Shown one piece after another: positions 1-64,000 of a DNA stretch of 64,000 nucleotides. Under the pieces are notes generated by a model, which worked only from the letters and a program-made list of their open reading frames with translations, was not told where the DNA came from and searched no databases. The stretch spans positions 909-64,908 of the forward strand of contig CAZURV010000009.1 in the NCBI GenBank assembly GCA_964623515.1, read 5' to 3'. Each line of letters opens with the position of its first letter. Within the stretch, counting starts at the first letter, position 1. The translations under genes were made by a program, and so were the position numbers. This stretch comes from an uncultured Eubacteriales bacterium. GTDB taxonomy: Bacteria; Bacillota; Clostridia; Oscillospirales; Acutalibacteraceae.

Positions 1-82
1 GGCAATTCTATTTTATCATCTTTGAAACAAATAGTCAATATAAATGTCATACACCTTGGCGAGCATCGGATTTTGAGATACA

Positions 83-112
83 AAAGAAAAAACAGCATAG
101 AAAACTATGCTG
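83..112 (-). terminator. Rho-independent terminator downstream of the DUF896 gene
   Basis: Inverted repeat CAGCATAG/CTATGCTG (93-100/105-112) with a 4-nt loop. On the minus strand it is followed by a T-run (complement of A-rich 83-92). Confidence 0.6.
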
Positions 113-169
113 TAATAGGACAAACTGCACTTGGGGTACACCCTCTTTATTGAGTATACCCCAACGACA

Positions 170-373
170 TTATTTTTTCTTTTTGAGTTTTCTCTTATTT
201 CCGTTTTCATCAATGATATACGTGTTTTCCAGTTGTGCGCGCAGACTTTGTTTCCAGGCGTCTATATATTCCGTTCGCAGAACTGCTCTCTCTTCTTCCT
301 GTTCAGGCGTAAGTCCGCATGTTTTGGCAAGCTTTGCAAGTTCGTTCAGTCTTTCAATTTTTGATTGTTCCAT
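170..373 (-). CDS. DUF896 (UPF0291/YnzC-like) small helical protein, 67 aa
   Basis: Track ORF 170..574. The first 67 codons are AT-rich read-through. The internal ATG at 371-373 gives MEQSKIERLNELAKLAK..TPEQEEERAVLRTEYI, the typical DUF896 pattern. Confidence 0.7.
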   Translation of the reverse strand: MEQSKIERLNELAKLAKTCGLTPEQEEERAVLRTEYIDAWKQSLRAQLENTYIIDENGNKRKLKKKK

Positions 374-512
374 TATATCACCAAATTTTTTAGTTTGTTG
401 TTTCACATTTAATTTATTATTGTATATTATTTTGATTTTGTCAAATGATAATTTATATTCCTCATTTTTTTGAATTTTGGGGGATATGTTATGAATTTTA
501 AAGAGGGAAATT

Positions 513-1202
513 ATGGAAGTTTTAATAACAATTGTATTCAGTCTTGTTTCATTTATAACTTTGCTTGTTCTCACAAAACTTTCCGGAAACCGTGAAATAT
601 CGAGTATGACTCTTTTTGATTATATAACAAGCATTACAATCGGTTCAATTGCCGCAGAGCTTGCAACAACTGAATTTGACGGTTTTTTCAAGCCTCTCAT
701 CGCTATTTTGATTTGGGGATTTTTAACTTTTGCTATCGCCGCTATAAGTAATAAAAGCCTTAAATTCCGCAGATTTATGAGCGGAAAAACATTAACGCTT
801 TATAAAAACGGAAAGTTTTACCGTGAGAATTTTAAAAAAGCGCGTCTTGATTTGAGCGAATTCTTACTTCAAAGCAGAATCAACGGGCATTTTTCTTTAA
901 GCGAAATCCAGGAGGCTCAGTTTGAAACTAACGGGCAAATCAGTTTTTGCCCGATGCCGTCAAAAAAACCTTTAACTCCTCAAGACGCAAAGATTGCCGT
1001 TCAGCCGTCATCGCCGGAAGTCAGTTTGATTATGGACGGTGTTGTCATACACGGTAATCTGAAACAGATAGGGAAAGAGGAAAAGTGGCTTAAGGAGCAA
1101 CTGAAAATTTACGGTATACACAATACGTCAAACGTATTCTTGGCACTGTGGGATAAAGAGGATAACTTTCATGTTTATGAAAAATATCCAAATAAAAAAT
1201 AA
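513..1202 (+). CDS. DUF421 (YetF-family) membrane protein
   Basis: 229-aa ORF with N-terminal TM helices, a LFDYITSITIGSIAAE motif and a soluble C-terminal domain, as in YetF/YrbG-like spore-former proteins. Confidence 0.75.
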   Translation: MEVLITIVFSLVSFITLLVLTKLSGNREISSMTLFDYITSITIGSIAAELATTEFDGFFKPLIAILIWGFLTFAIAAISNKSLKFRRFMSGKTLTLYKNGKFYRENFKKARLDLSEFLLQSRINGHFSLSEIQEAQFETNGQISFCPMPSKKPLTPQDAKIAVQPSSPEVSLIMDGVVIHGNLKQIGKEEKWLKEQLKIYGIHNTSNVFLALWDKEDNFHVYEKYPNKK

Positions 1203-1219
1203 TGTTTTTACAAACAAAA

Positions 1220-1252
1220 AACTTATCAGGTTTTTCCTGATAAGTTCTTTTC
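1220..1252. terminator. Bidirectional terminator between convergent genes
   Basis: Perfect 11-bp inverted repeat AACTTATCAGG/CCTGATAAGTT with a TTTTT loop, flanked by an A-run upstream and a T-run downstream. Confidence 0.7.
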
Positions 1253-2229
1253 TAATACTGAAATCTTTTTATCTGTCGGATATCCTTGCCCGTAAATTTG
1301 ACAGGTTCGAATTCGCCGATGATTCTCGATGCAATGCGTTCGCCGTATTTCTGTTCTATTCCGGTTATATCAAGGTTTGTATTGATAACGGTGGGTTTAT
1401 TTGCAAGCAGTCTTGTTTCAATAATATTGTGCAGTGCGCTTGCGGTAAAAGAGGTGAGAAATTCTGCGCCCAAATCGTCAATAATCAGCAGATCGGCATC
1501 TTCAGTCTGCGCGAAATTGTATGAAGAAGCATCATCTTTGAATTTTTCTTTTTCAAGACCGGAGAGAATGTTGCTTGCTGTCCCGTAAACAACATAGAAT
1601 CCCTTTTCAATAACTTTTTTTGCCAAAGACAGCGAAAGATGCGTTTTCCCGAGCCCTGTTTTTCCGAACATAAAAATAGAATTTGCACCCGGGCGAAAAT
1701 TACAGGCATAGTCTTTGAGGTATTCAAAATTCCTTTTCATATTTTCTTCTGCGTTAATGCCGTTTTCATCTGTTAAATCTTTATAAAAATCAATATCGAA
1801 TTGTTCAAAACTGCATTTGCTTACAGGCGCTGTTTTTTCAAGGTTTTCAAGGTCAATTTCGGAAATCAGCCTTTTTACGCATGCGCAGAGCTTTCCGTCC
1901 GTTCGCCCGGTATCCTTGCATATTTTGCATGTATAATGCGGCTTCAGGTAATCCTCCGGATAACCGAGGGAAATTAAAAGCGCTTTCTTCTCTTTTTGGA
2001 GTTTCAGGCTTTTTTCGCTTAATTTTTCAATATCAGTCTGTGGATTTTTGCTGTAAAAACATTCAGCGATTCCTGCGCCCGTTTTTTGCAATTCTGTTTC
2101 AATGCGGTTGATTTCAGGGCATATTTTACTGATATTCTGTTTTTTTATAATGCTTTCTTCCAAAGCTTTTATTCTGCGCTGACCTACTAAGTCAAGCGCT
2201 TTTGAGTATGAAGACGGGTTGTAAGACAT
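1252..2229 (-). CDS. DnaC/DnaI-like AAA+ helicase loader (IstB-like ATPase)
   Basis: 325-aa ORF with Walker A GKTGLGKTHL, Walker B LLIIDDLGAE and an N-terminal CxxC..CxC zinc module (CKICKDTG..CAC). Translationally coupled to the upstream DnaD-domain gene. Confidence 0.85.
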   Translation of the reverse strand: MSYNPSSYSKALDLVGQRRIKALEESIIKKQNISKICPEINRIETELQKTGAGIAECFYSKNPQTDIEKLSEKSLKLQKEKKALLISLGYPEDYLKPHYTCKICKDTGRTDGKLCACVKRLISEIDLENLEKTAPVSKCSFEQFDIDFYKDLTDENGINAEENMKRNFEYLKDYACNFRPGANSIFMFGKTGLGKTHLSLSLAKKVIEKGFYVVYGTASNILSGLEKEKFKDDASSYNFAQTEDADLLIIDDLGAEFLTSFTASALHNIIETRLLANKPTVINTNLDITGIEQKYGERIASRIIGEFEPVKFTGKDIRQIKRFQY

Positions 2230-3236
2230 TAGCTTTCATCCTTGCTATTATAGTTTAAAATTCTGTTGTTGATATAGTTATCATAGTCGCTGACGGAATA
2301 TGAGGCGCCGGAGTTATCTTTATTTTGATTCTTGTTTTTGGAGACGGCGCGGCTTTTTTCATATTTTTTGATTCCGTCGAGCGTAGTTATTCCGTTATTA
2401 TGCCATGTTGTGAGGATTTTATCAAGATAACGATAGTTCGGGCGGTCAATACTGTCAAGCATTTTTTCATATGCTTCGGAAATGATTTCAATGGTAAATT
2501 TCCATTCCTTTGTCCATTTTGAAAACAATTTTTCCTGCTTTTCTGTCGGCTTTCTTAAAGGCTTGCCGATGGATAAACAGAATGCTTTCCAGAGTTTGTC
2601 GGTCGATTTCAGGCGCTCTATCTTTTCTTCGGCATCTTCAAGTGTTTCAATCCCTTCCTCCGCCCAGTTTTCGCCTGCTTTTCGGATATAATTTGTTCCG
2701 CTTTTTCCGTTTTCTACTGCGTAGCTGATAAGCATCAGGATAACTTCTGTTCGCAGTCCGTAATTATCCATTAAAGAAAGCAACATACTCTGTTCTGCAC
2801 GGCTTATGCTTCTGCCGTAGATTTCCTGGCTCTTTCGGAGCAGATATTTATATTCGGGGCTTTCTTCGGAACGGAGAAGGATTTCTTCCGTGCTTGCCAG
2901 GGAGGAACCGAGTTTTACGGTTTTTTCAGGTTTTTTTTGAAGCTCTGCGGTTTCTGTTTCCATCTCGATTTGCTGCGGTTTAGTGTCTTCCTCCTGTGCG
3001 CAGGGGATGATAAGGCCATTGTCTATCCAGAAAAAGATCGCTTCGTTTACAACGGATTTATCCAGCTTGAGTTCGTCTGCAAGCTCGTCCGGACTTTTCG
3101 GAGTATCCGCATGGCGAAAAATCCAAAGTAGCACAGTGATATGCTTTGGATTCGCAAGTTTTAAATATTTATCTGCCAATGCGTTTGGAACAGAAAAAGT
3201 TTTTTCGGATGTACCGCTGTTTATTTTGTATTTCAT
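2229..3236 (-). CDS. DnaD-domain replication initiation/membrane attachment protein (DnaB/DnaD family)
   Basis: 335-aa ORF with an N-terminal winged-helix-like region and a C-terminal DnaD-type repeat (YGRSISRAEQSMLLSLMDNYGL..; NYRYLDKILTTWHNNGITT). Its stop overlaps the start of the loader ATPase. Confidence 0.8.
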   Translation of the reverse strand: MKYKINSGTSEKTFSVPNALADKYLKLANPKHITVLLWIFRHADTPKSPDELADELKLDKSVVNEAIFFWIDNGLIIPCAQEEDTKPQQIEMETETAELQKKPEKTVKLGSSLASTEEILLRSEESPEYKYLLRKSQEIYGRSISRAEQSMLLSLMDNYGLRTEVILMLISYAVENGKSGTNYIRKAGENWAEEGIETLEDAEEKIERLKSTDKLWKAFCLSIGKPLRKPTEKQEKLFSKWTKEWKFTIEIISEAYEKMLDSIDRPNYRYLDKILTTWHNNGITTLDGIKKYEKSRAVSKNKNQNKDNSGASYSVSDYDNYINNRILNYNSKDES

Positions 3237-3420
3237 TATAGATACTCCGCGTTATTTTTATCGGTTGTTAAATTGTACCATAATAACAGAACGAATAAAA
3301 GACGGAAAATTCAACAATATTTTACATTCAATTTATATAACTTGCCATAAACTGTGATGTATTTAACAATTTATAAACAGTATTTTCAACAAAGAAGGGT
3401 TGACCTATAACCTGTTCGCC

Positions 3421-3572
3421 GATGTCCCCGCCTCTTAGGTAGCGGGGACATTTCGGAATTTCAGTGGGGTGACAATCTCCCACTGAAACCCTGAGGAGCG
3501 AACGCTCCCTGCGCAGGTTGCAGTCGTTCGCAAGCCCCATTTCAAGCGAGCTTGATGGAGCACTGCTCCGAT
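3421..3572 (+). ncRNA. Unassigned structured RNA element, copy A (paralog of 53091-53240 and 54978-55140)
   Basis: Hairpins GTCCCCGC/GCGGGGAC (3424-3431/3442-3449), CAGTGGG/CCCACTG (3463-3469/3479-3485) and GCGAACG/CGTTCGC (3498-3504/3525-3531), followed by AAGCCCC. Block order matches copies B and C. It lies in a gene-free gap, and the overlapping track ORFs look spurious. Confidence 0.55.
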
Positions 3573-3583
3573 TAAAAAAAATA

Positions 3584-3612
3584 TTGACAAACATTCCGTT
3601 TTGTAATAAAAT
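3584..3612 (+). promoter_or_regulatory. Sigma-A type promoter of the infC-rpmI-rplT operon
   Basis: TTGACA (3584-3589), 17-nt spacer, TAAAAT (3607-3612). Confidence 0.65.
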
Positions 3613-3619
3613 ACATAAG

Positions 3620-3745
3620 ACAATAAAGAAAAGCATCATGCTTTCACCTGCCGGTTACGCTTGCAGCGTCAATACGTATTCAGCGGATTTGTAATCCGCC
3701 GTTTGTGTTGGCATCGTTGCGTCTTGGCTACGGTGCTTTTGTTTT
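3620..3745 (+). promoter_or_regulatory. L20-leader-like transcription attenuator upstream of infC
   Basis: Leader of about 150 nt with hairpins AAAGC/GCTTT and GCGGATT/AATCCGC, plus a terminator-like hairpin GCATCGT/ACGGTGC (3711-3736) followed by TTTTGTTTT. Position upstream of infC matches the Firmicute L20 autoregulatory leader. Confidence 0.5.
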
Positions 3746-3770
3746 AAAACTTTTTTTGGAGGTGCTTAAT

Positions 3771-4289
3771 ATAGCCGCGAAAAATACGCAGATCAATGAG
3801 CAGATCCGCGATGCTGAGCTCAGAATTATCGGACCGGACGGTTCACAACTGGGCATTATGTCTGCAAAAAAAGCGCTTGCGCTTGCAGATGAAAAAGGGC
3901 TTGATCTTGTTAAAATTGCTCCTCAGGCAAAACCGCCTGTTTGTAAAATTATTGATTACAGCAAGTTTTTGTTTGAGAAGCAGAAAAGAGAAAAAGAAAA
4001 CAGAAAAAAGCAGAAAACCGTTGAAACAAAAGAAATCAGGCTTTCTCTTAACATTGACGTTCATGATTTTGACACGAAAGTTAAGCAGGCACTTAAATTT
4101 TTAAATCACGGCGATAAAGTAAAATGTTCCATACGTCTGCGGGGCAGGGAAATGGGACATCCAGAACTCGGCCTTGCAAATATGAAAAAATTTGCGGATG
4201 CTTGCGCGGAAGTCGCAGTGATTGAAAAACCCGCTAAGCTTGAAGGTCGTCAGATTCTGATGTTTCTTGCAGCAAAATCGGCAAAATAA
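3771..4289 (+). CDS. infC: Translation initiation factor IF-3, probable non-canonical ATA start
   Basis: Sequence INEQIRDAELRIIGPDGSQLGIM.. is typical IF-3. GGAGG at 3758-3762 lies 8 nt before the in-frame ATA at 3771. The upstream in-frame GTG/TTG codons lack an SD or sit inside it. Confidence 0.85.
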   Translation: MAAKNTQINEQIRDAELRIIGPDGSQLGIMSAKKALALADEKGLDLVKIAPQAKPPVCKIIDYSKFLFEKQKREKENRKKQKTVETKEIRLSLNIDVHDFDTKVKQALKFLNHGDKVKCSIRLRGREMGHPELGLANMKKFADACAEVAVIEKPAKLEGRQILMFLAAKSAK

Positions 4290-4319
4290 GCTTTCAATCA
4301 ATTCAAGGAGGAAAAAAAG

Positions 4320-4517
4320 ATGCCAAAAATTAAAACACATTCGGGCGCCAAAAAGCGTTTCAAAATTTCCAAAAACGGGAAGGTTATTCGTGCTCATGCA
4401 AATAAAAGCCATATATTAACCAAAAAAACCACAAAAAGAACAAGGAATCTCCGCAAAACATCTGTTGCAGACAAAACAAATGTTAAGCAGATTAAACGGC
4501 TTGTTCCTTATAAATAA
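4320..4517 (+). CDS. rpmI: 50S ribosomal protein L35
   Basis: [22 protein letters not shown].. is the canonical L35 N-terminus; the gene follows infC. Confidence 0.97.
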
Positions 4518-4554
4518 TTATGATTTATTACGATTTTAACGGAGGTATATATAA

Positions 4555-4911
4555 ATGGCACGTGTAAAGGGTGCGATGATGACTCGCAAAAGAAGAAAGA
4601 AAACATTAAAGATGGCCAAAGGCTACTACGGCGCAAAGAGCAAGCTTTTTAAAACAGCGAAACAGGCCGTAATGAAATCCGGGAACTATGCCTATATTGG
4701 TCGTAAACAGAAAAAAAGAGATTTTCGCCGTTTGTGGATAACGAGAATTTCCGCAGCGTGCAAGCTTAACGGAATGAATTATTCAACGTTTATCAACGGG
4801 CTGAAAAAAGCCGGAGTTGAACTTAACCGCAAGATGCTGTCAGAGATTGCAATTGCAGACCCTCAGGCGTTCACCGCGCTTACGGAACAGGCGAAAGCCG
4901 CTCTTAAATAA
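4555..4911 (+). CDS. rplT: 50S ribosomal protein L20
   Basis: [35 protein letters not shown] is canonical L20. Confidence 0.97.
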
Positions 4912-4923
4912 ATATATTTATCG

Positions 4924-4956
4924 GACGTTTGATGGATTCAAGCGTCTGATTTTTTT
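4924..4956 (+). terminator. Rho-independent terminator of the infC operon
   Basis: Stem GACGTTTGA/TCAAGCGTC (one G-U pair) with loop TGGAT, followed by TGATTTTTTT. Confidence 0.75.
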
Positions 4957-5124
4957 ACTTTTGATGTTGGCTTGAACCGATTGGATAAAAACATATTTTA
5001 AGCGCTTTTGCATAAAACAGTTGAAATTTTTGCGGATTTGATTATACTAATTAAATGAAGGAAAAAGGCTGCGTTTATCGGAGCAGGGATATATAATAAC
5101 TTCGGAAAGCGCTTTTATTGAATT

Positions 5125-5898
5125 ATGGAAATAATAACAAGCAGAAATAATGTAAAAATAAAATACGCCTGTTCGCTGAAAAACGCTTCTGTTCGAACAA
5201 GCGAAAACAGTTTTCTTGCCGAAGGCGCAAGGCTTTGCCGGGACGCGGCAGAGAGCGGAATCAGAATCAAAAGTTTGTTCATCACGCAAAAACAGCTCAA
5301 TTCCGAAAGTACTCTGCCTGTTATTGAAGCGGCTGACAACGTATTCTGCATTGAGAAGCATGTTGCGGAAAAATTGGCAGATACAAAAAACAGCCAGGGA
5401 ATTTTTGCAGTTTGTGAAAAACCTGATAATTCACGGGATTTTGATGTAAACGGAAAATATATTCTGCTTGAAAACTTGTCCAATCCGAGCAATCTCGGCG
5501 CGATAGTCAGAACTGCCGAAGCGCTCGGAATGAGCGGGGCCGTGTTATATGAGTGTTGCGATGTGTTTTCTCCGAAAGCGTTACGTGCAACAATGGGTTC
5601 GGCATTCAGGTTTCCGATTTTCCGTCCACGTGATTTCATGCGATTCCTGGAAGAAAAAAAAAGTTTCGGTATGAAGTTGTATTGCTGTGTTGTGGACGGT
5701 ACAGCCGAGGATATAAGATGCGCCGATAAAACAGGCGGCATAATTGCAGCAGTCGGAAACGAGGCAAACGGCTTGAGCAGAAAACTTAAAGAAGCCGGAA
5801 CCTGTGTAACAATAAAAATGAAAGGCCGTGCCGAAAGTATGAATGCTTCCCAGGCGGCGGCGGTAGTTATGCACGAAATTATGAACCGTGCGGATTGA
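5125..5898 (+). CDS. TrmH/SpoU-family RNA 2'-O-methyltransferase
   Basis: 257 aa with SpoU motifs LENLSNPSNLGAIVRTAEALG, VGNEANGLS and SMNASQAAAVVMHE. Confidence 0.85.
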   Translation: MEIITSRNNVKIKYACSLKNASVRTSENSFLAEGARLCRDAAESGIRIKSLFITQKQLNSESTLPVIEAADNVFCIEKHVAEKLADTKNSQGIFAVCEKPDNSRDFDVNGKYILLENLSNPSNLGAIVRTAEALGMSGAVLYECCDVFSPKALRATMGSAFRFPIFRPRDFMRFLEEKKSFGMKLYCCVVDGTAEDIRCADKTGGIIAAVGNEANGLSRKLKEAGTCVTIKMKGRAESMNASQAAAVVMHEIMNRAD

Positions 5899-5899
5899 T

Positions 5900-7069
5900 A
5901 TGAATACTTTATATTGGATATGGCTTCAGGATGCTTTGGGAATAGGCGCTGTTGCAGATAAAATATTAGACGTATTTGGAGATATTCAAAGTGTCTATAC
6001 CTGCCGGAATTATACCGTTCATTTAGGTTCGGCGCAAAAAAAACGATTGATGGACAAAAGTCTGAAGAAGGCAGAAAAGATATTCCACATATGCAAGGAA
6101 CGTGGTTACAAGATTTTAACGCCGGACAGTTCCGATTATCCGAATGCGCTCAGAAATATAAAAACATTTCCTCTTGCGCTTTATGTTGACGGTGTGTTTG
6201 ATTTTAACAGCGCTCCGATGATTTCTCTTGTGGGAACAAGAAAAGCATCAAAATACAGTGTCAACGTATCTACGCGTCTTGCATATTCACTTGCTAAGGG
6301 CGGTTTTGCTGTAATCAGTGGCGGTGCGCTCGGCGTGGATTCTTCAGCACACAAAGGCGCAATTCTTGCGGGCGGAAAAACAATCGCCGTGCTTGGTTGC
6401 GGTCTCGGGGCAAAATATCTTTCTGAGAATGCGCCGTTGCGGAAAACTATTTCCAAAAACGGTGCGCTTCTTTCCGAATATCCACCGGATTATCCGGCAA
6501 GCGCTTCAACGTTTCCGATAAGAAACAGAATCATAGCGGCGCTCGGACTCGGCACGGTGGTTGTTGAAGCGGCAATCAAATCAGGTTCTCTGATAACGGC
6601 GAAATATGCCAGAGAATTTAACCGCGATGTGTTTGCTGTTCCGGGAGCTATTTATAATTCGGCTTTTGAGGGCGTGAACAGTCTTTTAAGGGATGGAGCA
6701 AAGGCAGTTTTCGGCGTTTCCGATATCATTGAGGAATATAATCGTTTATATCCCGATAAAATAAATTTGAAAAATGCTTTGGCATATGATATAAATGAAC
6801 AGGAAAGAAATTATGGGGAGCTTTCGGCTGCTCATATAGAATCGGTTGATAGGGAAGTGGAATTTGACCTTTCTCCGAAGAAGCAGTTTCCGAGTATGTC
6901 TGCCAAAGCGCGCCTGGTTTATGACGCGCTTGAACACGGTCAGTTGCATGTGAATGAAATAGCCGTTAAGACTTCTCTTACTTTGAGTCAGGTTCTCTCT
7001 CAGCTGACAAGCCTTGAGCTTATTGACGCGGTTGAGGCGCTTCCCGGCAGAATATATAAACAAAAATAA
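5900..7069 (+). CDS. dprA: DNA processing protein DprA (Smf)
   Basis: Rossmann-like DprA core SLVGTRKASKYS..VISGGALGVDSSAHKGAL..IAVLGCGL, plus a C-terminal winged-helix. The ATG at 5900 directly follows the upstream stop; the track ORF starts at GTG 5888. Confidence 0.9.
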   Translation: MNTLYWIWLQDALGIGAVADKILDVFGDIQSVYTCRNYTVHLGSAQKKRLMDKSLKKAEKIFHICKERGYKILTPDSSDYPNALRNIKTFPLALYVDGVFDFNSAPMISLVGTRKASKYSVNVSTRLAYSLAKGGFAVISGGALGVDSSAHKGAILAGGKTIAVLGCGLGAKYLSENAPLRKTISKNGALLSEYPPDYPASASTFPIRNRIIAALGLGTVVVEAAIKSGSLITAKYAREFNRDVFAVPGAIYNSAFEGVNSLLRDGAKAVFGVSDIIEEYNRLYPDKINLKNALAYDINEQERNYGELSAAHIESVDREVEFDLSPKKQFPSMSAKARLVYDALEHGQLHVNEIAVKTSLTLSQVLSQLTSLELIDAVEALPGRIYKQK

Positions 7070-7081
7070 CAGAGGTAAAAT

Positions 7082-9178
7082 ATGTCTAAACTTATTATTG
7101 TGGAGTCGCCCACTAAAAAAAATACTATTAAAAAATATCTCGGCAAGGATTATAACGTTGTCGCTTCAAACGGGCATGTGCGCGATCTTCCCGGCTCGCG
7201 TTTGAGCGTGGATGTTGAACACAATTTTGAACCGAAATATTCAATTGTGGCGGGCAAGGCGGCTCTTGTTAATAATCTTATCGAACAGGCGAAAAAAAGC
7301 GAAAAAGTTTATCTCGCAACTGACCCGGACCGTGAGGGGGAGGCAATCTCCTGGCATCTTGCGACCATACTCGGTCTGGATATGAAAGAAAAGAACAGAG
7401 TCACTTTTAATGAGATTACAAAAACGGGAATAGAAGCGGGTATGTCCGCGCCCCGTACGCTCGATATGGATCTTGTAGATGCACAGCAGGCGCGCAGAAT
7501 ACTTGACAGGCTTGTGGGTTACCGACTGAGTCCTTTTGTTTCGCAGAAGATAAGGAGGGGGCTTTCCGCAGGGCGCGTTCAGTCCGTAGCGCTGAGACTT
7601 ATTGTAGATAGGGAAAATGAAATCAGAAGCTTTAAACCCGAGGAATATTGGAGCATAGTTGCAAAATTCAATCCACCGTCGTCTAAAAAAGTATTTACTG
7701 CTTCGCTCTATTCAAAGGATTCCAAGAAAATAAAAATAAAAAACAAAGCTGAATCGGACGCGCTTCTCGTTGCGCTTGACGGCGCTGAATATACCGTAAA
7801 CAACGTTGTGAAAAGTGTGCGGCATAAACCTCCGCAGCCGCCGTTTATAACCTCAACCATGCAGCAGGAAGCTTCCAGACGGCTCGGCTTTCAGTCTAAG
7901 AGGACAATGAAGGTGGCGCAGGAGCTTTACGAGGGGATTAACGTTGACGGCTTCGGAACGACCGGTGTTATTACCTATATGAGAACGGATTCGTTGCGTA
8001 TATCAGACGAAGCGAGAGTAGCTGCAAAAGAATTTATCATTTCCAATTTCGGCAAAGAATACGTTCCCGGCAGAGAAAGATATTTCAAGCAGAAAAACCG
8101 GGTGCAGGACGGGCATGAGGCAATCAGACCAACCAATCCGTCCATCACACCGGAAATTATTAAACAATCCGGAGTAACTTCTGACCAGTATAAATTATAT
8201 AAACTGATATGGGAGCGTTTTATAGCATCTCTTATGGCGGATTGCCTTCAGAATACCGTTAAAGTTGATATCACGGCAAAAAATTATTTGTTTAAAGCTT
8301 CAGGCTATACTGTAAAATTTGACGGATATACAAAGCTTTATGAAGAAGCGAGTGATGATGAAACGGCAACTGCGGGCGTGGCTCTTCCTCCGCTTTCAAA
8401 GGGCGATTTGCTGAAGTTGAAATCCATATCGGGACTACAGCATTTCACACAGGCTCCGGCCCGTTTTACCGAGGCAACGCTTATCAAAACGCTTGAAGAA
8501 AACGGAATTGGTAGACCAAGCACATATGCCTCCATTCCGACGACGATACTTTCCAGGGAATATGTGGTAAGGGACGGACGGCATCTTAAGCCCACAGAGC
8601 TCGGAGAGGCGATAACCAAGCTTCTTTACGAGAAATTCCCGAAAATAGTCGATGTGAAATTTACCGCAAAAATGGAACAGAATCTTGATGACATCGGGCG
8701 CGGCGACCTCGATTATGTCGAAATGCTGGATGAGTTTTACAGTGATTTTGAAAAAACGCTCAATGCCGCCAAAAAAGATATGGAGGGCGTTAAGATAAAA
8801 CTCAAAGAAGAAGAAACGGATATAAAATGTGAAAAATGCGGTGCAAATATGGTAGTGAAAGTCGGACGGTTCGGGAAATTCCTTGCATGTCCGAATTATC
8901 CGGAATGCAAAAATACGAAGCCGTTCGTTATCAACACTTCCGGCAAATGCCCTGTATGCGGCGGCGACATTGTTCAGAAAAAATCCAAAAGAGGATATAA
9001 ATTTTACGGCTGCGGCAATTATCCGGACTGTAATTTTATGACCTGGGATGAACCGGTAAACGAAACATGTCCAAAGTGCGGAAGCACGATGTTCAAGCAA
9101 AAAGGCGGAGTACTTGCTTGCCTGAAAGAGGGCTGCGGTTTTTCAAAAAAAGCGGAAAAAAGAACAAACAAATCATAA
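7082..9178 (+). CDS. topA: DNA topoisomerase I (type IA) with C-terminal zinc ribbons
   Basis: TOPRIM N-terminus MSKLIIVESPTKK, active-site region ITYMRTDS and three C-terminal CxxC..CxxC fingers. Confidence 0.97.
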   Translation: MSKLIIVESPTKKNTIKKYLGKDYNVVASNGHVRDLPGSRLSVDVEHNFEPKYSIVAGKAALVNNLIEQAKKSEKVYLATDPDREGEAISWHLATILGLDMKEKNRVTFNEITKTGIEAGMSAPRTLDMDLVDAQQARRILDRLVGYRLSPFVSQKIRRGLSAGRVQSVALRLIVDRENEIRSFKPEEYWSIVAKFNPPSSKKVFTASLYSKDSKKIKIKNKAESDALLVALDGAEYTVNNVVKSVRHKPPQPPFITSTMQQEASRRLGFQSKRTMKVAQELYEGINVDGFGTTGVITYMRTDSLRISDEARVAAKEFIISNFGKEYVPGRERYFKQKNRVQDGHEAIRPTNPSITPEIIKQSGVTSDQYKLYKLIWERFIASLMADCLQNTVKVDITAKNYLFKASGYTVKFDGYTKLYEEASDDETATAGVALPPLSKGDLLKLKSISGLQHFTQAPARFTEATLIKTLEENGIGRPSTYASIPTTILSREYVVRDGRHLKPTELGEAITKLLYEKFPKIVDVKFTAKMEQNLDDIGRGDLDYVEMLDEFYSDFEKTLNAAKKDMEGVKIKLKEEETDIKCEKCGANMVVKVGRFGKFLACPNYPECKNTKPFVINTSGKCPVCGGDIVQKKSKRGYKFYGCGNYPDCNFMTWDEPVNETCPKCGSTMFKQKGGVLACLKEGCGFSKKAEKRTNKS

Positions 9179-9186
9179 CGTGGAAA

Positions 9187-9225
9187 GGCACGGAGCAGCT
9201 TTAACCGGCGCGCTCCGCCTTTTTT
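9187..9225 (+). terminator. Rho-independent terminator after topA
   Basis: CGGAGC/GCTCCG stem (9191-9196/9212-9217), extended by GGC/CC, followed by TTTTTT (9220-9225). Confidence 0.65.
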
Positions 9226-9311
9226 CAAATCGCAGAGAAAATCACTTGTTTGTAATTATTTTGTTGACCGGATATCGGGTTAGGTTTTGAATCGGTTGCG
9301 AAAGGAATTGT

Positions 9312-10598
9312 ATGAAAGAAGTAACTGTTGTAGGCGCGGGCTTTGCAGGCTGTGAAGCGGCTTGGTATCTTGCAAATCATAAAGTAAATGTAAAGCTGAT
9401 TGATATGAAACCGGATTCTTTCAGTCCGGCGCATAAAAACCCGAATTTTTGCGAACTCGTGTGTTCAAATTCATTTAAGGCACAACGAATCGAATCAGCC
9501 GCGGGACTTTTAAAAGAGGAAATGCGCAGATTAGGTTCCTTGTGCATAAGCTCTGCGAAAGCGTGTTCCGTTTCCGCAGGAGGAGCGCTTGCGGTGGATC
9601 GTGATAAATTTTCCGCTGAAGTAACGCAAAGAATTAAAAATCATCCTTATATAACCGTTGTAAGCAAAAAGGTACGCGATTTTCCGGACGGAAACGTTAT
9701 TGTTGCCACAGGACCTCTTACCGATTCAGCGTTTGCAAGCAAAATATTTGAAAAATGTGGAGACGCTCTGTCGTTTTACGATGCAGCGGCACCGATTATA
9801 ACGGCTGAAAGTATTGATATGGATTATGCTTTTTGTCAATCGAGATATGACAGGGGCAGTAAAGACGATTATATTAACTGCCCTTTGACTCAAGAAGAAT
9901 ATGAAGCTTTTCAAACACAGCTTGTAACTGCGGAAAGCGCAATCGTGCATGAATTTGACGTGTATGAGGGATGCATGCCTGTTGAAAAGCTTGCAAAGCG
10001 CGGAAGGGACGCGATTCGTTTTGGTCCTATGAAACCTGTCGGACTTATAGATCCCAAAACAAACCGCCGTCCGTGGGCGGTTCTTCAACTCAGAAAAGAA
10101 AATGCGGCAGGTACAATGTATAATTTGGTCGGTTTTCAGACCAACCTGAAATTCGGTGAGCAGAAACGGGTGTTTTCCATGATTCCCGCGCTTCACAAAT
10201 CTGAATTTGTCCGTTACGGTGTTATGCACAGAAATACGTTTTTAAATGCACCAAAAGTTCTGACCCCTTTTCTGAACCTTAAAAATGAGCCGCGCATATT
10301 TTTTGCAGGTCAAATAACGGGCGTCGAGGGATATATGGAATCGGCGTCAAGCGGAATACTTGCAGGGATAAATATGTTAAAGCGTTTAAATTCGGAAGAC
10401 GGCGTTTTGTTCCCGGAAACAACGATGATTGGCGCGCTTACGAGATATATAACAGATAAAAATATTAAGAATTTTCAGCCGATGGGCGCAAATTTCGGTA
10501 TTTTGCCTCCGCTTCCGGGAAAAATACGCGATAAAAAAGAGCGTTATGCAAAAATCAGCGAAAGAGCGCTGAAAAGCTTTGAAGCATATTCATTTTAA
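9312..10598 (+). CDS. trmFO: Methylenetetrahydrofolate--tRNA-(uracil-5-)-methyltransferase TrmFO (Gid)
   Basis: FAD-binding N-terminus VVGAGFAGCEAAW, 428 aa, and the conserved topA-trmFO neighbourhood of Firmicutes. Confidence 0.92.
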   Translation: MKEVTVVGAGFAGCEAAWYLANHKVNVKLIDMKPDSFSPAHKNPNFCELVCSNSFKAQRIESAAGLLKEEMRRLGSLCISSAKACSVSAGGALAVDRDKFSAEVTQRIKNHPYITVVSKKVRDFPDGNVIVATGPLTDSAFASKIFEKCGDALSFYDAAAPIITAESIDMDYAFCQSRYDRGSKDDYINCPLTQEEYEAFQTQLVTAESAIVHEFDVYEGCMPVEKLAKRGRDAIRFGPMKPVGLIDPKTNRRPWAVLQLRKENAAGTMYNLVGFQTNLKFGEQKRVFSMIPALHKSEFVRYGVMHRNTFLNAPKVLTPFLNLKNEPRIFFAGQITGVEGYMESASSGILAGINMLKRLNSEDGVLFPETTMIGALTRYITDKNIKNFQPMGANFGILPPLPGKIRDKKERYAKISERALKSFEAYSF

Positions 10599-10697
10599 TG
10601 GATGTACAGGAAGTATGTTCCTGTTGTGCGGTTGGTGCGTTGTTAAATAGTGTATTTTCGTAATAACGCAATAAGGTAAAAAAGTTACCTGCATATA

Positions 10698-10726
10698 TTG
10701 ACTAAATCTCTTAAAAATATTATTAT
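10698..10726 (+). promoter_or_regulatory. Sigma-A type promoter upstream of the ACP-like/rnc/smc/ftsY cluster
   Basis: TTGACT (10698-10703), 17-nt spacer, TATTAT (10721-10726). The leader holds a terminator-like hairpin ACGGAAA/TTTCCGT (10759-10791) followed by a short T-run. Confidence 0.5.
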
Positions 10727-10829
10727 ATAAATATCTGTAAATAAAAATAAATTTAGATACGGAAACACCGTTTGCGTGCGGAGTTTTCCGTTTTCGGATT
10801 AACGGTGATAAACTTCGGAGGGGCAAGCA

Positions 10830-11057
10830 ATGGTATTTGAAGCAGTTGCCGAATATATATCAGACCATTTTGATATAGATAAAGAGGATATTTCCAACGA
10901 AACAACATTTGAAGAACTTTGCGCTGAGGAGGAAGATATCATTGACATGGCTTTTGAACTCAGCAGAAAATTTAATATTATAATCGAGGAAGATGATGTG
11001 TTCAGGTTCAGTGATGTCGGCGGACTGGTTGAACTTGTGAATTCCCTAATGGAGTAA
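10830..11057 (+). CDS. Acyl carrier protein-like four-helix protein lacking the phosphopantetheine serine
   Basis: 75 aa, acidic, sitting in the acpP position upstream of rnc. It aligns to ACP around helix II, but DSL is replaced by EEE (Glu34, codon 10929-10931). Confidence 0.7.
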   Translation: MVFEAVAEYISDHFDIDKEDISNETTFEELCAEEEDIIDMAFELSRKFNIIIEEDDVFRFSDVGGLVELVNSLME

Positions 11058-11060
11058 AAA

Positions 11061-11729
11061 ATGCAGAAACTTGAGGAAAAGATTGGATATACATTCAAGA
11101 ATAAGGAACTTTTGAAAACAGCTCTCACCCATTCTTCCTATGCGAATGAAAAAAACGGTGAAAAATATAATGAACGGCTTGAATTCCTTGGGGATTCGGT
11201 GCTGGGCATCATTACCGCCGAGTATCTGTTCATCAATCATAAAGATTTTCCGGAGGGAGAACTGACAAAGATAAGAGCGGCTCTTGTTTGCGAAAAAGCG
11301 CTTTACGGTTTTGCCGGTGAAATTGAGCTGGGTTCATATCTTCGCCTCGGAAAAGGCGAAATAAGAACCGGAGGCAGCGAACGTCCGTCTATTTTGGCGG
11401 ATGCGTTTGAGGCGCTCATAGCTGCAATTTATCTGGACGGCGGAATGCAGGCGGCCAAAAAATTCGTACTCGGCTTTATCACAAAGGCGCAGGGCAGGGC
11501 GATGCGCGTGAATGAGGATTATAAAACAAAACTTCAGGAAGTGATTCAGAAAAACCCGGGGGAAACGTTGGAATACTGCGTTACAGGTGAAAGCGGACCC
11601 GATCACGACAAAAGATTTGAGGTTGAGGTTCATCTGAATTCAAACGTTATAGGTCGCGGAGAAGGCAGAAGCAAAAAACAGGCGGAGCAGGCGGCGGCGC
11701 ATGAAGTACTGAAAATGATGGGCTTGTAA
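11061..11729 (+). CDS. rnc: Ribonuclease III
   Basis: Signature ERLEFLGDSVL and a C-terminal dsRBD (GEGRSKKQAEQAAA). Confidence 0.97.
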   Translation: MQKLEEKIGYTFKNKELLKTALTHSSYANEKNGEKYNERLEFLGDSVLGIITAEYLFINHKDFPEGELTKIRAALVCEKALYGFAGEIELGSYLRLGKGEIRTGGSERPSILADAFEALIAAIYLDGGMQAAKKFVLGFITKAQGRAMRVNEDYKTKLQEVIQKNPGETLEYCVTGESGPDHDKRFEVEVHLNSNVIGRGEGRSKKQAEQAAAHEVLKMMGL

Positions 11730-11731
11730 AT

Positions 11732-12715
11732 ATGGGAAATGTGTCTGTTTTTGTTGCGCACGAGGGCTGTCCGCAGATGTGTTCGTTCTGTAATCAGCAT
11801 ATCATTTCAGGGGCAAATGCGAGAGTGATGCGCACAGATATTGAAGCGGCGCTTGAAACTGCAATTTCATCGCTCGGAGAAAAAACGCACAGCACGCAGA
11901 TTGCGTTTTTCGGCGGCAGTTTTACTGCTGTTGAAAGAGATTATATGATTTATCTGCTTGAGTCAACCGTTCCGTATATATCAAAATTTAACGGTATCAG
12001 AATTTCAACCAGACCTGACGCGATAGATGATGAAGTATTGTCTGTTTTGAGAAAGTACTGCGTTAAATCAATCGAGCTTGGTGCGCAGAGTATGGACGAT
12101 GAGGTACTTCGTCTCAACCGCAGGGGTCATACGGCTGAGCATGTAAAAAAAGCGTCGGCGCTGATAAAAAAATACGGCTTTGAACTGGGACTTCAAATGA
12201 TGACGGGTCTTTACGGTGATACAAATGAAAAGGCTTTGCAGACGGCTGAAACACTTGCGCTCCTCGAACCTGAAACGGTGCGTATCTATCCAACCGTTGT
12301 GCTGGAGGGCACAGAACTTGACAGATTGTATAAAAGCGGAGAATATATTCCGCAAACTCTTGATGAGGCCGTGGATTTATGCGTGAAATTGATTCCCATA
12401 TTTGAAAACAGAGGAATAAAAATAATCCGTATGGGACTTCACGACAGTGCAGACATTAAAGGCAGACGAACCGCAGGAGCCTATCATCCCGCTTTCAGGG
12501 AACTGTGCCTTGGCCAACTGTATTTGAACAAGGCTCTGGCACTTCTGAAAAATACCCCGCGCGGAGATATTAAAATATATGTAAACGGAAAAAACGTGTC
12601 TCAGATGACGGGACATAAAAAAATAAATATTTTAAAACTCAATGAGATGGGTTACCGTGCAAAGGTCTTTGCGGATAACTCTTTGGATAATTACGATATA
12701 AGGATAACCGTGTAA
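11732..12715 (+). CDS. Radical SAM protein, ELP3-like catalytic domain only
   Basis: CPQMCSFC (CxxxCxxC) cluster motif near the N-terminus and a TIM-barrel-like 327-aa body; no GNAT domain. Sits in the conserved slot between rnc and smc. Confidence 0.8.
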   Translation: MGNVSVFVAHEGCPQMCSFCNQHIISGANARVMRTDIEAALETAISSLGEKTHSTQIAFFGGSFTAVERDYMIYLLESTVPYISKFNGIRISTRPDAIDDEVLSVLRKYCVKSIELGAQSMDDEVLRLNRRGHTAEHVKKASALIKKYGFELGLQMMTGLYGDTNEKALQTAETLALLEPETVRIYPTVVLEGTELDRLYKSGEYIPQTLDEAVDLCVKLIPIFENRGIKIIRMGLHDSADIKGRRTAGAYHPAFRELCLGQLYLNKALALLKNTPRGDIKIYVNGKNVSQMTGHKKINILKLNEMGYRAKVFADNSLDNYDIRITV

Positions 12716-15700
12716 TGTTTTTAAAATCTATTGAATTGCAGGGATTCAAATCATTCCCTGATAAAACACAGTTGAATTTTCACCAAGGTATAACTGCCGT
12801 TGTAGGTCCGAACGGTAGCGGAAAATCCAATGTTTCGGACGCTGTAAGGTGGGTGCTTGGCGAGCAGAGTACCAAAACATTGCGCGGTTCTAAAATGGAA
12901 GACGTTATTTTCAGTGGAACGGCAAACCGGAAGGCAAAAGGGTTTGCACAAGTAACGCTGGTGCTGGACAATTCCGACCGCCAGATTGATTTTGATAATG
13001 ATGAAGTTTCGGTCACTCGTCGTTATTACCGTTCAGGGGAGAGCGAATATTTGCTAGGCGGAGCAACCGTAAGGCTGAAAGACATACATGAGCTTTTTAT
13101 GGATACTGGACTCGGCAGAGACGGTTATTCCATTATTTCGCAGGGGAAAATTGCCGACATCATTTCATCTAAAAGTGAAGACAGACGTGAAATATTTGAA
13201 GAAGCAGCGGGAATCAGCAAATATCGTTACCGCCGGAAAGATGCACAGAAAAAGTTAACGCAGGCCGAGGAAAATATGGTGCGCTTGCTCGATATACTTT
13301 CAGAACTTGAAGGCCGTGTGGAACCTCTTAGAACGCAGAGCGAAAAAGCTGAAAAATTCCTTAAGCTTGCAGATGAAAAAAGAGAGCTTGAAATAGGATT
13401 ATGGCTCGATTTAATTTCAAAAAGCAATGATAAGCTCCGCGAACAGGAAAAGAAAATAGCACTTGCGTCAGCTGATTATGAGGAATGCGAAAAAGCGATA
13501 GATGCGATTGAAAAAGAAAACGAGGAAATTTATAATTCTTCCTCCCAGTCAAATCTTATGCTTGAAGCCATCCGCAGGGATATATCTTCCTTTGAAGAAG
13601 AGGCTGTCCGCAAGGACGGCGCTGTAGGTCTGCTGGAGCAGGAAATATTACATAACGATGAAACCATCCGCAGAATAAAAGAAGAAGCTTCAAAAGCGGA
13701 TGAAAACGAAGAATCTATCAATCAGCAAATCAATGAAAAAAATCTGATTATAGAACAACTCAAAGATAAAATAGAGGAAAAAAGGCAGGAGCTGGAAGTT
13801 CAGAGCAGAAATATGCAGAGTCTGATGAATGAAAATGCCGCTTCCACGCAGAAGATTGCCGAGCATACAACCAAGATAAGCAAGCTCAGCCTTGAGCTTT
13901 CGGATAGGAAGGTTGAAAAGTCAACTGCTTTGAGCAGTGCTGATGAAATCCGTTCACGTTCGCTGAATATAGACGGACTGCTTGAGGCACGCAGAGATTC
14001 ACTCCGGCATATAGGACAAGAGAAAAAAGAGTGCGAACAGCAGTTGGAAGAATACCGAGAGAATGTGAAAAGTCTCGAAAATACGCTCGAGGGATACCGC
14101 TTGCGTATGATTTCAAAAAAAGAAAAGGCGCTTAAGCTCAAATCGGAATGCGATAAACTGAATGAGGAGTCGTACAGAAAAACGCAGAAGCTTGCGATGC
14201 TTGAGGATCTCCAAAAAAATATGGAGGGATATTCCGAAGCAGTAAAAAGTGTTTTGCGCGAAGGCAGAAGGAAGGCGCTCGGAGGGATACGCGGAGCGCT
14301 TGCAGATCTTATAAAAGTTAACGCAAAATTTTCTGTTGCGGTTGAAACGGCTCTCGGAAACGCTGTTCAGAATGTTGTTACGGAAAATGAAAACGATGCG
14401 AAAAGGGCAATTCATTATTTAAAAAAGAATAATCTTGGCAGAGTAACGTTTCTTCCCGTTTCGGCGGTTAAAAACAGAAAAATCCGCGAACAGGGGGTTG
14501 AAAAGGTTTCCGGTTTTGCCGGATTTGCGGCTGATGTTGTGGAATGCGCTGCCGAATACAAGAATATAATAGGCAGTCTGCTCGGTACAACCGTTATTTC
14601 CGAGGATATGGACAGCGCAATAGCGATTGCGAAAAAATACGGATATTCTTTTCGTGTTGTAACGCTTGACGGTCAGGTTGTCAATGCCGGCGGTTCTATG
14701 ACAGGTGGTTCAAAAGCGAAAAACGTAGGCGTGTTAAGCCGTGCCGGCGAGATAGAATCGCTTAAAAAAGAAGCGGAGAAAATGAAAGCCGCCGCCGATA
14801 AGGCATATGCCGAATCAAAGGAAGCTTCAGAGGCGCTTGCCGCGGCAGAAGCCGAAACGGATGCGGTAAAAGCCGATATCATTTCCGGCGGAGAGGATAT
14901 TATCCGTCAGCAGGGCGAATTGAATCTTGTGTCGGAGCAGTACAATTCCGTTAAGCAGTCGGTGGAAGAGCTTGAAAAAGAAAAAGCAGGCGCCGGCGAA
15001 AGAATAAACGCTTTAACAAAGCAGGCTGAACAGGCAGATGTAAAAATCCGCGGAATAGAAGCGGAGGTCGCAAAGTGTGAAAAAGCCCTTGAGGCCGTGA
15101 ATGTTGATAAAGAGGAAATTTCAAGGCGCAGGGACGCCCTGAATGAAGCCGCTTCAGCTGTAAATATTGAGATAGTCGAAGCACAGAAAGATATAAGCGC
15201 ACAGCGCGATTATATACAGTCGCTCACACTTCAAAAACTTACACAGGCGGAGCGCGCGGGAAAGATAAGTGACGAGATTGCACAGATAAATCTCAAAAGT
15301 GAAAAATGCCGCGGGGACATTAAACTGATAAAGGAGCAGGCAGCTGGACTGCGCAAAAAGGCAGAAGAAGCAAAGGCGGAAGCCGAGAGAATAATTACCG
15401 TTCGAACAGAGTATGAAAAGAGAAGCGCGGAGCTTCGCACGGCTGAAAAGGAAAAAACTTCCGAACGCGAAAAACTCAGCGGAGAATTGGCACGGCTGAG
15501 CGAACGTAAAATAAATATGCAGAATGAATATGAAAGCACTATCAACAAGCTTTATGATGAATATGAACTCACCAGAAGCGAGGCGGAAGCGCTCAACATA
15601 GTGATTGATAATATTCAGGAAGCGCACAGAACTTTAAACAGTATCAAAGCGCAGATTCGTTCGCTCGGAAACGTAAACGTCAGTGCGATTGAGGAATACC

Positions 15701-16281
15701 GCGAAGTAAAAGAACGCTATGATTTTCTTAAGATTCAGCTTGATGATGTTGAAAAGAGTCAGAGAGAACTGAATAAGCTGATTAAAGAACTGACCAATAA
15801 AATGAGCGCACGCTTTAAAGAATCCTTTGAAAAGGTAAATTCGGAATTCGGAAAAACAATGAAGGAATTTTTTGACGGCGGCAAAGCAGAACTTCAGCTT
15901 GAAAATGAAGACGATATTCTCGAATGCGGAATTGAAATTAAGGTTCAGCCCCCGGGTAAAAACGTACAGAATATCGCGTTGCTTTCCGGAGGGGAAAAAT
16001 CTCTTGCTGCCGTTGCTCTTCTGTTTGCTATTCTTAAAGTAACGCCTGCTCCGTTCTGTATTTATGACGAAGTGGAAGCGGCTCTTGATGATGTGAACGT
16101 CGATAAATACGCAAAATATATGCGCAAAATGTGCGGAGCAATCCAGTTTATTGCGATAACCCACCGCAGAGGAACTATGGAGGAAGCCGATGTACTTTAC
16201 GGAGTTACGATGCAGGAAAAAGGCGTTTCCAAGCTCCTTGAATTAAAAACTGCCGAAATGGCGGAGAAATTAGGTATATAA
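12715..16281 (+). CDS. smc: Chromosome partition protein Smc
   Basis: 1188 aa with Walker A GPNGSGKSN, long coiled coils, a hinge, the C-terminal signature LSGGEKSLAAVALLFA and Walker B CIYDEVEAALD. Confidence 0.97.
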   Translation: MFLKSIELQGFKSFPDKTQLNFHQGITAVVGPNGSGKSNVSDAVRWVLGEQSTKTLRGSKMEDVIFSGTANRKAKGFAQVTLVLDNSDRQIDFDNDEVSVTRRYYRSGESEYLLGGATVRLKDIHELFMDTGLGRDGYSIISQGKIADIISSKSEDRREIFEEAAGISKYRYRRKDAQKKLTQAEENMVRLLDILSELEGRVEPLRTQSEKAEKFLKLADEKRELEIGLWLDLISKSNDKLREQEKKIALASADYEECEKAIDAIEKENEEIYNSSSQSNLMLEAIRRDISSFEEEAVRKDGAVGLLEQEILHNDETIRRIKEEASKADENEESINQQINEKNLIIEQLKDKIEEKRQELEVQSRNMQSLMNENAASTQKIAEHTTKISKLSLELSDRKVEKSTALSSADEIRSRSLNIDGLLEARRDSLRHIGQEKKECEQQLEEYRENVKSLENTLEGYRLRMISKKEKALKLKSECDKLNEESYRKTQKLAMLEDLQKNMEGYSEAVKSVLREGRRKALGGIRGALADLIKVNAKFSVAVETALGNAVQNVVTENENDAKRAIHYLKKNNLGRVTFLPVSAVKNRKIREQGVEKVSGFAGFAADVVECAAEYKNIIGSLLGTTVISEDMDSAIAIAKKYGYSFRVVTLDGQVVNAGGSMTGGSKAKNVGVLSRAGEIESLKKEAEKMKAAADKAYAESKEASEALAAAEAETDAVKADIISGGEDIIRQQGELNLVSEQYNSVKQSVEELEKEKAGAGERINALTKQAEQADVKIRGIEAEVAKCEKALEAVNVDKEEISRRRDALNEAASAVNIEIVEAQKDISAQRDYIQSLTLQKLTQAERAGKISDEIAQINLKSEKCRGDIKLIKEQAAGLRKKAEEAKAEAERIITVRTEYEKRSAELRTAEKEKTSEREKLSGELARLSERKINMQNEYESTINKLYDEYELTRSEAEALNIVIDNIQEAHRTLNSIKAQIRSLGNVNVSAIEEYREVKERYDFLKIQLDDVEKSQRELNKLIKELTNKMSARFKESFEKVNSEFGKTMKEFFDGGKAELQLENEDDILECGIEIKVQPPGKNVQNIALLSGGEKSLAAVALLFAILKVTPAPFCIYDEVEAALDDVNVDKYAKYMRKMCGAIQFIAITHRRGTMEEADVLYGVTMQEKGVSKLLELKTAEMAEKLGI

Positions 16282-17915
16282 TGGGTATATTTTCAAAGAT
16301 AAACGAAGGTCTTAAGAAAACGCGGGACAATATGTCCGGTGCAATAGATTCAATGCTCAAAGGATTTAAAAATGTTGATGAAGAGTTGTTTGAAGAACTT
16401 GAAGAAATCCTTATTATGAGCGACGTAGGCGTGCCGACAACGCAGAGAATTATTGAAGAACTGCGCGCAAGAGTCAAAGCGGATAAGATAAAGGAAACAT
16501 CGCAGGTTAAAGAAGAAATCAAGGATATTGTGGAAAGTATGATTTCTGGCGGTGAAGAGATGCACCTGTCTACCAAGCCTTCCGTTATTCTTATGATCGG
16601 CGTAAACGGCGTAGGCAAAACAACAACAATCGGGAAGCTTGCGATGCGATATAAAAGCGAGGGCAAGAAAGTTATTCTCGGCGCTGCTGACACTTTCCGT
16701 GCGGCGGCTATCGAACAGCTTGAGGTATGGGCAGAGCGCGCCGGAGTGGATATGATTAAGCACGGCGAAGGCGCAGATCCTGCGGCTGTTGTTTTTGATA
16801 CGATTGCGGCCGGCAAATCAAGAGGAGCAGATATTATTATATGCGACACTGCGGGCAGACTTCATAACAAAAAGAATCTTATGGATGAACTGAATAAGAT
16901 TTACAGGATTATAAACAGGGAGCTTCCGGAATCGGATAAGGAAATTCTGCTGGTGCTTGATGCCGCAACGGGGCAGAACGCCGTCAATCAGGCGGCTCAG
17001 TTCAGAGAGGCGGCAGGAATCACAGGTATTGTGCTTACGAAGCTTGACGGTACCGCAAAAGGCGGCGTTGTGATTGCAATTCGGGAAAATCTTCGTATCC
17101 CCGTTAAATATATAGGTATAGGCGAGGGTATCGATGATTTGCAGACGTTTGATCCCCACAGCTACGTTCAGGCTTTGTTTGTGGGTGAAAATGATTCGGA
17201 TGAAGGAAACGAAAAACACAGCACGGAGACTCCAGAATACGAAGCTGCAACCGTCAGAGAAGATTTATCCGATAACGAGATACAGGCAGAAGAAAATGCA
17301 GACGCAGGGGAAAAAACAGAGAAACAGCCGTTAAAATTTGTTCTTGCGAGCCATAATGCAAAAAAACTTGAGGAAATGGCAAGAATACTGAATCCAATGG
17401 GTATTGACATTTTAACTGCGGAAGACATGGGATTTACGGATGAACCGGAGGAAACCGGGTCAACATTTGAAGAAAATGCGCAGATAAAAGCAAAAGCAGT
17501 TTGTGAAGCTTTGTCCATGCCGACGATTGCTGATGACAGCGGACTGTGCGTTGACGCGCTCGGCGGGGCTCCCGGAATTTATTCGGCGCGGTATTCCGGT
17601 GGGGACGACACAGATAATAATGATAAACTGCTCGAAGAAATGCAGGATGTTCCTAAAAAAGAACGCACGGCGAGATACGTCTGCGCCGTTTGTCTTGCGT
17701 TTCCGGACGGCCGCACGCTTACAGTGCGCGGAGAGTGTTTAGGTACAATCGGATACAAGTGCAAAGGGTTAAACGGTTTCGGATATGATCCGCTTTTTTG
17801 CGTAGGTCACAAAACAATGGCACAGCTTTCTGATACAAAGAAAGATAAAATATCACACAGAGGTAGCGCGCTTAAAAAATTAGCAGAGGAGCTGCCGGAA
17901 TATTTGGAGAGATAA
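16281..17915 (+). CDS. ftsY: Fusion ORF: signal recognition particle receptor FtsY (aa 1-300), acidic linker, RdgB/Ham1 dITP/XTP pyrophosphatase (aa 351-544)
   Basis: FtsY NG domain (GVNGVGKTTTIGKLA, DTAGR, TKLDGTAKGG) runs in frame through a 50-aa D/E-rich linker (17181-17330) into an RdgB domain (FVLASHNAKKLEE, ADDSGLCVDALGGAPGIYSARY, FGYDPLF, SHRG). No stop codon and no ATG/GTG/TTG lies at the junction. Confidence 0.8.
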   Translation: MGIFSKINEGLKKTRDNMSGAIDSMLKGFKNVDEELFEELEEILIMSDVGVPTTQRIIEELRARVKADKIKETSQVKEEIKDIVESMISGGEEMHLSTKPSVILMIGVNGVGKTTTIGKLAMRYKSEGKKVILGAADTFRAAAIEQLEVWAERAGVDMIKHGEGADPAAVVFDTIAAGKSRGADIIICDTAGRLHNKKNLMDELNKIYRIINRELPESDKEILLVLDAATGQNAVNQAAQFREAAGITGIVLTKLDGTAKGGVVIAIRENLRIPVKYIGIGEGIDDLQTFDPHSYVQALFVGENDSDEGNEKHSTETPEYEAATVREDLSDNEIQAEENADAGEKTEKQPLKFVLASHNAKKLEEMARILNPMGIDILTAEDMGFTDEPEETGSTFEENAQIKAKAVCEALSMPTIADDSGLCVDALGGAPGIYSARYSGGDDTDNNDKLLEEMQDVPKKERTARYVCAVCLAFPDGRTLTVRGECLGTIGYKCKGLNGFGYDPLFCVGHKTMAQLSDTKKDKISHRGSALKKLAEELPEYLER

Positions 17916-18212
17916 ATGAAAAGTAAGGAAAGAGCTGTATGGCGCAGCAAGGCAAATACGCTTGAACCTCTTTTTCAAGTGGGAAAAGGCGGTATAAACG
18001 ATGCGCTTATCGCACAGACTGATGATGCGTTAAGGGCAAGAGAGCTTATAAAACTTCGCGTGCTTCTTGAAACAAGCCCGGAAAAGCCAAAGGATATTGC
18101 GCAAAAGCTAGCCACGGCTACCGGCAGTGACGTGATTCAGGTTGTCGGCGGAAGCATGGTGTTTTATCGATTCAATCCGGAGCTTCATAAAAATGAAAAC
18201 AAGCACAGATAA
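17916..18212 (+). CDS. yhbY: YhbY-family (CRM domain) ribosome assembly RNA-binding protein
   Basis: 98 aa with LEPLFQVGKGGINDALIAQTDDALRARELIKL, the typical CRS1/YhbY pattern, sitting upstream of nadD. Confidence 0.88.
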   Translation: MKSKERAVWRSKANTLEPLFQVGKGGINDALIAQTDDALRARELIKLRVLLETSPEKPKDIAQKLATATGSDVIQVVGGSMVFYRFNPELHKNENKHR

Positions 18213-18813
18213 AATAGGAATTTTCGGAGGTACGTTCAATCCTGTACATAACGGACATATAAGGCTTCTTAATTCTTTGGCCCGGGAATGCAGATTTGAT
18301 AGGATAATTGTGATTCCCACTGCATTGCCGCCGCATAAGCAAGTGTCCCATCTTGCTTCCGGAGAACAGCGGATGAAAATGTGTTCGCTCGCCTTTGAAG
18401 ATTTTAGAGGAATCGAAATCAGCGATTATGAAATAAAAAAGGGCGGTAAAAGCTATACTTTTGAAACTTTGGCGCATTTTAAAACCGTTTATCCGAATTC
18501 AGCGCTTTATTTTATCATGGGAACGGATATGTTTCTGTCGTTCGGAGAATGGCGGGAACCGCAGAAAATTCTGGAAAATGCGATTTTGCTCTGCGGTGCA
18601 AGAGACAACAGCGTTTCTTTTGAAGAGATTGATTATTACGCGCACAAAAAGCTCGGTCTGAATGAAAAACAGTACAAAATCTGTTTTGCGGAGCCGTTTG
18701 AAATTTCTTCAAGCGAACTCAGAGCAAAACTTGTTGCGGGTGAAGATATCAGTATGTATGTGCCGAAAAAAGTTTTGCAGTATATATATTCGGAGAAACT
18801 GTATGTTAAATGA
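18193..18813 (+). CDS. nadD: Nicotinate-nucleotide adenylyltransferase
   Basis: The internal ATG at 18193 gives MKTSTDKIGIFGGTFNPVHNGH, containing the (H/T)xGH motif. It overlaps the yhbY end by 20 nt. Confidence 0.92.
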   Translation: MKTSTDKIGIFGGTFNPVHNGHIRLLNSLARECRFDRIIVIPTALPPHKQVSHLASGEQRMKMCSLAFEDFRGIEISDYEIKKGGKSYTFETLAHFKTVYPNSALYFIMGTDMFLSFGEWREPQKILENAILLCGARDNSVSFEEIDYYAHKKLGLNEKQYKICFAEPFEISSSELRAKLVAGEDISMYVPKKVLQYIYSEKLYVK

Positions 18814-19375
18814 TTTAAAAATGATAGCTTCACTGAAATCAAGGCTTGAGGAAAAAAGATTTTTTCATTCGCTGAACGTTGCAGACGTGGCAAAAGAACT
18901 TGCGGAGATTTATGGCTGTGATGGTCAAAAGGCATATTATGCGGGACTGGTTCACGACTGCACAAAAAATACACCTGCGGATAAACAGCTTGAGATAATA
19001 AAAATCGGAGGGATTGAGTTAACCAAGCTTGAAAAAAACAGTCCGAAGCTTTGGCATGCAATCAGCGGAAGCATTTTTATGCAAACAGAGTACGGAATTA
19101 CAGATAAAGATATGATTTCGGCAGTGAGATATCATACCACCGGAAAAGCGAATATGAACCTTTTGGAGAAGATTGTTTATGTTGCCGATTTCACAAGCGC
19201 CGAGAGGAATTACAACCATGTTGAAGAAATACGCGCTTTTGCAAAATCCAATCTTGACAGAGCTGTTTTTGAGGGTGCGGACTTTTGCATCAAAAAACTT
19301 ACTGCGGCAGGCAGCCTGATTCATCCCGATACGGTTGCTGCACGCGATTATTACGGGAAGGAAAATCTAAAATGA
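18803..19375 (+). CDS. yqeK: HD-domain protein YqeK (bis(5'-nucleosyl)-tetraphosphatase family)
   Basis: ATG at 18803 with motifs RFFHSLNVADVA..GLVHDCTK..RYHTTG. Conserved nadD-yqeK-rsfS order. Confidence 0.88.
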   Translation: MLNDLKMIASLKSRLEEKRFFHSLNVADVAKELAEIYGCDGQKAYYAGLVHDCTKNTPADKQLEIIKIGGIELTKLEKNSPKLWHAISGSIFMQTEYGITDKDMISAVRYHTTGKANMNLLEKIVYVADFTSAERNYNHVEEIRAFAKSNLDRAVFEGADFCIKKLTAAGSLIHPDTVAARDYYGKENLK

Positions 19376-19728
19376 AAACAGAAGAAAAAATTGAGGTTAT
19401 AGTAAGGGCTTTAGACGGTAAAAAAGCGGTTGACATCAAAGTAATCAAGATTGATGCGCTGACTACGATTGCAGATTATTTTATTATTGCAACGGGAACC
19501 TCATCAACACAGGTAAAATCTCTTGCCGATGAGGTTGAATATAAAATGAACGAAGCGGGAGAAAAACCGCATCACACAGAGGGCAAAAGTACGGGCTGGA
19601 TTTTGCTGGACTATATATCCGCAGTGGTTCATATTCTCAACGCCGAGTCCAGGGAATTCTATAATCTTGAGCATTTGTGGCAGGATGGAGAAGAAATTGA
19701 TATCAGCGGTTTTACGAGTCAGGGATGA
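19372..19728 (+). CDS. rsfS: Ribosome silencing factor RsfS (iojap)
   Basis: ATG at 19372 with sequence LDGKKAVDIKVIKIDALTTIADYFIIATGTSSTQVKSLAD..WILLDY..VVHI, typical RsfS. Confidence 0.92.
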   Translation: MKTEEKIEVIVRALDGKKAVDIKVIKIDALTTIADYFIIATGTSSTQVKSLADEVEYKMNEAGEKPHHTEGKSTGWILLDYISAVVHILNAESREFYNLEHLWQDGEEIDISGFTSQG

Positions 19729-19783
19729 TTCATCAGTATTCTGCAATAAGAAATAATATAAAATCTGAAGGGGATATATCAGA

Positions 19784-22195
19784 ATGTCGAGCTATAATTT
19801 TAAAAAGATTGAAAAAAAGTGGCAGAAAATATGGGATGAAAAAGGCACGTTTTATGCAATAAACGATTATACATTGCCTAAGTATTATTGCCTTGTGGAG
19901 TTTCCGTATCCGTCGGGACAGGGGCTACATGTCGGCCATCCGAGATCGTATACGGCATTGGATATTGTCGCGAGGAAAAAGAGACTGGAAGGCTATAACG
20001 TTCTGTATCCTATGGGCTGGGACGCTTTCGGTCTGCCCACGGAAAACTTTGCAATAAAAAATAACATTCATCCGGAAATCGTCACTGCAAAAAACATAGC
20101 TCATTTTAAGGAACAGCTTAAAAGTCTCGGATTTTCCTTTGACTGGTCCAGGGAAATAAATACGACCGACCCCGAGTACTATAAATGGACACAGTGGATT
20201 TTCCTTCAGCTTTATAAAAAAGGCTTGGCTTATAAAAAAGAAATGGCTGTAAACTGGTGTACAAGCTGTAAATGCGTGCTGGCGAATGAAGAAGTTGTCA
20301 ATGGCGTATGTGAACGCTGCGGAAGCGAAGTTGTCCGCAAAGTAAAGAGTCAGTGGATGCTTAAAATCACGGAATATGCAGACCGCCTTGCAAGCGACCT
20401 TGATGATGTAAATTTTATTGACAGAGTGAAAATTCAGCAGCGAAACTGGATAGGACGTTCAACAGGCGCAGAGGTTGATTTCACCGCAACAACGGGAGAT
20501 GTTTTAACGGTTTATACCACGCGTCCCGATACGCTTTTCGGAGCTACCTATATGGTTATCAGCCCGGAACATTCTCTGATTGCAAAATGGTGGGATAAAC
20601 TTGAAAACAAAGAGCAAATCAGGGCATATCAGCAGGAAGCTGCTAAAAAGAGCGATTTTGAACGAACCGAAGTGAATAAGGATAAAACAGGTGTGGAGCT
20701 TATAGGCGTCCGCGCGGTTAACCCTGTGAATAATGTAGAAATACCGATATTTATTTCCGATTATGTTTTAGCATCTTACGGTACGGGCGCAATTATGGCT
20801 GTTCCTGCTCATGATACAAGAGACTGGGAATTCGCAAAGGCATTTCATATTCCGATGATAGAGGTTGTAAAAGGCGGGAATATTGAAAATGAAGCGTTTA
20901 CGGATTGTGCATCGGGCATTATGGTAAATTCCGGTTTTCTTACGGGTATGAGTGTTGATGAGGCTAAGGAAGCAATTATAAAATGGCTTAGTGATAACGG
21001 GAAAGGGCGCAAAAAGGTTAATTTCAAACTCCGAGACTGGGTATTTTCACGCCAAAGATATTGGGGAGAGCCGATTCCGATGGTATATTGTGAAAAATGC
21101 GGATGGGTTCCTTTGCCCGAGGACGAACTTCCGCTGAAACTGCCGAGGGTTGAAAGTTATGAGCCGACAGATAACGGAGAAAGTCCTCTTTCGAAGCTGA
21201 CGGACTGGGTGAATACCACTTGTCCGCACTGCGGAGGACCTGCAAAGAGAGAAACCGACACAATGCCGCAGTGGGCGGGATCTTCATGGTATTTCCTCAG
21301 ATATTGTGATCCGCATAACAGCGAGGCGTTTGCATCAAAAGAAGCTCTCGAATACTGGACGCCTGTGGACTGGTATAACGGAGGAATGGAGCATACTACA
21401 CTGCATCTGCTTTACAGCCGATTCTGGCATAAGTTCCTTTATGATATCGGTGCGGTGCCCACAAATGAGCCGTATCAGAAGCGCACGAGCCATGGAATGA
21501 TACTTGGTGAAAACGGTGAAAAAATGAGCAAATCGCGCGGTAACGTTGTAAATCCAGATGATATTGTGGATGAATACGGCGCTGACACAATGCGGCTTTA
21601 CGAAATGTTCATAGGTGATTTTGAAAAGGCTGCGCCATGGAACAGTTCATCTATAAAAGGATGCAGGCGTTTTATTGAAAGAGTATGGTCACTTCAGGAT
21701 ATACTGACTGACGGCAATGCATATACGGAAGCACTTGAAAGCGATTTTCACAAAACAATCAAAAAAGTAAGCTCCGATATAGACAATCTCAAAGCAAATA
21801 CTGCGATAGCTACGATGATGAGTCTGTTGAATAAGATTCTTGAAATCGGTTCAATCAATAAAGCTGAAATGAAAACTTTGCTGATTCTTCTCAATCCCTT
21901 TGCACCGCATGTAACGGAAGAAATCTGGGAAGTACAAGGCTTCGGCGGAATGCTCAATGAACAGAAGTGGCCGGAATATGACGAGGCTAAGTGCGCGGAC
22001 AGCACTGCGGAAATCGTGATTCAGATTAACGGAAAAGTAAGGGATAAGCTTGTTATAAATATTGACGCACAGCAAGACGAGGTTTTAAAAAAAGCTTATC
22101 AAAGTGCAAAAATTGCCGCGGCAGTTGCGGGGAAAAAGATTGTGAAAGAAATCTATGTTAAAAGCAAATTGGTGAATATTGTAGTCCGCGGATAA
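19784..22195 (+). CDS. leuS: Leucine--tRNA ligase
   Basis: 803 aa with HVGH (HIGH) and KMSKS motifs and a CP1 editing domain. Confidence 0.97.
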
Positions 22196-22203
22196 AAAAT
22201 TTG

Positions 22204-22232
22204 TTGACACAGCCTTTAATTCTATGTATAAT
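22204..22232 (+). promoter_or_regulatory. Consensus sigma-A promoter of rpsU
   Basis: TTGACA (22204-22209), 17-nt spacer, TATAAT (22227-22232). Confidence 0.75.
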
Positions 22233-22286
22233 AAAGCGGTAATCTATAATTTATATAGAAATCTCCATTTAAGGGAGGGAAGAAAA

Positions 22287-22460
22287 ATGAGTACTGTTCG
22301 TGTAAAGGAAAACGAAAGCCTTGAAAGCGCATTAAGAAGGTTTAAAAGACAAACTTCTCGAGACGGCGTTATTCAGGAAGTCCGCAAAAGAGAACATTAC
22401 GAAAAGCCGTCTGTAAAGCGCAAGAAAAAATCTGAGGCAGCTCGTAAGCGTAAATACTAA
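22287..22460 (+). CDS. rpsU: 30S ribosomal protein S21
   Basis: The ATG at 22287, preceded by AGGGAGG, gives [22 protein letters not shown].., which is canonical S21. Confidence 0.95.
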
Positions 22461-22475
22461 TTTAATACATAAGAT

Positions 22476-22518
22476 AAATCCGCTTGTTATGGCTACCATA
22501 TCGGCGGATTTTGTTTTT
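22476..22518 (+). terminator. Terminator after rpsU
   Basis: AAATCCGC/GCGGATTT stem (22476-22483/22504-22511) followed by TGTTTTT. Confidence 0.6.
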
Positions 22519-22547
22519 AATTTGCCAGAAAATTTACGGAGGAACAA

Positions 22548-23138
22548 ATGTTAAAAGGCGAGGCATATTTACCTGATTATATTTTCGAAAGTATACTGGA
22601 TATAACGCCGGCATTTCTTAAATCCCACGGAATAAAAGGGATTCTGTGCGATAGCGATAACACCTTGGCTTATGATAACAGAAAAGAAGTTCTTCCGTCC
22701 GCCGCCGATTGGATAAATTCCATGCAAGCGGCGGGAATCAAAATCTGCCTGATGAGCAACGGGTATCTCGTGCGGAATATGCCGGTGATAAAAAAGCTCG
22801 GTCTTAAAATCTGGAATACCAGAAGCCATAAGCCGCGGAAATTCGGATATAAAAAGTGCTGTAAAAAACTCGGCCTTGATAAATCGGAAGTCGCAATGAT
22901 TGGAGACCAGATGAAAACGGATATAAGAGGAGCCAATAATTTTAATATCCTGTCGCTTTATGTGATGCCGTTTGCATTTGAAACCAATCCTTTTTATAAA
23001 AATATATTTAAAAAGCGCAGAGCCATTGAACGAAAATATTTTAAGATGTATAATTCTTTAAACGGAACAAAATTTGATTTCCCGGATATAATAAAAGCTG
23101 AAATGTATGAGGAGGATTTGAAAGAATGCGTATATTAG
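22548..23138 (+). CDS. yqeG: YqeG-family HAD-IIIA phosphatase
   Basis: Motifs GILCDSDNTL (DxD), MSNG and IGDQMKTDIRGAN; 196 aa. Confidence 0.85.
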   Translation: MLKGEAYLPDYIFESILDITPAFLKSHGIKGILCDSDNTLAYDNRKEVLPSAADWINSMQAAGIKICLMSNGYLVRNMPVIKKLGLKIWNTRSHKPRKFGYKKCCKKLGLDKSEVAMIGDQMKTDIRGANNFNILSLYVMPFAFETNPFYKNIFKKRRAIERKYFKMYNSLNGTKFDFPDIIKAEMYEEDLKECVY

Positions 23139-23560
23139 TGTTAAACGGCGTGAATCTGAATATGACGGGTATCCGCCAGCCTGATGTTTATGGAAGTGAA
23201 ACGCTTGAAGATATAAACCGTGAAATAGCTGCACACTGTTTAGGAATAAACGTAAAATGTGATTTTTTTCAAACAAACAGCGAGGGGGAAATGGTTGATG
23301 CTATTCATAAAACCCGCCTTGGATACGATGGTGTTGTTCTCAATGCCGGCGCATGGACGCATTATTCCTATGCAGTGAGAGATGCAATTGCTTCTGTTGA
23401 TATACCGTTTGTGGAAACCCATATGAGCGATATTACCAAGCGTGAGGAATTCAGGCGCACAAGTGTGATTTCGGATGTGTGCGCACATACTGTTATGGGA
23501 TTTGGCAAACTTTCCTATATCAAAGCAGTCGACTGGCTTGTTGAAAACGGAGGAAAATAA
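23126..23560 (+). CDS. aroQ: Type II 3-dehydroquinate dehydratase
   Basis: Sequence ILVLNGVNLNMTGIRQPDVYG..NAGAWTHYSYAVRDA..ETHMSDI is typical AroQ. Confidence 0.93.
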   Translation: MRILVLNGVNLNMTGIRQPDVYGSETLEDINREIAAHCLGINVKCDFFQTNSEGEMVDAIHKTRLGYDGVVLNAGAWTHYSYAVRDAIASVDIPFVETHMSDITKREEFRRTSVISDVCAHTVMGFGKLSYIKAVDWLVENGGK

Positions 23561-23562
23561 TC

Positions 23563-24639
23563 GTGACGGAATTTATAAAACGATTTCAGCAACTTATGCC
23601 GGAGCAATGTGATTGCGCAGTGATAACAAGTAGGGAAAACAGAATCTATTTTCTCGGGTTTGCCGCTTCAAACGGAACGCTTGCGATAGGAAGAAATAAA
23701 GCAGTTTTTTTTACGGATTCAAGATATATAACGGCGGCAAGGCAGGCGATAGACGGCGCAGACGTTGTTTTGCAGACGGAATCTGTCGATAAGATGCTGA
23801 AAGCCGTAGTTGAGGAAAACGGATATAACAATATAGCGTTTGAAGCAACAAGGATAAGCGTTTCCCGTGCGGATGAATTAAAAAAGAATTTTGCCGATAA
23901 AAATCCGGATTTCAGCGGTGAAATCGATCGTATTATTCTAAAGAAAATCAGGAGATTTAAAACTACGAAAGAAGTTGAAAAAATAAAGGAAGCGCAGAAA
24001 ATTACAGCGGATGCGTTTATGCATATCTGTGAATATATAAAACCGGGAATGACAGAAAAACAAGTACAGCTTGAACTTGATTTTTATATGCTTTCGCACG
24101 GTGCGGATGCGCTTTCTTTTGAAACGATCGTGGTTGCAGGTGAAAATTCAGCAAAACCGCATGGCGTTCCGGGGCAAAAGATTATTGAGAACGGTGAGTT
24201 TGTAACAATGGATTTCGGAGCGGTTAAGGATTTTTATCACAGCGATATGACGAGAACCATATGTGTCGGAAAAGCGGACGCGGAAATGAAACAGGTTTAT
24301 GATACGGTTCTGTATGCGCAAACAGCTGCAATTCAGGCGGCTACGGCGGGAGAAAAGTGTTCCGTTATAGACAGATGTGCGAGAGATGTGATTGCCGGGG
24401 CGGGTTACGGAGCATATTTCGGGCACGGAACAGGACACGGAGTCGGCGTTGAAATTCATGAGCAACCGTGTTTCAGTCCGTCAAGCACCGATACGTTTTC
24501 AAACGGGGATGTCGTTACGGTTGAACCAGGAATATATATTCCGGGGAAATTCGGCGTCAGAATAGAAGATATGGTTTATCTATGTGGCGGAAAAACCGTA
24601 AATCTCACTTCAAGTCCCAAAGCGCTTATCGAATTATAG
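23563..24639 (+). CDS. Xaa-Pro aminopeptidase (M24B)
   Basis: GTG start. Creatinase-like N-domain, with pita-bread metal ligands D..D..HGTGHGVG..E..E. Confidence 0.88.
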   Translation: MTEFIKRFQQLMPEQCDCAVITSRENRIYFLGFAASNGTLAIGRNKAVFFTDSRYITAARQAIDGADVVLQTESVDKMLKAVVEENGYNNIAFEATRISVSRADELKKNFADKNPDFSGEIDRIILKKIRRFKTTKEVEKIKEAQKITADAFMHICEYIKPGMTEKQVQLELDFYMLSHGADALSFETIVVAGENSAKPHGVPGQKIIENGEFVTMDFGAVKDFYHSDMTRTICVGKADAEMKQVYDTVLYAQTAAIQAATAGEKCSVIDRCARDVIAGAGYGAYFGHGTGHGVGVEIHEQPCFSPSSTDTFSNGDVVTVEPGIYIPGKFGVRIEDMVYLCGGKTVNLTSSPKALIEL

Positions 24640-24649
24640 TAAATAATAC

Positions 24650-24678
24650 TTGATTATTTTATAATTTAATATTATAAT
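24650..24678 (+). promoter_or_regulatory. Sigma-A type promoter of efp
   Basis: TTGATT (24650-24655), 17-nt spacer, TATAAT (24673-24678). Confidence 0.6.
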
Positions 24679-24761
24679 GTGTTTGCAACCCGATGGGGTA
24701 TATAGGCGTCTGCTGTTATCAGGCAGATTGAACGGGCATATTTGCAGGAGGTATTTTTGAT

Positions 24762-25328
24762 ATGATTTCAGCAGGTGATTTCAGAAACGGTATGACTTTT
24801 GAGATGGACGGTAAAGTTTATCAGGTTATCGAATTTCAGCATGTTAAGCCGGGCAAGGGCGCGGCGTTTGTGCGTACAAAGTATAAAGATGTCATTTCGG
24901 GTAGCATTGTTGAAAGAAGTTTCAATCCCACTGAAAAATTTGAACAGGCATTCGTTGAAAGGCGTGATATGGAATACCTTTATAATGATGGAGAACTTTA
25001 TTATTTTATGGATCCGGAAACTTATGAGCAAATGCCTGTTGGTGCCGATATTCTCGGAGATAATTTCAAATTCGTGAAAGAAAATATGCTCTGTAAACTG
25101 ATATCTTTTAAAGGTAGCGTATTTTCGGTTGAGCCTCCCACGTTTGTGGAACTTGAAATCACCGAAACCGAACCGGGTGTTAAGGGGAATACGGCAACGA
25201 ATGTAACAAAGCCGGCAACTGTTGAAACAGGTGCGGTTGTACGTGTCCCCGGATTTATGAATGAGGGTGAAATTATAAAAATAGATACCCGCACGGGTGA
25301 ATGCCTCGGCCGTGCTTCAAAAGCTTAA
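24762..25328 (+). CDS. efp: Elongation factor P
   Basis: [40 protein letters not shown] is canonical EF-P. Confidence 0.97.
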
Positions 25329-25342
25329 CGGAGGAGATAAAT

Positions 25343-25837
25343 ATGAAAACAACAGCAGAGAAAGTTGCATATTTTAAAGGGCTTGTAGACGCAACGGTTT
25401 TTGCATCTGAGGATAAAAAGAAATTATTTTCTGTTCTTGCAGATGTTTTGAAATCCATTTCAGAGGATATTGATGTGAATGCGGAAAACATTGACAATGT
25501 TGACGCGCATCTTCTTGAGGTAGATGAAGATCTCGGATATATTGAAGAACTGGTTTACGGGGAAGAGGATCCTCACGGCGATTATGACGAATGCAGTGAA
25601 GAAGACGGGTTCTATGACGATTATGAAGAGAGTGAAGATGAAGACGAAGATGAAGACGAAGACGAGTTCGAAACGCTTGATGGGGAAGAGAATGAGGTCG
25701 AAGATGAAATGTATGAGGTTGAATGCCCTGCTTGTCATAAGGTGATTTATCTTCAAGAGAGCGTGATTCTGGACGGTGCGGTAGACTGTCCCAACTGTGG
25801 TGAACCTTTGGAGTTTGATATTGAATTTGAAGAATAA
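25343..25837 (+). CDS. Acidic protein with a C-terminal CxxC..CxxC zinc ribbon (resembles the efp-linked CD1247-type family)
   Basis: ATG at 25343 after GGAGG. Contains a long D/E tract (SEDEDEDEDEDE) and a C-terminus CPACHKVIYL..CPNCGEPLEF. Confidence 0.65.
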   Translation: MKTTAEKVAYFKGLVDATVFASEDKKKLFSVLADVLKSISEDIDVNAENIDNVDAHLLEVDEDLGYIEELVYGEEDPHGDYDECSEEDGFYDDYEESEDEDEDEDEDEFETLDGEENEVEDEMYEVECPACHKVIYLQESVILDGAVDCPNCGEPLEFDIEFEE

Positions 25838-25845
25838 TTGATGAT

Positions 25846-25878
25846 GAATACCCTGTGCTTTTTAAGCACAGGGTATTC
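25846..25878 (+). terminator. Strong stem-loop after the efp operon
   Basis: Perfect 15-bp inverted repeat GAATACCCTGTGCTT/AAGCACAGGGTATTC with loop TTT. There is no clear T-run. Confidence 0.55.
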
Positions 25879-26041
25879 AATATATAAAGAATTATAAGGA
25901 TAATCCAATCAAAGGAACGAATAAGTTTTACGGCGGATATGATAGAGCGGTCCGACCGGGAATATCATCCCTCCACCACAAGTAGCGCATGGATTTGTCG
26001 AATTGCACAACGAATACACCGCTTTTTCTATATTCAGCAGA

Positions 26042-26071
26042 TTGAAAAAATACGGAATCGTATGTTATAAT
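26042..26071 (+). promoter_or_regulatory. Sigma-A type promoter of the GPH transporter gene
   Basis: TTGAAA (26042-26047), 18-nt spacer, TATAAT (26066-26071). Confidence 0.55.
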
Positions 26072-26136
26072 AATAAATAATGGTCGCTTGTCAGATTTAG
26101 GGGTGGCCTTTATTTCATTAAAAAAGGCGGTGCAGT

Positions 26137-27597
26137 ATGGAAAAAGGTGTTGAAACAAAAACGCTGAACGACAGGAACAATCAAATCGGGTTCAAAGAGG
26201 GTCTCGGATATATGTGGGGCGATGTTGCGAATCTTTTGGTCCTGTCTTTTGTTACAACGTTTTTGAAGGTCTTTTATACCGATGTTCTTTATATTGATAC
26301 GAAAAAGCTCGCAGTGTTATTTTTGGTAGTCCGCCTTTTTGATGCGATAAACGATCCCATATGGGGATTTATAGTGGATTCCAGAAAACCGGGCAGGGAA
26401 GGAAAGTTCAGGCCGTATCTTAAATGGGTGTGCGTTCCGCTTGTGCTTTCCGCTATTGTATGCTTTATTCCCCTAACACAGCTTGGAATCAAGAATGAAA
26501 CAATTATTCTCGTTTATGCATATATTACATATACGCTGTTCGGCGTTATGTATACCGGAATGAATATTCCTTATGGTTCTCTTGCCAGCGTAATAACCGA
26601 TGATCCGAAAGGAAGAACGCTTCTTTCTACTTTCCGTTCCGTCGGCGGCGGCGTAGGCGGCGCACCGATTACCATTCTTCTTCCCGCCTTTTTGTATACG
26701 GAAGCAACCGAAACTACAAATAAACAGTTAAAATGGCAGGCAACGCTTATTGCAGCGGTTATTGTTGCTGTTGTGACGGTTATCGGCTATCTGGTTTGCT
26801 ATAAGTCTACCAAGGAAAGGGTTGTTTCACCGGCCAATCCTCCCAAAAGAGATATTAAAGCAACTTACGGAGGCATGTTTAAATCCGTACCGTTTATGAG
26901 TCTTATGATTGCGAATATATTTATGAGCGGACTGATTGAATATCAGAGCGTAAATCCGTATTTGTATAAAGTTTATTTTGCGGATTCAAAACCAATTTTC
27001 CTTTCTCTGCAAACGGTGGCGCATTATCTTCCTATGGCGATGCTCATACTGTTTGTGCCGAAGATTGCTGCAAAATTTGGCAAGAAAGAACTTTGCGGTT
27101 GCGGGTTGGTGCTTTCCAGTGCTTCAACCATTATTTTATATTTTGTGAAGCCGTCTATGAGCAATCCTTACTTTTATCTCGGTATGAGCTTCCTGACAGG
27201 GCTCGGTCTTGCATTTACTTCGATTCTATGCTGGGCGCTTGTTATGGACGTTATTGATTATCAGGAACTTGTAACGCACCGCAGGGACGAAGGCTCGATT
27301 TATGCAGTTATAACATTTGCAAGAAAACTCGGGCAAACGCTTGCGGCAAGCGGTATGATGTGGCTACTCGACTGGGCGGGTTATAATGCGGAAGCGAACG
27401 TTCAGGCGGCAGGTGTTGCAGACCGCATTTATTCTTTGACAACGATTGTTCCCGCAATCGGCTATACGGTTATGTGTATTATTATTGCATTGATTTATCC
27501 GCTTAATAAAAAGAGATTGAAAGAAAATGCAGAAAAACTGCAAGAAATAAGATCCCAAGAAGCGGAGGCAGATGCAGAGAGCGGACTGCAAGTATAA
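26137..27597 (+). CDS. MFS transporter, glycoside-pentoside-hexuronide (GPH):cation symporter family
   Basis: 486 aa with about 12 TM segments and the GPH N-terminal motif LRLFDAINDPIWGFIVD. Confidence 0.85.
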   Translation: MEKGVETKTLNDRNNQIGFKEGLGYMWGDVANLLVLSFVTTFLKVFYTDVLYIDTKKLAVLFLVVRLFDAINDPIWGFIVDSRKPGREGKFRPYLKWVCVPLVLSAIVCFIPLTQLGIKNETIILVYAYITYTLFGVMYTGMNIPYGSLASVITDDPKGRTLLSTFRSVGGGVGGAPITILLPAFLYTEATETTNKQLKWQATLIAAVIVAVVTVIGYLVCYKSTKERVVSPANPPKRDIKATYGGMFKSVPFMSLMIANIFMSGLIEYQSVNPYLYKVYFADSKPIFLSLQTVAHYLPMAMLILFVPKIAAKFGKKELCGCGLVLSSASTIILYFVKPSMSNPYFYLGMSFLTGLGLAFTSILCWALVMDVIDYQELVTHRRDEGSIYAVITFARKLGQTLAASGMMWLLDWAGYNAEANVQAAGVADRIYSLTTIVPAIGYTVMCIIIALIYPLNKKRLKENAEKLQEIRSQEAEADAESGLQV

Positions 27598-27644
27598 TTT
27601 ATCCAAAAATCACGGTTTTCATTATTTTGTAAAACGGATTATAT

Positions 27645-28046
27645 ATGAAAGATAACAATTTGCAAAAAACCGAAGATAACGAAAATGAATACAACAAGCC
27701 GCTGATTGAGAGGGTGATTCCCTCCGTAGCAACGGTTATGTTGATTTTAGCTGTTCTGATATTTGCTGTTTCTGCATTCGGCTACGATGAAACAACACCT
27801 CTTGGTGCGTTGCGTATATCGCTCTTGTCGGACGGTCATCCGATATCGTCTGTGCTGGTCAGGGCGGAGCCTGCTGAGGAATATGCAGGAAAAAACGCCG
27901 ATTTTGGGCTTGGTGCTAATGATCAGATTTATAAAATAACATTTGCTCCTCCCGAAGAAAACGGAAAAGAAATGATATACTGGATTATATCGCGCAGTGG
28001 CAATAAATTTTCGGCGTCTTATTTCGGAGGGATTCCGGAAGAATAA
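27645..28046 (+). CDS. Hypothetical single-pass membrane protein
   Basis: 133-aa ORF with one TM helix (VIPSVATVMLILAVLIFAVSAF). I recognise no family. Confidence 0.5.
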   Translation: MKDNNLQKTEDNENEYNKPLIERVIPSVATVMLILAVLIFAVSAFGYDETTPLGALRISLLSDGHPISSVLVRAEPAEEYAGKNADFGLGANDQIYKITFAPPEENGKEMIYWIISRSGNKFSASYFGGIPEE

Positions 28047-28064
28047 AAAAGTGAATTAAGAAAG

Positions 28065-28101
28065 AAGCACTCCGCAATTTAAGCAGAATTGCGGAGTGCT
28101 T
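28065..28101. terminator. Bidirectional terminator between convergent genes
   Basis: Perfect 15-bp inverted repeat AAGCACTCCGCAATT/AATTGCGGAGTGCTT with A/T-rich flanks. Confidence 0.7.
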
Positions 28102-28125
28102 TAAAATTTTCGGATAGATTAATGT

Positions 28126-28770
28126 TTATTTCATATTCACCGCTTCGAGGCGGTAAATCGGAAATCCCTGTGCGCTGAATTTTTCTTCATATTCCGTAAC
28201 GATATTGTTTTCGTTAAATATGCTGTTGTGCAAATCTAATGTTATATTTTGAAGTTTCCAGTTGTTGTCGCAGAAGGAATTGAGTGAAAACTCAAAAAAA
28301 TCACGATTATCGGTTTTAAAGTGTACTTCGTGTGAGGCAGGGAGTACCGTTTTGTATAAATTCAGGAAATTTTTGTGCGTTAGACGGTGTTTTGCGTATC
28401 TCTTTTTCGGGAAAGGACATGAAAAATTAAGATAGATTTTATCTATGCTGTTTGCCGCAAATAATTTTGTTATGTTTTCGGCATTGCAACATAGAAAACG
28501 TACATTTTTTATGTTTTCTCTCATAATTTTTTCCATTGCAAGCACGATAACGTTGCGTTCCTTTTCAATTGCAATAAAATTGATATCGGGATTTCTTTTT
28601 GCGTTTTCAAGTGTAAACGCGCCTTTTCCGCAACCGATTTCAAGCTGAACGGGATTGCTGTTGCCGAAAATTTGATTTGTGTTTAACATTCCGTCCGGAT
28701 TTAGTGTAACGCTTCCGCAAGCTTCCAGCCTTGATTCCAGGTGTTTTCGTTTGCGCATTCTCATGTTCAA
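28126..28770 (-). CDS. trmB: tRNA (guanine46-N7)-methyltransferase
   Basis: Motifs LEIGCGKGAF, NFIAIE and INFSCPFPKKRYAKHRL are typical TrmB. Confidence 0.9.
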   Translation of the reverse strand: MNMRMRKRKHLESRLEACGSVTLNPDGMLNTNQIFGNSNPVQLEIGCGKGAFTLENAKRNPDINFIAIEKERNVIVLAMEKIMRENIKNVRFLCCNAENITKLFAANSIDKIYLNFSCPFPKKRYAKHRLTHKNFLNLYKTVLPASHEVHFKTDNRDFFEFSLNSFCDNNWKLQNITLDLHNSIFNENNIVTEYEEKFSAQGFPIYRLEAVNMK

Positions 28771-29080
28771 TCCCCCCAGTGCATAAAAATTTTACTATAA
28801 ATGCTTGCCTTTTGCAATAGCTTTAAATCAGATAAAGAGAAAAGATTAAGGGGATATCTTTCCATCAGAAAGATTTGCCAGAAATGTACAAATTCGGCAC
28901 AAAACCGCGTTAAAGATGTAAGATTGCCGTCTTTTTTGGCTTCCGAGCCCTTTTTACGCCTATCCGGTTAAATCTTTAATAAAAATTAACAAAAATGATA
29001 TTGATAAAACTTATATAATTATATATAATAGACTTACGGTTTTATACCGTTCTTATCAGGATAATGCGAGGTATTTTTAT

Positions 29081-29740
29081 ATGAAAAAAATTAAAGTCAA
29101 AACGGCGGGCAACATTGCGCTCGTTTTTACCGTTTTATTAGGGGTGTTTGCCGTTGCTCAGTTTATTGCGGCAATGGTTGCGGCGGACAGAATAGCGGAA
29201 ATGTTAAGGAATATAAGCGTAAATTATTATTCGGGCGTTTCTGACTTTCCGCGCGTCTTATGGAATGAAGCCTGTACGGCGGTTTATGAACCAAAATATG
29301 TCAGAATGATGTCTATGTTTATATTTACGCTGTGTATTCCGTGCGTTTATGCGCTGTTTAATATTTATCTTATCTGCAAAAACGGAGAAGGGAATCAGCC
29401 TTTCGGTCCTTATGCAAAATCCGGTTTTCTGTCTGTCGGATATGCTTTCGCCGCAGAGTTGTTTTTGGATTTGGTTGTATTTTCCGTTTTAAAGATTGTG
29501 CTAAAAAAAATACCGTTTTATATGTGGTATGTTGTGGCAGCGGTTGCGGTTCTTTCCGTTATCCTTGTTGTTTTATCGGCGGTATTTGTATCTTTGATTA
29601 ACAGGGCAAACGAAATTCGGCAGGAGCATAAAAAAATCAGAACGGACAAAAAAGAAATTGATTCGGTAGTGGTAAAGCGGAAAGCCGTCCACCAAGATTA
29701 TGAAAGTTTGTATAAAGACATTCTCCCTCCGGAGAAATAA
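29081..29740 (+). CDS. Hypothetical polytopic membrane protein
   Basis: 219 aa with about 4 TM helices and a charged C-terminal tail. I recognise no family. Confidence 0.5.
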   Translation: MKKIKVKTAGNIALVFTVLLGVFAVAQFIAAMVAADRIAEMLRNISVNYYSGVSDFPRVLWNEACTAVYEPKYVRMMSMFIFTLCIPCVYALFNIYLICKNGEGNQPFGPYAKSGFLSVGYAFAAELFLDLVVFSVLKIVLKKIPFYMWYVVAAVAVLSVILVVLSAVFVSLINRANEIRQEHKKIRTDKKEIDSVVVKRKAVHQDYESLYKDILPPEK

Positions 29741-29891
29741 AAACTATATAACAGGCGCTGTTAACGGCGCCTGTTATTTTTTTGCCTTCCAAAGGCCGGC
29801 TAACCCTGTGTATAAAAATCCTTTAATTGTAAAAAATATCATTTGGGTGAATATCTTGAATAGCTATTGGAAATCAAATGAAGAATCGCTT

Positions 29892-31313
29892 ATGTATAAA
29901 AATGAAATATCAAAAAGCGAAAAAATAACGGTTGAAGGATTAAAAAAGTATCTCGGAGAAAACGGGGATATAATATTCCACAATTTTTCTTTCGGCGGCA
30001 CGGGAGCGTTTATCTGCTGTGTGGACGGACTCGTTAATGAAGGCACGCTTGATGAAAATATTCTTGCGCCGTATCATAGGATAGACGCTTTTATGCACTG
30101 TACGTCTCAAAAAAAAGCGCTGGAATTGATTGAAAAAGGATTTATAAATCACGGTGGTGTAAAAATCGTTGATAATCTAAAAATGCTTGTAGAGGATATT
30201 CTCAATGCGAATTTTTCATTGGTTTTTGAAGATGAGAACAAAGCCGTAATATATGATGTTAAGGGCTTTGAAAAAAGGAGTATTGAAGAAAGCGAAAACG
30301 AAGGCGTTGTGAAAGGCTCAAAAGATGCTTTTTCCGAACCGATACGTATCAATACCGCTATTTTGCGGCGGCATATACGCAGTCATAATCTGATTATCAA
30401 ACAGCTTCAGCTGGGAGATGTCGCCAAAACAACCGTGGCAATCGCATATATGAAGAATATGGCAGAACCCGAACTTATCCGTGAAATTGAAAACAGGCTG
30501 AAAAAAATGAAAATACAGTCCGTTGTTTCCGCAGGGCAGATTGAATATGCACTGGACGGAGAGAGATCAAGTATTTTTCCGAAAGTTTTATACACAGAAC
30601 GTGCGGACAAGCTGGCAGCCAATATTATGAACGGACGAGCAGGCGTTTTGATTGACGGATTTCCGGTAACTTATATATGTCCTTCTCCCATGGCTATGTT
30701 TATGCAAACACCGGAAGATTACAGCGATAAATCGCTTTACAGTTCGGTTATCAGAGTCATCAGATATCTTTGTTTGCTTTTATCTGTTCTTACGCCTGCA
30801 CTTTATATTGCCATCGTGAATTATGATTGTGAAATTATCCCCGCAAAGCTGGCGCTTTCCATTATGGAAGCAAAACTAGGCGTCCCGTTTACGCCGTTTG
30901 TTGAAGTTTTTGCAATGCTCGTTGCGTTTGAGGTTCTGATTGAAGCGGGACTGCGTCTACCGAAAGGCATTGGGCAGACGGTTTCAATCGTAGCGGGACT
31001 GATTATCGGTGAATCTGCGATAAATGCGGGGCTTGTTTCTCCTGCAGTCGTTATGGTAACTGCAGTGTCGGGAATCACGAGCTTTGTTGTTCCGTATCAG
31101 GATTTTATGAAACCAATACGCATTGTCAGAATTATTCTTATGATTTCGGGACAACTTGCAGGTCTTTTCGGTGTAAGTATTGAACTGATTATGTTTTTGG
31201 TTTATCTCAATTCGTTTGAAAGCTTTTCTGTCCCGTATCTCGCACCATTTTCCGCAGGGAAAATCAGAGATTGGTTTAAAGATACGTTTATCCGCCGGAG
31301 GTATAAAAAATGA
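29892..31313 (+). CDS. Spore germination protein, GerA (A-subunit) family
   Basis: GerAA/KA-type sequence (ILRRHIRSHNLIIKQL, VAIAYMKNMAEPELI) with C-terminal TM segments. The start is uncertain: ATG 29892 was chosen, and the track ORF begins at 29700. Confidence 0.85.
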   Translation: MYKNEISKSEKITVEGLKKYLGENGDIIFHNFSFGGTGAFICCVDGLVNEGTLDENILAPYHRIDAFMHCTSQKKALELIEKGFINHGGVKIVDNLKMLVEDILNANFSLVFEDENKAVIYDVKGFEKRSIEESENEGVVKGSKDAFSEPIRINTAILRRHIRSHNLIIKQLQLGDVAKTTVAIAYMKNMAEPELIREIENRLKKMKIQSVVSAGQIEYALDGERSSIFPKVLYTERADKLAANIMNGRAGVLIDGFPVTYICPSPMAMFMQTPEDYSDKSLYSSVIRVIRYLCLLLSVLTPALYIAIVNYDCEIIPAKLALSIMEAKLGVPFTPFVEVFAMLVAFEVLIEAGLRLPKGIGQTVSIVAGLIIGESAINAGLVSPAVVMVTAVSGITSFVVPYQDFMKPIRIVRIILMISGQLAGLFGVSIELIMFLVYLNSFESFSVPYLAPFSAGKIRDWFKDTFIRRRYKK

Positions 31314-32389
31314 AAGACAAAATAAAGATTCTTCTTGTGTGTATTTTAGTTGTTATATTTTTTATACCCCTTTTTAACGGCGGTAGCAGCGAGTTAAGCG
31401 GCGGAAATATAGAAACTGTGTCTATGGTAAAAAGTATGGGGCTGGATAAAAAAAACGGATATACGCTTACTTTTACCGAAAACGTGGTTTCCAAAAATGA
31501 TTCAAGCAAACAAAAAGCGCTTGTTTCACAGGGAGACTCCTATGCTTCTTCGTTCGACAAAGCGCAGACATTAACGCATAAGCAGATTACGCTTTCTTAT
31601 GTACGCCATTTTGTTTTCGGTGAAGATACCGCAGAAGAAGGGCTGATGGATGAAATGGATTTTCTATGTCGCGCCAATGAACTGCAGTTTGCCGTGTCGG
31701 TTTATGTGTGTGAAGGGAAAGCAGAGGATTTCCTCAAATTTTTATCCGATAATGAAGAGGAAACGGATGAACTGCTGAAAAATCTCGACGTTGCGGGAAG
31801 CGAAACCGGTTATTACAGTGAAGCAAGTCTTCTTGATTTGCTTCAGGCACAGGCGGAGGGAAGAAATACCGTTGTTCCCGTTATAGGATTGAATAAGGAA
31901 GAAAAGTGCATTGAATTTAAAGGCTACGGTATTATTGAAAACGGTAAACTGACCAAAAGACTCACACTCGGTGAATCCAGAGGGTATAATATGGCAAGCG
32001 GACGTATTATGCAAACAATTATTCAAACATCTTCCGCTTCGTTTAAAACGTTTGATTTTACGAATAAAATCAAGGTGGATGTTAAAAATAAAAAACTTAA
32101 GAGAGTTGAAATATCGGTAAAATGCACATCTGATTTTAGAGAAGTTAAAGAAAACGAAGATATTAAAACCTACGAATTTGAAAAAGCGGAAAAGGAACTG
32201 GAGCAGATTGTAATAGATGAGATAAACGCTTTAATTGTCAGCGCGGGCAATGCAGATATACTGAATTTAAAGCATTTTGCCCAAAAAAAAGTCGGCTCAA
32301 AGGATGTTGAAATTGTACCCGGGGAATATGAAATTGTGATAAAAAGCGAAAACAATATTGCAAGAACCTACGATTTGGTGGAGATATAA
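31310..32389 (+). CDS. Ger(x)C-family germination protein
   Basis: 359 aa with an N-terminal hydrophobic anchor, overlapping the A-subunit stop (ATGA). Its position inside a ger operon supports the call. Confidence 0.75.
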   Translation: MKDKIKILLVCILVVIFFIPLFNGGSSELSGGNIETVSMVKSMGLDKKNGYTLTFTENVVSKNDSSKQKALVSQGDSYASSFDKAQTLTHKQITLSYVRHFVFGEDTAEEGLMDEMDFLCRANELQFAVSVYVCEGKAEDFLKFLSDNEEETDELLKNLDVAGSETGYYSEASLLDLLQAQAEGRNTVVPVIGLNKEEKCIEFKGYGIIENGKLTKRLTLGESRGYNMASGRIMQTIIQTSSASFKTFDFTNKIKVDVKNKKLKRVEISVKCTSDFREVKENEDIKTYEFEKAEKELEQIVIDEINALIVSAGNADILNLKHFAQKKVGSKDVEIVPGEYEIVIKSENNIARTYDLVEI

Positions 32390-33516
32390 TGGAAAAAAAG
32401 TGCACTGCTTTGCAGTTTAGTTTAATATTTCTGCTTACGGTTTCATCGGTAAGCGTATATGTTATGCCTTCATGTTTCACGGAGGAACTCGGAGGCGCAG
32501 GCATATTGATTCCGATTGTCGGTATATTGTTTTCGGGCATATTTATGTATTTTTTCAGAGCGCTTGCCGTAAATTCGGAAAAAATATATGTAGTGCTGAA
32601 CCGCAGGGCAAAACCGGTTATTAAAATCGGAGAGGTTGTTCTGATTCTGTGGTTGATGTTTATTGTGAGTATAAAAACGCGTCTTTTTTATGAAAGAATC
32701 AGTTCAACTTCTTTTTCGTTCCTTCCAAAATCGCTTTGCATAGGTGCACTGCTTGTGCTTGCAGCGTTTACGGTAAGTTGCGGATTTAAAACTTTTGCAA
32801 GACTTGCGCAAAGCCTTTTTATTGTGTTTGTTATCTTGATAGTTACTATTATTTTAATTTCTTTGAATAGTATTGAATTTGATAATTTTGATTTCATATT
32901 TAATGGTTCTCTGCATACAATATCCAAAGCTTTTGTCTTTTTGCTTGAACCGTTTGCATATATTTCTTTTTTCCTTGTCATGTTTAAAGAAACCGATGTA
33001 AAAGGAATGAACAAAAAATTTTTGCTGATAGCATTCGGAAGTTCCGCCGTTATGATTCTTGTATCAGCGCTTTGCATCGGTATTTTTGGAAGTGATTTCA
33101 GTTTGAAGCTGGCTTATCCGTTTTTCAGTATATTAAAAAACACAACAATAAGCGGAAGCATAGAGCACTTTGAAAGCGTTCTAATCAGCCTTTGGATAAT
33201 TGTCGATTTTGTTTTTATAACCATGCTTATATTCTGTATACATCGTATGGTGACGGATTTGCTCGGTTTTAAAAGGAATAAGCTTCCGTACAGAATAACA
33301 CCCCTCTTGGTAGCTACCGTTATTTTTGTTTTTTCCCTATTTCCGTTTGTGAGCAGGTTTAAGTTGGACAGTATCAATCGGAGTATCCTGCCGTTTGTAA
33401 ATGTTATTGCAGGCGTGGTTTTGCCGTTTATCCTTTCGATTGCCGCTTTCTTTATTTATGGCGGAAAGAAAAGAAATCTGATTCAGTCGGAAAAGAATAA
33501 ACAAAGTGCTGAATAA
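32389..33516 (+). CDS. Spore germination protein, GerAB/APC-type permease (B-subunit)
   Basis: 375 aa with about 10 TM helices. The start overlaps the C-subunit stop. Confidence 0.8.
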   Translation: MEKKCTALQFSLIFLLTVSSVSVYVMPSCFTEELGGAGILIPIVGILFSGIFMYFFRALAVNSEKIYVVLNRRAKPVIKIGEVVLILWLMFIVSIKTRLFYERISSTSFSFLPKSLCIGALLVLAAFTVSCGFKTFARLAQSLFIVFVILIVTIILISLNSIEFDNFDFIFNGSLHTISKAFVFLLEPFAYISFFLVMFKETDVKGMNKKFLLIAFGSSAVMILVSALCIGIFGSDFSLKLAYPFFSILKNTTISGSIEHFESVLISLWIIVDFVFITMLIFCIHRMVTDLLGFKRNKLPYRITPLLVATVIFVFSLFPFVSRFKLDSINRSILPFVNVIAGVVLPFILSIAAFFIYGGKKRNLIQSEKNKQSAE

Positions 33517-33671
33517 AAAGCAAAACTGTCGGAACAGGTATATTGTGCTCGGTTTTCCTTTCTGATTACTGTCGTTTTTTATTGGCAGAATACCAAGCGC
33601 AACGTGCTTGTATTTAGATGGTTTTTACAAATAATTTATCGGTTTTCCATATGATTTTAACTTTTATTCCA

Positions 33672-33700
33672 TTGACTATGTTTCTGCAATATTATATAAT
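33672..33700 (+). promoter_or_regulatory. Consensus sigma-A promoter of serC
   Basis: TTGACT (33672-33677), 17-nt spacer, TATAAT (33695-33700). Confidence 0.7.
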
Positions 33701-33746
33701 TTATTAAATAAAAGAACATCATAATCCATATAAGGGGAGAAAGAAT

Positions 33747-34838
33747 ATGTTTCATGAAAGAATTTATAATTTTTCGGCAGGTCCTTCTATGCTTCCTGTT
33801 GAAGTTCTCAAAAAAGCACAGAGTGAAATCATGAATTATGGCGGTAGCGGTACATCCGTTATGGAGATGAGCCATCGTTCAAAATCTTTTGACGATATTA
33901 TTAAACAGACGGAAGCCAATCTCCGCGAAGTGTTGTCCATACCCGATAATTACAAGGTTCTGTTTATGCAGGGCGGAGCTACGCTTCAGTTTGCCAGTGT
34001 TCCTATGAATCTTCTTAAAACCGGCGTGGCTGATTATGTGCGGACAGGGCAGTTCTCAACAAAAGCATGGAAAGAAGCAAAAATTTTCAGCGATAAAATA
34101 AATCTTGCAGGTTCATCGGAAGATAAAACTTACAGCTATATTCCCTCGCAGGAAGAACTTTCATTAAGCGAAAACGCAGATTATTTACATATCTGCTTTA
34201 ATAATACGATTTTCGGTACAAAATGGAATTATATTCCTAAAACGGACGCTCCCGTTGTTGCCGATATGTCTTCGTGCATATTAAGTGAACCTGTGAACGT
34301 TTCCGAATTTGGATGTATCTATGCGGGCGCGCAGAAGAATATTGCTCCCGCCGGCGTAACACTCGTTATAGTAAGAGAAGATTTGCTCAGTGCTTTTCCC
34401 GAAGGAAAAGCGTATCCGTCTTATTGCAACTGGAAAGCGCAGGCTGAAAACGGTTCGATGCTGAACACACCGCCGTGCTGGTGCATATATATGTGCGGTT
34501 TAATGCTTAAATGGATAAAGGGTATAGGCGGACTCGAAGCTCTGAAAGAGAGAAACGTTAAGAAAGCACAGATGCTTTATGATTTTATAGATTCTTCAAA
34601 ACTCTTTAAATCAAGCGTAAGGAAAGACTGCCGTTCCATGATGAACGTTACCTTTGTAACAGGAGATACGGAGCTTGATAAAAAGTTTGTGGCAGAAGCC
34701 GCCGAAGCAGGTTTTGTGAATCTGAAAGGTCACCGTTCAGTCGGAGGAATGAGAGCTTCTATTTATAATGCGATGCCGGTGGAAGGCGTTGAAAAATTAG
34801 TTGCATTTATGAAAGAATTTGAAAAGAAAAATTCGTGA
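33747..34838 (+). CDS. serC: Phosphoserine aminotransferase
   Basis: N-terminus YNFSAGPSMLPVEVLKKAQ and sequence GAQKNIAPAGVTLVIVRED containing the PLP lysine; 363 aa. Confidence 0.95.
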   Translation: MFHERIYNFSAGPSMLPVEVLKKAQSEIMNYGGSGTSVMEMSHRSKSFDDIIKQTEANLREVLSIPDNYKVLFMQGGATLQFASVPMNLLKTGVADYVRTGQFSTKAWKEAKIFSDKINLAGSSEDKTYSYIPSQEELSLSENADYLHICFNNTIFGTKWNYIPKTDAPVVADMSSCILSEPVNVSEFGCIYAGAQKNIAPAGVTLVIVREDLLSAFPEGKAYPSYCNWKAQAENGSMLNTPPCWCIYMCGLMLKWIKGIGGLEALKERNVKKAQMLYDFIDSSKLFKSSVRKDCRSMMNVTFVTGDTELDKKFVAEAAEAGFVNLKGHRSVGGMRASIYNAMPVEGVEKLVAFMKEFEKKNS

Positions 34839-34873
34839 TTTTTATAAAATGGAATTTGTGAGGAGAAAAGATA

Positions 34874-36115
34874 ATGGCGGTTCTAAAGGCGTTTAAAGCG
34901 ATTCGCCCGGCTCCCGGTAAAGCGGCGGAGGTTGCGGCGCTTCCTTATGATGTTATGAACAGCGTCGAGGCGCGAGAAATGGTTTCGGGAAAACCAAACA
35001 GTTTTCTTCACGTAGATAAAGCTGAAGTGGATTTGCCTGAAGATACATATATTTATGATGAAAAGGTTTATCTGAAAGCACGTGAAAATCTGCGCAGGCT
35101 GATTGAGGACGGAATCTGTGTGCAGGATGGAGAGCCGTGTCTTTACATATACAGGCAGATTATGAATGGCAGAAGTCAGACCGGTATAGTCGGCTGCACA
35201 GCGATTGACGACTATATAAATAACAAAATAAAAAAGCATGAATTTACTCGCGAGGATAAAGAGAAGGACAGAATCAATCATGTGGATCATTGTGATGCGA
35301 ACACAGGTCCGATTTTTCTTACTTATCGAAACAGCAATGCGGTAAGCAGCATAACTGAAAAGTGGATTTTATCAAATGATCCGTTTTGTGATTTCACAGC
35401 CGATAATGTTAGAAATACCGCTTGGGTTATAGACAATCAAACTGTGATTGATGAGCTGATTTCCCTTTTCGGCGATATACCTTATCTGTATATTGCGGAT
35501 GGGCATCATCGTGCGGCGAGTGCCGTTAAAGTCGGCTTAAAGAGAAGGCAGGAACATCCGGGCTACAGCGGAGAGGAAGAATTTAATTATTTCCTTTCTG
35601 TGCTTTTCCCCGATAACGAACTTGAAATTATGGATTATAACCGCGTTGTAAGCACACTTAACGGAAATTCCGAATCAACGTTTAAGGAAAAACTTTTGAA
35701 CTGTTTTGAGATTGAAAAAATCGGAAAGGAAGCTTATAAACCTTCCAAACGCCATACTTTCGGTATGTATCTCGGCGGAACGTGGTATAAATTAACCGCC
35801 AAAGACGGTATATGCGATGAAAATGATCCAGTTGACAGGCTTGATGTTTCTATACTTCAGAAAAATGTTTTGAGCGGTTTACTTGGAATAGACGATCCGC
35901 GCACCGATAAAAGAATCGATTTTATCGGAGGAATCAGGGGACTTGGTGAACTTGAAAAACGTTGCAGTGAGGATATGGCAGTCGCATTTGCAATGTATCC
36001 CACAAGTGTTGATGATCTGATGTCGATTGCGGACGTAGGGCGCACTATGCCACCAAAATCAACATGGTTTGAACCGAAACTCCTGTCCGGATTGTTTATC
36101 CACAAATTATCATAA
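34874..36115 (+). CDS. DUF1015 domain-containing protein
   Basis: 413 aa with N-terminus FKAIRPAPGKAAEVAALPYDVM and YIADGHHR, characteristic of DUF1015. Common serC/serA neighbour. Confidence 0.85.
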   Translation: MAVLKAFKAIRPAPGKAAEVAALPYDVMNSVEAREMVSGKPNSFLHVDKAEVDLPEDTYIYDEKVYLKARENLRRLIEDGICVQDGEPCLYIYRQIMNGRSQTGIVGCTAIDDYINNKIKKHEFTREDKEKDRINHVDHCDANTGPIFLTYRNSNAVSSITEKWILSNDPFCDFTADNVRNTAWVIDNQTVIDELISLFGDIPYLYIADGHHRAASAVKVGLKRRQEHPGYSGEEEFNYFLSVLFPDNELEIMDYNRVVSTLNGNSESTFKEKLLNCFEIEKIGKEAYKPSKRHTFGMYLGGTWYKLTAKDGICDENDPVDRLDVSILQKNVLSGLLGIDDPRTDKRIDFIGGIRGLGELEKRCSEDMAVAFAMYPTSVDDLMSIADVGRTMPPKSTWFEPKLLSGLFIHKLS

Positions 36116-36144
36116 TCGGGAAAACCGATTCGGGAGAAATTGTT

Positions 36145-36981
36145 ATGAACAGAAAAATTTTTATATTTTCGGTTTGCACCGTTCTGCTATGCGCTTTGCT
36201 TGTGGGATGCGGCAAAGACGCGTTGAACAGTTCCGATTCGTCGTCTGCCGAACAAGACGGAAAAGTAGCGGTAGGTGTTACGGATGAAAACGGACAAGCC
36301 GTTACGGATAAGGACGGAAATTTCGTTACGGAAATAGCCGAAGCCGTTACGGATAAAGACGGCAATTATGTAACCGAAAACGCAACGGATAAAAACGGTA
36401 AAGTTTTAACGGATGAAAACGGAAATCCGAAAACAGTCGTCGTAACAAAAGGCAGTAAAAAATCAACCACGGAAGAGCAGACGGTGAATGCCGGGGACGG
36501 ACAGATTCCGTATTCAACAACGTCTCCGAAAGCCAATGTAGATTATAACGGCGTTTGGAATTTCGGCAATGTTTCCAACGTGGGCATAAACGCGCCGAAT
36601 GGCTGGACTTCAAAAACTGTAAACGAACTCACCAAAGACGGCACCAGTATCAGCGTAAGTGCAACCCCCAAGAATTATCTTGCACCGTCTTTTACAACCG
36701 TTCAGCAGTATGCTGATTTTATGCTGAAAGCTTCTTATTCTGCCGAAAGCGGGGCTAAAAATATCAAGCGCATAAGCTATGCTAAAGAAGTTTATAAAAA
36801 CGGCGAAGCCATACAGATGTTTTACAGAGCAAAAAGAGAAGGGAAAACAAAATATGAAATGACATATATTTTCCGTTCCGGCGACGATATTATGGTTTAT
36901 TTTGTTTATGCCGATACGCAGGAAGAGGCTAAAGTAAGCATTGCTGACGTTATTGCCAATACCTATTACAGGGAGGGATAA
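36145..36981 (+). CDS. Lipoprotein with N-terminal VTD(K/E)(D/N)G decapeptide repeats
   Basis: Lipobox LLVGC. At least 5 imperfect repeats (VTDENGQAVTDKDGNFVTE..VTDKDGNYVTENATDKNGKVLTDENGNPKT), followed by a globular C-terminal domain of about 150 aa. Confidence 0.75.
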   Translation: MNRKIFIFSVCTVLLCALLVGCGKDALNSSDSSSAEQDGKVAVGVTDENGQAVTDKDGNFVTEIAEAVTDKDGNYVTENATDKNGKVLTDENGNPKTVVVTKGSKKSTTEEQTVNAGDGQIPYSTTSPKANVDYNGVWNFGNVSNVGINAPNGWTSKTVNELTKDGTSISVSATPKNYLAPSFTTVQQYADFMLKASYSAESGAKNIKRISYAKEVYKNGEAIQMFYRAKREGKTKYEMTYIFRSGDDIMVYFVYADTQEEAKVSIADVIANTYYREG

Positions 36982-36984
36982 TTG

Positions 36985-37674
36985 ATGAGCAAAAAAATTC
37001 TTGCCGCCCTGTTTTCGGTTCTTATCCTGTCTGCGGTTCTGTCAGGCTGTAATACTGCTGAAAACAAAAAAGAACGCGAAACGGTTGTTGACAGTCAGGG
37101 AAATGTCGGTTATGTTGTAACGGATAAAGACGGCAAAGCTGTGACGAAAAACGTTACTGATAAAAACGGCAAAAACGTTACGGACAAAAACGGCGTTCAG
37201 GTTACTGAATATGTAACGGAGTCTTACAGTGGGAAAAGCGGAAATGCGGATAAAACCACAGCTAAAAAATCAACTTCAAACAAAACAACAACTACGAAAA
37301 AGAATGAAGATGTTCCTGAGGGATGGGAAAAGGGATCTTCTTCAAATGAGATAACCAACGGAAAGGTAACCGCAAATGTAATCAGAGATGATTCCGCAAG
37401 CACAAAAGACGGTTATGAGATGATAAGCGAATTGATAAAGGGCGCTTTATCCGGCGGTAAAATATTAAGTGAAAAACAGGATAAAACACAGGTTATCGTT
37501 CTTGCAAGCGGAACAAGAACAACCGGCGGATACGACAAAATGGAATATTTTAAATTTCATTACATTATAAAGGATAACGGTTCATATCTGATAACGTATT
37601 TTGCTTCATCTCAAGAAGCATTGGAAAGCGATTTCAGCGAAGTTGTTAAAATGTGTGATAAAATTGCAGGTTGA
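36985..37674 (+). CDS. Paralogous lipoprotein with VTDK(D/N)G repeats
   Basis: Lipobox VLSGC. Repeats VVTDKDGKAVTKNVTDKNGKNVTDKNGVQVTEYVTE. ATG at 36985 (TTG at 36982 in the track). Confidence 0.75.
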   Translation: MSKKILAALFSVLILSAVLSGCNTAENKKERETVVDSQGNVGYVVTDKDGKAVTKNVTDKNGKNVTDKNGVQVTEYVTESYSGKSGNADKTTAKKSTSNKTTTTKKNEDVPEGWEKGSSSNEITNGKVTANVIRDDSASTKDGYEMISELIKGALSGGKILSEKQDKTQVIVLASGTRTTGGYDKMEYFKFHYIIKDNGSYLITYFASSQEALESDFSEVVKMCDKIAG

Positions 37675-37713
37675 TATTGTTTTTTCATAAAAGCCGCTTT
37701 GCTGCGGCGTACG

Positions 37714-37752
37714 GGAAAGAGTCTGTCTCGTTTACAGAGACAGACTCTTTCC
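37714..37752. terminator. Bidirectional terminator
   Basis: Perfect 16-bp inverted repeat GGAAAGAGTCTGTCTC/GAGACAGACTCTTTCC with a 7-nt loop, lying between convergent genes. Confidence 0.75.
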
Positions 37753-37766
37753 TCTGTTTCTTATTA

Positions 37767-38198
37767 TTAAAGATATCCTTTTAAATCATCTGCAAGGTCT
37801 TCTTCAATTTTAATAAGCCGCCTGACCATTTTTTTAACTTCTTCGTCTGCGGCTGAATATTCGTTTAAATATTGGCTTAGTTTTTTAACGCCCATATTGC
37901 AACCTTCAGTTATCAGATTTGCTGCTTCGCTGTCTGTTTCTTTGAATGTAAGCATAATATCAGTTTTCATTTTACTCATAAATTTGGCAACACTGCCGGG
38001 ATTTGTTCCGCTGAGTCCGGCTTCATTCAGCAAATCTTTGGCGTCATCTTTAATGCCGAGATGTTTTGCTTTGGTATCCAGCAGGATTTTTTTAAAATCA
38101 TTTGATTTAACGCTGGGGAAAACATCATCAATGGCGGAAACGCCCATTTCTATTCCGGAATGACATTCCTTTAACAGGTTTACAGTATCTTCTTTCAT
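37767..38198 (-). CDS. Hypothetical all-helical protein
   Basis: 143-aa ORF with a helical heptad-like composition. I recognise no family with confidence. Confidence 0.5.
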   Translation of the reverse strand: MKEDTVNLLKECHSGIEMGVSAIDDVFPSVKSNDFKKILLDTKAKHLGIKDDAKDLLNEAGLSGTNPGSVAKFMSKMKTDIMLTFKETDSEAANLITEGCNMGVKKLSQYLNEYSAADEEVKKMVRRLIKIEEDLADDLKGYL

Positions 38199-38308
38199 TA
38201 TGATAACTCCTTTTCTTTTTATTATGTGCAGAAAACACAGAAATTATCAATAATATGAAAGATACGGCGCATTTAATCAATCGTAATTAAAAAAAATAAA
38301 AAAAAGTA

Positions 38309-38363
38309 TTGACTTATACTAAATTTAGTGGCATACTATTAGTCGTAACACAAAATGTTGTGT
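38309..38363 (+). promoter_or_regulatory. nrdDG promoter with two NrdR boxes
   Basis: TTGACT (38309-38314), 17-nt spacer, CATACT. Box 1 is ATACTAAATTTAGTGG (38316-38331) and box 2 is ACACAAAATGTTGTGT (38348-38363). The box centres are 32 bp apart. Confidence 0.7.
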
Positions 38364-38555
38364 TTAAGTTTAACTTTAATCTTTGCTGAAAGACATGCCG
38401 GATCGGCAATATATGCCGTCATCAATAAATCGCATACGCGGTAAAAAAAACGGCAGGTTTCAGGTTCCCCGCTTATCGGATTATACTTTTTTCCGGCGGA
38501 TATTGTTTCCGGGATTTTATCCCCATATCAGAGTAAAAAACAGGAGGTCAGAATA

Positions 38556-40742
38556 ATGAAAATTATAAAAAGGAACGGTGCGGAAGAAGTTTTTGACAGA
38601 CAGAAAATTGTAGATGCCATTAATCGCGCCAATGATGAAACGCAGGGAAGTAAAGAACTTTCTAAAAGGCAGATAGATTATATTTCGCTTGTAATTGAAG
38701 ATTACTGCAAGGAAGTTGGCAGGGCACTTTCGGTTGAAGAAATTCAGGAGCTTGTTGAAACGCATATTATTGAGCAAGGCGCTTCCGAAACCGCAAAAAG
38801 ATATATCCGCTATCGTTTTACACGTAATCTTGCCCGTGTTGCAAACACAACGGATAACCAAATTCTCAGCCTTATTGAATGCAATAATGAGGAAGTAAAA
38901 CAGGAAAATTCAAATAAGAATCCGACTGTTAACAGTGTGCAACGGGACTATATGGCAGGTGAGGTTTCAAAGGACATAACCAAACGCCTTTTGCTTCCGA
39001 AAGACATTGTAGACGCACACGAAGCAGGCATTATCCATTTTCATGACGCAGATTATTTTGCACAGCATATGCATAACTGTGATCTTGTTAATCTTGAGGA
39101 TATGCTTCAGAACGGCACGGTCATCAGCGGAACAATGATTGAAAAGCCGCACAGTTTTTCCACTGCCTGCAATATTTCAACGCAGATTATCGCACAGGTT
39201 GCTTCAAGTCAGTACGGTGGGCAGAGCATAAGCCTTACGCATCTTGCGCCGTTTGTTCAGGTTTCACGCCGTAAAATCAGAAGCGCGGTTGAAGCTGAAA
39301 TGAAGGATCTCGGAATTAATCCGGGTGAAGAAAAAATACATGAAATTGTAGAAAATCGCGTCAGGGAAGAAATAAGCCGCGGCGTGCAGACGATTCAGTA
39401 TCAGGTTGTAACATTGCTTACTACAAACGGGCAGGCTCCATTCGTTACGATTTTTATGTATCTGAACGAGGCAGAAGATCCGCAACTTAAAAAGGATTTA
39501 GCTTTGATTATTGAAGAAGTTCTCAAGCAGAGAATACAAGGCGTTAAAAATGAAAAGGGCGTTTATGTAACCCCCGCGTTCCCAAAACTGATTTATGTGC
39601 TTGAGGAGGATAATATTTCAGAAGATTCTCCATATTGGTATCTTACTGAGCTTGCGGCAAAATGTACGGCAAAGCGTATGGTTCCGGATTATATTTCCGA
39701 AAAAATAATGCTTGAACTGAAAGTTGACAAAAACGGCAACGGACACTGCTATACCTGTATGGGGTGCCGAAGCTTTCTGACTCCATATGTTGATGAAAAC
39801 GGAAAACCTAAGTATTACGGACGTTTCAATCAGGGTGTCGTTACAATCAACCTGGTTGACGTGGCATGTTCCGCTTGTGCGGACGGCAGTAAGGATTTGA
39901 CAAAATTCTGGAATATTCTTGATGAACGCCTGGAGCTTTGTCACAGGGCGCTTCAGTGCCGTCATGAGAGGCTGGAGGGCACGCTTTCCGATGCCGCCCC
40001 CATCCTTTGGCAGTACGGTGCGCTTGCGAGACTCGGCAAAGGAGAACCCATCACCAAGCTACTCCATGGAGGTTATTCAACCATATCTCTCGGATACGCG
40101 GGTCTTTGGGAATGCGTATATGAACTTATCGGCAAAAAGCTCACCGAAGAGGAAGGCGAAAAGCTCGGTCTTGAAATTATGCAGAAGCTGAACGACGCAT
40201 GTGCAAAATGGAAAGCGGCGGAGAATATTGATTATTCCATTTACGGCACTCCTCTTGAATCCACAACCTATAAATTTGCCAAATGTCTTCAGCAGAGATT
40301 CGGAAAAATCAAGGGCGTTACCGATAAAAACTATATCACCAACTCTTATCATATCCACGTAACCGAAAATATCGATGCTTTTGAAAAACTTGCTCTGGAA
40401 GCTAAATTTCAGAAACTTTCTCCGGGCGGGGCTATCAGCTATATTGAGGTTCCGAATATGCAGGATAATATTGATGCCGTGCTTCAGGTTATGAAGTTTA
40501 TTTATAATAATATTATGTATGCTGAATTGAATACGAAGAGCGATTACTGCCAGGTTTGCGGATATGACGGTGAAATTCAGATTGTTGAGGAAGACGGAAA
40601 GCTTGTTTGGGAATGCCCGAACTGCGGAAACAGAGATCAGAACCAGCTTAATGTTGCCCGTCGTACCTGCGGATATATCGGTTCGCAATTCTGGAATCAG
40701 GGACGTACCCAGGAAATCAAGGAAAGAGTACTGCATTTATAA
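38556..40742 (+). CDS. nrdD: Anaerobic ribonucleoside-triphosphate reductase (class III)
   Basis: 728 aa with an N-terminal ATP-cone, a C-terminal Zn site CQVCGY..CPNCG and the glycyl radical motif RTCGYIG. Confidence 0.96.
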   Translation: MKIIKRNGAEEVFDRQKIVDAINRANDETQGSKELSKRQIDYISLVIEDYCKEVGRALSVEEIQELVETHIIEQGASETAKRYIRYRFTRNLARVANTTDNQILSLIECNNEEVKQENSNKNPTVNSVQRDYMAGEVSKDITKRLLLPKDIVDAHEAGIIHFHDADYFAQHMHNCDLVNLEDMLQNGTVISGTMIEKPHSFSTACNISTQIIAQVASSQYGGQSISLTHLAPFVQVSRRKIRSAVEAEMKDLGINPGEEKIHEIVENRVREEISRGVQTIQYQVVTLLTTNGQAPFVTIFMYLNEAEDPQLKKDLALIIEEVLKQRIQGVKNEKGVYVTPAFPKLIYVLEEDNISEDSPYWYLTELAAKCTAKRMVPDYISEKIMLELKVDKNGNGHCYTCMGCRSFLTPYVDENGKPKYYGRFNQGVVTINLVDVACSACADGSKDLTKFWNILDERLELCHRALQCRHERLEGTLSDAAPILWQYGALARLGKGEPITKLLHGGYSTISLGYAGLWECVYELIGKKLTEEEGEKLGLEIMQKLNDACAKWKAAENIDYSIYGTPLESTTYKFAKCLQQRFGKIKGVTDKNYITNSYHIHVTENIDAFEKLALEAKFQKLSPGGAISYIEVPNMQDNIDAVLQVMKFIYNNIMYAELNTKSDYCQVCGYDGEIQIVEEDGKLVWECPNCGNRDQNQLNVARRTCGYIGSQFWNQGRTQEIKERVLHL

Positions 40743-40745
40743 AAA

Positions 40746-41279
40746 ATGAATTACGGTGAAATAAAGAAGCGGGATATTGCCAACGGTGTAGGCGTAAGAG
40801 TATCTCTGTTTGTTTCCGGATGTACGCATCACTGCAAAAACTGTTTTAATGAGGCGACATGGGATTTCGGATATGGCAAAGCGTTTACCGAGGAAACCGC
40901 CGATGAGATTATAGCCGCTTTAGACTCAGATTATGTAAACGGCTTTTCACTGCTCGGCGGAGAGCCGTTTGAACCGCAGAATCAGCGCGTTCTTGTGCAT
41001 TTGCTCAAAAGGATTAAAAAAACTTATCCCGATAAAGATATATGGTGCTATTCCGGCTATATATTTGATAAAGATTTGCGCGGCGAAAGTAGAGCGCGGT
41101 GTGAAGTTACCGATGAAATGCTTTCCTATATTGACGTTTTGGTTGATGGAAAGTTTGTGGAAAAGCTAAAAAATATTCGCTTGAAATTCCGCGGAAGCGA
41201 GAATCAGCGGATAATAGATGTGCAGAAGTCGCTCAAAACAGGGAAGACGGAGCTTATGCCGATTTATGACCGGCTGTAA
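40746..41279 (+). CDS. nrdG: Anaerobic ribonucleotide reductase activating protein (radical SAM)
   Basis: Cluster motif GCTHHCKNCFN; 177 aa; directly follows nrdD. Confidence 0.93.
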   Translation: MNYGEIKKRDIANGVGVRVSLFVSGCTHHCKNCFNEATWDFGYGKAFTEETADEIIAALDSDYVNGFSLLGGEPFEPQNQRVLVHLLKRIKKTYPDKDIWCYSGYIFDKDLRGESRARCEVTDEMLSYIDVLVDGKFVEKLKNIRLKFRGSENQRIIDVQKSLKTGKTELMPIYDRL

Positions 41280-41320
41280 AAAATATGAGGAAAGTGCAAT
41301 GTTCCCGGAGGTATCGCTAA

Positions 41321-41758
41321 ATGAAAATAAATATAAAAAAGTTGAATGAAAAAGCGGTTGTTCCGTCATACGGTTCGGAATATGCGGCAGGCGCGGATTT
41401 ATATGCTCTGACGGATAACGATATCGTTGTTAAACCCGGGGAAACCGTATTGATACATACGGGAATCGCCGCAGAACTTCCTTTCGGATATGCGGGATTT
41501 ATCTATGCAAGAAGCGGTATGGCATCCAAAAAGGATCTTGCACCTGCAAATAAAGTCGGCGTTGTAGATTGTGATTACAGGGGTGAAATTATGGTTGCCC
41601 TTCATAATCACGGTACGTCCGTTCAAACGGTTGCAAGCGGCGAGAGAATTGCACAGATGGTTATAGCGCCGTATATAATCGGAGAATTTAATATTGTTGA
41701 TGAGCTGTCTCAAACCGTCCGCGGAAGCGGAGGGTTCGGCTCAACAGGTACAAAGTGA
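41321..41758 (+). CDS. dut: dUTP diphosphatase
   Basis: Motifs GSEYAAGADLYA, ARSGMASK, VVDCDYRGEI and RGSGGFGSTG. Confidence 0.95.
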   Translation: MKINIKKLNEKAVVPSYGSEYAAGADLYALTDNDIVVKPGETVLIHTGIAAELPFGYAGFIYARSGMASKKDLAPANKVGVVDCDYRGEIMVALHNHGTSVQTVASGERIAQMVIAPYIIGEFNIVDELSQTVRGSGGFGSTGTK

Positions 41759-41823
41759 AACACCAAATAACGATAGGGCTGATAGGGGATTCCCTTATCA
41801 GCCTGTTTTAAAGGAGAAGTATT

Positions 41824-42276
41824 ATGAATCGTTATGAAAAGGAAGCAATAGATAATTTTCTTGCAGGCTATAACTGTGCGCAGAGCGTATTGATGGCGTT
41901 TGCAGAAGACTGCGGAATGGAAAGAGATTATGCGGCGCGCTTAGCTTCCTCTATGGGAGGCGGATTCGGCGGACTGCGTGAAATGTGCGGTGCTGTAAGC
42001 GGTATGAGTATGGTGCTGGGAGTGTTGTACGGATACAATGAACCGAAAAATCCCACTGTGAAAAAGGCGCACTATCAGCGAGTGAATCGTTTGATTTCAA
42101 AGTTTAAAGAGATGAACGGTTCCTATCTCTGCGGTGATTTGCTCGGAATAAAAGGGTCAACGGATCCTCAGCCTGCGCCGAGAACAGAGGAATATTACAA
42201 ACATCGTCCGTGCGCTAAATTTTGCGGAGACTGCGCAAGATTGGTAAGCGAATATATGGAGGGAAATCCCATATGA
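41824..42276 (+). CDS. C_GCAxxG_C_C family (putative redox-active) protein
   Basis: GYNCAQSVLMAF and MCGAVSG motifs with conserved C-terminal cysteines. Confidence 0.8.
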   Translation: MNRYEKEAIDNFLAGYNCAQSVLMAFAEDCGMERDYAARLASSMGGGFGGLREMCGAVSGMSMVLGVLYGYNEPKNPTVKKAHYQRVNRLISKFKEMNGSYLCGDLLGIKGSTDPQPAPRTEEYYKHRPCAKFCGDCARLVSEYMEGNPI

Positions 42277-42653
42277 TTCCGCAGGTGCTCTTATTTAATA
42301 TAAAAGGTGAAAAATTAAAAAAAATAAAAATGCTGTCTGCTGTGCTGAAAATTAAAGCGGTGGAAATTTCTCCCGATGATTTTGCGCAGACATTAGGCGC
42401 GCTTTCAGGATTGGAGGAAAAAACAGGAATTCGGCAGGAAAGCGCTTTTAGCGAAGAAATGCTTGTTATGGTTCATTTTAGCCGCGCCCATATGAACGCT
42501 TTTCTCGGTGGATTTAAACGGAACAAGATTCCGACGATTGCGTTGAAAGCGATGCTTACGCCTACAAATACCGGTTGGAGTGCCAACAGGCTTTTTGAAG
42601 AAATTTCGGCAGAGCAAAAGGCGATGCAAAAAGGAGAAAAACTGCATAAATGA
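42273..42653 (+). CDS. DUF3783-like protein
   Basis: The ATG at 42273 overlaps the upstream stop (ATGA). 126 aa; the sequence IALKAMLTPTNTGWSANRLFEEI resembles DUF3783. Confidence 0.6.
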   Translation: MIPQVLLFNIKGEKLKKIKMLSAVLKIKAVEISPDDFAQTLGALSGLEEKTGIRQESAFSEEMLVMVHFSRAHMNAFLGGFKRNKIPTIALKAMLTPTNTGWSANRLFEEISAEQKAMQKGEKLHK

Positions 42654-44065
42654 TTTTGGATAAATACGAACCTCAGTCTGTTTTCAGATTTTTTGAAGAA
42701 GTATGTTCCATTCCGCACGGTTCGGGCAATACAAAGAAAATCAGCGATTATCTTTTTAATTTTGCATGTAAGCGCGGACTTGATGTTGCGCAGGATAAGT
42801 TGAACAATATCATAATCAGGAAGCCGGCTTCACCCGGCTACGAAACCAGACCATCTGTGATAATACAGGGACATATGGATATGGTCTGCGAAAAGGAAAA
42901 CGGCTACGAGATAGACTTTTTAAATGAAGGACTGCGTCTTTGTGGTGACGGCGAGTATATTTTTGCCGAGGGCACAACGCTCGGCGGGGACGACGGGATT
43001 GCCGTAGCTTATGCGCTTGCGTTACTGGAAACTGCTGAACCTATGCCGGCTCTTGAAGTGCTGATAACGGTTGATGAAGAGATAGGAATGCTCGGTGCGG
43101 CATATGTTGATATTTCATCTTTAAAGGGGAAGTATCTGCTTAATATAGACAGTGAAGATGAAGGTGTGCTTACCGTATCCTGTGCAGGAGGAACAACGGC
43201 TGTTCTGGAAATACCAATCAGCAAGGCGGACTTTCAAGGAACGATTTATACTATAACCGTAAGCGGCCTTTTAGGCGGTCATTCGGGAACGGAAATAAAC
43301 CAACCAAGGGCGAACGCCAACAAGATTATGGGAGAAATTTTAGCTTCCGTTAAAACACCGTTTGCCGTAAAAAGTCTTTCGGGAGGAAATAAAGACAATG
43401 CGATACCGCGTTCATGTACTGCGGTTATATGCAGTGTATGTGCAATTGAATTTTCAGATATTATAGACGAAATTGTAAAGATGTGGAAATACTGTGAAAA
43501 CGGCATTTCGATTACTGCGGAAGCAGTCAGCGGTGCGTGCATGGCAGTCGATTACGCGTCATCCGAAAAAATAACTGCGCTTTTGAATCAGCTTCCGAAC
43601 GGTGTGCAGAAAATGAGCAGGGATATAGAAAATCTTGTTCAAACCAGCCTAAATCTCGGCATCATGCATATAAAAAACGATAAATTTACTTTATCTTTTT
43701 CAGTCAGAAGCAGTGTTGATGACGAAAAAGAGGAGCTTTGTGCCGAACTGAAAGAAGCGGCGGTTCAATGCGGTGGTACTTACAGCGAAAGCGGTGCATA
43801 TCCTGCCTGGGAATATAAAAAAGACAGTCATTTAAGAGATGTTATGATTGATTCTTATGAAAAGCTATTCGGGGTTAAACCGAAAGTTGAAGCCATACAT
43901 GCAGGACTTGAGTGCGGTTTACTGGCATCAAAAAAAAGCGGACTTGACTGCGTGTCTTTCGGTCCGGATATTCTGAATATTCATACTGCCGAAGAAAAGC
44001 TTTCTATTGTATCGGTACAGCGTACATGGCGGTGGCTGAGAGATACAATAGAAAATCTTAAGTAA
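42650..44065 (+). CDS. pepD: Aminoacyl-histidine dipeptidase (PepD, M20C)
   Basis: Sequence VFRFFEEVCSIPHGSGN, IIQGHMDMVCEK, TTLGGDDGIAVA and DEEIGMLGA; 471 aa. Confidence 0.9.
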   Translation: MILDKYEPQSVFRFFEEVCSIPHGSGNTKKISDYLFNFACKRGLDVAQDKLNNIIIRKPASPGYETRPSVIIQGHMDMVCEKENGYEIDFLNEGLRLCGDGEYIFAEGTTLGGDDGIAVAYALALLETAEPMPALEVLITVDEEIGMLGAAYVDISSLKGKYLLNIDSEDEGVLTVSCAGGTTAVLEIPISKADFQGTIYTITVSGLLGGHSGTEINQPRANANKIMGEILASVKTPFAVKSLSGGNKDNAIPRSCTAVICSVCAIEFSDIIDEIVKMWKYCENGISITAEAVSGACMAVDYASSEKITALLNQLPNGVQKMSRDIENLVQTSLNLGIMHIKNDKFTLSFSVRSSVDDEKEELCAELKEAAVQCGGTYSESGAYPAWEYKKDSHLRDVMIDSYEKLFGVKPKVEAIHAGLECGLLASKKSGLDCVSFGPDILNIHTAEEKLSIVSVQRTWRWLRDTIENLK

Positions 44066-44071
44066 TAAAAT

Positions 44072-44115
44072 AACAGGGAGATTCTTCATAAGGAAGAATC
44101 TCCCTGTTATTTTTT
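44072..44115. terminator. Bidirectional terminator
   Basis: Perfect 16-bp inverted repeat AACAGGGAGATTCTTC/GAAGAATCTCCCTGTT followed by ATTTTTTAT. Confidence 0.8.
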
Positions 44116-44134
44116 ATGTTTTAACAATCTGAAA

Positions 44135-44563
44135 TTAAAGATTTTCTATATCTTCCTGCGTAACAAGTTCAATTCCGTTGTCTGTTAGCAGTTTTTCCGC
44201 GCCTGCCGTATCGTTAACACGCATAACAACATATGCAAATTCATTTGAAACCGTGATAAACGCATACATATATTCAATGTTTATGCTGTTTTCTGCAAGT
44301 AGTTTCAGTGCGTTGGCAAGAGCGCCGGGTTTGTCGGGAATTTTAATTCCGGCAACTTCCGTTATGGAAACAACGCAGTTCTTGCTTGCTAAAGCCGCCT
44401 TACCCGTTTCCGCGTTGCTTACAATCAGGCGGAGTATACCGAAATCCTGTGTATCTGCAATACTCATGGCGCGAATATCCACATTCTGATCGGAAAGCGC
44501 ATTTGTGATTTTTACGATTTGACCGGGTTCATTAGATGCAAAAATTGATAATTGTTTAATCAT
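44135..44563 (-). CDS. Tandem ACT domain protein
   Basis: 142 aa with two ACT-like beta-alpha-beta-beta-alpha-beta halves. It is the last gene of the paaK/ior cluster. Confidence 0.8.
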   Translation of the reverse strand: MIKQLSIFASNEPGQIVKITNALSDQNVDIRAMSIADTQDFGILRLIVSNAETGKAALASKNCVVSITEVAGIKIPDKPGALANALKLLAENSINIEYMYAFITVSNEFAYVVMRVNDTAGAEKLLTDNGIELVTQEDIENL

Positions 44564-44574
44564 AATAGTCCTCC

Positions 44575-45885
44575 TTATTTCGTGTAAACATGGCGTTTGT
44601 CAATAACGCGAACTGCTTTGCCCTCTGATCTTGGTATCGAATCCGGAGAAACAAGCTTAACTTTCGGTTTGATTCCGAGAGCAGATTTAAATTCATCCTG
44701 AAGCTCTTTTTCCATTTTTACGATTTCGCTGGTTGTATCTGCAAAATGCTCTTCGTTCATTTCAATATGTACTTCAATAACATCAAGACTGCTCTGCCTG
44801 TCGACAATAATCTGATAGTTTGGAGAATGATGCATTCTCAAAAGCACCGCCTCAATCTGGCTCGGGAAGAGATTAACGCCTCTTACGATGAGCATATCGT
44901 CAACTCTGCCTAAAGGCTTGCTCATTCTGACAAACGTTCTGCCGCATTTGCATGGCTCGTGCGTGATGATGCCGATATCTTTTGTTCTGAATCTTAAAAG
45001 CGGAAAAGCCTGTTTTGTCAGGCAGGAGAAAACGATTTCTCCTTTTTCGCCGTCCGGAAGCTGCTCGCCGGTTTCCGGATCGATGATTTCTATCAAAAAG
45101 TGATCTTCATTTACGTGCATTCCTTTTTGTTCGGCACATTCGTACGCAACGCCCGGTCCGCAGATTTCAGTAAGTCCGTAAATATCATAAGCTTTGATAT
45201 TCAGGCTTTTTTCAATATTTCTTCTCATTTCTTCTGTCCATGGTTCGGCGCCGAATATTCCGATGCGAAGTGGTATTTTGCTTGTGTCTATACCCGCTTT
45301 TGCAGCGCTTTCGCCGAGATACATTGCATAGGACGGCGTGCATCCGAGAACCGTTGAACCGAAATCGGTCATAATGGTAAGCTGACGCGCCGTGTTGCCG
45401 GAGGAAACGGGAATCGTGGTGCATCCGAGCTTTTGAGAGCCTCCGTGCAGACCAAGACCGCCCGTGAACAGACCGTAACCGTAAGAAACGTGAACTTTAT
45501 CTTCTTTTGTTGCCCCGGCGGCAACGAGTTGACGGGCGCAAATCGTGTCCCAGATATCAAGATCATAATCAGTGTAGCCAACAACAATTTGTTTTCCTGT
45601 TGTACCGCTTGAAGCTTGTATTCTTGTTACTTCGCTCATTGGCACTGCAAACATCCCGTAAGGATATGTATCTCTCAAATCCTGTTTGCTTGTAAAGGGT
45701 AGTTTTTTTAGATCATGAAGGCTTTTGATGTCTTCCGGCTTAACCCCCGCTTTATCCATCCTTTCACGGTACAGCGGAACATGATTATAAACATGCTTAA
45801 CTTGTTTAATGAGTCTGTGCGTTTGCAAACGATCAAGTTCTTCTCTCGAAGCCGTTTCAATTTCCGGGTTGAAATATCTGCCCAT
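44575..45885 (-). CDS. Phenylacetate--CoA ligase family protein (PaaK-like), copy 1
   Basis: 436 aa with the AMP-binding motif SSGTTGK and the PaaK-type architecture. Confidence 0.88.
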   Translation of the reverse strand: MGRYFNPEIETASREELDRLQTHRLIKQVKHVYNHVPLYRERMDKAGVKPEDIKSLHDLKKLPFTSKQDLRDTYPYGMFAVPMSEVTRIQASSGTTGKQIVVGYTDYDLDIWDTICARQLVAAGATKEDKVHVSYGYGLFTGGLGLHGGSQKLGCTTIPVSSGNTARQLTIMTDFGSTVLGCTPSYAMYLGESAAKAGIDTSKIPLRIGIFGAEPWTEEMRRNIEKSLNIKAYDIYGLTEICGPGVAYECAEQKGMHVNEDHFLIEIIDPETGEQLPDGEKGEIVFSCLTKQAFPLLRFRTKDIGIITHEPCKCGRTFVRMSKPLGRVDDMLIVRGVNLFPSQIEAVLLRMHHSPNYQIIVDRQSSLDVIEVHIEMNEEHFADTTSEIVKMEKELQDEFKSALGIKPKVKLVSPDSIPRSEGKAVRVIDKRHVYTK

Positions 45886-45977
45886 AAAATAAACCTCCGT
45901 TTTAATGGTTTAAACCAAGTTATATACCGGGATATTGTTGCGTCATATAAATCTTGATTCGATTGTTTTTTGAAAAT

Positions 45978-46571
45978 TCAGCGTTGAATGGAGCTCCTGT
46001 CCGCGTTATATCCGAGCGCAAATGCTTGTTTATTCAGTTCCGTGAATTTAGGTTTCACGGTTTTTTCTATTGCCGAGATCCATTTATCGTAAGCTATATT
46101 GAAATTCCGCGCCAAACGTCCCATAAGCACGATATTTACGGCTTTTGGAGTTCCCGCTTGTTTGGCAAGCGAAAGTGCGTCAAGATCATCCACGTATACA
46201 CCCTTTGCTTTTAACTCGTCAAGCACATGTTCCGGATACTTTGCAGAGCCGATGATAACGGGCATAGGATCCATCTGCTGTGTGTTTACGATGATTTTGC
46301 CGCCTTTTTTCAAATAAGAAGCATACCTTGCGGCTTCAAGTTTTTCAAATGATATAATATAATCGGCTTCGCCCGCGGAAATAATGGGCGAGTAAACTTT
46401 ATTTTTATCAAATTTAACATAGGTTACAACGCTTCCTCCGCGCTGGCTCATTCCGTGAACCTCGGACACCTTAACATCATAACCTTCTTCGGTAAAAAGA
46501 TGGCCGAGCAGATTGCTTGCAAGCAGGCTTCCCTGACCTCCTACACCGACTATCATAATGCTTTTGGCCAT
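45978..46571 (-). CDS. iorB: Indolepyruvate ferredoxin oxidoreductase subunit beta
   Basis: The ATG at 46571 gives MAKSIMIVGVGGQGSLLASN... It overlaps the iorA stop by 1 nt (TAATG). Confidence 0.88.
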   Translation of the reverse strand: MAKSIMIVGVGGQGSLLASNLLGHLFTEEGYDVKVSEVHGMSQRGGSVVTYVKFDKNKVYSPIISAGEADYIISFEKLEAARYASYLKKGGKIIVNTQQMDPMPVIIGSAKYPEHVLDELKAKGVYVDDLDALSLAKQAGTPKAVNIVLMGRLARNFNIAYDKWISAIEKTVKPKFTELNKQAFALGYNADRSSIQR

Positions 46572-48304
46572 TATTTCTGCACCTCGCTTTCTATAGCGCC
46601 GAATGAGCAGAGCTGAGCGCATACTTTGCAGCCTGTACACTGCGTTGCGTCTATAACGGCTTTCCCATCTTTAAAGCTGAGTGCGGGACAACCGAGCCCC
46701 ATACAGCGTTTGCAGCCTCTGCATTTTTCCTTGTCGATTCTTAACGGGTTTCCTTTTTTTACATATTTGAGTAACATACACGGACGTCTGGAAATGATAA
46801 CAGACGGTTCCTTCGCGGCAAGCTCTTCTTTTAATATTTTATCGCATTCGCTGAGGTTGTAGGGATCTGCAATCCTTACTCTTTTTATGCCGACGGAACG
46901 GCAGAGCGCTTCCAAATTTATTTTGCCTGCGGGATCGCCTTTTATATTGTAGCCTGTGGTTGGATTTTGCTGATGCCCCGTCATACCCGTTATGGAATTA
47001 TCCAAGATAATAACTGTTGAAGCGGACATATTGTAAGCAATGTTGATCAGACCTGTAACCCCGCTGTGCATAAACGTTGAATCACCGATGACGCAAACCG
47101 ATTGATTCTCTTTGTGCGCGGCTTTGTTAAATCCGTGCAGACCGCTTACAGATGCACCCATGCAGAGCGTTGAATCCAGTGCACACAGGGGAGGCGTAGC
47201 CCCGAGTGTGTAACATCCTATATCTCCAAGTACGGTTACTTTATTTTTTGCGAGCGTATAATACATACCTCTGTGCGGACATCCGGCGCACATAACGGGA
47301 GGTCTGACCGGTATCTCGCTGTCCGCACATACGGTTTCGGGTTTTTCACCGAGAAGAACTTCGCGGATGGTCTGCTGGCTAAATTCTCCGAGCTTTGAAA
47401 AAATATTTTTCCCCTCTACATCAATTCCGATGCTTTTACAGTAATCTTCAATAATCGGGTCAAGTTCTTCAACAATAACAACGCGTTTGACTCCGGCAGC
47501 AAAATCCTGAATCAGTTTTTCAGGCATCGGATTTATCATTCCGAGTTTTAAAACACTTGCGCTGTCGCCGAGCGCTTCCTTAACATATTGATAGCAGGTG
47601 CCCGATGTGATGATTCCGAGTTCCGTTCCACCGTTTTCCACGCGGTTATAGGCGCAGGTTTCGGCATATTGCGCTAGCTTTTCCATTCTCGCTTCCACAA
47701 TCGGGTGGCGTTTGATTGCATTGCCGGGCATCATAATGTATTTAGCCGGATTTTTTTTATATTCATATCCGTCAAATTTTACATGTTCGCCGAGTTCAAC
47801 AATGCTTTGCGAGTGCGCCATTCTTGTGCACATCCTGAATAAAACAGGTGTGTCAAATTTTTCAGATAATTCGAATGCGCTCTTTGCAAACTGATAGGCT
47901 TCGTTTGAGTCCGCAGGCTCAAGCATGGGAACTTTGGAAGCAATGGCGTAATGGCGCGAATCCTGCTCATTCTGGCTGGAATGCATGGCAGGATCGTCTG
48001 CAACGCAGATAACCATACCGCCGGTAACTCCGGTGTATGAAAGCGTAAACAGAGGGTCTGCCGCCACATTTAAACCTACATGCTTCATACAGCAACAACT
48101 TCTTTTTCCTGCCAATGAAGCGCCGAAAGCAACTTCCGCAGCAACTTTTTCATTTGGGGCCCATTCGCTGTAAACATCATCGTATTTTGATATAAATTCT
48201 GTTATTTCGGTTGACGGCGTTCCGGGATAGCTTGAAACAAGATTCAGTCCTCCGTCATATAGACCGCGCGCAACCGCTTCATTTCCAATCATAAGTTTTT
48301 TCAT
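46571..48304 (-). CDS. iorA: Indolepyruvate ferredoxin oxidoreductase subunit alpha
   Basis: 577 aa with a TPP-binding domain and C-terminal 2x[4Fe-4S] motifs CRGCKRCMGLGCP and CTGCKVCAQLC. Confidence 0.9.
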   Translation of the reverse strand: MKKLMIGNEAVARGLYDGGLNLVSSYPGTPSTEITEFISKYDDVYSEWAPNEKVAAEVAFGASLAGKRSCCCMKHVGLNVAADPLFTLSYTGVTGGMVICVADDPAMHSSQNEQDSRHYAIASKVPMLEPADSNEAYQFAKSAFELSEKFDTPVLFRMCTRMAHSQSIVELGEHVKFDGYEYKKNPAKYIMMPGNAIKRHPIVEARMEKLAQYAETCAYNRVENGGTELGIITSGTCYQYVKEALGDSASVLKLGMINPMPEKLIQDFAAGVKRVVIVEELDPIIEDYCKSIGIDVEGKNIFSKLGEFSQQTIREVLLGEKPETVCADSEIPVRPPVMCAGCPHRGMYYTLAKNKVTVLGDIGCYTLGATPPLCALDSTLCMGASVSGLHGFNKAAHKENQSVCVIGDSTFMHSGVTGLINIAYNMSASTVIILDNSITGMTGHQQNPTTGYNIKGDPAGKINLEALCRSVGIKRVRIADPYNLSECDKILKEELAAKEPSVIISRRPCMLLKYVKKGNPLRIDKEKCRGCKRCMGLGCPALSFKDGKAVIDATQCTGCKVCAQLCSFGAIESEVQK

Positions 48305-48377
48305 AATAAGCGTAATACGATACAGTATGTTTCAAAAAAATAAGCATTACGTTTTGAAGCGTATCGTTTCCTTTCTG

Positions 48378-49682
48378 TTATTTATCCGTATTTCTTAAAT
48401 CAATGATTCTTTTTGCTTTGCCTTCGTATCTCTTAATTGAGCGCGGACCTACAAGCGTCACTTTGGCTTTGATACCGAGAACTGTGTGGAGTTTGCTGAT
48501 TACTTTTTGCCTCAAATCTTCAAGGGTAGCGTAATTTTCAAGCAGTCCGCCGTCAATGATTTCAACTTTAACCTCAAGATAATCGGTGTAGTTGCTTCTT
48601 GTGAGAATCAGTTCGTAATGCGGAGATATTCCGTCTATTCCTGCAATAACGCTTTCAATGGCGCTCGGAAAAACATTGACGCCTCTGATTTTAAGCATAT
48701 CATCGCATCTCCCGCGTACTTTGTCCATTCTTGCATGGGTACGTCCGCACTTGCATGGTTCATATGTAAGATTCGTTATATCTTTTGTGCGGTAACGCAG
48801 AAGAGGCATGCCTTCTTTTGTAAGTGTGGTAACAACCATCTCTCCGTATTCGCCTTCGGGCAGAATCTCTCCTGTGTCGGTATCAATTACTTCGGGCAAG
48901 AAGTGGTCTTCGGCAAAATGCAGACCGCACCTGTATTCGCATTCACCTGACGCTCCGGGACCGCCTATTTCGCTTAGACCCCAGTTGTCTGTGGAAAACA
49001 GACCAAAGCCTTTTTCAATTTTATTGCGCAACTCTATTGTACAGCCTTCCGAACCGAACAGGCCTATGCGGAGTTTTATATCGTCTTTTGTATAGCCGAG
49101 TTCTTTTGCCACTTCGCTCATATACATTGCATAGGATGGAGTTGCGATAAGCACGGTTGAACCGAAATCGCTGAGCATCATACATTGCTTTTCGGTATTC
49201 CCAGATGATATGGGAATAACACTGCATCCGATTTTTTCCAGACCGTAATGAAGACCGAGTGCGCCTGTAAACAAACCGTAACCAAACGATATCTGCGCAA
49301 CGTCTTCGTCGTTGACGCCAACTGCAACGGCCAGCCTTGCAACGCAGTCGCTCCAGTTGTCAAGATCACGGCGTGTATAGCAGACGGGTGTCGGTTTGCC
49401 GCTTGTTCCGCTGGAAGCGTGAATCCTGACGATATTTTTAGATGGTGCTGCAAACAGTCCGCGCGGATAATTCGCCCGTATATCATCCTTTGTGGTATAG
49501 GGAATATACTGAATGTCAGATAGTGTTTTTATTTTATCTCCGGTAATTCCGAGTTTGCCGAGTCTTTCTGCGTAAAACGGAACGTTTGCTATGCAGTAGT
49601 CAACCGTTTGTTTTAATCTTTTAAGCTGTAACTGTTCCAACTCTTTCCTCGGCATGGTTTCAATTTCTTTTTGAAAAAACAT
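48378..49682 (-). CDS. Phenylacetate--CoA ligase family protein (PaaK-like), copy 2
   Basis: 434 aa with SSGTSGK. A paralog of 44575..45885 with the same domain order. Confidence 0.88.
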   Translation of the reverse strand: MFFQKEIETMPRKELEQLQLKRLKQTVDYCIANVPFYAERLGKLGITGDKIKTLSDIQYIPYTTKDDIRANYPRGLFAAPSKNIVRIHASSGTSGKPTPVCYTRRDLDNWSDCVARLAVAVGVNDEDVAQISFGYGLFTGALGLHYGLEKIGCSVIPISSGNTEKQCMMLSDFGSTVLIATPSYAMYMSEVAKELGYTKDDIKLRIGLFGSEGCTIELRNKIEKGFGLFSTDNWGLSEIGGPGASGECEYRCGLHFAEDHFLPEVIDTDTGEILPEGEYGEMVVTTLTKEGMPLLRYRTKDITNLTYEPCKCGRTHARMDKVRGRCDDMLKIRGVNVFPSAIESVIAGIDGISPHYELILTRSNYTDYLEVKVEIIDGGLLENYATLEDLRQKVISKLHTVLGIKAKVTLVGPRSIKRYEGKAKRIIDLRNTDK

Positions 49683-49789
49683 GTATATCTTCCTTTCCTG
49701 AAAACAGGTTTGTAAATTGCTTGCGATTTTTCTGCAAAGAATATATAATATTTATTTGAGCTTTAAAATATATTGTGAAAGGCAAAATT

Positions 49790-50605
49790 ATGATTATTGA
49801 TTTTCATACGCATGTTTTCCCTGACAAAATTGCGAAAAAAACAATAAAATATTTAATGCATAAAGGCGGGATTTCATCTTATGGAAACGGAAACCTTGCT
49901 TCGCTTGAAGCGGCAATGAAAAAAGCGAAAACCGACTTGGCAGTCGTGATGCCTGTGGTTACCAATCCCAAGCAGTTTGATTCTGTAAACAGATTTGCCG
50001 CCGAAATCAGCAAAAGGGAAGGAATCGTATCGTTTGGGGGAATCCATCCGAACTGCGGAGATATAAAAGAAAAACTCAGTTTCCTTAAATCAGAGGGATT
50101 CAAAGGCATAAAACTGCATCCCGATTATCAACAAACCTATATCAATGATAAAAAAATGCTTAGGTTGATAGAAACGGCGCTCGGTATGGATTTTTATATT
50201 ACCGTTCACGCGGGGCTCGATCCTGCTTATCCAGATGAAATACATTGTCCACCCGAGCAGTCCGCAAAAATGATAAAGCATATTTACGGAGGATGTAACA
50301 ACGTTCAGCCGAGAATCATACTTGCACATCTGGGCGGGTACTGCCAATATAACGATGCGGAAAAGTATCTTGTAGGACTTCCGGTTTATCTCGACCTTGC
50401 CGTTATTTTGAATCATGCGCCCAAAGCGCAGATTGAACGAATAATTAAAAATCACGGGGCTGATAAAATCCTTTATGCCAGTGATTTTCCGTGGAGCGAT
50501 TTAAACGCGGATATAGAAACATTCAATTCTTTAAAAGTTACGGATGACGACAAAGAGAAAATTCTCTGCCGCAACGCCTGTAAAATTCTCGACATGAAGC
50601 AGTAA
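49790..50605 (+). CDS. Amidohydrolase-family (TIM-barrel metal-dependent hydrolase) protein
   Basis: MIIDFHTHVFPDKI at the N-terminus, with later His/Asp ligands. The track ORF starts at GTG 49775. Confidence 0.75.
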   Translation: MIIDFHTHVFPDKIAKKTIKYLMHKGGISSYGNGNLASLEAAMKKAKTDLAVVMPVVTNPKQFDSVNRFAAEISKREGIVSFGGIHPNCGDIKEKLSFLKSEGFKGIKLHPDYQQTYINDKKMLRLIETALGMDFYITVHAGLDPAYPDEIHCPPEQSAKMIKHIYGGCNNVQPRIILAHLGGYCQYNDAEKYLVGLPVYLDLAVILNHAPKAQIERIIKNHGADKILYASDFPWSDLNADIETFNSLKVTDDDKEKILCRNACKILDMKQ

Positions 50606-50740
50606 ATTATCGGATTTCCGTTTTCATAATTGTAATTAACTAATATATATTTTATATTAAATGAAATAATATTTCAACATGTATTGTTAAAAACATTGTG
50701 GCAATTTAAATACAAGGGAAAGGATTTGTTGAAAAAGGTA

Positions 50741-50781
50741 AATGAAAGCTGTCTTATTTTTTATTTAAGACAGCTTTCATT
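50741..50781. terminator. Bidirectional terminator
   Basis: 16-bp inverted repeat AATGAAAGCTGTCTTA/TAAGACAGCTTTCATT with a T-rich loop and a following GTTTTATTT. Confidence 0.75.
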
Positions 50782-50817
50782 GTTTTATTTGAAACAAAAT
50801 CTGTGTACTTAATGCCT

Positions 50818-52425
50818 TTAATTAACCGTTGCGGGGATTTCTTTTCCAATCCACATATTTTCCCATTTTTGTCCGGCGATTTTTTCACAGATCTTCTTTT
50901 CTTCGTCTGTAAGCGTGGTTGTGCCGGTTTCTTTTTTCTCTTTTATGGCACGCTTAATCAGAGCATGGTCGGTTTTGGTCATCTTGTATTTGTATGCGGA
51001 GATGATTGAACAGATTATAAACAGTATCGGAAGAACCGCATACGTGAAACGGACACCGAAAATGGCGGTCGGAGAATTTGTCTGTGCGTTGGCGTTAAAG
51101 CCGAAGGCTCCGAGAATAAATCCGGTTACCGCAGCTGAAAGACCGCTTACTATTTTTTTGATAAGTGTGGAGAACGTGGAAATTTTACCCTCACGCCTTT
51201 CTCCTGAAATCATTTCGTCAACATCTGTAATATCCGGGAATATATTTCCGGTTACGCTGTTGACCCCTGCGAGGCCGAAATTATAAAAAATATAAACAAG
51301 AATCAGCAGAAATTGCGGGCTTCCTTTTTTGACCGTAAAGCTTAAAAGCAAGGCCAGAATGATAAACGGCAGTTCAATTTTGGCGGGCGCCTGTTTGCTG
51401 AAGTTAACAGATATGACATAATTTAGTGGAAAGCCTGCCGCTTCGCCCGCCTGTGAAATGAAGTTGGTGATTGTGTAAAGCCCTACCATTCCCGCGACAT
51501 TGCAAAGGAAATAATATGATGTGTTTGAAATAAATCCCAGTGCGATACAGTTAAAAAAACTTAATGCAAAATACTGCCTGAACGCTTTGCTACTAAGTAT
51601 GGATTTATATTCTGCAATAAATTCACTGAAATTGAACGGCGGCTGTTTTTCATGGAGCGAGCTCGGTTCTTTTGTACCGAAAAATGTTGCTATTAAAGGA
51701 AGCGAGAAGAAAAGGCACAGAACGATTCCCATAATCATAAATCTGTTTTTGAAAGATGCATCAAATTCGGGTGTGTTGCCCAAAGCACTGAACACCGAAC
51801 TGATAACGGATTTTCCCTCTCTTTTTGTATAGCTGAGAATAAGTGTTGCTATCAGGAAAGAGCCTTCCGTTCCTATGGCGTCTATAATTGTTTTCATGGC
51901 GTTGTACTGTGTACGCAGATTGTATTTCGGCGCAAGCACGGGAAGCATCGCCGTGTGCGGAACAACAACAACCGTGTATGCCGTGCTGAAAAGCATATAG
52001 GCAACAATAAAATAAATCATTTTAACGGTAGTGTTATCATTGTCTATTCCGAAAGAATACCACATCATAAAATATGTAATTGCAACGGGGACAAGACCCA
52101 TAATTAGATAAAGACGGTGTCTGCCGTATTTTGAACGCGTTCTGTCTGTGATAATTCCCATTGCCGGATCGGTAAATGCATCGCAGAGTTTTGCGCACAG
52201 AACCACGATGCCTGCCTGTGAGGTGGACAGCCCCTCGACTTTTGTCAGAAATGGTATCAAAAACAGTCCGATGATGTAAAAAGAACCGTTTGCGAGAAAT
52301 ACTGCCCAGTTATAGTTAATCATGGAAGGCAGTGAGGATTTGAAATCACTGTCAAATCCCAGGAAGGAGAGGATTTTGTTTCCTGCTCCGGACTTTTCTT
52401 TATGCATCTTTTCCTCCGTTTTCAC
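50818..52425 (-). CDS. MFS transporter, GPH family, with a ~55-aa cytoplasmic C-terminal tail
   Basis: 535 aa with about 12 TM helices and the GPH motif KLCDAFTDPAMGIITD. Confidence 0.8.
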   Translation of the reverse strand: MKTEEKMHKEKSGAGNKILSFLGFDSDFKSSLPSMINYNWAVFLANGSFYIIGLFLIPFLTKVEGLSTSQAGIVVLCAKLCDAFTDPAMGIITDRTRSKYGRHRLYLIMGLVPVAITYFMMWYSFGIDNDNTTVKMIYFIVAYMLFSTAYTVVVVPHTAMLPVLAPKYNLRTQYNAMKTIIDAIGTEGSFLIATLILSYTKREGKSVISSVFSALGNTPEFDASFKNRFMIMGIVLCLFFSLPLIATFFGTKEPSSLHEKQPPFNFSEFIAEYKSILSSKAFRQYFALSFFNCIALGFISNTSYYFLCNVAGMVGLYTITNFISQAGEAAGFPLNYVISVNFSKQAPAKIELPFIILALLLSFTVKKGSPQFLLILVYIFYNFGLAGVNSVTGNIFPDITDVDEMISGERREGKISTFSTLIKKIVSGLSAAVTGFILGAFGFNANAQTNSPTAIFGVRFTYAVLPILFIICSIISAYKYKMTKTDHALIKRAIKEKKETGTTTLTDEEKKICEKIAGQKWENMWIGKEIPATVN

Positions 52426-52958
52426 ATTATATTAGCCGCTATAAAAGGATATTTGCCGAAAGCGTCTTCAACATTATCATAAACATGGTCGTACTCTTTG
52501 CCGTTGAATCTGTTGTAAACCGTTATTCTTTCATTGTCCGTTACGCGATAGGCAACGGTATGAATGGAACTCATCATTGCTTTTCCTGTCCAGAAAGAGA
52601 TAACACCGTATTTCCCTTTTGGAGCGTATTTCAGAAAATTGCTTTTTTTCTTTATGGTTGTAACCGGGATATTATGTCTTTTGAAGTAGTGGGAGAGCAC
52701 GTAAACGTTCGTTCCGAAAAAGCCGCACAGAATATTTCCGTATCTGTAAACCTCTTTGGCAATTTCACACAGAGGCTGAGGTTTTCCGTACATTTTCAGC
52801 AGATTGTATATTCCTATAATTTCACACCCGCACCAGCCAAAACTGAAAAAGCCGTAACGGTAATTTGCCACCGTTCCCGCTGCCTGTGCGTTAATCATTC
52901 CTGCGGGAAGATCTTTTTCAAAAGTTTTATTATGGCGATAATTGAATCTTTCAAGCAT
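52422..52958 (-). CDS. Hypothetical protein with a possible Cys/His (papain-like) catalytic pair
   Basis: 178 aa with a GWCGCEIIGIYNLL motif and a later SSIHTVAY. Translationally coupled (4-nt overlap) to the GPH transporter. The function call is speculative. Confidence 0.5.
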   Translation of the reverse strand: MLERFNYRHNKTFEKDLPAGMINAQAAGTVANYRYGFFSFGWCGCEIIGIYNLLKMYGKPQPLCEIAKEVYRYGNILCGFFGTNVYVLSHYFKRHNIPVTTIKKKSNFLKYAPKGKYGVISFWTGKAMMSSIHTVAYRVTDNERITVYNRFNGKEYDHVYDNVEDAFGKYPFIAANIM

Positions 52959-53055
52959 ATTTTTCTCCTTTCGGCGAATATAACGGTTTAGCCCTTTGAT
53001 TTAATCATTATACAATAAAAGTTATCATATTGCAAAAAAGTACACAGAGGAATGA

Positions 53056-53084
53056 TTGACAAGAGATTTTGCTTACGTTATAAT
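53056..53084 (+). promoter_or_regulatory. Consensus sigma-A promoter driving RNA element copy B and the AIM24-like gene
   Basis: TTGACA (53056-53061), 17-nt spacer, TATAAT (53079-53084). Confidence 0.75.
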
Positions 53085-53090
53085 TTAAAC

Positions 53091-53240
53091 ATAAATTCGA
53101 CAAAGACGGTTTCCCGTCTCTAAGGCGGGTGGATTGCTTTTTCAAAATCAGCGGCGGGAAACAATTCCTTTTGATGCTTAAACAGTTGCGTTGTTCTTTG
53201 CCGCGTTATTTAACGCGGCAAAGCCCTTATTAGAAAATTT
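53091..53240 (+). ncRNA. Unassigned structured RNA element, copy B (5' leader of the AIM24-like gene; candidate cis-regulator)
   Basis: Hairpin 1 is CCGTC/GGCGG around TCTAA, with an alternative upstream partner GACGG. Hairpin 2 is ATCAG..GG/CC..TTGAT. Hairpin 3 is a perfect 12-bp stem CTTTGCCGCGTT/AACGCGGCAAAG followed by CCCTTATT. The element ends at the GGAGG preceding ATG 53258. Confidence 0.6.
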
Positions 53241-53257
53241 TTGGAGGATATTATATT

Positions 53258-53944
53258 ATGCAGTACAGAATATATGGCGAGTCGTTGCCTGCGGTTGAAA
53301 TTCAGCTTCAGCAGGGTGAGGCAATTTTTACGGAATCGGGCGGAATGAGCTGGATGAGCTCATCGATGAAAATGGAAACGAATATGAGAGGCGGAGTTTT
53401 CGGCGGAGTCGGCAGAATGTTTTCCGGAGAAAGTCTTTTTATGGCAACCTATACCGCACAGACGGGAAACGGAATGATAACGCTTTCTTCTTCTTTTCCG
53501 GGCTCTATTATTCCCCTTGATCTTTCCGGCGGAAAAGAATATATCTGTCAGAAAACGGCATTTCTCTGCGCACAGCCTACGGTTAATTTATCTGTTGAAT
53601 TTACCAAAAGAATTTCAAGCGGTTTTCTGGGAGGCGAGGGATTTATTCTTCAGAAACTCAGCGGATACGGAACGGCATTTATTGAAATTGATGGCTGTGC
53701 AAAGGAATATGAGCTTGCATCGGGAGAGCAACTTGTTGTCAGCACGGGGAATGTTGCGGCGTTTGAGTCGACGGTTTCCTATGAAGTCAAAACGATTAAA
53801 GGCTTCAAAAATGTGCTTTTCGGTGGGGAAGGATTATTCAATACTGTGCTTACGGGGCCGGGCAAAGTTTATCTTCAGACGATAATTCTGCTGGATTTTG
53901 CATCGAAAATCATTCCTTATATCCCTTCCTCTTCGTCAAACTGA
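53258..53944 (+). CDS. AIM24/TIGR00266-family (DUF124) protein
   Basis: 228 aa with YRIYGESLPAVEIQLQQGEAIFTESGGMSWM.., GGEGFILQKLSGYGTAFIE and GEGLFNTVLTGPGKVYLQT, typical of the family. Confidence 0.8.
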   Translation: MQYRIYGESLPAVEIQLQQGEAIFTESGGMSWMSSSMKMETNMRGGVFGGVGRMFSGESLFMATYTAQTGNGMITLSSSFPGSIIPLDLSGGKEYICQKTAFLCAQPTVNLSVEFTKRISSGFLGGEGFILQKLSGYGTAFIEIDGCAKEYELASGEQLVVSTGNVAAFESTVSYEVKTIKGFKNVLFGGEGLFNTVLTGPGKVYLQTIILLDFASKIIPYIPSSSSN

Positions 53945-53956
53945 GTGAATGACTTG

Positions 53957-53985
53957 CTCGTATACTTTGGTGTACGGGCTTTTTT
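53957..53985 (+). terminator. Rho-independent terminator after the AIM24-like gene
   Basis: Stem CTCGTATAC/GTGTACGGG (two G-U pairs) with loop TTTG, followed by CTTTTTT. Confidence 0.7.
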
Positions 53986-54087
53986 GCAACCGTTGGTTGC
54001 ACATTTGAAAAGCAAAGTTTATGGTATTTTTTATCGTTTGATATTAAACTGATTGTTAAACAACCTATTACTGCGGGGAGAAACGAG

Positions 54088-54864
54088 ATGAATATGGAAA
54101 TCGCGAATAAATTATATGAGTTAAGGCGTGAAAACGTGTTATCGCAGGAGGCGTTGGCGGAAAAACTGAATATATCCAGGCAGTCTGTTTCAAAATGGGA
54201 AAGGGGAGAATCAAGTCCCGATACGGATAATCTGATTGCGCTTGCAAAACTTTATGATATTTCTTTGGATGAACTGCTGCTGAACAATTCTCGCGGAGCG
54301 GAAAAAAACGAATCCGAACCGAATGCATGCACAAAAGATGCCGATTTCGTTACAGAAGAACATTCTTGTTCGGAGAAAAACAGGGAAGAACGCAAAGGTC
54401 ATAATTTTATAGATATAGATGATGGACAAAACACTGTTAAAATCGGAACGCAAGGCATTTGTGTGAATGAAAAAGAGGGAAATACGGTTAAAATAGATAA
54501 AAACGGCGTATATGTTAATGGCGGTGCGGCTGATGATCATATTTTCACCGAGGGCAAAAAGAAAAATAAGTTTATGGTTTTTCCTTATCCTGTGTTAGTT
54601 GTAATTTTATTTTTAGTGCTCGGGTGTACGCTTAAAGTATGGAGCACGGCATGGCTGTTGTTTTTGACTATACCTCTTTACTATACTTTGATTGAAGCGA
54701 TAGAAAGAAAAAATGCAAATATTTTTTGCTATCCGGTTTTTACGACTCTTATCTATCTTTGTATGGGATTTTTCCTGCATTTATGGGCATGGGGATGGAT
54801 CGTGTTTTTAACCATTCCGATATATTATGCATTCTGTCCGCACAAAGAGGAACACAAAGAATAG
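54088..54864 (+). CDS. Membrane-tethered XRE-family HTH protein with a duplicated 2-TM module
   Basis: N-terminal HTH_3 (LSQEALAEKLNISRQSVSKWERGESSP) and a soluble linker. The C-terminus holds two homologous TM hairpins (FPYPVLVV..LLFLTIPLYY and FCYPVFTT..IVFLTIPIYY). Confidence 0.8.
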   Translation: MNMEIANKLYELRRENVLSQEALAEKLNISRQSVSKWERGESSPDTDNLIALAKLYDISLDELLLNNSRGAEKNESEPNACTKDADFVTEEHSCSEKNREERKGHNFIDIDDGQNTVKIGTQGICVNEKEGNTVKIDKNGVYVNGGAADDHIFTEGKKKNKFMVFPYPVLVVILFLVLGCTLKVWSTAWLLFLTIPLYYTLIEAIERKNANIFCYPVFTTLIYLCMGFFLHLWAWGWIVFLTIPIYYAFCPHKEEHKE

Positions 54865-54977
54865 ATTTTCAATTTACGCATTAAGGATTAAACCGAAAAT
54901 GAGGCAAAACGAAAGGAACTGAAATTTCCAAAGAGTAATAAAGAAAAATCGTAAAAAAGAAATGTAACTTATGTAAA

Positions 54978-55104
54978 GATGTCCCCGCCTCTAAGGCGGC
55001 GGGCGCCGTTTTCGAAATCAGAGGGATATAACTCCATCTGATTTCTCAGACAGCTGATGTTCTTTGCCGCGTTGAATAGCGGAAAGCCCATTATTGAAAC
55101 AACA
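54978..55104 (+). ncRNA. Unassigned structured RNA element, copy C
   Basis: The 5' end GATGTCCCCGCCTCT is identical to copy A. Hairpins are CCGCC/GGCGG around TCTAA, AAATCAGA/TCTGATTT with inner GGG/CTC, and CTTTGCCGC/GCGGAAAG, followed by CCCATTATT. Confidence 0.6.
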
Positions 55105-55140
55105 GAACCGATTTGCAGTTGCAGGTCGGTTCGTTAATTT
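55105..55140 (+). terminator. Terminator-like hairpin immediately 3' of RNA element copy C
   Basis: GAACCGA/TCGGTTC (55105-55111/55126-55132) followed by GTTAATTTT. Confidence 0.55.
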
Positions 55141-55168
55141 TGACAAAATTATAAAAAGAATATATTAT
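55140..55168 (+). promoter_or_regulatory. Sigma-A type promoter of the macro/vWA gene pair
   Basis: TTGACA (55140-55145), 17-nt spacer, TATTAT (55163-55168). Confidence 0.55.
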
Positions 55169-55197
55169 TGATTTAAAAATGAATGTGAGGTGTGCTT

Positions 55198-56232
55198 ATG
55201 CCGTTACAGATAATCAGAAATGATATAACAAAGATGGAATGTGATGCGATTGTCAACGCTGCCAATTCAACACTTTTAGGCGGCGGGGGAGTCGACGGTG
55301 CGATACATAGGGCAGCAGGCAGGGGCTTACTGCGGGAATGCAGGAGGCTTGGCGGTTGTAAAGTCGGTCAAGCCAAGATAACAAAAGGATATAAATTACC
55401 TTGTAAATATATTATACATACTGTCGGTCCGATATGGAAGGGCGGTAACAATCATGAAAAAGAATTACTGGTATCTTGCTATAATCATTCACTTGCTCTT
55501 GCTAAAGAGAATAACTGTGCGTCTGTTGCATTTCCTTTAATTTCATCGGGAGTTTATGGATATCCTATGGATAAAGCAATGAAAGCCGCAGTTGATACTA
55601 TCGGCTCATTTCTGTTGCATAATGATATGCTTGTGTATATCGTTGTTTATAACAAAAACGCCGTAAATATAGGCAATAAGCTGTTTACAGACATTGCAGA
55701 GTACATAGATGATAACTATGCAGCTGAGCATACGGACATTAACTATGAGCAAATGTGTCAGGCACAGTGCAGTATGACTTATTCCGAAAGAAAATACGTT
55801 GAAGTTCAGGATACTGTTGGTGAAGCGTTGTCTGTACAGCCGTTTGAAAGTGAAAGTAAACTCGGTCTGGAGGAGATACTTGATAATATGATTGACGAAA
55901 GCTTTTCTCAAATGCTGTTGCGCAAGATTGATGAAAACGGAATGACTGACAGTGAATGCTATAAAAAAGCGAATATCGATCGAAAGCTGTTTTCGAAAAT
56001 ACGCAGTAATCCACAATACAAACCAAGCAAAATAACGGCAATAGCCTTTGCGATTGCGCTTGAGCTTTCACTTGATGAAACGAAAAATATGCTGATGAAA
56101 GCGGGATTTGCATTATCGCACAGCAACAAGTTTGATATTATTATTGAATATTTTATCAGTAAGGGTAACTATAATATCTTTGAAATCAACGAGGCGCTTT
56201 TTGCCTTTGACCAATGCTTGCTTGGTGCGTAA
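55198..56232 (+). CDS. Macro domain (ADP-ribose binding/hydrolase) protein fused to a C-terminal XRE-like HTH domain
   Basis: ATG at 55198 after GTGAGG. Macro motifs are [26 protein letters not shown] and [12 protein letters not shown]. The C-terminal ~110 aa has an HTH-like pattern ([41 protein letters not shown]). Confidence 0.85.
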
Positions 56233-56337
56233 TTTTGTCGCATTACAGGCGACCAAGTGATGTTAAAACCTCTGTATAATGAGCTTGTAAGGCTGAAAAC
56301 AGCCAAAACATAAATTCATTATACGGAGGTTTTTTCT

Positions 56338-56991
56338 ATGAAAAAGACAAATAACAACATCACGGAATTGGTGTTTATCCTTGATCGTTCAGGCTCTATG
56401 GGCGGACTTGAGAGCGACACAATCGGAGGCTTTAATTCACTTATTGAAAAACAGAAAAAGCAGGACGGCAAGTGTTATGTTTCAACTGTGCTTTTTGACA
56501 ATTACAGCGACGTTATTCACGACAGAGTTGAACTTGAAAGCATTAATCCTATGACCGACAAGGATTATTATGTGCGTGGTTGCACGGCACTGATTGACGC
56601 TGTCGGCGGAGCAATTCACCACATTGGTAATATTCACAAATACGCAAGAAATGAGGATGTGCCGGAGCATACAATGTTTGTGATTATGACAGACGGTTAT
56701 GAAAATGCAAGCCATATCTACACAAGAGATAAAGTTAAAGCAATGATTGAGCGTCAAAAGAAAAAGTATGGCTGGGAATTTCTTTTTATTGGTGCAAATA
56801 TTGATGCGGTTGAAACAGCAAGCCGCTTGGGCATCGGTGAGGACAGGGCGGTGAATTATCATGCCGATAGTCAGGGAACGGGTGTTGTTTATGATACTGT
56901 TGCTGAAACAGTTTGCTGTATGCGTGCCTGTTCTCAGATTTCAGATGATTGGAGCAATAAGATAAACGAAGATTACAAAAACAGGAAATAA
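56338..56991 (+). CDS. von Willebrand factor type A (vWA) domain protein
   Basis: MIDAS motif LDRSGSMGG followed by T..D; 217 aa. Confidence 0.85.
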   Translation: MKKTNNNITELVFILDRSGSMGGLESDTIGGFNSLIEKQKKQDGKCYVSTVLFDNYSDVIHDRVELESINPMTDKDYYVRGCTALIDAVGGAIHHIGNIHKYARNEDVPEHTMFVIMTDGYENASHIYTRDKVKAMIERQKKKYGWEFLFIGANIDAVETASRLGIGEDRAVNYHADSQGTGVVYDTVAETVCCMRACSQISDDWSNKINEDYKNRK

Positions 56992-57144
56992 ACAGACAAT
57001 AAACAGACAAGACTTTCGGTTTATCCGGAGGTCTTGTCTGTTTAAAAAGCAGAGCGCGCAAGCTTCTGATTTTCGAATAACAAATAAAAGGTACATAAAT
57101 ATTTATATTTATAAATATATAAAAATGTTTAATTTTATATTTAC

Positions 57145-57170
57145 AATTTATATATTTAAATATATAAATT
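57145..57170. repeat. 26-bp perfect palindrome inside a ~200-bp, ~90% A+T tract
   Basis: AATTTATATATTTAAATATATAAATT equals its own reverse complement. The flanking 57085-57290 contains further palindromes (ATAAATATTTAT, TATATTTATAAATATA). Confidence 0.9.
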
Positions 57171-57234
57171 TTAATAATTTGAAATAATTGTGGAAATAAA
57201 GTAAAAATTTAATAATAAATTTTAAAAAAATAGA

Positions 57235-57276
57235 TTGACATATTTATAATTTTAGATATATAATATTAGTAATATT
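57235..57276 (+). promoter_or_regulatory. arsR-family gene promoter with a candidate operator
   Basis: TTGACA (57235-57240), 18-nt spacer, TATAAT (57259-57264). The inverted repeat AATATTA-G-TAATATT (57262-57276) overlaps the -10/+1 region. Confidence 0.55.
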
Positions 57277-57292
57277 TAATTATGAGGAAGAT

Positions 57293-57595
57293 ATGAACAG
57301 AAATTCGAAAAAATTGTCTGCATCTCAAAACCGAAGCTGTGTTTCGGGCGCAAGGGTTTTTAAAGCGCTTGGTGACGAGAACAGATTAAGAATTGCCGCA
57401 ATGCTTGCAACAGGGGAAACAAATGCGTGCGATTTGATGGATGAACTGAATATATCGCAGCCAACGTTATCTCATCATTTAAAAATTCTGACTGATGAGG
57501 GTGTAACAAGGTGCGAAAAAGACGGGAAATGGCGTATATACAGCCTTACGGATTTGGGTAAAGCAGCGGTTGAGTTTCTTTTTAATATGACGTGA
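57293..57595 (+). CDS. ArsR/SmtB-family metalloregulator-type transcriptional repressor
   Basis: 100 aa with FKALGDENRLRIAAML..ACDLMDELNISQPTLSHHLKILTDEGV, a typical winged HTH. Confidence 0.9.
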   Translation: MNRNSKKLSASQNRSCVSGARVFKALGDENRLRIAAMLATGETNACDLMDELNISQPTLSHHLKILTDEGVTRCEKDGKWRIYSLTDLGKAAVEFLFNMT

Positions 57596-57602
57596 GAAAA
57601 GT

Positions 57603-57716
57603 ATGAATAAAAAATATATCAGTGAAAAAACTTTGAAAAATAACAATCTCCTTGTTTTACTGCTTGTAGCCATAACGGTTTTTATAAACTGGGTTTGCAA
57701 TTTTGGGGAATTTTAG
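57603..57716 (+). CDS. Possible 37-aa membrane peptide, or an N-terminal remnant of a lost ArsR-regulated membrane gene
   Basis: ATG 8 nt after the arsR stop, with a weak SD, gives MNKKYISEKTLKNNNLLVLLLVAITVFINWVCNFGEF with one TM helix. Its 3' part lies inside repeat R1. Confidence 0.25.
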   Translation: MNKKYISEKTLKNNNLLVLLLVAITVFINWVCNFGEF

Positions 57717-57826
57717 CGGGCGCAATTCGGGTTCAAGCCAAATAGGGAGAAAAACCTGATAATGTGCCTTTTGGTGATATACAGTGCTAAAAATACTTGT
57801 CAAGCGTCAGTTGAATTGCGTTTTTG
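57674..57826. repeat. Noncoding repeat R1 (paralog of 62112-62249)
   Basis: Shares the identical 20-mer AAGCCAAATAGGGAGAAAAA (57735-57754) and the block TAAAAAT..TTGTCAAG with R2. On the minus strand it reads TTGACA-16 nt-TATATC. Confidence 0.7.
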
Positions 57827-58061
57827 CCTTATCTGTCATCAAAAATTCATGCATTTTAGGTGCAGGGCTGTTTTGTAAAGCAGAACTTTTTATCTCCATA
57901 CGGCTAAACCCTTCTCCGATAAAGCAGTAAATGTTTTGATTTTGCATATTTTCCGGCGTAAAATATATTACGCCGGAACGGTATGCATTTTTCTGATTAA
58001 CGGCTATGAACAGTTTAAATGAAACATGGCGGTTGATCCGCCGGAAACGAAGGTGAAAAAT

Positions 58062-58253
58062 ATGCCGAAAAAAAAGAAAATCACAAACTGCGAAGCTTGT
58101 GATAATTACGAGTATGATTATGATATGGACTGCTGGGTTTGCAGTATGGAGCTTGATGAAGATGAAATGTATCATTTTTTAAGCAACGATTTCAGTCATT
58201 GTCCTTATTTTCAGATGAAAGACGAATATCGGATTGTGAGGAAACAAAACTGA
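58062..58253 (+). CDS. Small acidic CxxC..CxxC zinc-ribbon protein (63 aa)
   Basis: ATG at 58062 after AAGGTG gives MPKKKKITNCEACDNYEYDYDMDCWVCSMELDEDE..HCPYF. Its stop overlaps the start of the radical SAM gene (TGATG). Confidence 0.6.
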   Translation: MPKKKKITNCEACDNYEYDYDMDCWVCSMELDEDEMYHFLSNDFSHCPYFQMKDEYRIVRKQN

Positions 58254-59107
58254 TGGTATGTTCAATATGTCCGAGAGAATGCGGGAATAGAATTAACGGC
58301 TTCTGCGGAGTCGGCAAGGATATTATTGTTTCTCGCATAGCGCCGCATGATTGGGAAGAACCTGTTATAAGCGGAAAAAACGGATCGGGCGCTGTGTTCT
58401 TTGCGGGCTGCAGTATGCGGTGCGTGTTTTGTCAGAATATTGAAATATCGCAAGGGCTCAAGGGAGAGAAAATTTCTTTTGATGAGCTTTGCAGACGGTG
58501 TGCAAAACTTGCTGCAAGCGGCGTGCATAATATCAATTTTGTAACGCCGAGTCACTATGTGCCCGTTGTTCGTTCCGTAATTGAAAGCTGTAGCTTTACA
58601 CTGCCCGTTATTTATAACAGCGGTGGCTGGGATAAAGTGCAGTCGCTGAAAACGCTTGCCGGTATGGTGGATATATATCTTCCCGATTTTAAATATGCCG
58701 ATGATTCGCTCGCACAGATTTACAGTGGAGTAAACGGTTATTTTCAAACTGCGGTTTCAGCCGTTGACGAAATGTACCGTCAGGTTGGAGACGTGGCATT
58801 TGATAATTACGGAATGATGACAAAAGGTCTGCTTGTCCGTCATCTCGTTCTACCGAATCATCTTGAAAATACGTATCGCGTTCTCGATTGGTTCTCAGAT
58901 TTCAGCCGCGGAAGAAAAATACTGTTTTCCCTTATGAGCCAGTATACGCCGCATGGCTGTTTAAAGGCTTTTCCAAAACTGCAGAGGGAACTCACTGCTG
59001 ATGAATATTACAAAGTTTCTTCTTATATGGGACTGCTTGGCATAAAGGGTTTTGTCCAGGAGGAAGGGAGCGCAGATGAAAAATATATTCCATCGTTCTT
59101 GCGTTGA
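58253..59107 (+). CDS. Radical SAM protein, PflX-like (COG1313-type, PFL-activase homolog)
   Basis: CSMRCVFCQN (CxxxCxxC) and an N-terminal Cys cluster CSICPRECGNRINGFCG; 284 aa. Confidence 0.8.
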   Translation: MVCSICPRECGNRINGFCGVGKDIIVSRIAPHDWEEPVISGKNGSGAVFFAGCSMRCVFCQNIEISQGLKGEKISFDELCRRCAKLAASGVHNINFVTPSHYVPVVRSVIESCSFTLPVIYNSGGWDKVQSLKTLAGMVDIYLPDFKYADDSLAQIYSGVNGYFQTAVSAVDEMYRQVGDVAFDNYGMMTKGLLVRHLVLPNHLENTYRVLDWFSDFSRGRKILFSLMSQYTPHGCLKAFPKLQRELTADEYYKVSSYMGLLGIKGFVQEEGSADEKYIPSFLR

Positions 59108-59233
59108 CGGGAGTCGAAATCAAACAGGCTTAAACATAGAGTGAAACGCGAATCGGCAAAACAGTGCGGCGCAACCGTTGGAATATTGCAAACAACATCA
59201 TCGGTGATTACAAACCGATGAGATGATGTTGTT

Positions 59234-59446
59234 TTATTTATATTTTTTTGGATTTGAGGTGAGTCCCAGAATATAATCTGTGCTGGTGTCAAAATAATCG
59301 GCTAAATCGCAAAGTGTTTGCAAAGGTATATCTCTTTGTGCGTTTTCATATCTGGAGTAGCAAACTTGCGAACAGTTCAGATACAGTGCAAGTTCCTTTT
59401 GTTTGATATCTCTGTCTTCACGCATTTCTTTTAAGCGCAGTTTCAT
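59234..59446 (-). CDS. XRE-family HTH transcriptional regulator (70 aa)
   Basis: The ATG at 59446 gives MKLRLKEMREDRDIKQKELALYLNCSQVCYSRYENAQRDIPLQTLCDLADYF, a classic Cro/CI-type HTH. Confidence 0.88.
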   Translation of the reverse strand: MKLRLKEMREDRDIKQKELALYLNCSQVCYSRYENAQRDIPLQTLCDLADYFDTSTDYILGLTSNPKKYK

Positions 59447-59472
59447 AAACATCACCGCTTTTATTATATGAA

Positions 59473-59517
59473 ATACCATAATGGTATATTGACTTATATA
59501 CCAAAATGGTATATAAT
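59473..59517 (+). promoter_or_regulatory. DUF4234 gene promoter bracketed by two 15-bp palindromic operators
   Basis: O1 is ATACCATAATGGTAT (59473-59487) and O2 is ATACCAAAATGGTAT (59498-59512). The -35 is TTGACT (59489-59494) and the -10 is TATAAT (59512-59517), 17 nt apart. Confidence 0.75.
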
Positions 59518-59554
59518 GCTTATAATATGTTCCAAGCAAAGGAGGAGGATTTTT

Positions 59555-60001
59555 ATGGAACAGGTTAACATTCAGAATCAGCAGTTTCCTGCAGGAAACG
59601 CCAGGCAGCTTAAGGATAGCAGATCACTTGTAAAATATATACTGCTTTCCCTGATAACACTGGGCATATATTCTTTAGTATGTTTCGGCAATATGTCCAG
59701 CGAGATTAACCTTACTGCCAGCAGATACGACGGTAAAAAGACGATGAACTATTATCTTCTATTTTTCCTCGTCGGACCGATAACACTTGAAATCGGAACG
59801 ATAGTATGGACACATAAGTTTTGTTCGCGTCTCGGAGCAGAAGCGGCTCGCCGCGGTACGGGAGTAAAATTCGGCGCGGCGTATTTTTGGCTTTGGGATA
59901 TTCTCGGAAGTCTTATAATCGTAGGACCTTTTATTTATAAATATAAACTGTTTAAGGCGATGAATGCAGTAAACGCAGATTTCAATGCAAAAGGAATTTG
60001 A
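59555..60001 (+). CDS. DUF4234-like membrane protein
   Basis: ATG at 59555 after AAGGAGGAGG. Contains TM segments, with SLVKYILLSLITLGIYSLV and WLWDILGSLIIVGPFIY typical of DUF4234. Confidence 0.7.
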   Translation: MEQVNIQNQQFPAGNARQLKDSRSLVKYILLSLITLGIYSLVCFGNMSSEINLTASRYDGKKTMNYYLLFFLVGPITLEIGTIVWTHKFCSRLGAEAARRGTGVKFGAAYFWLWDILGSLIIVGPFIYKYKLFKAMNAVNADFNAKGI

Positions 60002-60100
60002 AAAAAATTATGGAATGAATAAAATCAGCCTCATATAAAAAGCGAAACGATATTCATCTATGCACGCTGAAAGTGTTCCGAGTATTGCGCCTTTGATTAA

Positions 60101-60130
60101 AACGAACAAAAAAGCAGAACGGTACTCCGT
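60101..60130. terminator. Bidirectional terminator
   Basis: AAAAGCAGAACGG/CCGTTCTGCTTTT, a perfect 13-bp stem including the A/T runs, with loop TACT. Confidence 0.85.
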
Positions 60131-60179
60131 TCTGCTTTTAATGATTTAATTTTTTAATAAAGCCGATTTAAATCAGTAT

Positions 60180-61118
60180 TTATTCCGCTGCGCCGGTTGA
60201 CCCGAAAACAACATCAATTTTATGAGCAACAACTTCTTCAATAAGATCACGTGCGGGAGTGAGATACTGACGCGGATCAAAATGCGTGGGATTGTCTTTA
60301 AGATGTTTGCGTATAGCGGCAGTCATGGCAATGCGGATATCGGAATCAACATTGATTTTACAAACTGCCATGGAAGACGCTTTGCGGAGCATTTCTTCGG
60401 GGATACCAATAGCGTCCGGCATTTTTCCGCCATATTCATTGATAAGTTTAATATGATCCTGGTTGACAGATGAAGCGCCATGAAGAACGATTGGAAATCC
60501 GGGCAGTCTTTTTGAAACTTCTTCAAGAATATCAAATCTGAGCTGCGGTTTCTGTCCGGGTTTGAACTTATAAGCGCCGTGACTGGTTCCGATTGCAATT
60601 GCCAGCGAATCAACTCCTGTGCGTTTCACAAAATCTTCAACTTCTTCGGGGCGTGTGTAAGACGCATTGTCGCTGTCAACCGAAACTTCGTCTTCTACAC
60701 CTGCAAGTGTTCCGAGTTCTCCTTCAACAACAACGCCGTGTGCATGCGCATAATCCACAACCTTTTTGGTCAGCGCAATGTTTTCTTCATATGGAAGAGA
60801 AGATCCGTCAATCATAACGGAAGTGAAGCCGCCATCGATGCAGGATTTGCAGGTTTCGAAATCAGGACCGTGGTCAAGATGAAGCGCGATAGGTATTCCG
60901 GTTTCTTCCACAGCGGCTTTAACCATTGCCGTAAGATAACCATGCGAAGCATATTTTCTCGCGCTTGATGAGCATTGAAGAATAACAGGGGCATTTAATT
61001 TTTTTGCAGCTCTTGTTATGGCTTGAACAATTTCCATATTATTTACGTTAAAGGCGCCGATTGCATAACCGCCTTTGTATGCTTTTTCAAACATTTCTTT
61101 TGTTGTAACAAGTGGCAT
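60180..61118 (-). CDS. fba: Class II fructose-1,6-bisphosphate aldolase
   Basis: N-terminus MPLVTTKEMFEKAYKGGYAIGAFNVNNME, LHLDHG and the GTSHGAYK motif. Confidence 0.95.
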   Translation of the reverse strand: MPLVTTKEMFEKAYKGGYAIGAFNVNNMEIVQAITRAAKKLNAPVILQCSSSARKYASHGYLTAMVKAAVEETGIPIALHLDHGPDFETCKSCIDGGFTSVMIDGSSLPYEENIALTKKVVDYAHAHGVVVEGELGTLAGVEDEVSVDSDNASYTRPEEVEDFVKRTGVDSLAIAIGTSHGAYKFKPGQKPQLRFDILEEVSKRLPGFPIVLHGASSVNQDHIKLINEYGGKMPDAIGIPEEMLRKASSMAVCKINVDSDIRIAMTAAIRKHLKDNPTHFDPRQYLTPARDLIEEVVAHKIDVVFGSTGAAE

Positions 61119-61193
61119 TGATAATAGTCTCCTTTTTTTTAATTAAGCAAGTTTATTATATCCTATAAGCGGACGAAATACAAGTCTGCTTTG

Positions 61194-62027
61194 TTATATT
61201 TTTTCAGCAATTTCAGGATGCTTTCTTATGTACTGAAAAAGATACTGCTGGGCAATGCCTTTAAACGGTTCAATCTGTGCAGGAAGTCCGTTCGGATAAA
61301 GCGTCATAACTCTTTTAACCCATACGTCTATCGGAAAGGCGTCCGTACGTCCGTAAGCAAACAGCAGAACGCACTGGGCAACTTTGCACCCCACGCCTTT
61401 AATGTTTAAAAGTTCCTGCTGAGCTTCATCGGTACTCAAACTGAAAAGTTTTTCTAAGTCAACCGTTTTTGACGCGGTTTTCCGGGCGGCGTCTAAAATA
61501 TATTGATTCCTAAAACCGGCGCGTATCGGTGCTAGGTCCTCGCAGGAAAGACCCGCAAGTCTTTCAGCAGTCGGAAACGTATAATCATCTTCGGCTTTTT
61601 CTCCGAAATTTTCACACAGCCTTTTGATTATTCCCTTTATTCGCGGAATATTGTTGTTTTGACTGATTATAAAAGAACAGAGCGTTTCCCATGGCTCCTG
61701 TTTTAAAATGCGTATGCCGTAGTTTTCATCCCGCGATTTTTTCAGGAGCTCATCGCTTTCAAAAGTGGTCAGTAGAGTATCATAATCGCGTCCAAAATCA
61801 AAATAATCAAACCACAGCGATTCAAAATCGGATTGATTTGCACCGTTCATTTCTATCGTATCTTCATTTTGGCGAATCCGCAGATATTTTCCGTATGCAA
61901 CGCCGCACCATTCGCCAGAATCGTTTTTGTCAAAACGAAAAGCCTGACCACAGTTAAAAATTAAGTCAATATTTGTGCATTTCGTAGCTTTTATAATTGT
62001 TTTATCATTTTCATATGTAATATCCAT
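61194..62027 (-). CDS. ogg: 8-oxoguanine DNA glycosylase/AP lyase (Ogg, HhH-GPD family)
   Basis: N-terminal OGG_N-like FNCGQAFRF and the HhH-GPD motif IKGVGCKVAQCVLLFAYGRTDAFPIDVWVKR. Confidence 0.85.
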   Translation of the reverse strand: MDITYENDKTIIKATKCTNIDLIFNCGQAFRFDKNDSGEWCGVAYGKYLRIRQNEDTIEMNGANQSDFESLWFDYFDFGRDYDTLLTTFESDELLKKSRDENYGIRILKQEPWETLCSFIISQNNNIPRIKGIIKRLCENFGEKAEDDYTFPTAERLAGLSCEDLAPIRAGFRNQYILDAARKTASKTVDLEKLFSLSTDEAQQELLNIKGVGCKVAQCVLLFAYGRTDAFPIDVWVKRVMTLYPNGLPAQIEPFKGIAQQYLFQYIRKHPEIAEKI

Positions 62028-62111
62028 TCAAAACACCTGATAGAATTCAAAAGAGAGCTTGTTCCGTTATTCAATGCGGAAAAGGGACGTGTCAGAGGTC
62101 TGAACAATCAG

Positions 62112-62249
62112 AACGGCTGTTTTTGTTTGCGTTATATTTTATTTTCAGCGTTGGGTTAAGCCAAATAGGGAGAAAAAACGAATAATGATTGTTAGTTGTA
62201 ATATTTCGTTAAAAATGTTTGTCAAGAGGATGCTTGACTTCGCATTTTG
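62112..62249. repeat. Noncoding repeat R2 (paralog of 57674-57826), containing the likely ogg promoter on the minus strand
   Basis: Contains the identical 20-mer AAGCCAAATAGGGAGAAAAA (62158-62177). The minus strand reads TTGACA (62220-62225), 16-nt spacer, TATTAC (62198-62203), about 170 nt upstream of the ogg ATG. Confidence 0.7.
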
Positions 62250-62474
62250 TCTATAAGAGCAATTTATTCCTATCCGAGTTAAAACTTTTTTCAACATATT
62301 TTGCATTGTTGAATATGTTAATAAATCTGTGGAACAGCCTTTTATACATAGTTTCACGAAAAAGTTATTAACATTTTTAACAACGTTTTCCACATTCACA
62401 GATTGATTAACAAAGAATAAAGATGTTGAAATTCAATAATAATAATTATGAATTTAAATTTTTGGAGGATATGT

Positions 62475-62735
62475 ATGATCAAGGGCGTAAACAGACAAGT
62501 GGTGGAAGTCAGCCAGCCGAACAGTCAGTATTTTGAAAGGATTTTATATATAGTTAAGCCTGAATTTTCGGATTTAAATCAGTCAAAGCTTATGAATGAG
62601 GCAAACAAATTGAATCAAAGCGGAGAGAAACCGCCGAAGTTCAAAACGAAAAAATCCCATTCATTGCTCTTTGCCGCCATTGCGGTTTTAGCGGTAGCGG
62701 CAATCATTATAACCTTTACGGTTTTGGCAAAATAA
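62475..62735 (+). CDS. Hypothetical tail-anchored small membrane protein (86 aa)
   Basis: ATG at 62475 after GGAGG gives MIKGVNRQVVEVSQPNSQYFERILYIVKP... It has a C-terminal TM helix LLFAAIAVLAVAAIIITFTVL. Confidence 0.6.
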   Translation: MIKGVNRQVVEVSQPNSQYFERILYIVKPEFSDLNQSKLMNEANKLNQSGEKPPKFKTKKSHSLLFAAIAVLAVAAIIITFTVLAK

Positions 62736-62795
62736 AAAAGGAATACGCAAACCCGCCGATACATAACAGCGTCGGCGGGTTTTTATATATCGTTT

Positions 62796-63764
62796 TTATT
62801 CTGTTGTCTGTTGTGCTTCACTGAAATACATATGAATATCCGATATGCATTGATTCGAATAAGTAAATACTGCCGTTTCCGAAGCTGAATCATAAACACC
62901 CTGTGCCTCGATGATTTTATCTTTTATATCTGCCGACGCAGCGTACAGAATGGCATCAACATTTGCTATATAGTCATCCGTCGTTATATTTGTGGAATTG
63001 AAATAATCAGAGATTTTTGCAAACACTTCTGCATTTCCGGTTATATTTGAAGGGATAAACAATTGATTAATTGCCGCCGCAATAAGCTGGCACTGACGTG
63101 TATATATTTTTGTGCCGCCGCCTTTCCATTCTGGATAGCGGATAAGCTTTGCAAAAGAATCGCCGTTTAAATTTGTTTTCCCGGCAGGAAGGCTTATGCT
63201 GAAATCTATGGTTGAATACGAAACGTCTTCCGGAACGTCAAATGTAACAGAGTCTCCGTATTCTGCTATGATTCCACGCAGTCCCCTTTGAGAAAAGCTG
63301 ATATAACGGTCAATCTCAATATCAAACAGCGATTCGGCGGAAAGTTCGATTTGAGAAGGTCCGCCTATTTTAAATTGTTCATACAGCGTTTTTCCGGAGT
63401 CATCTTTTGTATAAATCGGAAGCGAGGTTAAATACATATTGTTATTTGTGAAGTCGTATTTTAAAAGAAAAAATCCGTACGGAATAGTGCCTCCGCTTGA
63501 ATTCAGCGTGAGCAGAATATTTGTGCTTCCGCTGATGTCTTTTATTTCTTTTTTTGTTGTGTTTGCTTCATTTGATGATGTTTGGGACGTGCTTTCTCCC
63601 AAAAACATATTGCCGATGCTTCCGTATTTTGAAACCACAAATATGTACGTTACCGCCATTGCCGTTAAAATCAGTGCGATTAAAGCAATCAGTATATTTC
63701 TTGTGAATGTATTGAATCCACGGTTGGGATCGTTGAAAGTATTTCTTGTGCGTCTTTTTTTCAT
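62796..63764 (-). CDS. LytR-CpsA-Psr (LCP)-like membrane-anchored protein, divergent
   Basis: ATG at 63764 (MKKRRTRNTF), an N-terminal TM anchor, and an extracellular domain with LCP-like blocks (NILLTLNSSG.., IDRYISFSQRGLRGIIAEYGDSV). Confidence 0.55.
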   Translation of the reverse strand: MKKRRTRNTFNDPNRGFNTFTRNILIALIALILTAMAVTYIFVVSKYGSIGNMFLGESTSQTSSNEANTTKKEIKDISGSTNILLTLNSSGGTIPYGFFLLKYDFTNNNMYLTSLPIYTKDDSGKTLYEQFKIGGPSQIELSAESLFDIEIDRYISFSQRGLRGIIAEYGDSVTFDVPEDVSYSTIDFSISLPAGKTNLNGDSFAKLIRYPEWKGGGTKIYTRQCQLIAAAINQLFIPSNITGNAEVFAKISDYFNSTNITTDDYIANVDAILYAASADIKDKIIEAQGVYDSASETAVFTYSNQCISDIHMYFSEAQQTTE

Positions 63765-63964
63765 TCTGCAACACTTTCCGGTAAGGCAGGTTTTATTCTT
63801 TATTTGGTTTAAACCAATTATAAAAAAAAGCAGATTATTTATCAATAAAAAATCAAAGTTGTAACCATATTGTAAAATTTTACAAAAAGGATTGTGTCCG
63901 TTCTTTTATTATGATAAAATCCTAATATATAACGAATTCCTGTTAAATAAAGAGGTATTACAAA

Positions 63965-64000
63965 ATGAAAAAAATTTTTGCACTGTTCGTTTTCATTGTT
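63965..64000 (+). CDS. 5' end of a secreted/membrane protein gene, truncated by the window edge
   Basis: ATG at 63965 gives MKKIFALFVFIV.., a signal-peptide-like start, preceded by AAAGAGG. Confidence 0.4.
   Translation, partial: MKKIFALFVFIV

Follow-up and report, generated by a model that had tools for sequence, protein, structure and literature searches.

A gene-less mobile element of Clostridia inserted next to a host terminator and a host promoter

The structured motif between the HTH-membrane gene and the macro-domain gene of the window (the whole stretch of 64,000 nucleotides that was analysed, from a contig of an uncultured Eubacteriales bacterium) is almost certainly a mobile insertion. 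It is one copy, here called copy C, of an element of 131-143 nt that carries no gene and of which some Clostridia genomes contain dozens of copies. The first-pass annotation had treated it as a single terminator-coupled RNA element, but that finding is a fusion of three unrelated things: a copy of a mobile element, a host terminator and a host promoter. We consider that the element is probably a PATE-like non-autonomous derivative, which is moved by the "peel-and-paste" route of the IS200/IS605 insertion sequences. On the evidence of Rfam 15, PLSDB, INPHARED, IMG/VR and the literature searched, the element was previously uncatalogued. The features in the window are as follows (position, strand, description).

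54963-54967, plus: left flank TGTAA, outside the mobile unit; a mutated form of the target pentanucleotide TATAA, TAM-like
54968-55098, plus: copy C, 131 nt, from CTTATGTAAAGATG to CCCATTATTGAA; matched by the covariance model and precisely absent in the relatives L108 and L110
54983-55003, plus: H1, left subterminal hairpin, CCCCGCC-UCUAA-GGCGGCGGG, 15 nt inside the left end (from the fold)
55014-55045, plus: H2, long internal hairpin, GAAAUCAGA-GGG...CUCC-AUCUGAUUUC (from the fold)
55046-55057, plus: H3, degenerate hairpin UCAG-ACAG-CUGA (read from the sequence)
55062-55086, plus: H4, right subterminal hairpin, CUUUGCCGC-GUUGAAUA-GCGGAAAG (from the fold)
55094-55098, plus: TTGAA, last five bases of the element, TEM-like; near-invariant in the family and placed by the empty-site junction
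55105-55142, plus: host terminator of the HTH-membrane gene, hairpin and GTTAATTTTG; outside the element and kept in L108 and L110
55140-55168, plus: sigma-70-type promoter TTGACA-17-TATTAT of the macro-domain gene (ATG 55198); host sequence, conserved in L108 and L110
53095-53235, plus: copy B (flank CATAA, 53090-53094); covariance model 26 bits at 53090-53234
3411-3576, plus: copy A (flank TATAA, 3406-3410), right end uncertain by about 2 nt; covariance model 30.3 bits at 3406-3544
62046-62131, minus: copy D, 5'-deleted remnant of the subfamily of copies B and C, found by blastn; weak model match (E 0.42)

Empty sites in relatives and the copies in the window

The insertion can be read directly from two close relatives, which were reached via homologues of the flanking proteins and are represented by short contigs (L108 and L110). 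The macro protein of L108 is 89% identical to that of the window, while L110 encodes an AIM24 protein of 92% identity and has the AIM24, HTH-membrane and macro genes in the window's order. The HTH-macro spacer is 198 nt long in the relatives vs 333 nt in the window (stop end 54864, macro ATG 55198). The spacer of L108 and L110 reads ...ATATAA|ACAATAGAACCG..., so that copy C is missing and the terminator and promoter are intact; the context of this junction is ...CAGAAATATAA|ACAATAGAACCGATTTGCAGATGCAGGTCGGTTC..TTGACA..., also written as ...CAGAAATATAA|ACAATAGAACCGATTTGCAGATGCAGGTCGGTTCTTACAATTTTGACA.... The filled site of the window is ...TGTAA(131 nt)ACAACAGAACCGATTTGCAG..., where the sequence after the 131 nt is also given as ACAACAGAACCGATTTGCAGTTGCAGGTCGGTTCGTTAATTTTGACA.... 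No target duplication is present, as the empty TATAA|ACAAT... of L108 and L110 corresponds to TGTAA(element)ACAAC... in the window. This comparison of empty and filled sites defines the mobile unit as 54968-55098, lying immediately 3' of TATAA with nothing duplicated. Thus, a repeat does lie at the element first annotated as 54978-55140, but the true unit begins 10 nt ahead of that start and stops 42 nt short of that end.

Copy B is similarly absent in L110, where the empty site is TATAATTCAAATATAA|AAGTTTTTCGGAGG, again without target duplication. The region upstream of AIM24 in L110 consists of TTGAAA-17-TATAAT, then TCAAATATAA|AAGTTTTTCGGAGG, and then the AIM24 start codon, whereas in the window CATAA is followed by 141 additional bases (53095-53235). 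It is evident that TATAA stands at the junction in the empty sites of both copy B and copy C. In the window, copy B begins a few bases after the transcription start predicted from a perfect promoter (53056-53084), and it is placed by this prediction in the short 5' UTR of AIM24, which it would lengthen by about 140 nt. The relatives without copies B and C either never had the insertion or lost it by precise excision, and either way it is mobile DNA. No empty sites were found among the element-bearing loci, because all of these were selected for presence of the element, and exact database look-ups with the AIM24 and macro proteins of the window gave no match.

The hairpin and the promoter annotated behind the motif were both found as claimed, namely a 12-bp hairpin (55105-55132) followed by GTTAATTTTG, and TTGACA-17-TATTAT at 55140-55168. 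The coupling of this hairpin to the motif, on the other hand, did not hold, since the same hairpin and promoter are also found at the orthologous site of the relatives that have no repeat; in the element-free spacers of L108 and L110 the terminator hairpin differs by only a few substitutions. Both are therefore host sequence that predates the element or survives without it, and the "terminator-coupled" architecture is a coincidence of the landing site. For the macro gene, a separate promoter is present behind the terminator of the HTH-membrane gene. The motif had also been proposed to be the 3' UTR of the HTH-membrane gene, and its position does agree with this in part: copy C lies between the stop codon (54864) and the older terminator, and is therefore probably transcribed as extra 3' UTR, riding in that of its host gene.

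The repeated motif itself is real, with three copies recovered both by blastn and by a covariance model. Copy C matches the model at 54963-55098 with 53.3 bits (E 1.1e-13), and blastn of its region against the window returned copy B (53113-53236), the beginning of copy A and, on the minus strand, a partial match (62112-62062). The start of copy C was correctly annotated as identical to that of copy A: GATGTCCCCGCCTCT is found at two positions of the window, 3421 and 54978, and nowhere else in it. All three copies fold far better than shuffled sequence (z -4.6, -3.0 and -4.8, the last being copy C). Copy A represents a longer subfamily whose 3' end differs, ...GCAAGCCCC-hairpin-GGAGC..CTCCGATT(T)AAA, also given as ...CTCCGATTTAAA, and this subfamily is also found in unrelated contexts in L010, L058, L083 and L093. 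Copies B, C and D have in common the signature ..TGTTCTTTGCCGCGTT.., and on its minus strand copy D retains TATAA ahead of it (62136-62132) and TTGAA at its end. A pattern scan for the B/C-type subfamily in the JGI metagenomes gave 0 matches. In characterized elements a single change in the TAM abolishes excision (PMC10055086), and because the flanks of copy C (TGTAA) and copy B (CATAA) have since mutated, these copies may be immobilized.

Dispersal, borders and strand bias in Clostridia

To the extent of 185,579 species genomes, the family was sought with a pattern of internal blocks (CCCGYCTCTWAGG, TCAG and AAGCCC) from which the borders were left out. At least 106 loci were found, 8 of which (Acidobacteriaceae/Sulfotelmatobacter, Ignavibacteria and Schaalia) were rejected as chance matches that have neither the head nor the tail of the element. 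Among the matches listed, all the true ones fall in some 20 assemblies of Clostridia. These carry the labels Ruminococcus, Ruminiclostridium, Oscillospiraceae or Eubacteriales, and to them are added the isolates Acetivibrio sp. MSJd-27 and Guopingia tenuis NSJ-63; three MAGs contribute 39, 19 and 11 of the listed loci. Four copies and a structure set by hand then served to build a covariance model, which gave 169 matches in 741 kb of the matched loci, about 135 of them sense copies, and the partial matches were all cut by locus ends. The copy density reaches about 1 per 5-15 kb in some MAGs.

The copies are not tied to particular genes. Among the matches listed, 90 of 97 copies are intergenic and at unrelated sites, and in 8 copies the TAA of TATAA is the stop codon of the upstream gene. 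The orientation relative to the downstream gene is the same for 47 and opposite for 33, and relative to the upstream gene the same for 48 and opposite for 29 (again in the matches listed). The synteny check that the first-pass annotation had suggested thus revealed unrelated neighbours rather than a consistent gene association, an outcome that the annotation itself had named as refuting. No family of Rfam 15 matches the element at the gathering threshold in the whole window, matches around copy C at E up to 10 are noise (e.g., a partial antisense SAH match of 16 bits), and Rfam 15 also gave nothing for the element in five related loci. Similarly, blastn of the element consensus found no match in PLSDB plasmids and INPHARED phages, a pattern scan of IMG/VR viral contigs gave 0 matches, and in the literature searched no paper was found with the signature strings of the element or with TATAA as an IS605 target.

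The borders are sharp although they were absent from the search pattern. In 96 aligned copies from the matches listed, the 5' flank is TATAA (T 86, A 95, T 96, A 95, A 96) and the next base is C; further upstream the composition is random, with no conserved -35 box or promoter in these 96 copies. TTGAA forms the 3' end in 93-96 of the 96 copies listed, and conservation stops after ...GGCAAGCCCCTTATTGAA, so the element in its context reads TATAA|CTTAGGCAAG...TTATTGAA. The sequence beyond TTGAA is random, and no terminator is conserved behind the motif. Terminal inverted repeats are absent (9 matches of 25 between the first 25 nt and the reverse complement of the last 25 nt). The possibility that the TATAAC border is the element's own -10 box was rejected, as no -35 is conserved, the box is absent in tandem copies and TATAA is present in empty sites.

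Rearranged copies are all joined right after an NNNAA pentanucleotide. Tandem copies in L076 and L068 have the junction TTGAA|CTTAGG, which, as a sign of a circular single-stranded DNA intermediate, is only suggestive. The 24-nt terminal unit TGACGGGGCAAGCCCCTTATTGAA is found alone directly after TATAA in L008, L036 and L042, and it is duplicated behind full copies in L005, L054, L070, L071 and L085. Moreover, one copy in L071 has no 24-nt terminal unit and ends at an internal GTTGAA in the loop of H4.

The element also prefers one DNA strand. With same-contig copies treated as independent, 60 of 89 copies have a G-rich element strand (binomial p = 0.0013), and at |skew| > 0.05, with the same treatment, it is G-rich in 31 of 39 copies and opposite in 8. 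The plus strand of the window has a GC skew of +0.11, and copies A, B and C are all on it. In Firmicutes the G-rich strand has the leading-strand sequence and is the lagging-strand template.

Mode of movement and the conserved fold

IS200/IS605 elements have no inverted repeats, produce no duplication, carry subterminal hairpins that are bound by the Y1 HUH transposase, and insert 3' of a tetra- or pentanucleotide (PMC7290912, PMC6006769); IS608 and ISDra2 target the lagging-strand template (PMC6006769). Meers et al. described a TAM with a similar TEM at the right border, look-alikes of the TEM that are erroneously used as boundaries, and gene-less PATE-like derivatives (PMC10055086). The difference between TATAA and TTGAA, the products ending at an internal TTGAA and the joints in the empty sites match this TAM/TEM picture point for point. 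In the proposed mechanism, a tyrosine HUH transposase supplied in trans would bind the subterminal hairpins and cut the top strand at two places, directly behind the TATAA flank and directly behind the TTGAA that closes the element. The single strand released in this way would then be reinserted 3' of another TATAA, preferring the lagging-strand template and duplicating no target. The enzyme and the single-stranded intermediate are inferred, as is any influence on neighbouring genes; for the specific enzyme family, a reasonably good case can be made for the IS200/IS605 type.

The closest known systems are the PATEs (ISGst PATE-like of Geobacillus stearothermophilus, CdiIStron PATE of C. difficile and the Haloquadratum PATEs). 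Like them, the element is gene-less, has no inverted repeats, makes no duplication and sits 3' of a fixed pentanucleotide, which its own last five bases resemble. It also has in common with them alternative boundaries at look-alike motifs, a replication-strand bias, and empty sites in which target and flank are intact; the hairpins near its two ends, on one strand, are candidates for the subterminal hairpins of PATEs. Unlike PATEs, the element has dissimilar end hairpins, an interior made of a conserved covarying multi-helix fold, and an unusually high copy density in some MAGs. Moreover, searches for its partner transposase were negative: an HUH/Y-motif regex and tblastn with approximate query sequences of the IS200 and IS608 TnpA gave nothing in about 860 kb of DNA, and a metagenome scan for the left end with a downstream TnpA N-terminal motif (Y-H-x-V...K-Y-R) had no match. 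An ORF beside a solitary left end in L063 was considered and rejected as not transposase-like. An attempt by hand to match TATAA and TTGAA with guide tetranucleotides on the 5' side of the hairpins gave no consistent rule.

Movement by another machine, such as a RAYT-like domesticated transposase, an IS91-type rolling-circle enzyme or an unknown enzyme, is unlikely but deserves some weight. It would agree with the finding of no cognate IS with the same ends, and with the dissimilar end hairpins: H1 is about 22 nt long and about 15 nt from the left end, the right hairpin is H4 of 26 nt or GGGG-CAAG-CCCC at 8-12 nt from the right end, and left and right are unlike each other, whereas the end hairpins of IS608 resemble each other. 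For an IS91-type mover, the target would be GTTC or CTTG, and no miniature IS91 derivatives are known; both points count against it. REP/REPIN sequences are likewise abundant intergenic hairpin repeats, whose movement is attributed to a Y1 HUH enzyme in trans (RAYT, or TnpA-REP), and the 24-nt terminal unit alone behaves in a REP-like manner. However, REPs are single hairpins of 21-65 nt, often in inverted pairs (PMC6006769), whereas the element is about 140 nt long with four hairpins, strictly directional and without inverted doublets, and no RAYT gene was seen near it. The pair of TAM and TEM, together with the lagging-strand bias, fits the IS200/IS605 route best.

The fold is well conserved throughout the family. 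The unit has the order head CTTAGGCAAGATG, H1, H2, H3, H4 and tail CCCCUUAUUGAA, in which H1 is CCCCCGCC-UCUAA-GGCGGCGGG with stem and loop CUCUWAGG conserved, H2 is long and variable with an AUACAAU-like loop, and H4 is CUUGCC-ACGUUGAAUGACG-GGGCAAG. In a model-fitted alignment where many changes are inherited within subfamilies, 17 of 18 pairs in H2 changed on both sides and 7 of 7 pairs in H3 covary with a free loop sequence. In the same model-fitted alignment, 94.8% of cells pair, vs 78% in shuffled and 42-58% when the partners are displaced. From a plain MAFFT alignment, RNAalifold recovered H1 alone, because indels shift the stems. The GGCAAG of the head can compete with the 3' strand of H4 for the 5' strand of H4, and both pairings are kept (96.4% and 94.3% of cells). 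In the extra-A subfamilies (L001, L013 and L044) the A is present in all three segments (GGCAAAG, CUUUGCC and GGCAAAG), and in copy C the 5' strand of H4 is able to pair alternatively with GUAAAG of the head (54973-54978).

These features raise the question whether the element, besides being mobile, gives rise to a functional RNA, either an omega-RNA-like scaffold or another trans-acting small RNA, a reading that we regard as quite unlikely. H2 and H3 covary heavily though mobility should not need them, a hint of some further function that may involve the RNA. In addition, G-U pairs are frequent in the family fold, so the fold is specific to one strand. As a guide RNA, the transcript would end at TTGAA and the flanking bases would guide a TnpB/IscB-type nuclease encoded elsewhere, so that each copy would present its own flank as a guide to the nuclease in trans. 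The right end and TATAA do fit the layout of IS605 omega RNAs and TAM (PMC10055086), in which a structured scaffold ends at the right border beside a TAM-defined target. Unlike omega RNAs, however, the element, known from DNA alone, has no nuclease gene linked in the loci examined and no Rfam similarity to IS605-orfB or HEARO, or to any other Rfam family. No upstream promoter is conserved, copies without H2 recur in L032, which indicates that H2 is dispensable, and copies within a genome gather stem-breaking mutations. More broadly, it is something of a long shot that the four-helix fold with its alternative pairing represents a functional RNA on a mini-transposon, or else the substrate of a new HUH enzyme that handles two unlike hairpins.

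Regulatory readings and consequences for neighbouring genes

The first-pass annotation had suggested a riboswitch or attenuator, in which the motif is an aptamer and the hairpin at 55105-55140 serves as expression platform to control read-through into the macro/vWA genes. If this reading is extended to copy B, that copy would act likewise on AIM24. The element resembles riboswitches and leader RNAs in its compact, strongly folding and covarying multi-helix structure, copy B is placed in a 5' UTR behind a perfect promoter, and the mutually exclusive pairings of head and H4 are switch-like. Nevertheless, this reading is very improbable. The terminator and promoter are present without the element in L108 and L110, copy B is absent in L110, and the hairpin is separated from the macro gene by a strong promoter. 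Unlike riboswitches, the element has no fixed gene association or orientation (47 same and 33 opposite to the downstream gene, unrelated flanking genes, and 39 loci in one MAG, among the matches listed), it is multicopy and absent at orthologous loci, it has transposon borders, and Rfam 15 gave no match. A common signal for the AIM24, macro and vWA genes had also been proposed from copies B and C. Since both copies are absent from L110, which keeps the AIM24-HTH-macro order, the aptamer and common-signal links are accidents of the insertion sites, and a false lead to a riboswitch or small RNA is thereby removed.

A classical MITE moved by DDE cut-and-paste (e.g., IS630/Tc1-like with TA duplication) would agree with an element that is small, intergenic and present in many copies and has an AT-rich target, but it is practically refuted by the borders and empty sites: there are no terminal inverted repeats (9/25), nothing is duplicated when TATAA|ACAA becomes TGTAA(element)ACAA, and the left flank TATAA always differs from the right end TTGAA. 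Classical MITEs such as Correia, RUP, BOX and ERIC are, like the element, short, multicopy and intergenic and become part of UTRs, whereas they have the terminal inverted repeats and target duplications that the element does not have. They are able to alter expression of neighbouring genes, and copies B and C might possibly do so too.

The PATE-like element is thus a newly defined mini-element that is very abundant in Clostridia of gut and rumen; its borders are exact, its target motif is defined and its fold is ready for covariance models. Masking it would prevent repeated false calls of "structured RNA" in these genomes. If a partner enzyme or a role of the RNA were found, it could become a compact model for single-strand transposition. 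Its insertions are natural markers for strain comparison, and they rewrite UTRs, by about 140 nt in the predicted AIM24 leader and by 131 nt in the probable 3' UTR of the HTH-membrane gene.

Truncated and rearranged copies

Besides copies A, B and C, the window carries a fourth, 5'-deleted copy of the element.

62046-62136, minus strand: remnant D

The sequence of this remnant on that strand is TATAA followed by CGCAAAC...TCTGATTGTTCAGACCTCTGACACGTCCCTTTTCCGCATTGAATAACGGAACAAGCTCTCTTTTGAA. Hairpin H1 is missing, but the two border motifs and a 3' half of the B/C type are retained. Partial forms were also found at loci from other genomes. The 24-nt terminal unit TGACGGGGCAAGCCCCTTATTGAA occurs as a solitary unit directly 3' of TATAA at L008, L036 and L042 (all on the minus strand), and as an extra tandem unit 3' of full elements at L005, L054, L070, L071 and L085. 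In its behaviour, this unit resembles either a mini-element of REP size or the trace of an incomplete excision at the GTTGAA inside the element. With regard to hairpin H2, two copies have an inverted tip, in which GGGGATTGAAC(T/C)CC replaces GGGGTTCAATCCCC.

L074, 4335-4477: copy with inverted H2 tip
L086, 6421-6563: copy with inverted H2 tip

This inversion is a flip of the hairpin tip that preserves the stem.

The matches of the search pattern at L003, L004, L017, L020, L092 and L101 were rejected as element copies, as they lack the element head and tail; they represent a conserved stretch in Acidobacteriaceae/Sulfotelmatobacter genomes.

Copies beside pheS and dnaB/dnaI

At L058 (280-700), an antisense A-type copy lies between a T-box-like leader with a terminator and the start codon of pheS, and the pheS mRNA would therefore contain the complement of the element. 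The resemblance of this leader to a T-box was judged by eye, from the motifs AGAGAGTA, GGTGAAAG and AGGTGGTA followed by a hairpin and TTTTTTATT; Rfam gave no T-box call there at the gathering threshold. A copy is also located just upstream of a dnaB/dnaI-like operon, in divergent orientation, both at L033 (3999-4140, minus strand) and in the window (3411-3576). The two genomes are distant relatives (DnaI 35% identical) and the two copies belong to different subfamilies. This shared position could be a coincidence or a preferred landing site.

Other signals in the window and the macro protein family

Two further features of the window were noted.

3585-3705: strong promoter (TTGACA-17-TAAAAT) and leader of about 90 nt, upstream of infC-(rpmI)-rplT
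25833-25911: perfect long hairpin TGAATACCCTGTGCTT-TTTAA-AAGCACAGGGTATTCA

The former occupies the expected site of an L20-type leader, and no Rfam match to L20_leader was obtained at 3585-3705 at the gathering threshold. The latter gave a weak, spurious match to the covariance model on both strands (E 0.02-0.05) and is probably a bidirectional terminator unrelated to the element.

Finally, a 549-aa macro-domain homologue at L107 (3001-4650), scoring 752 bits against the macro protein encoded in the window, adjoins genes for a relaxase and a Y-family polymerase (IMS). The macro protein family therefore travels on mobile DNA, too.
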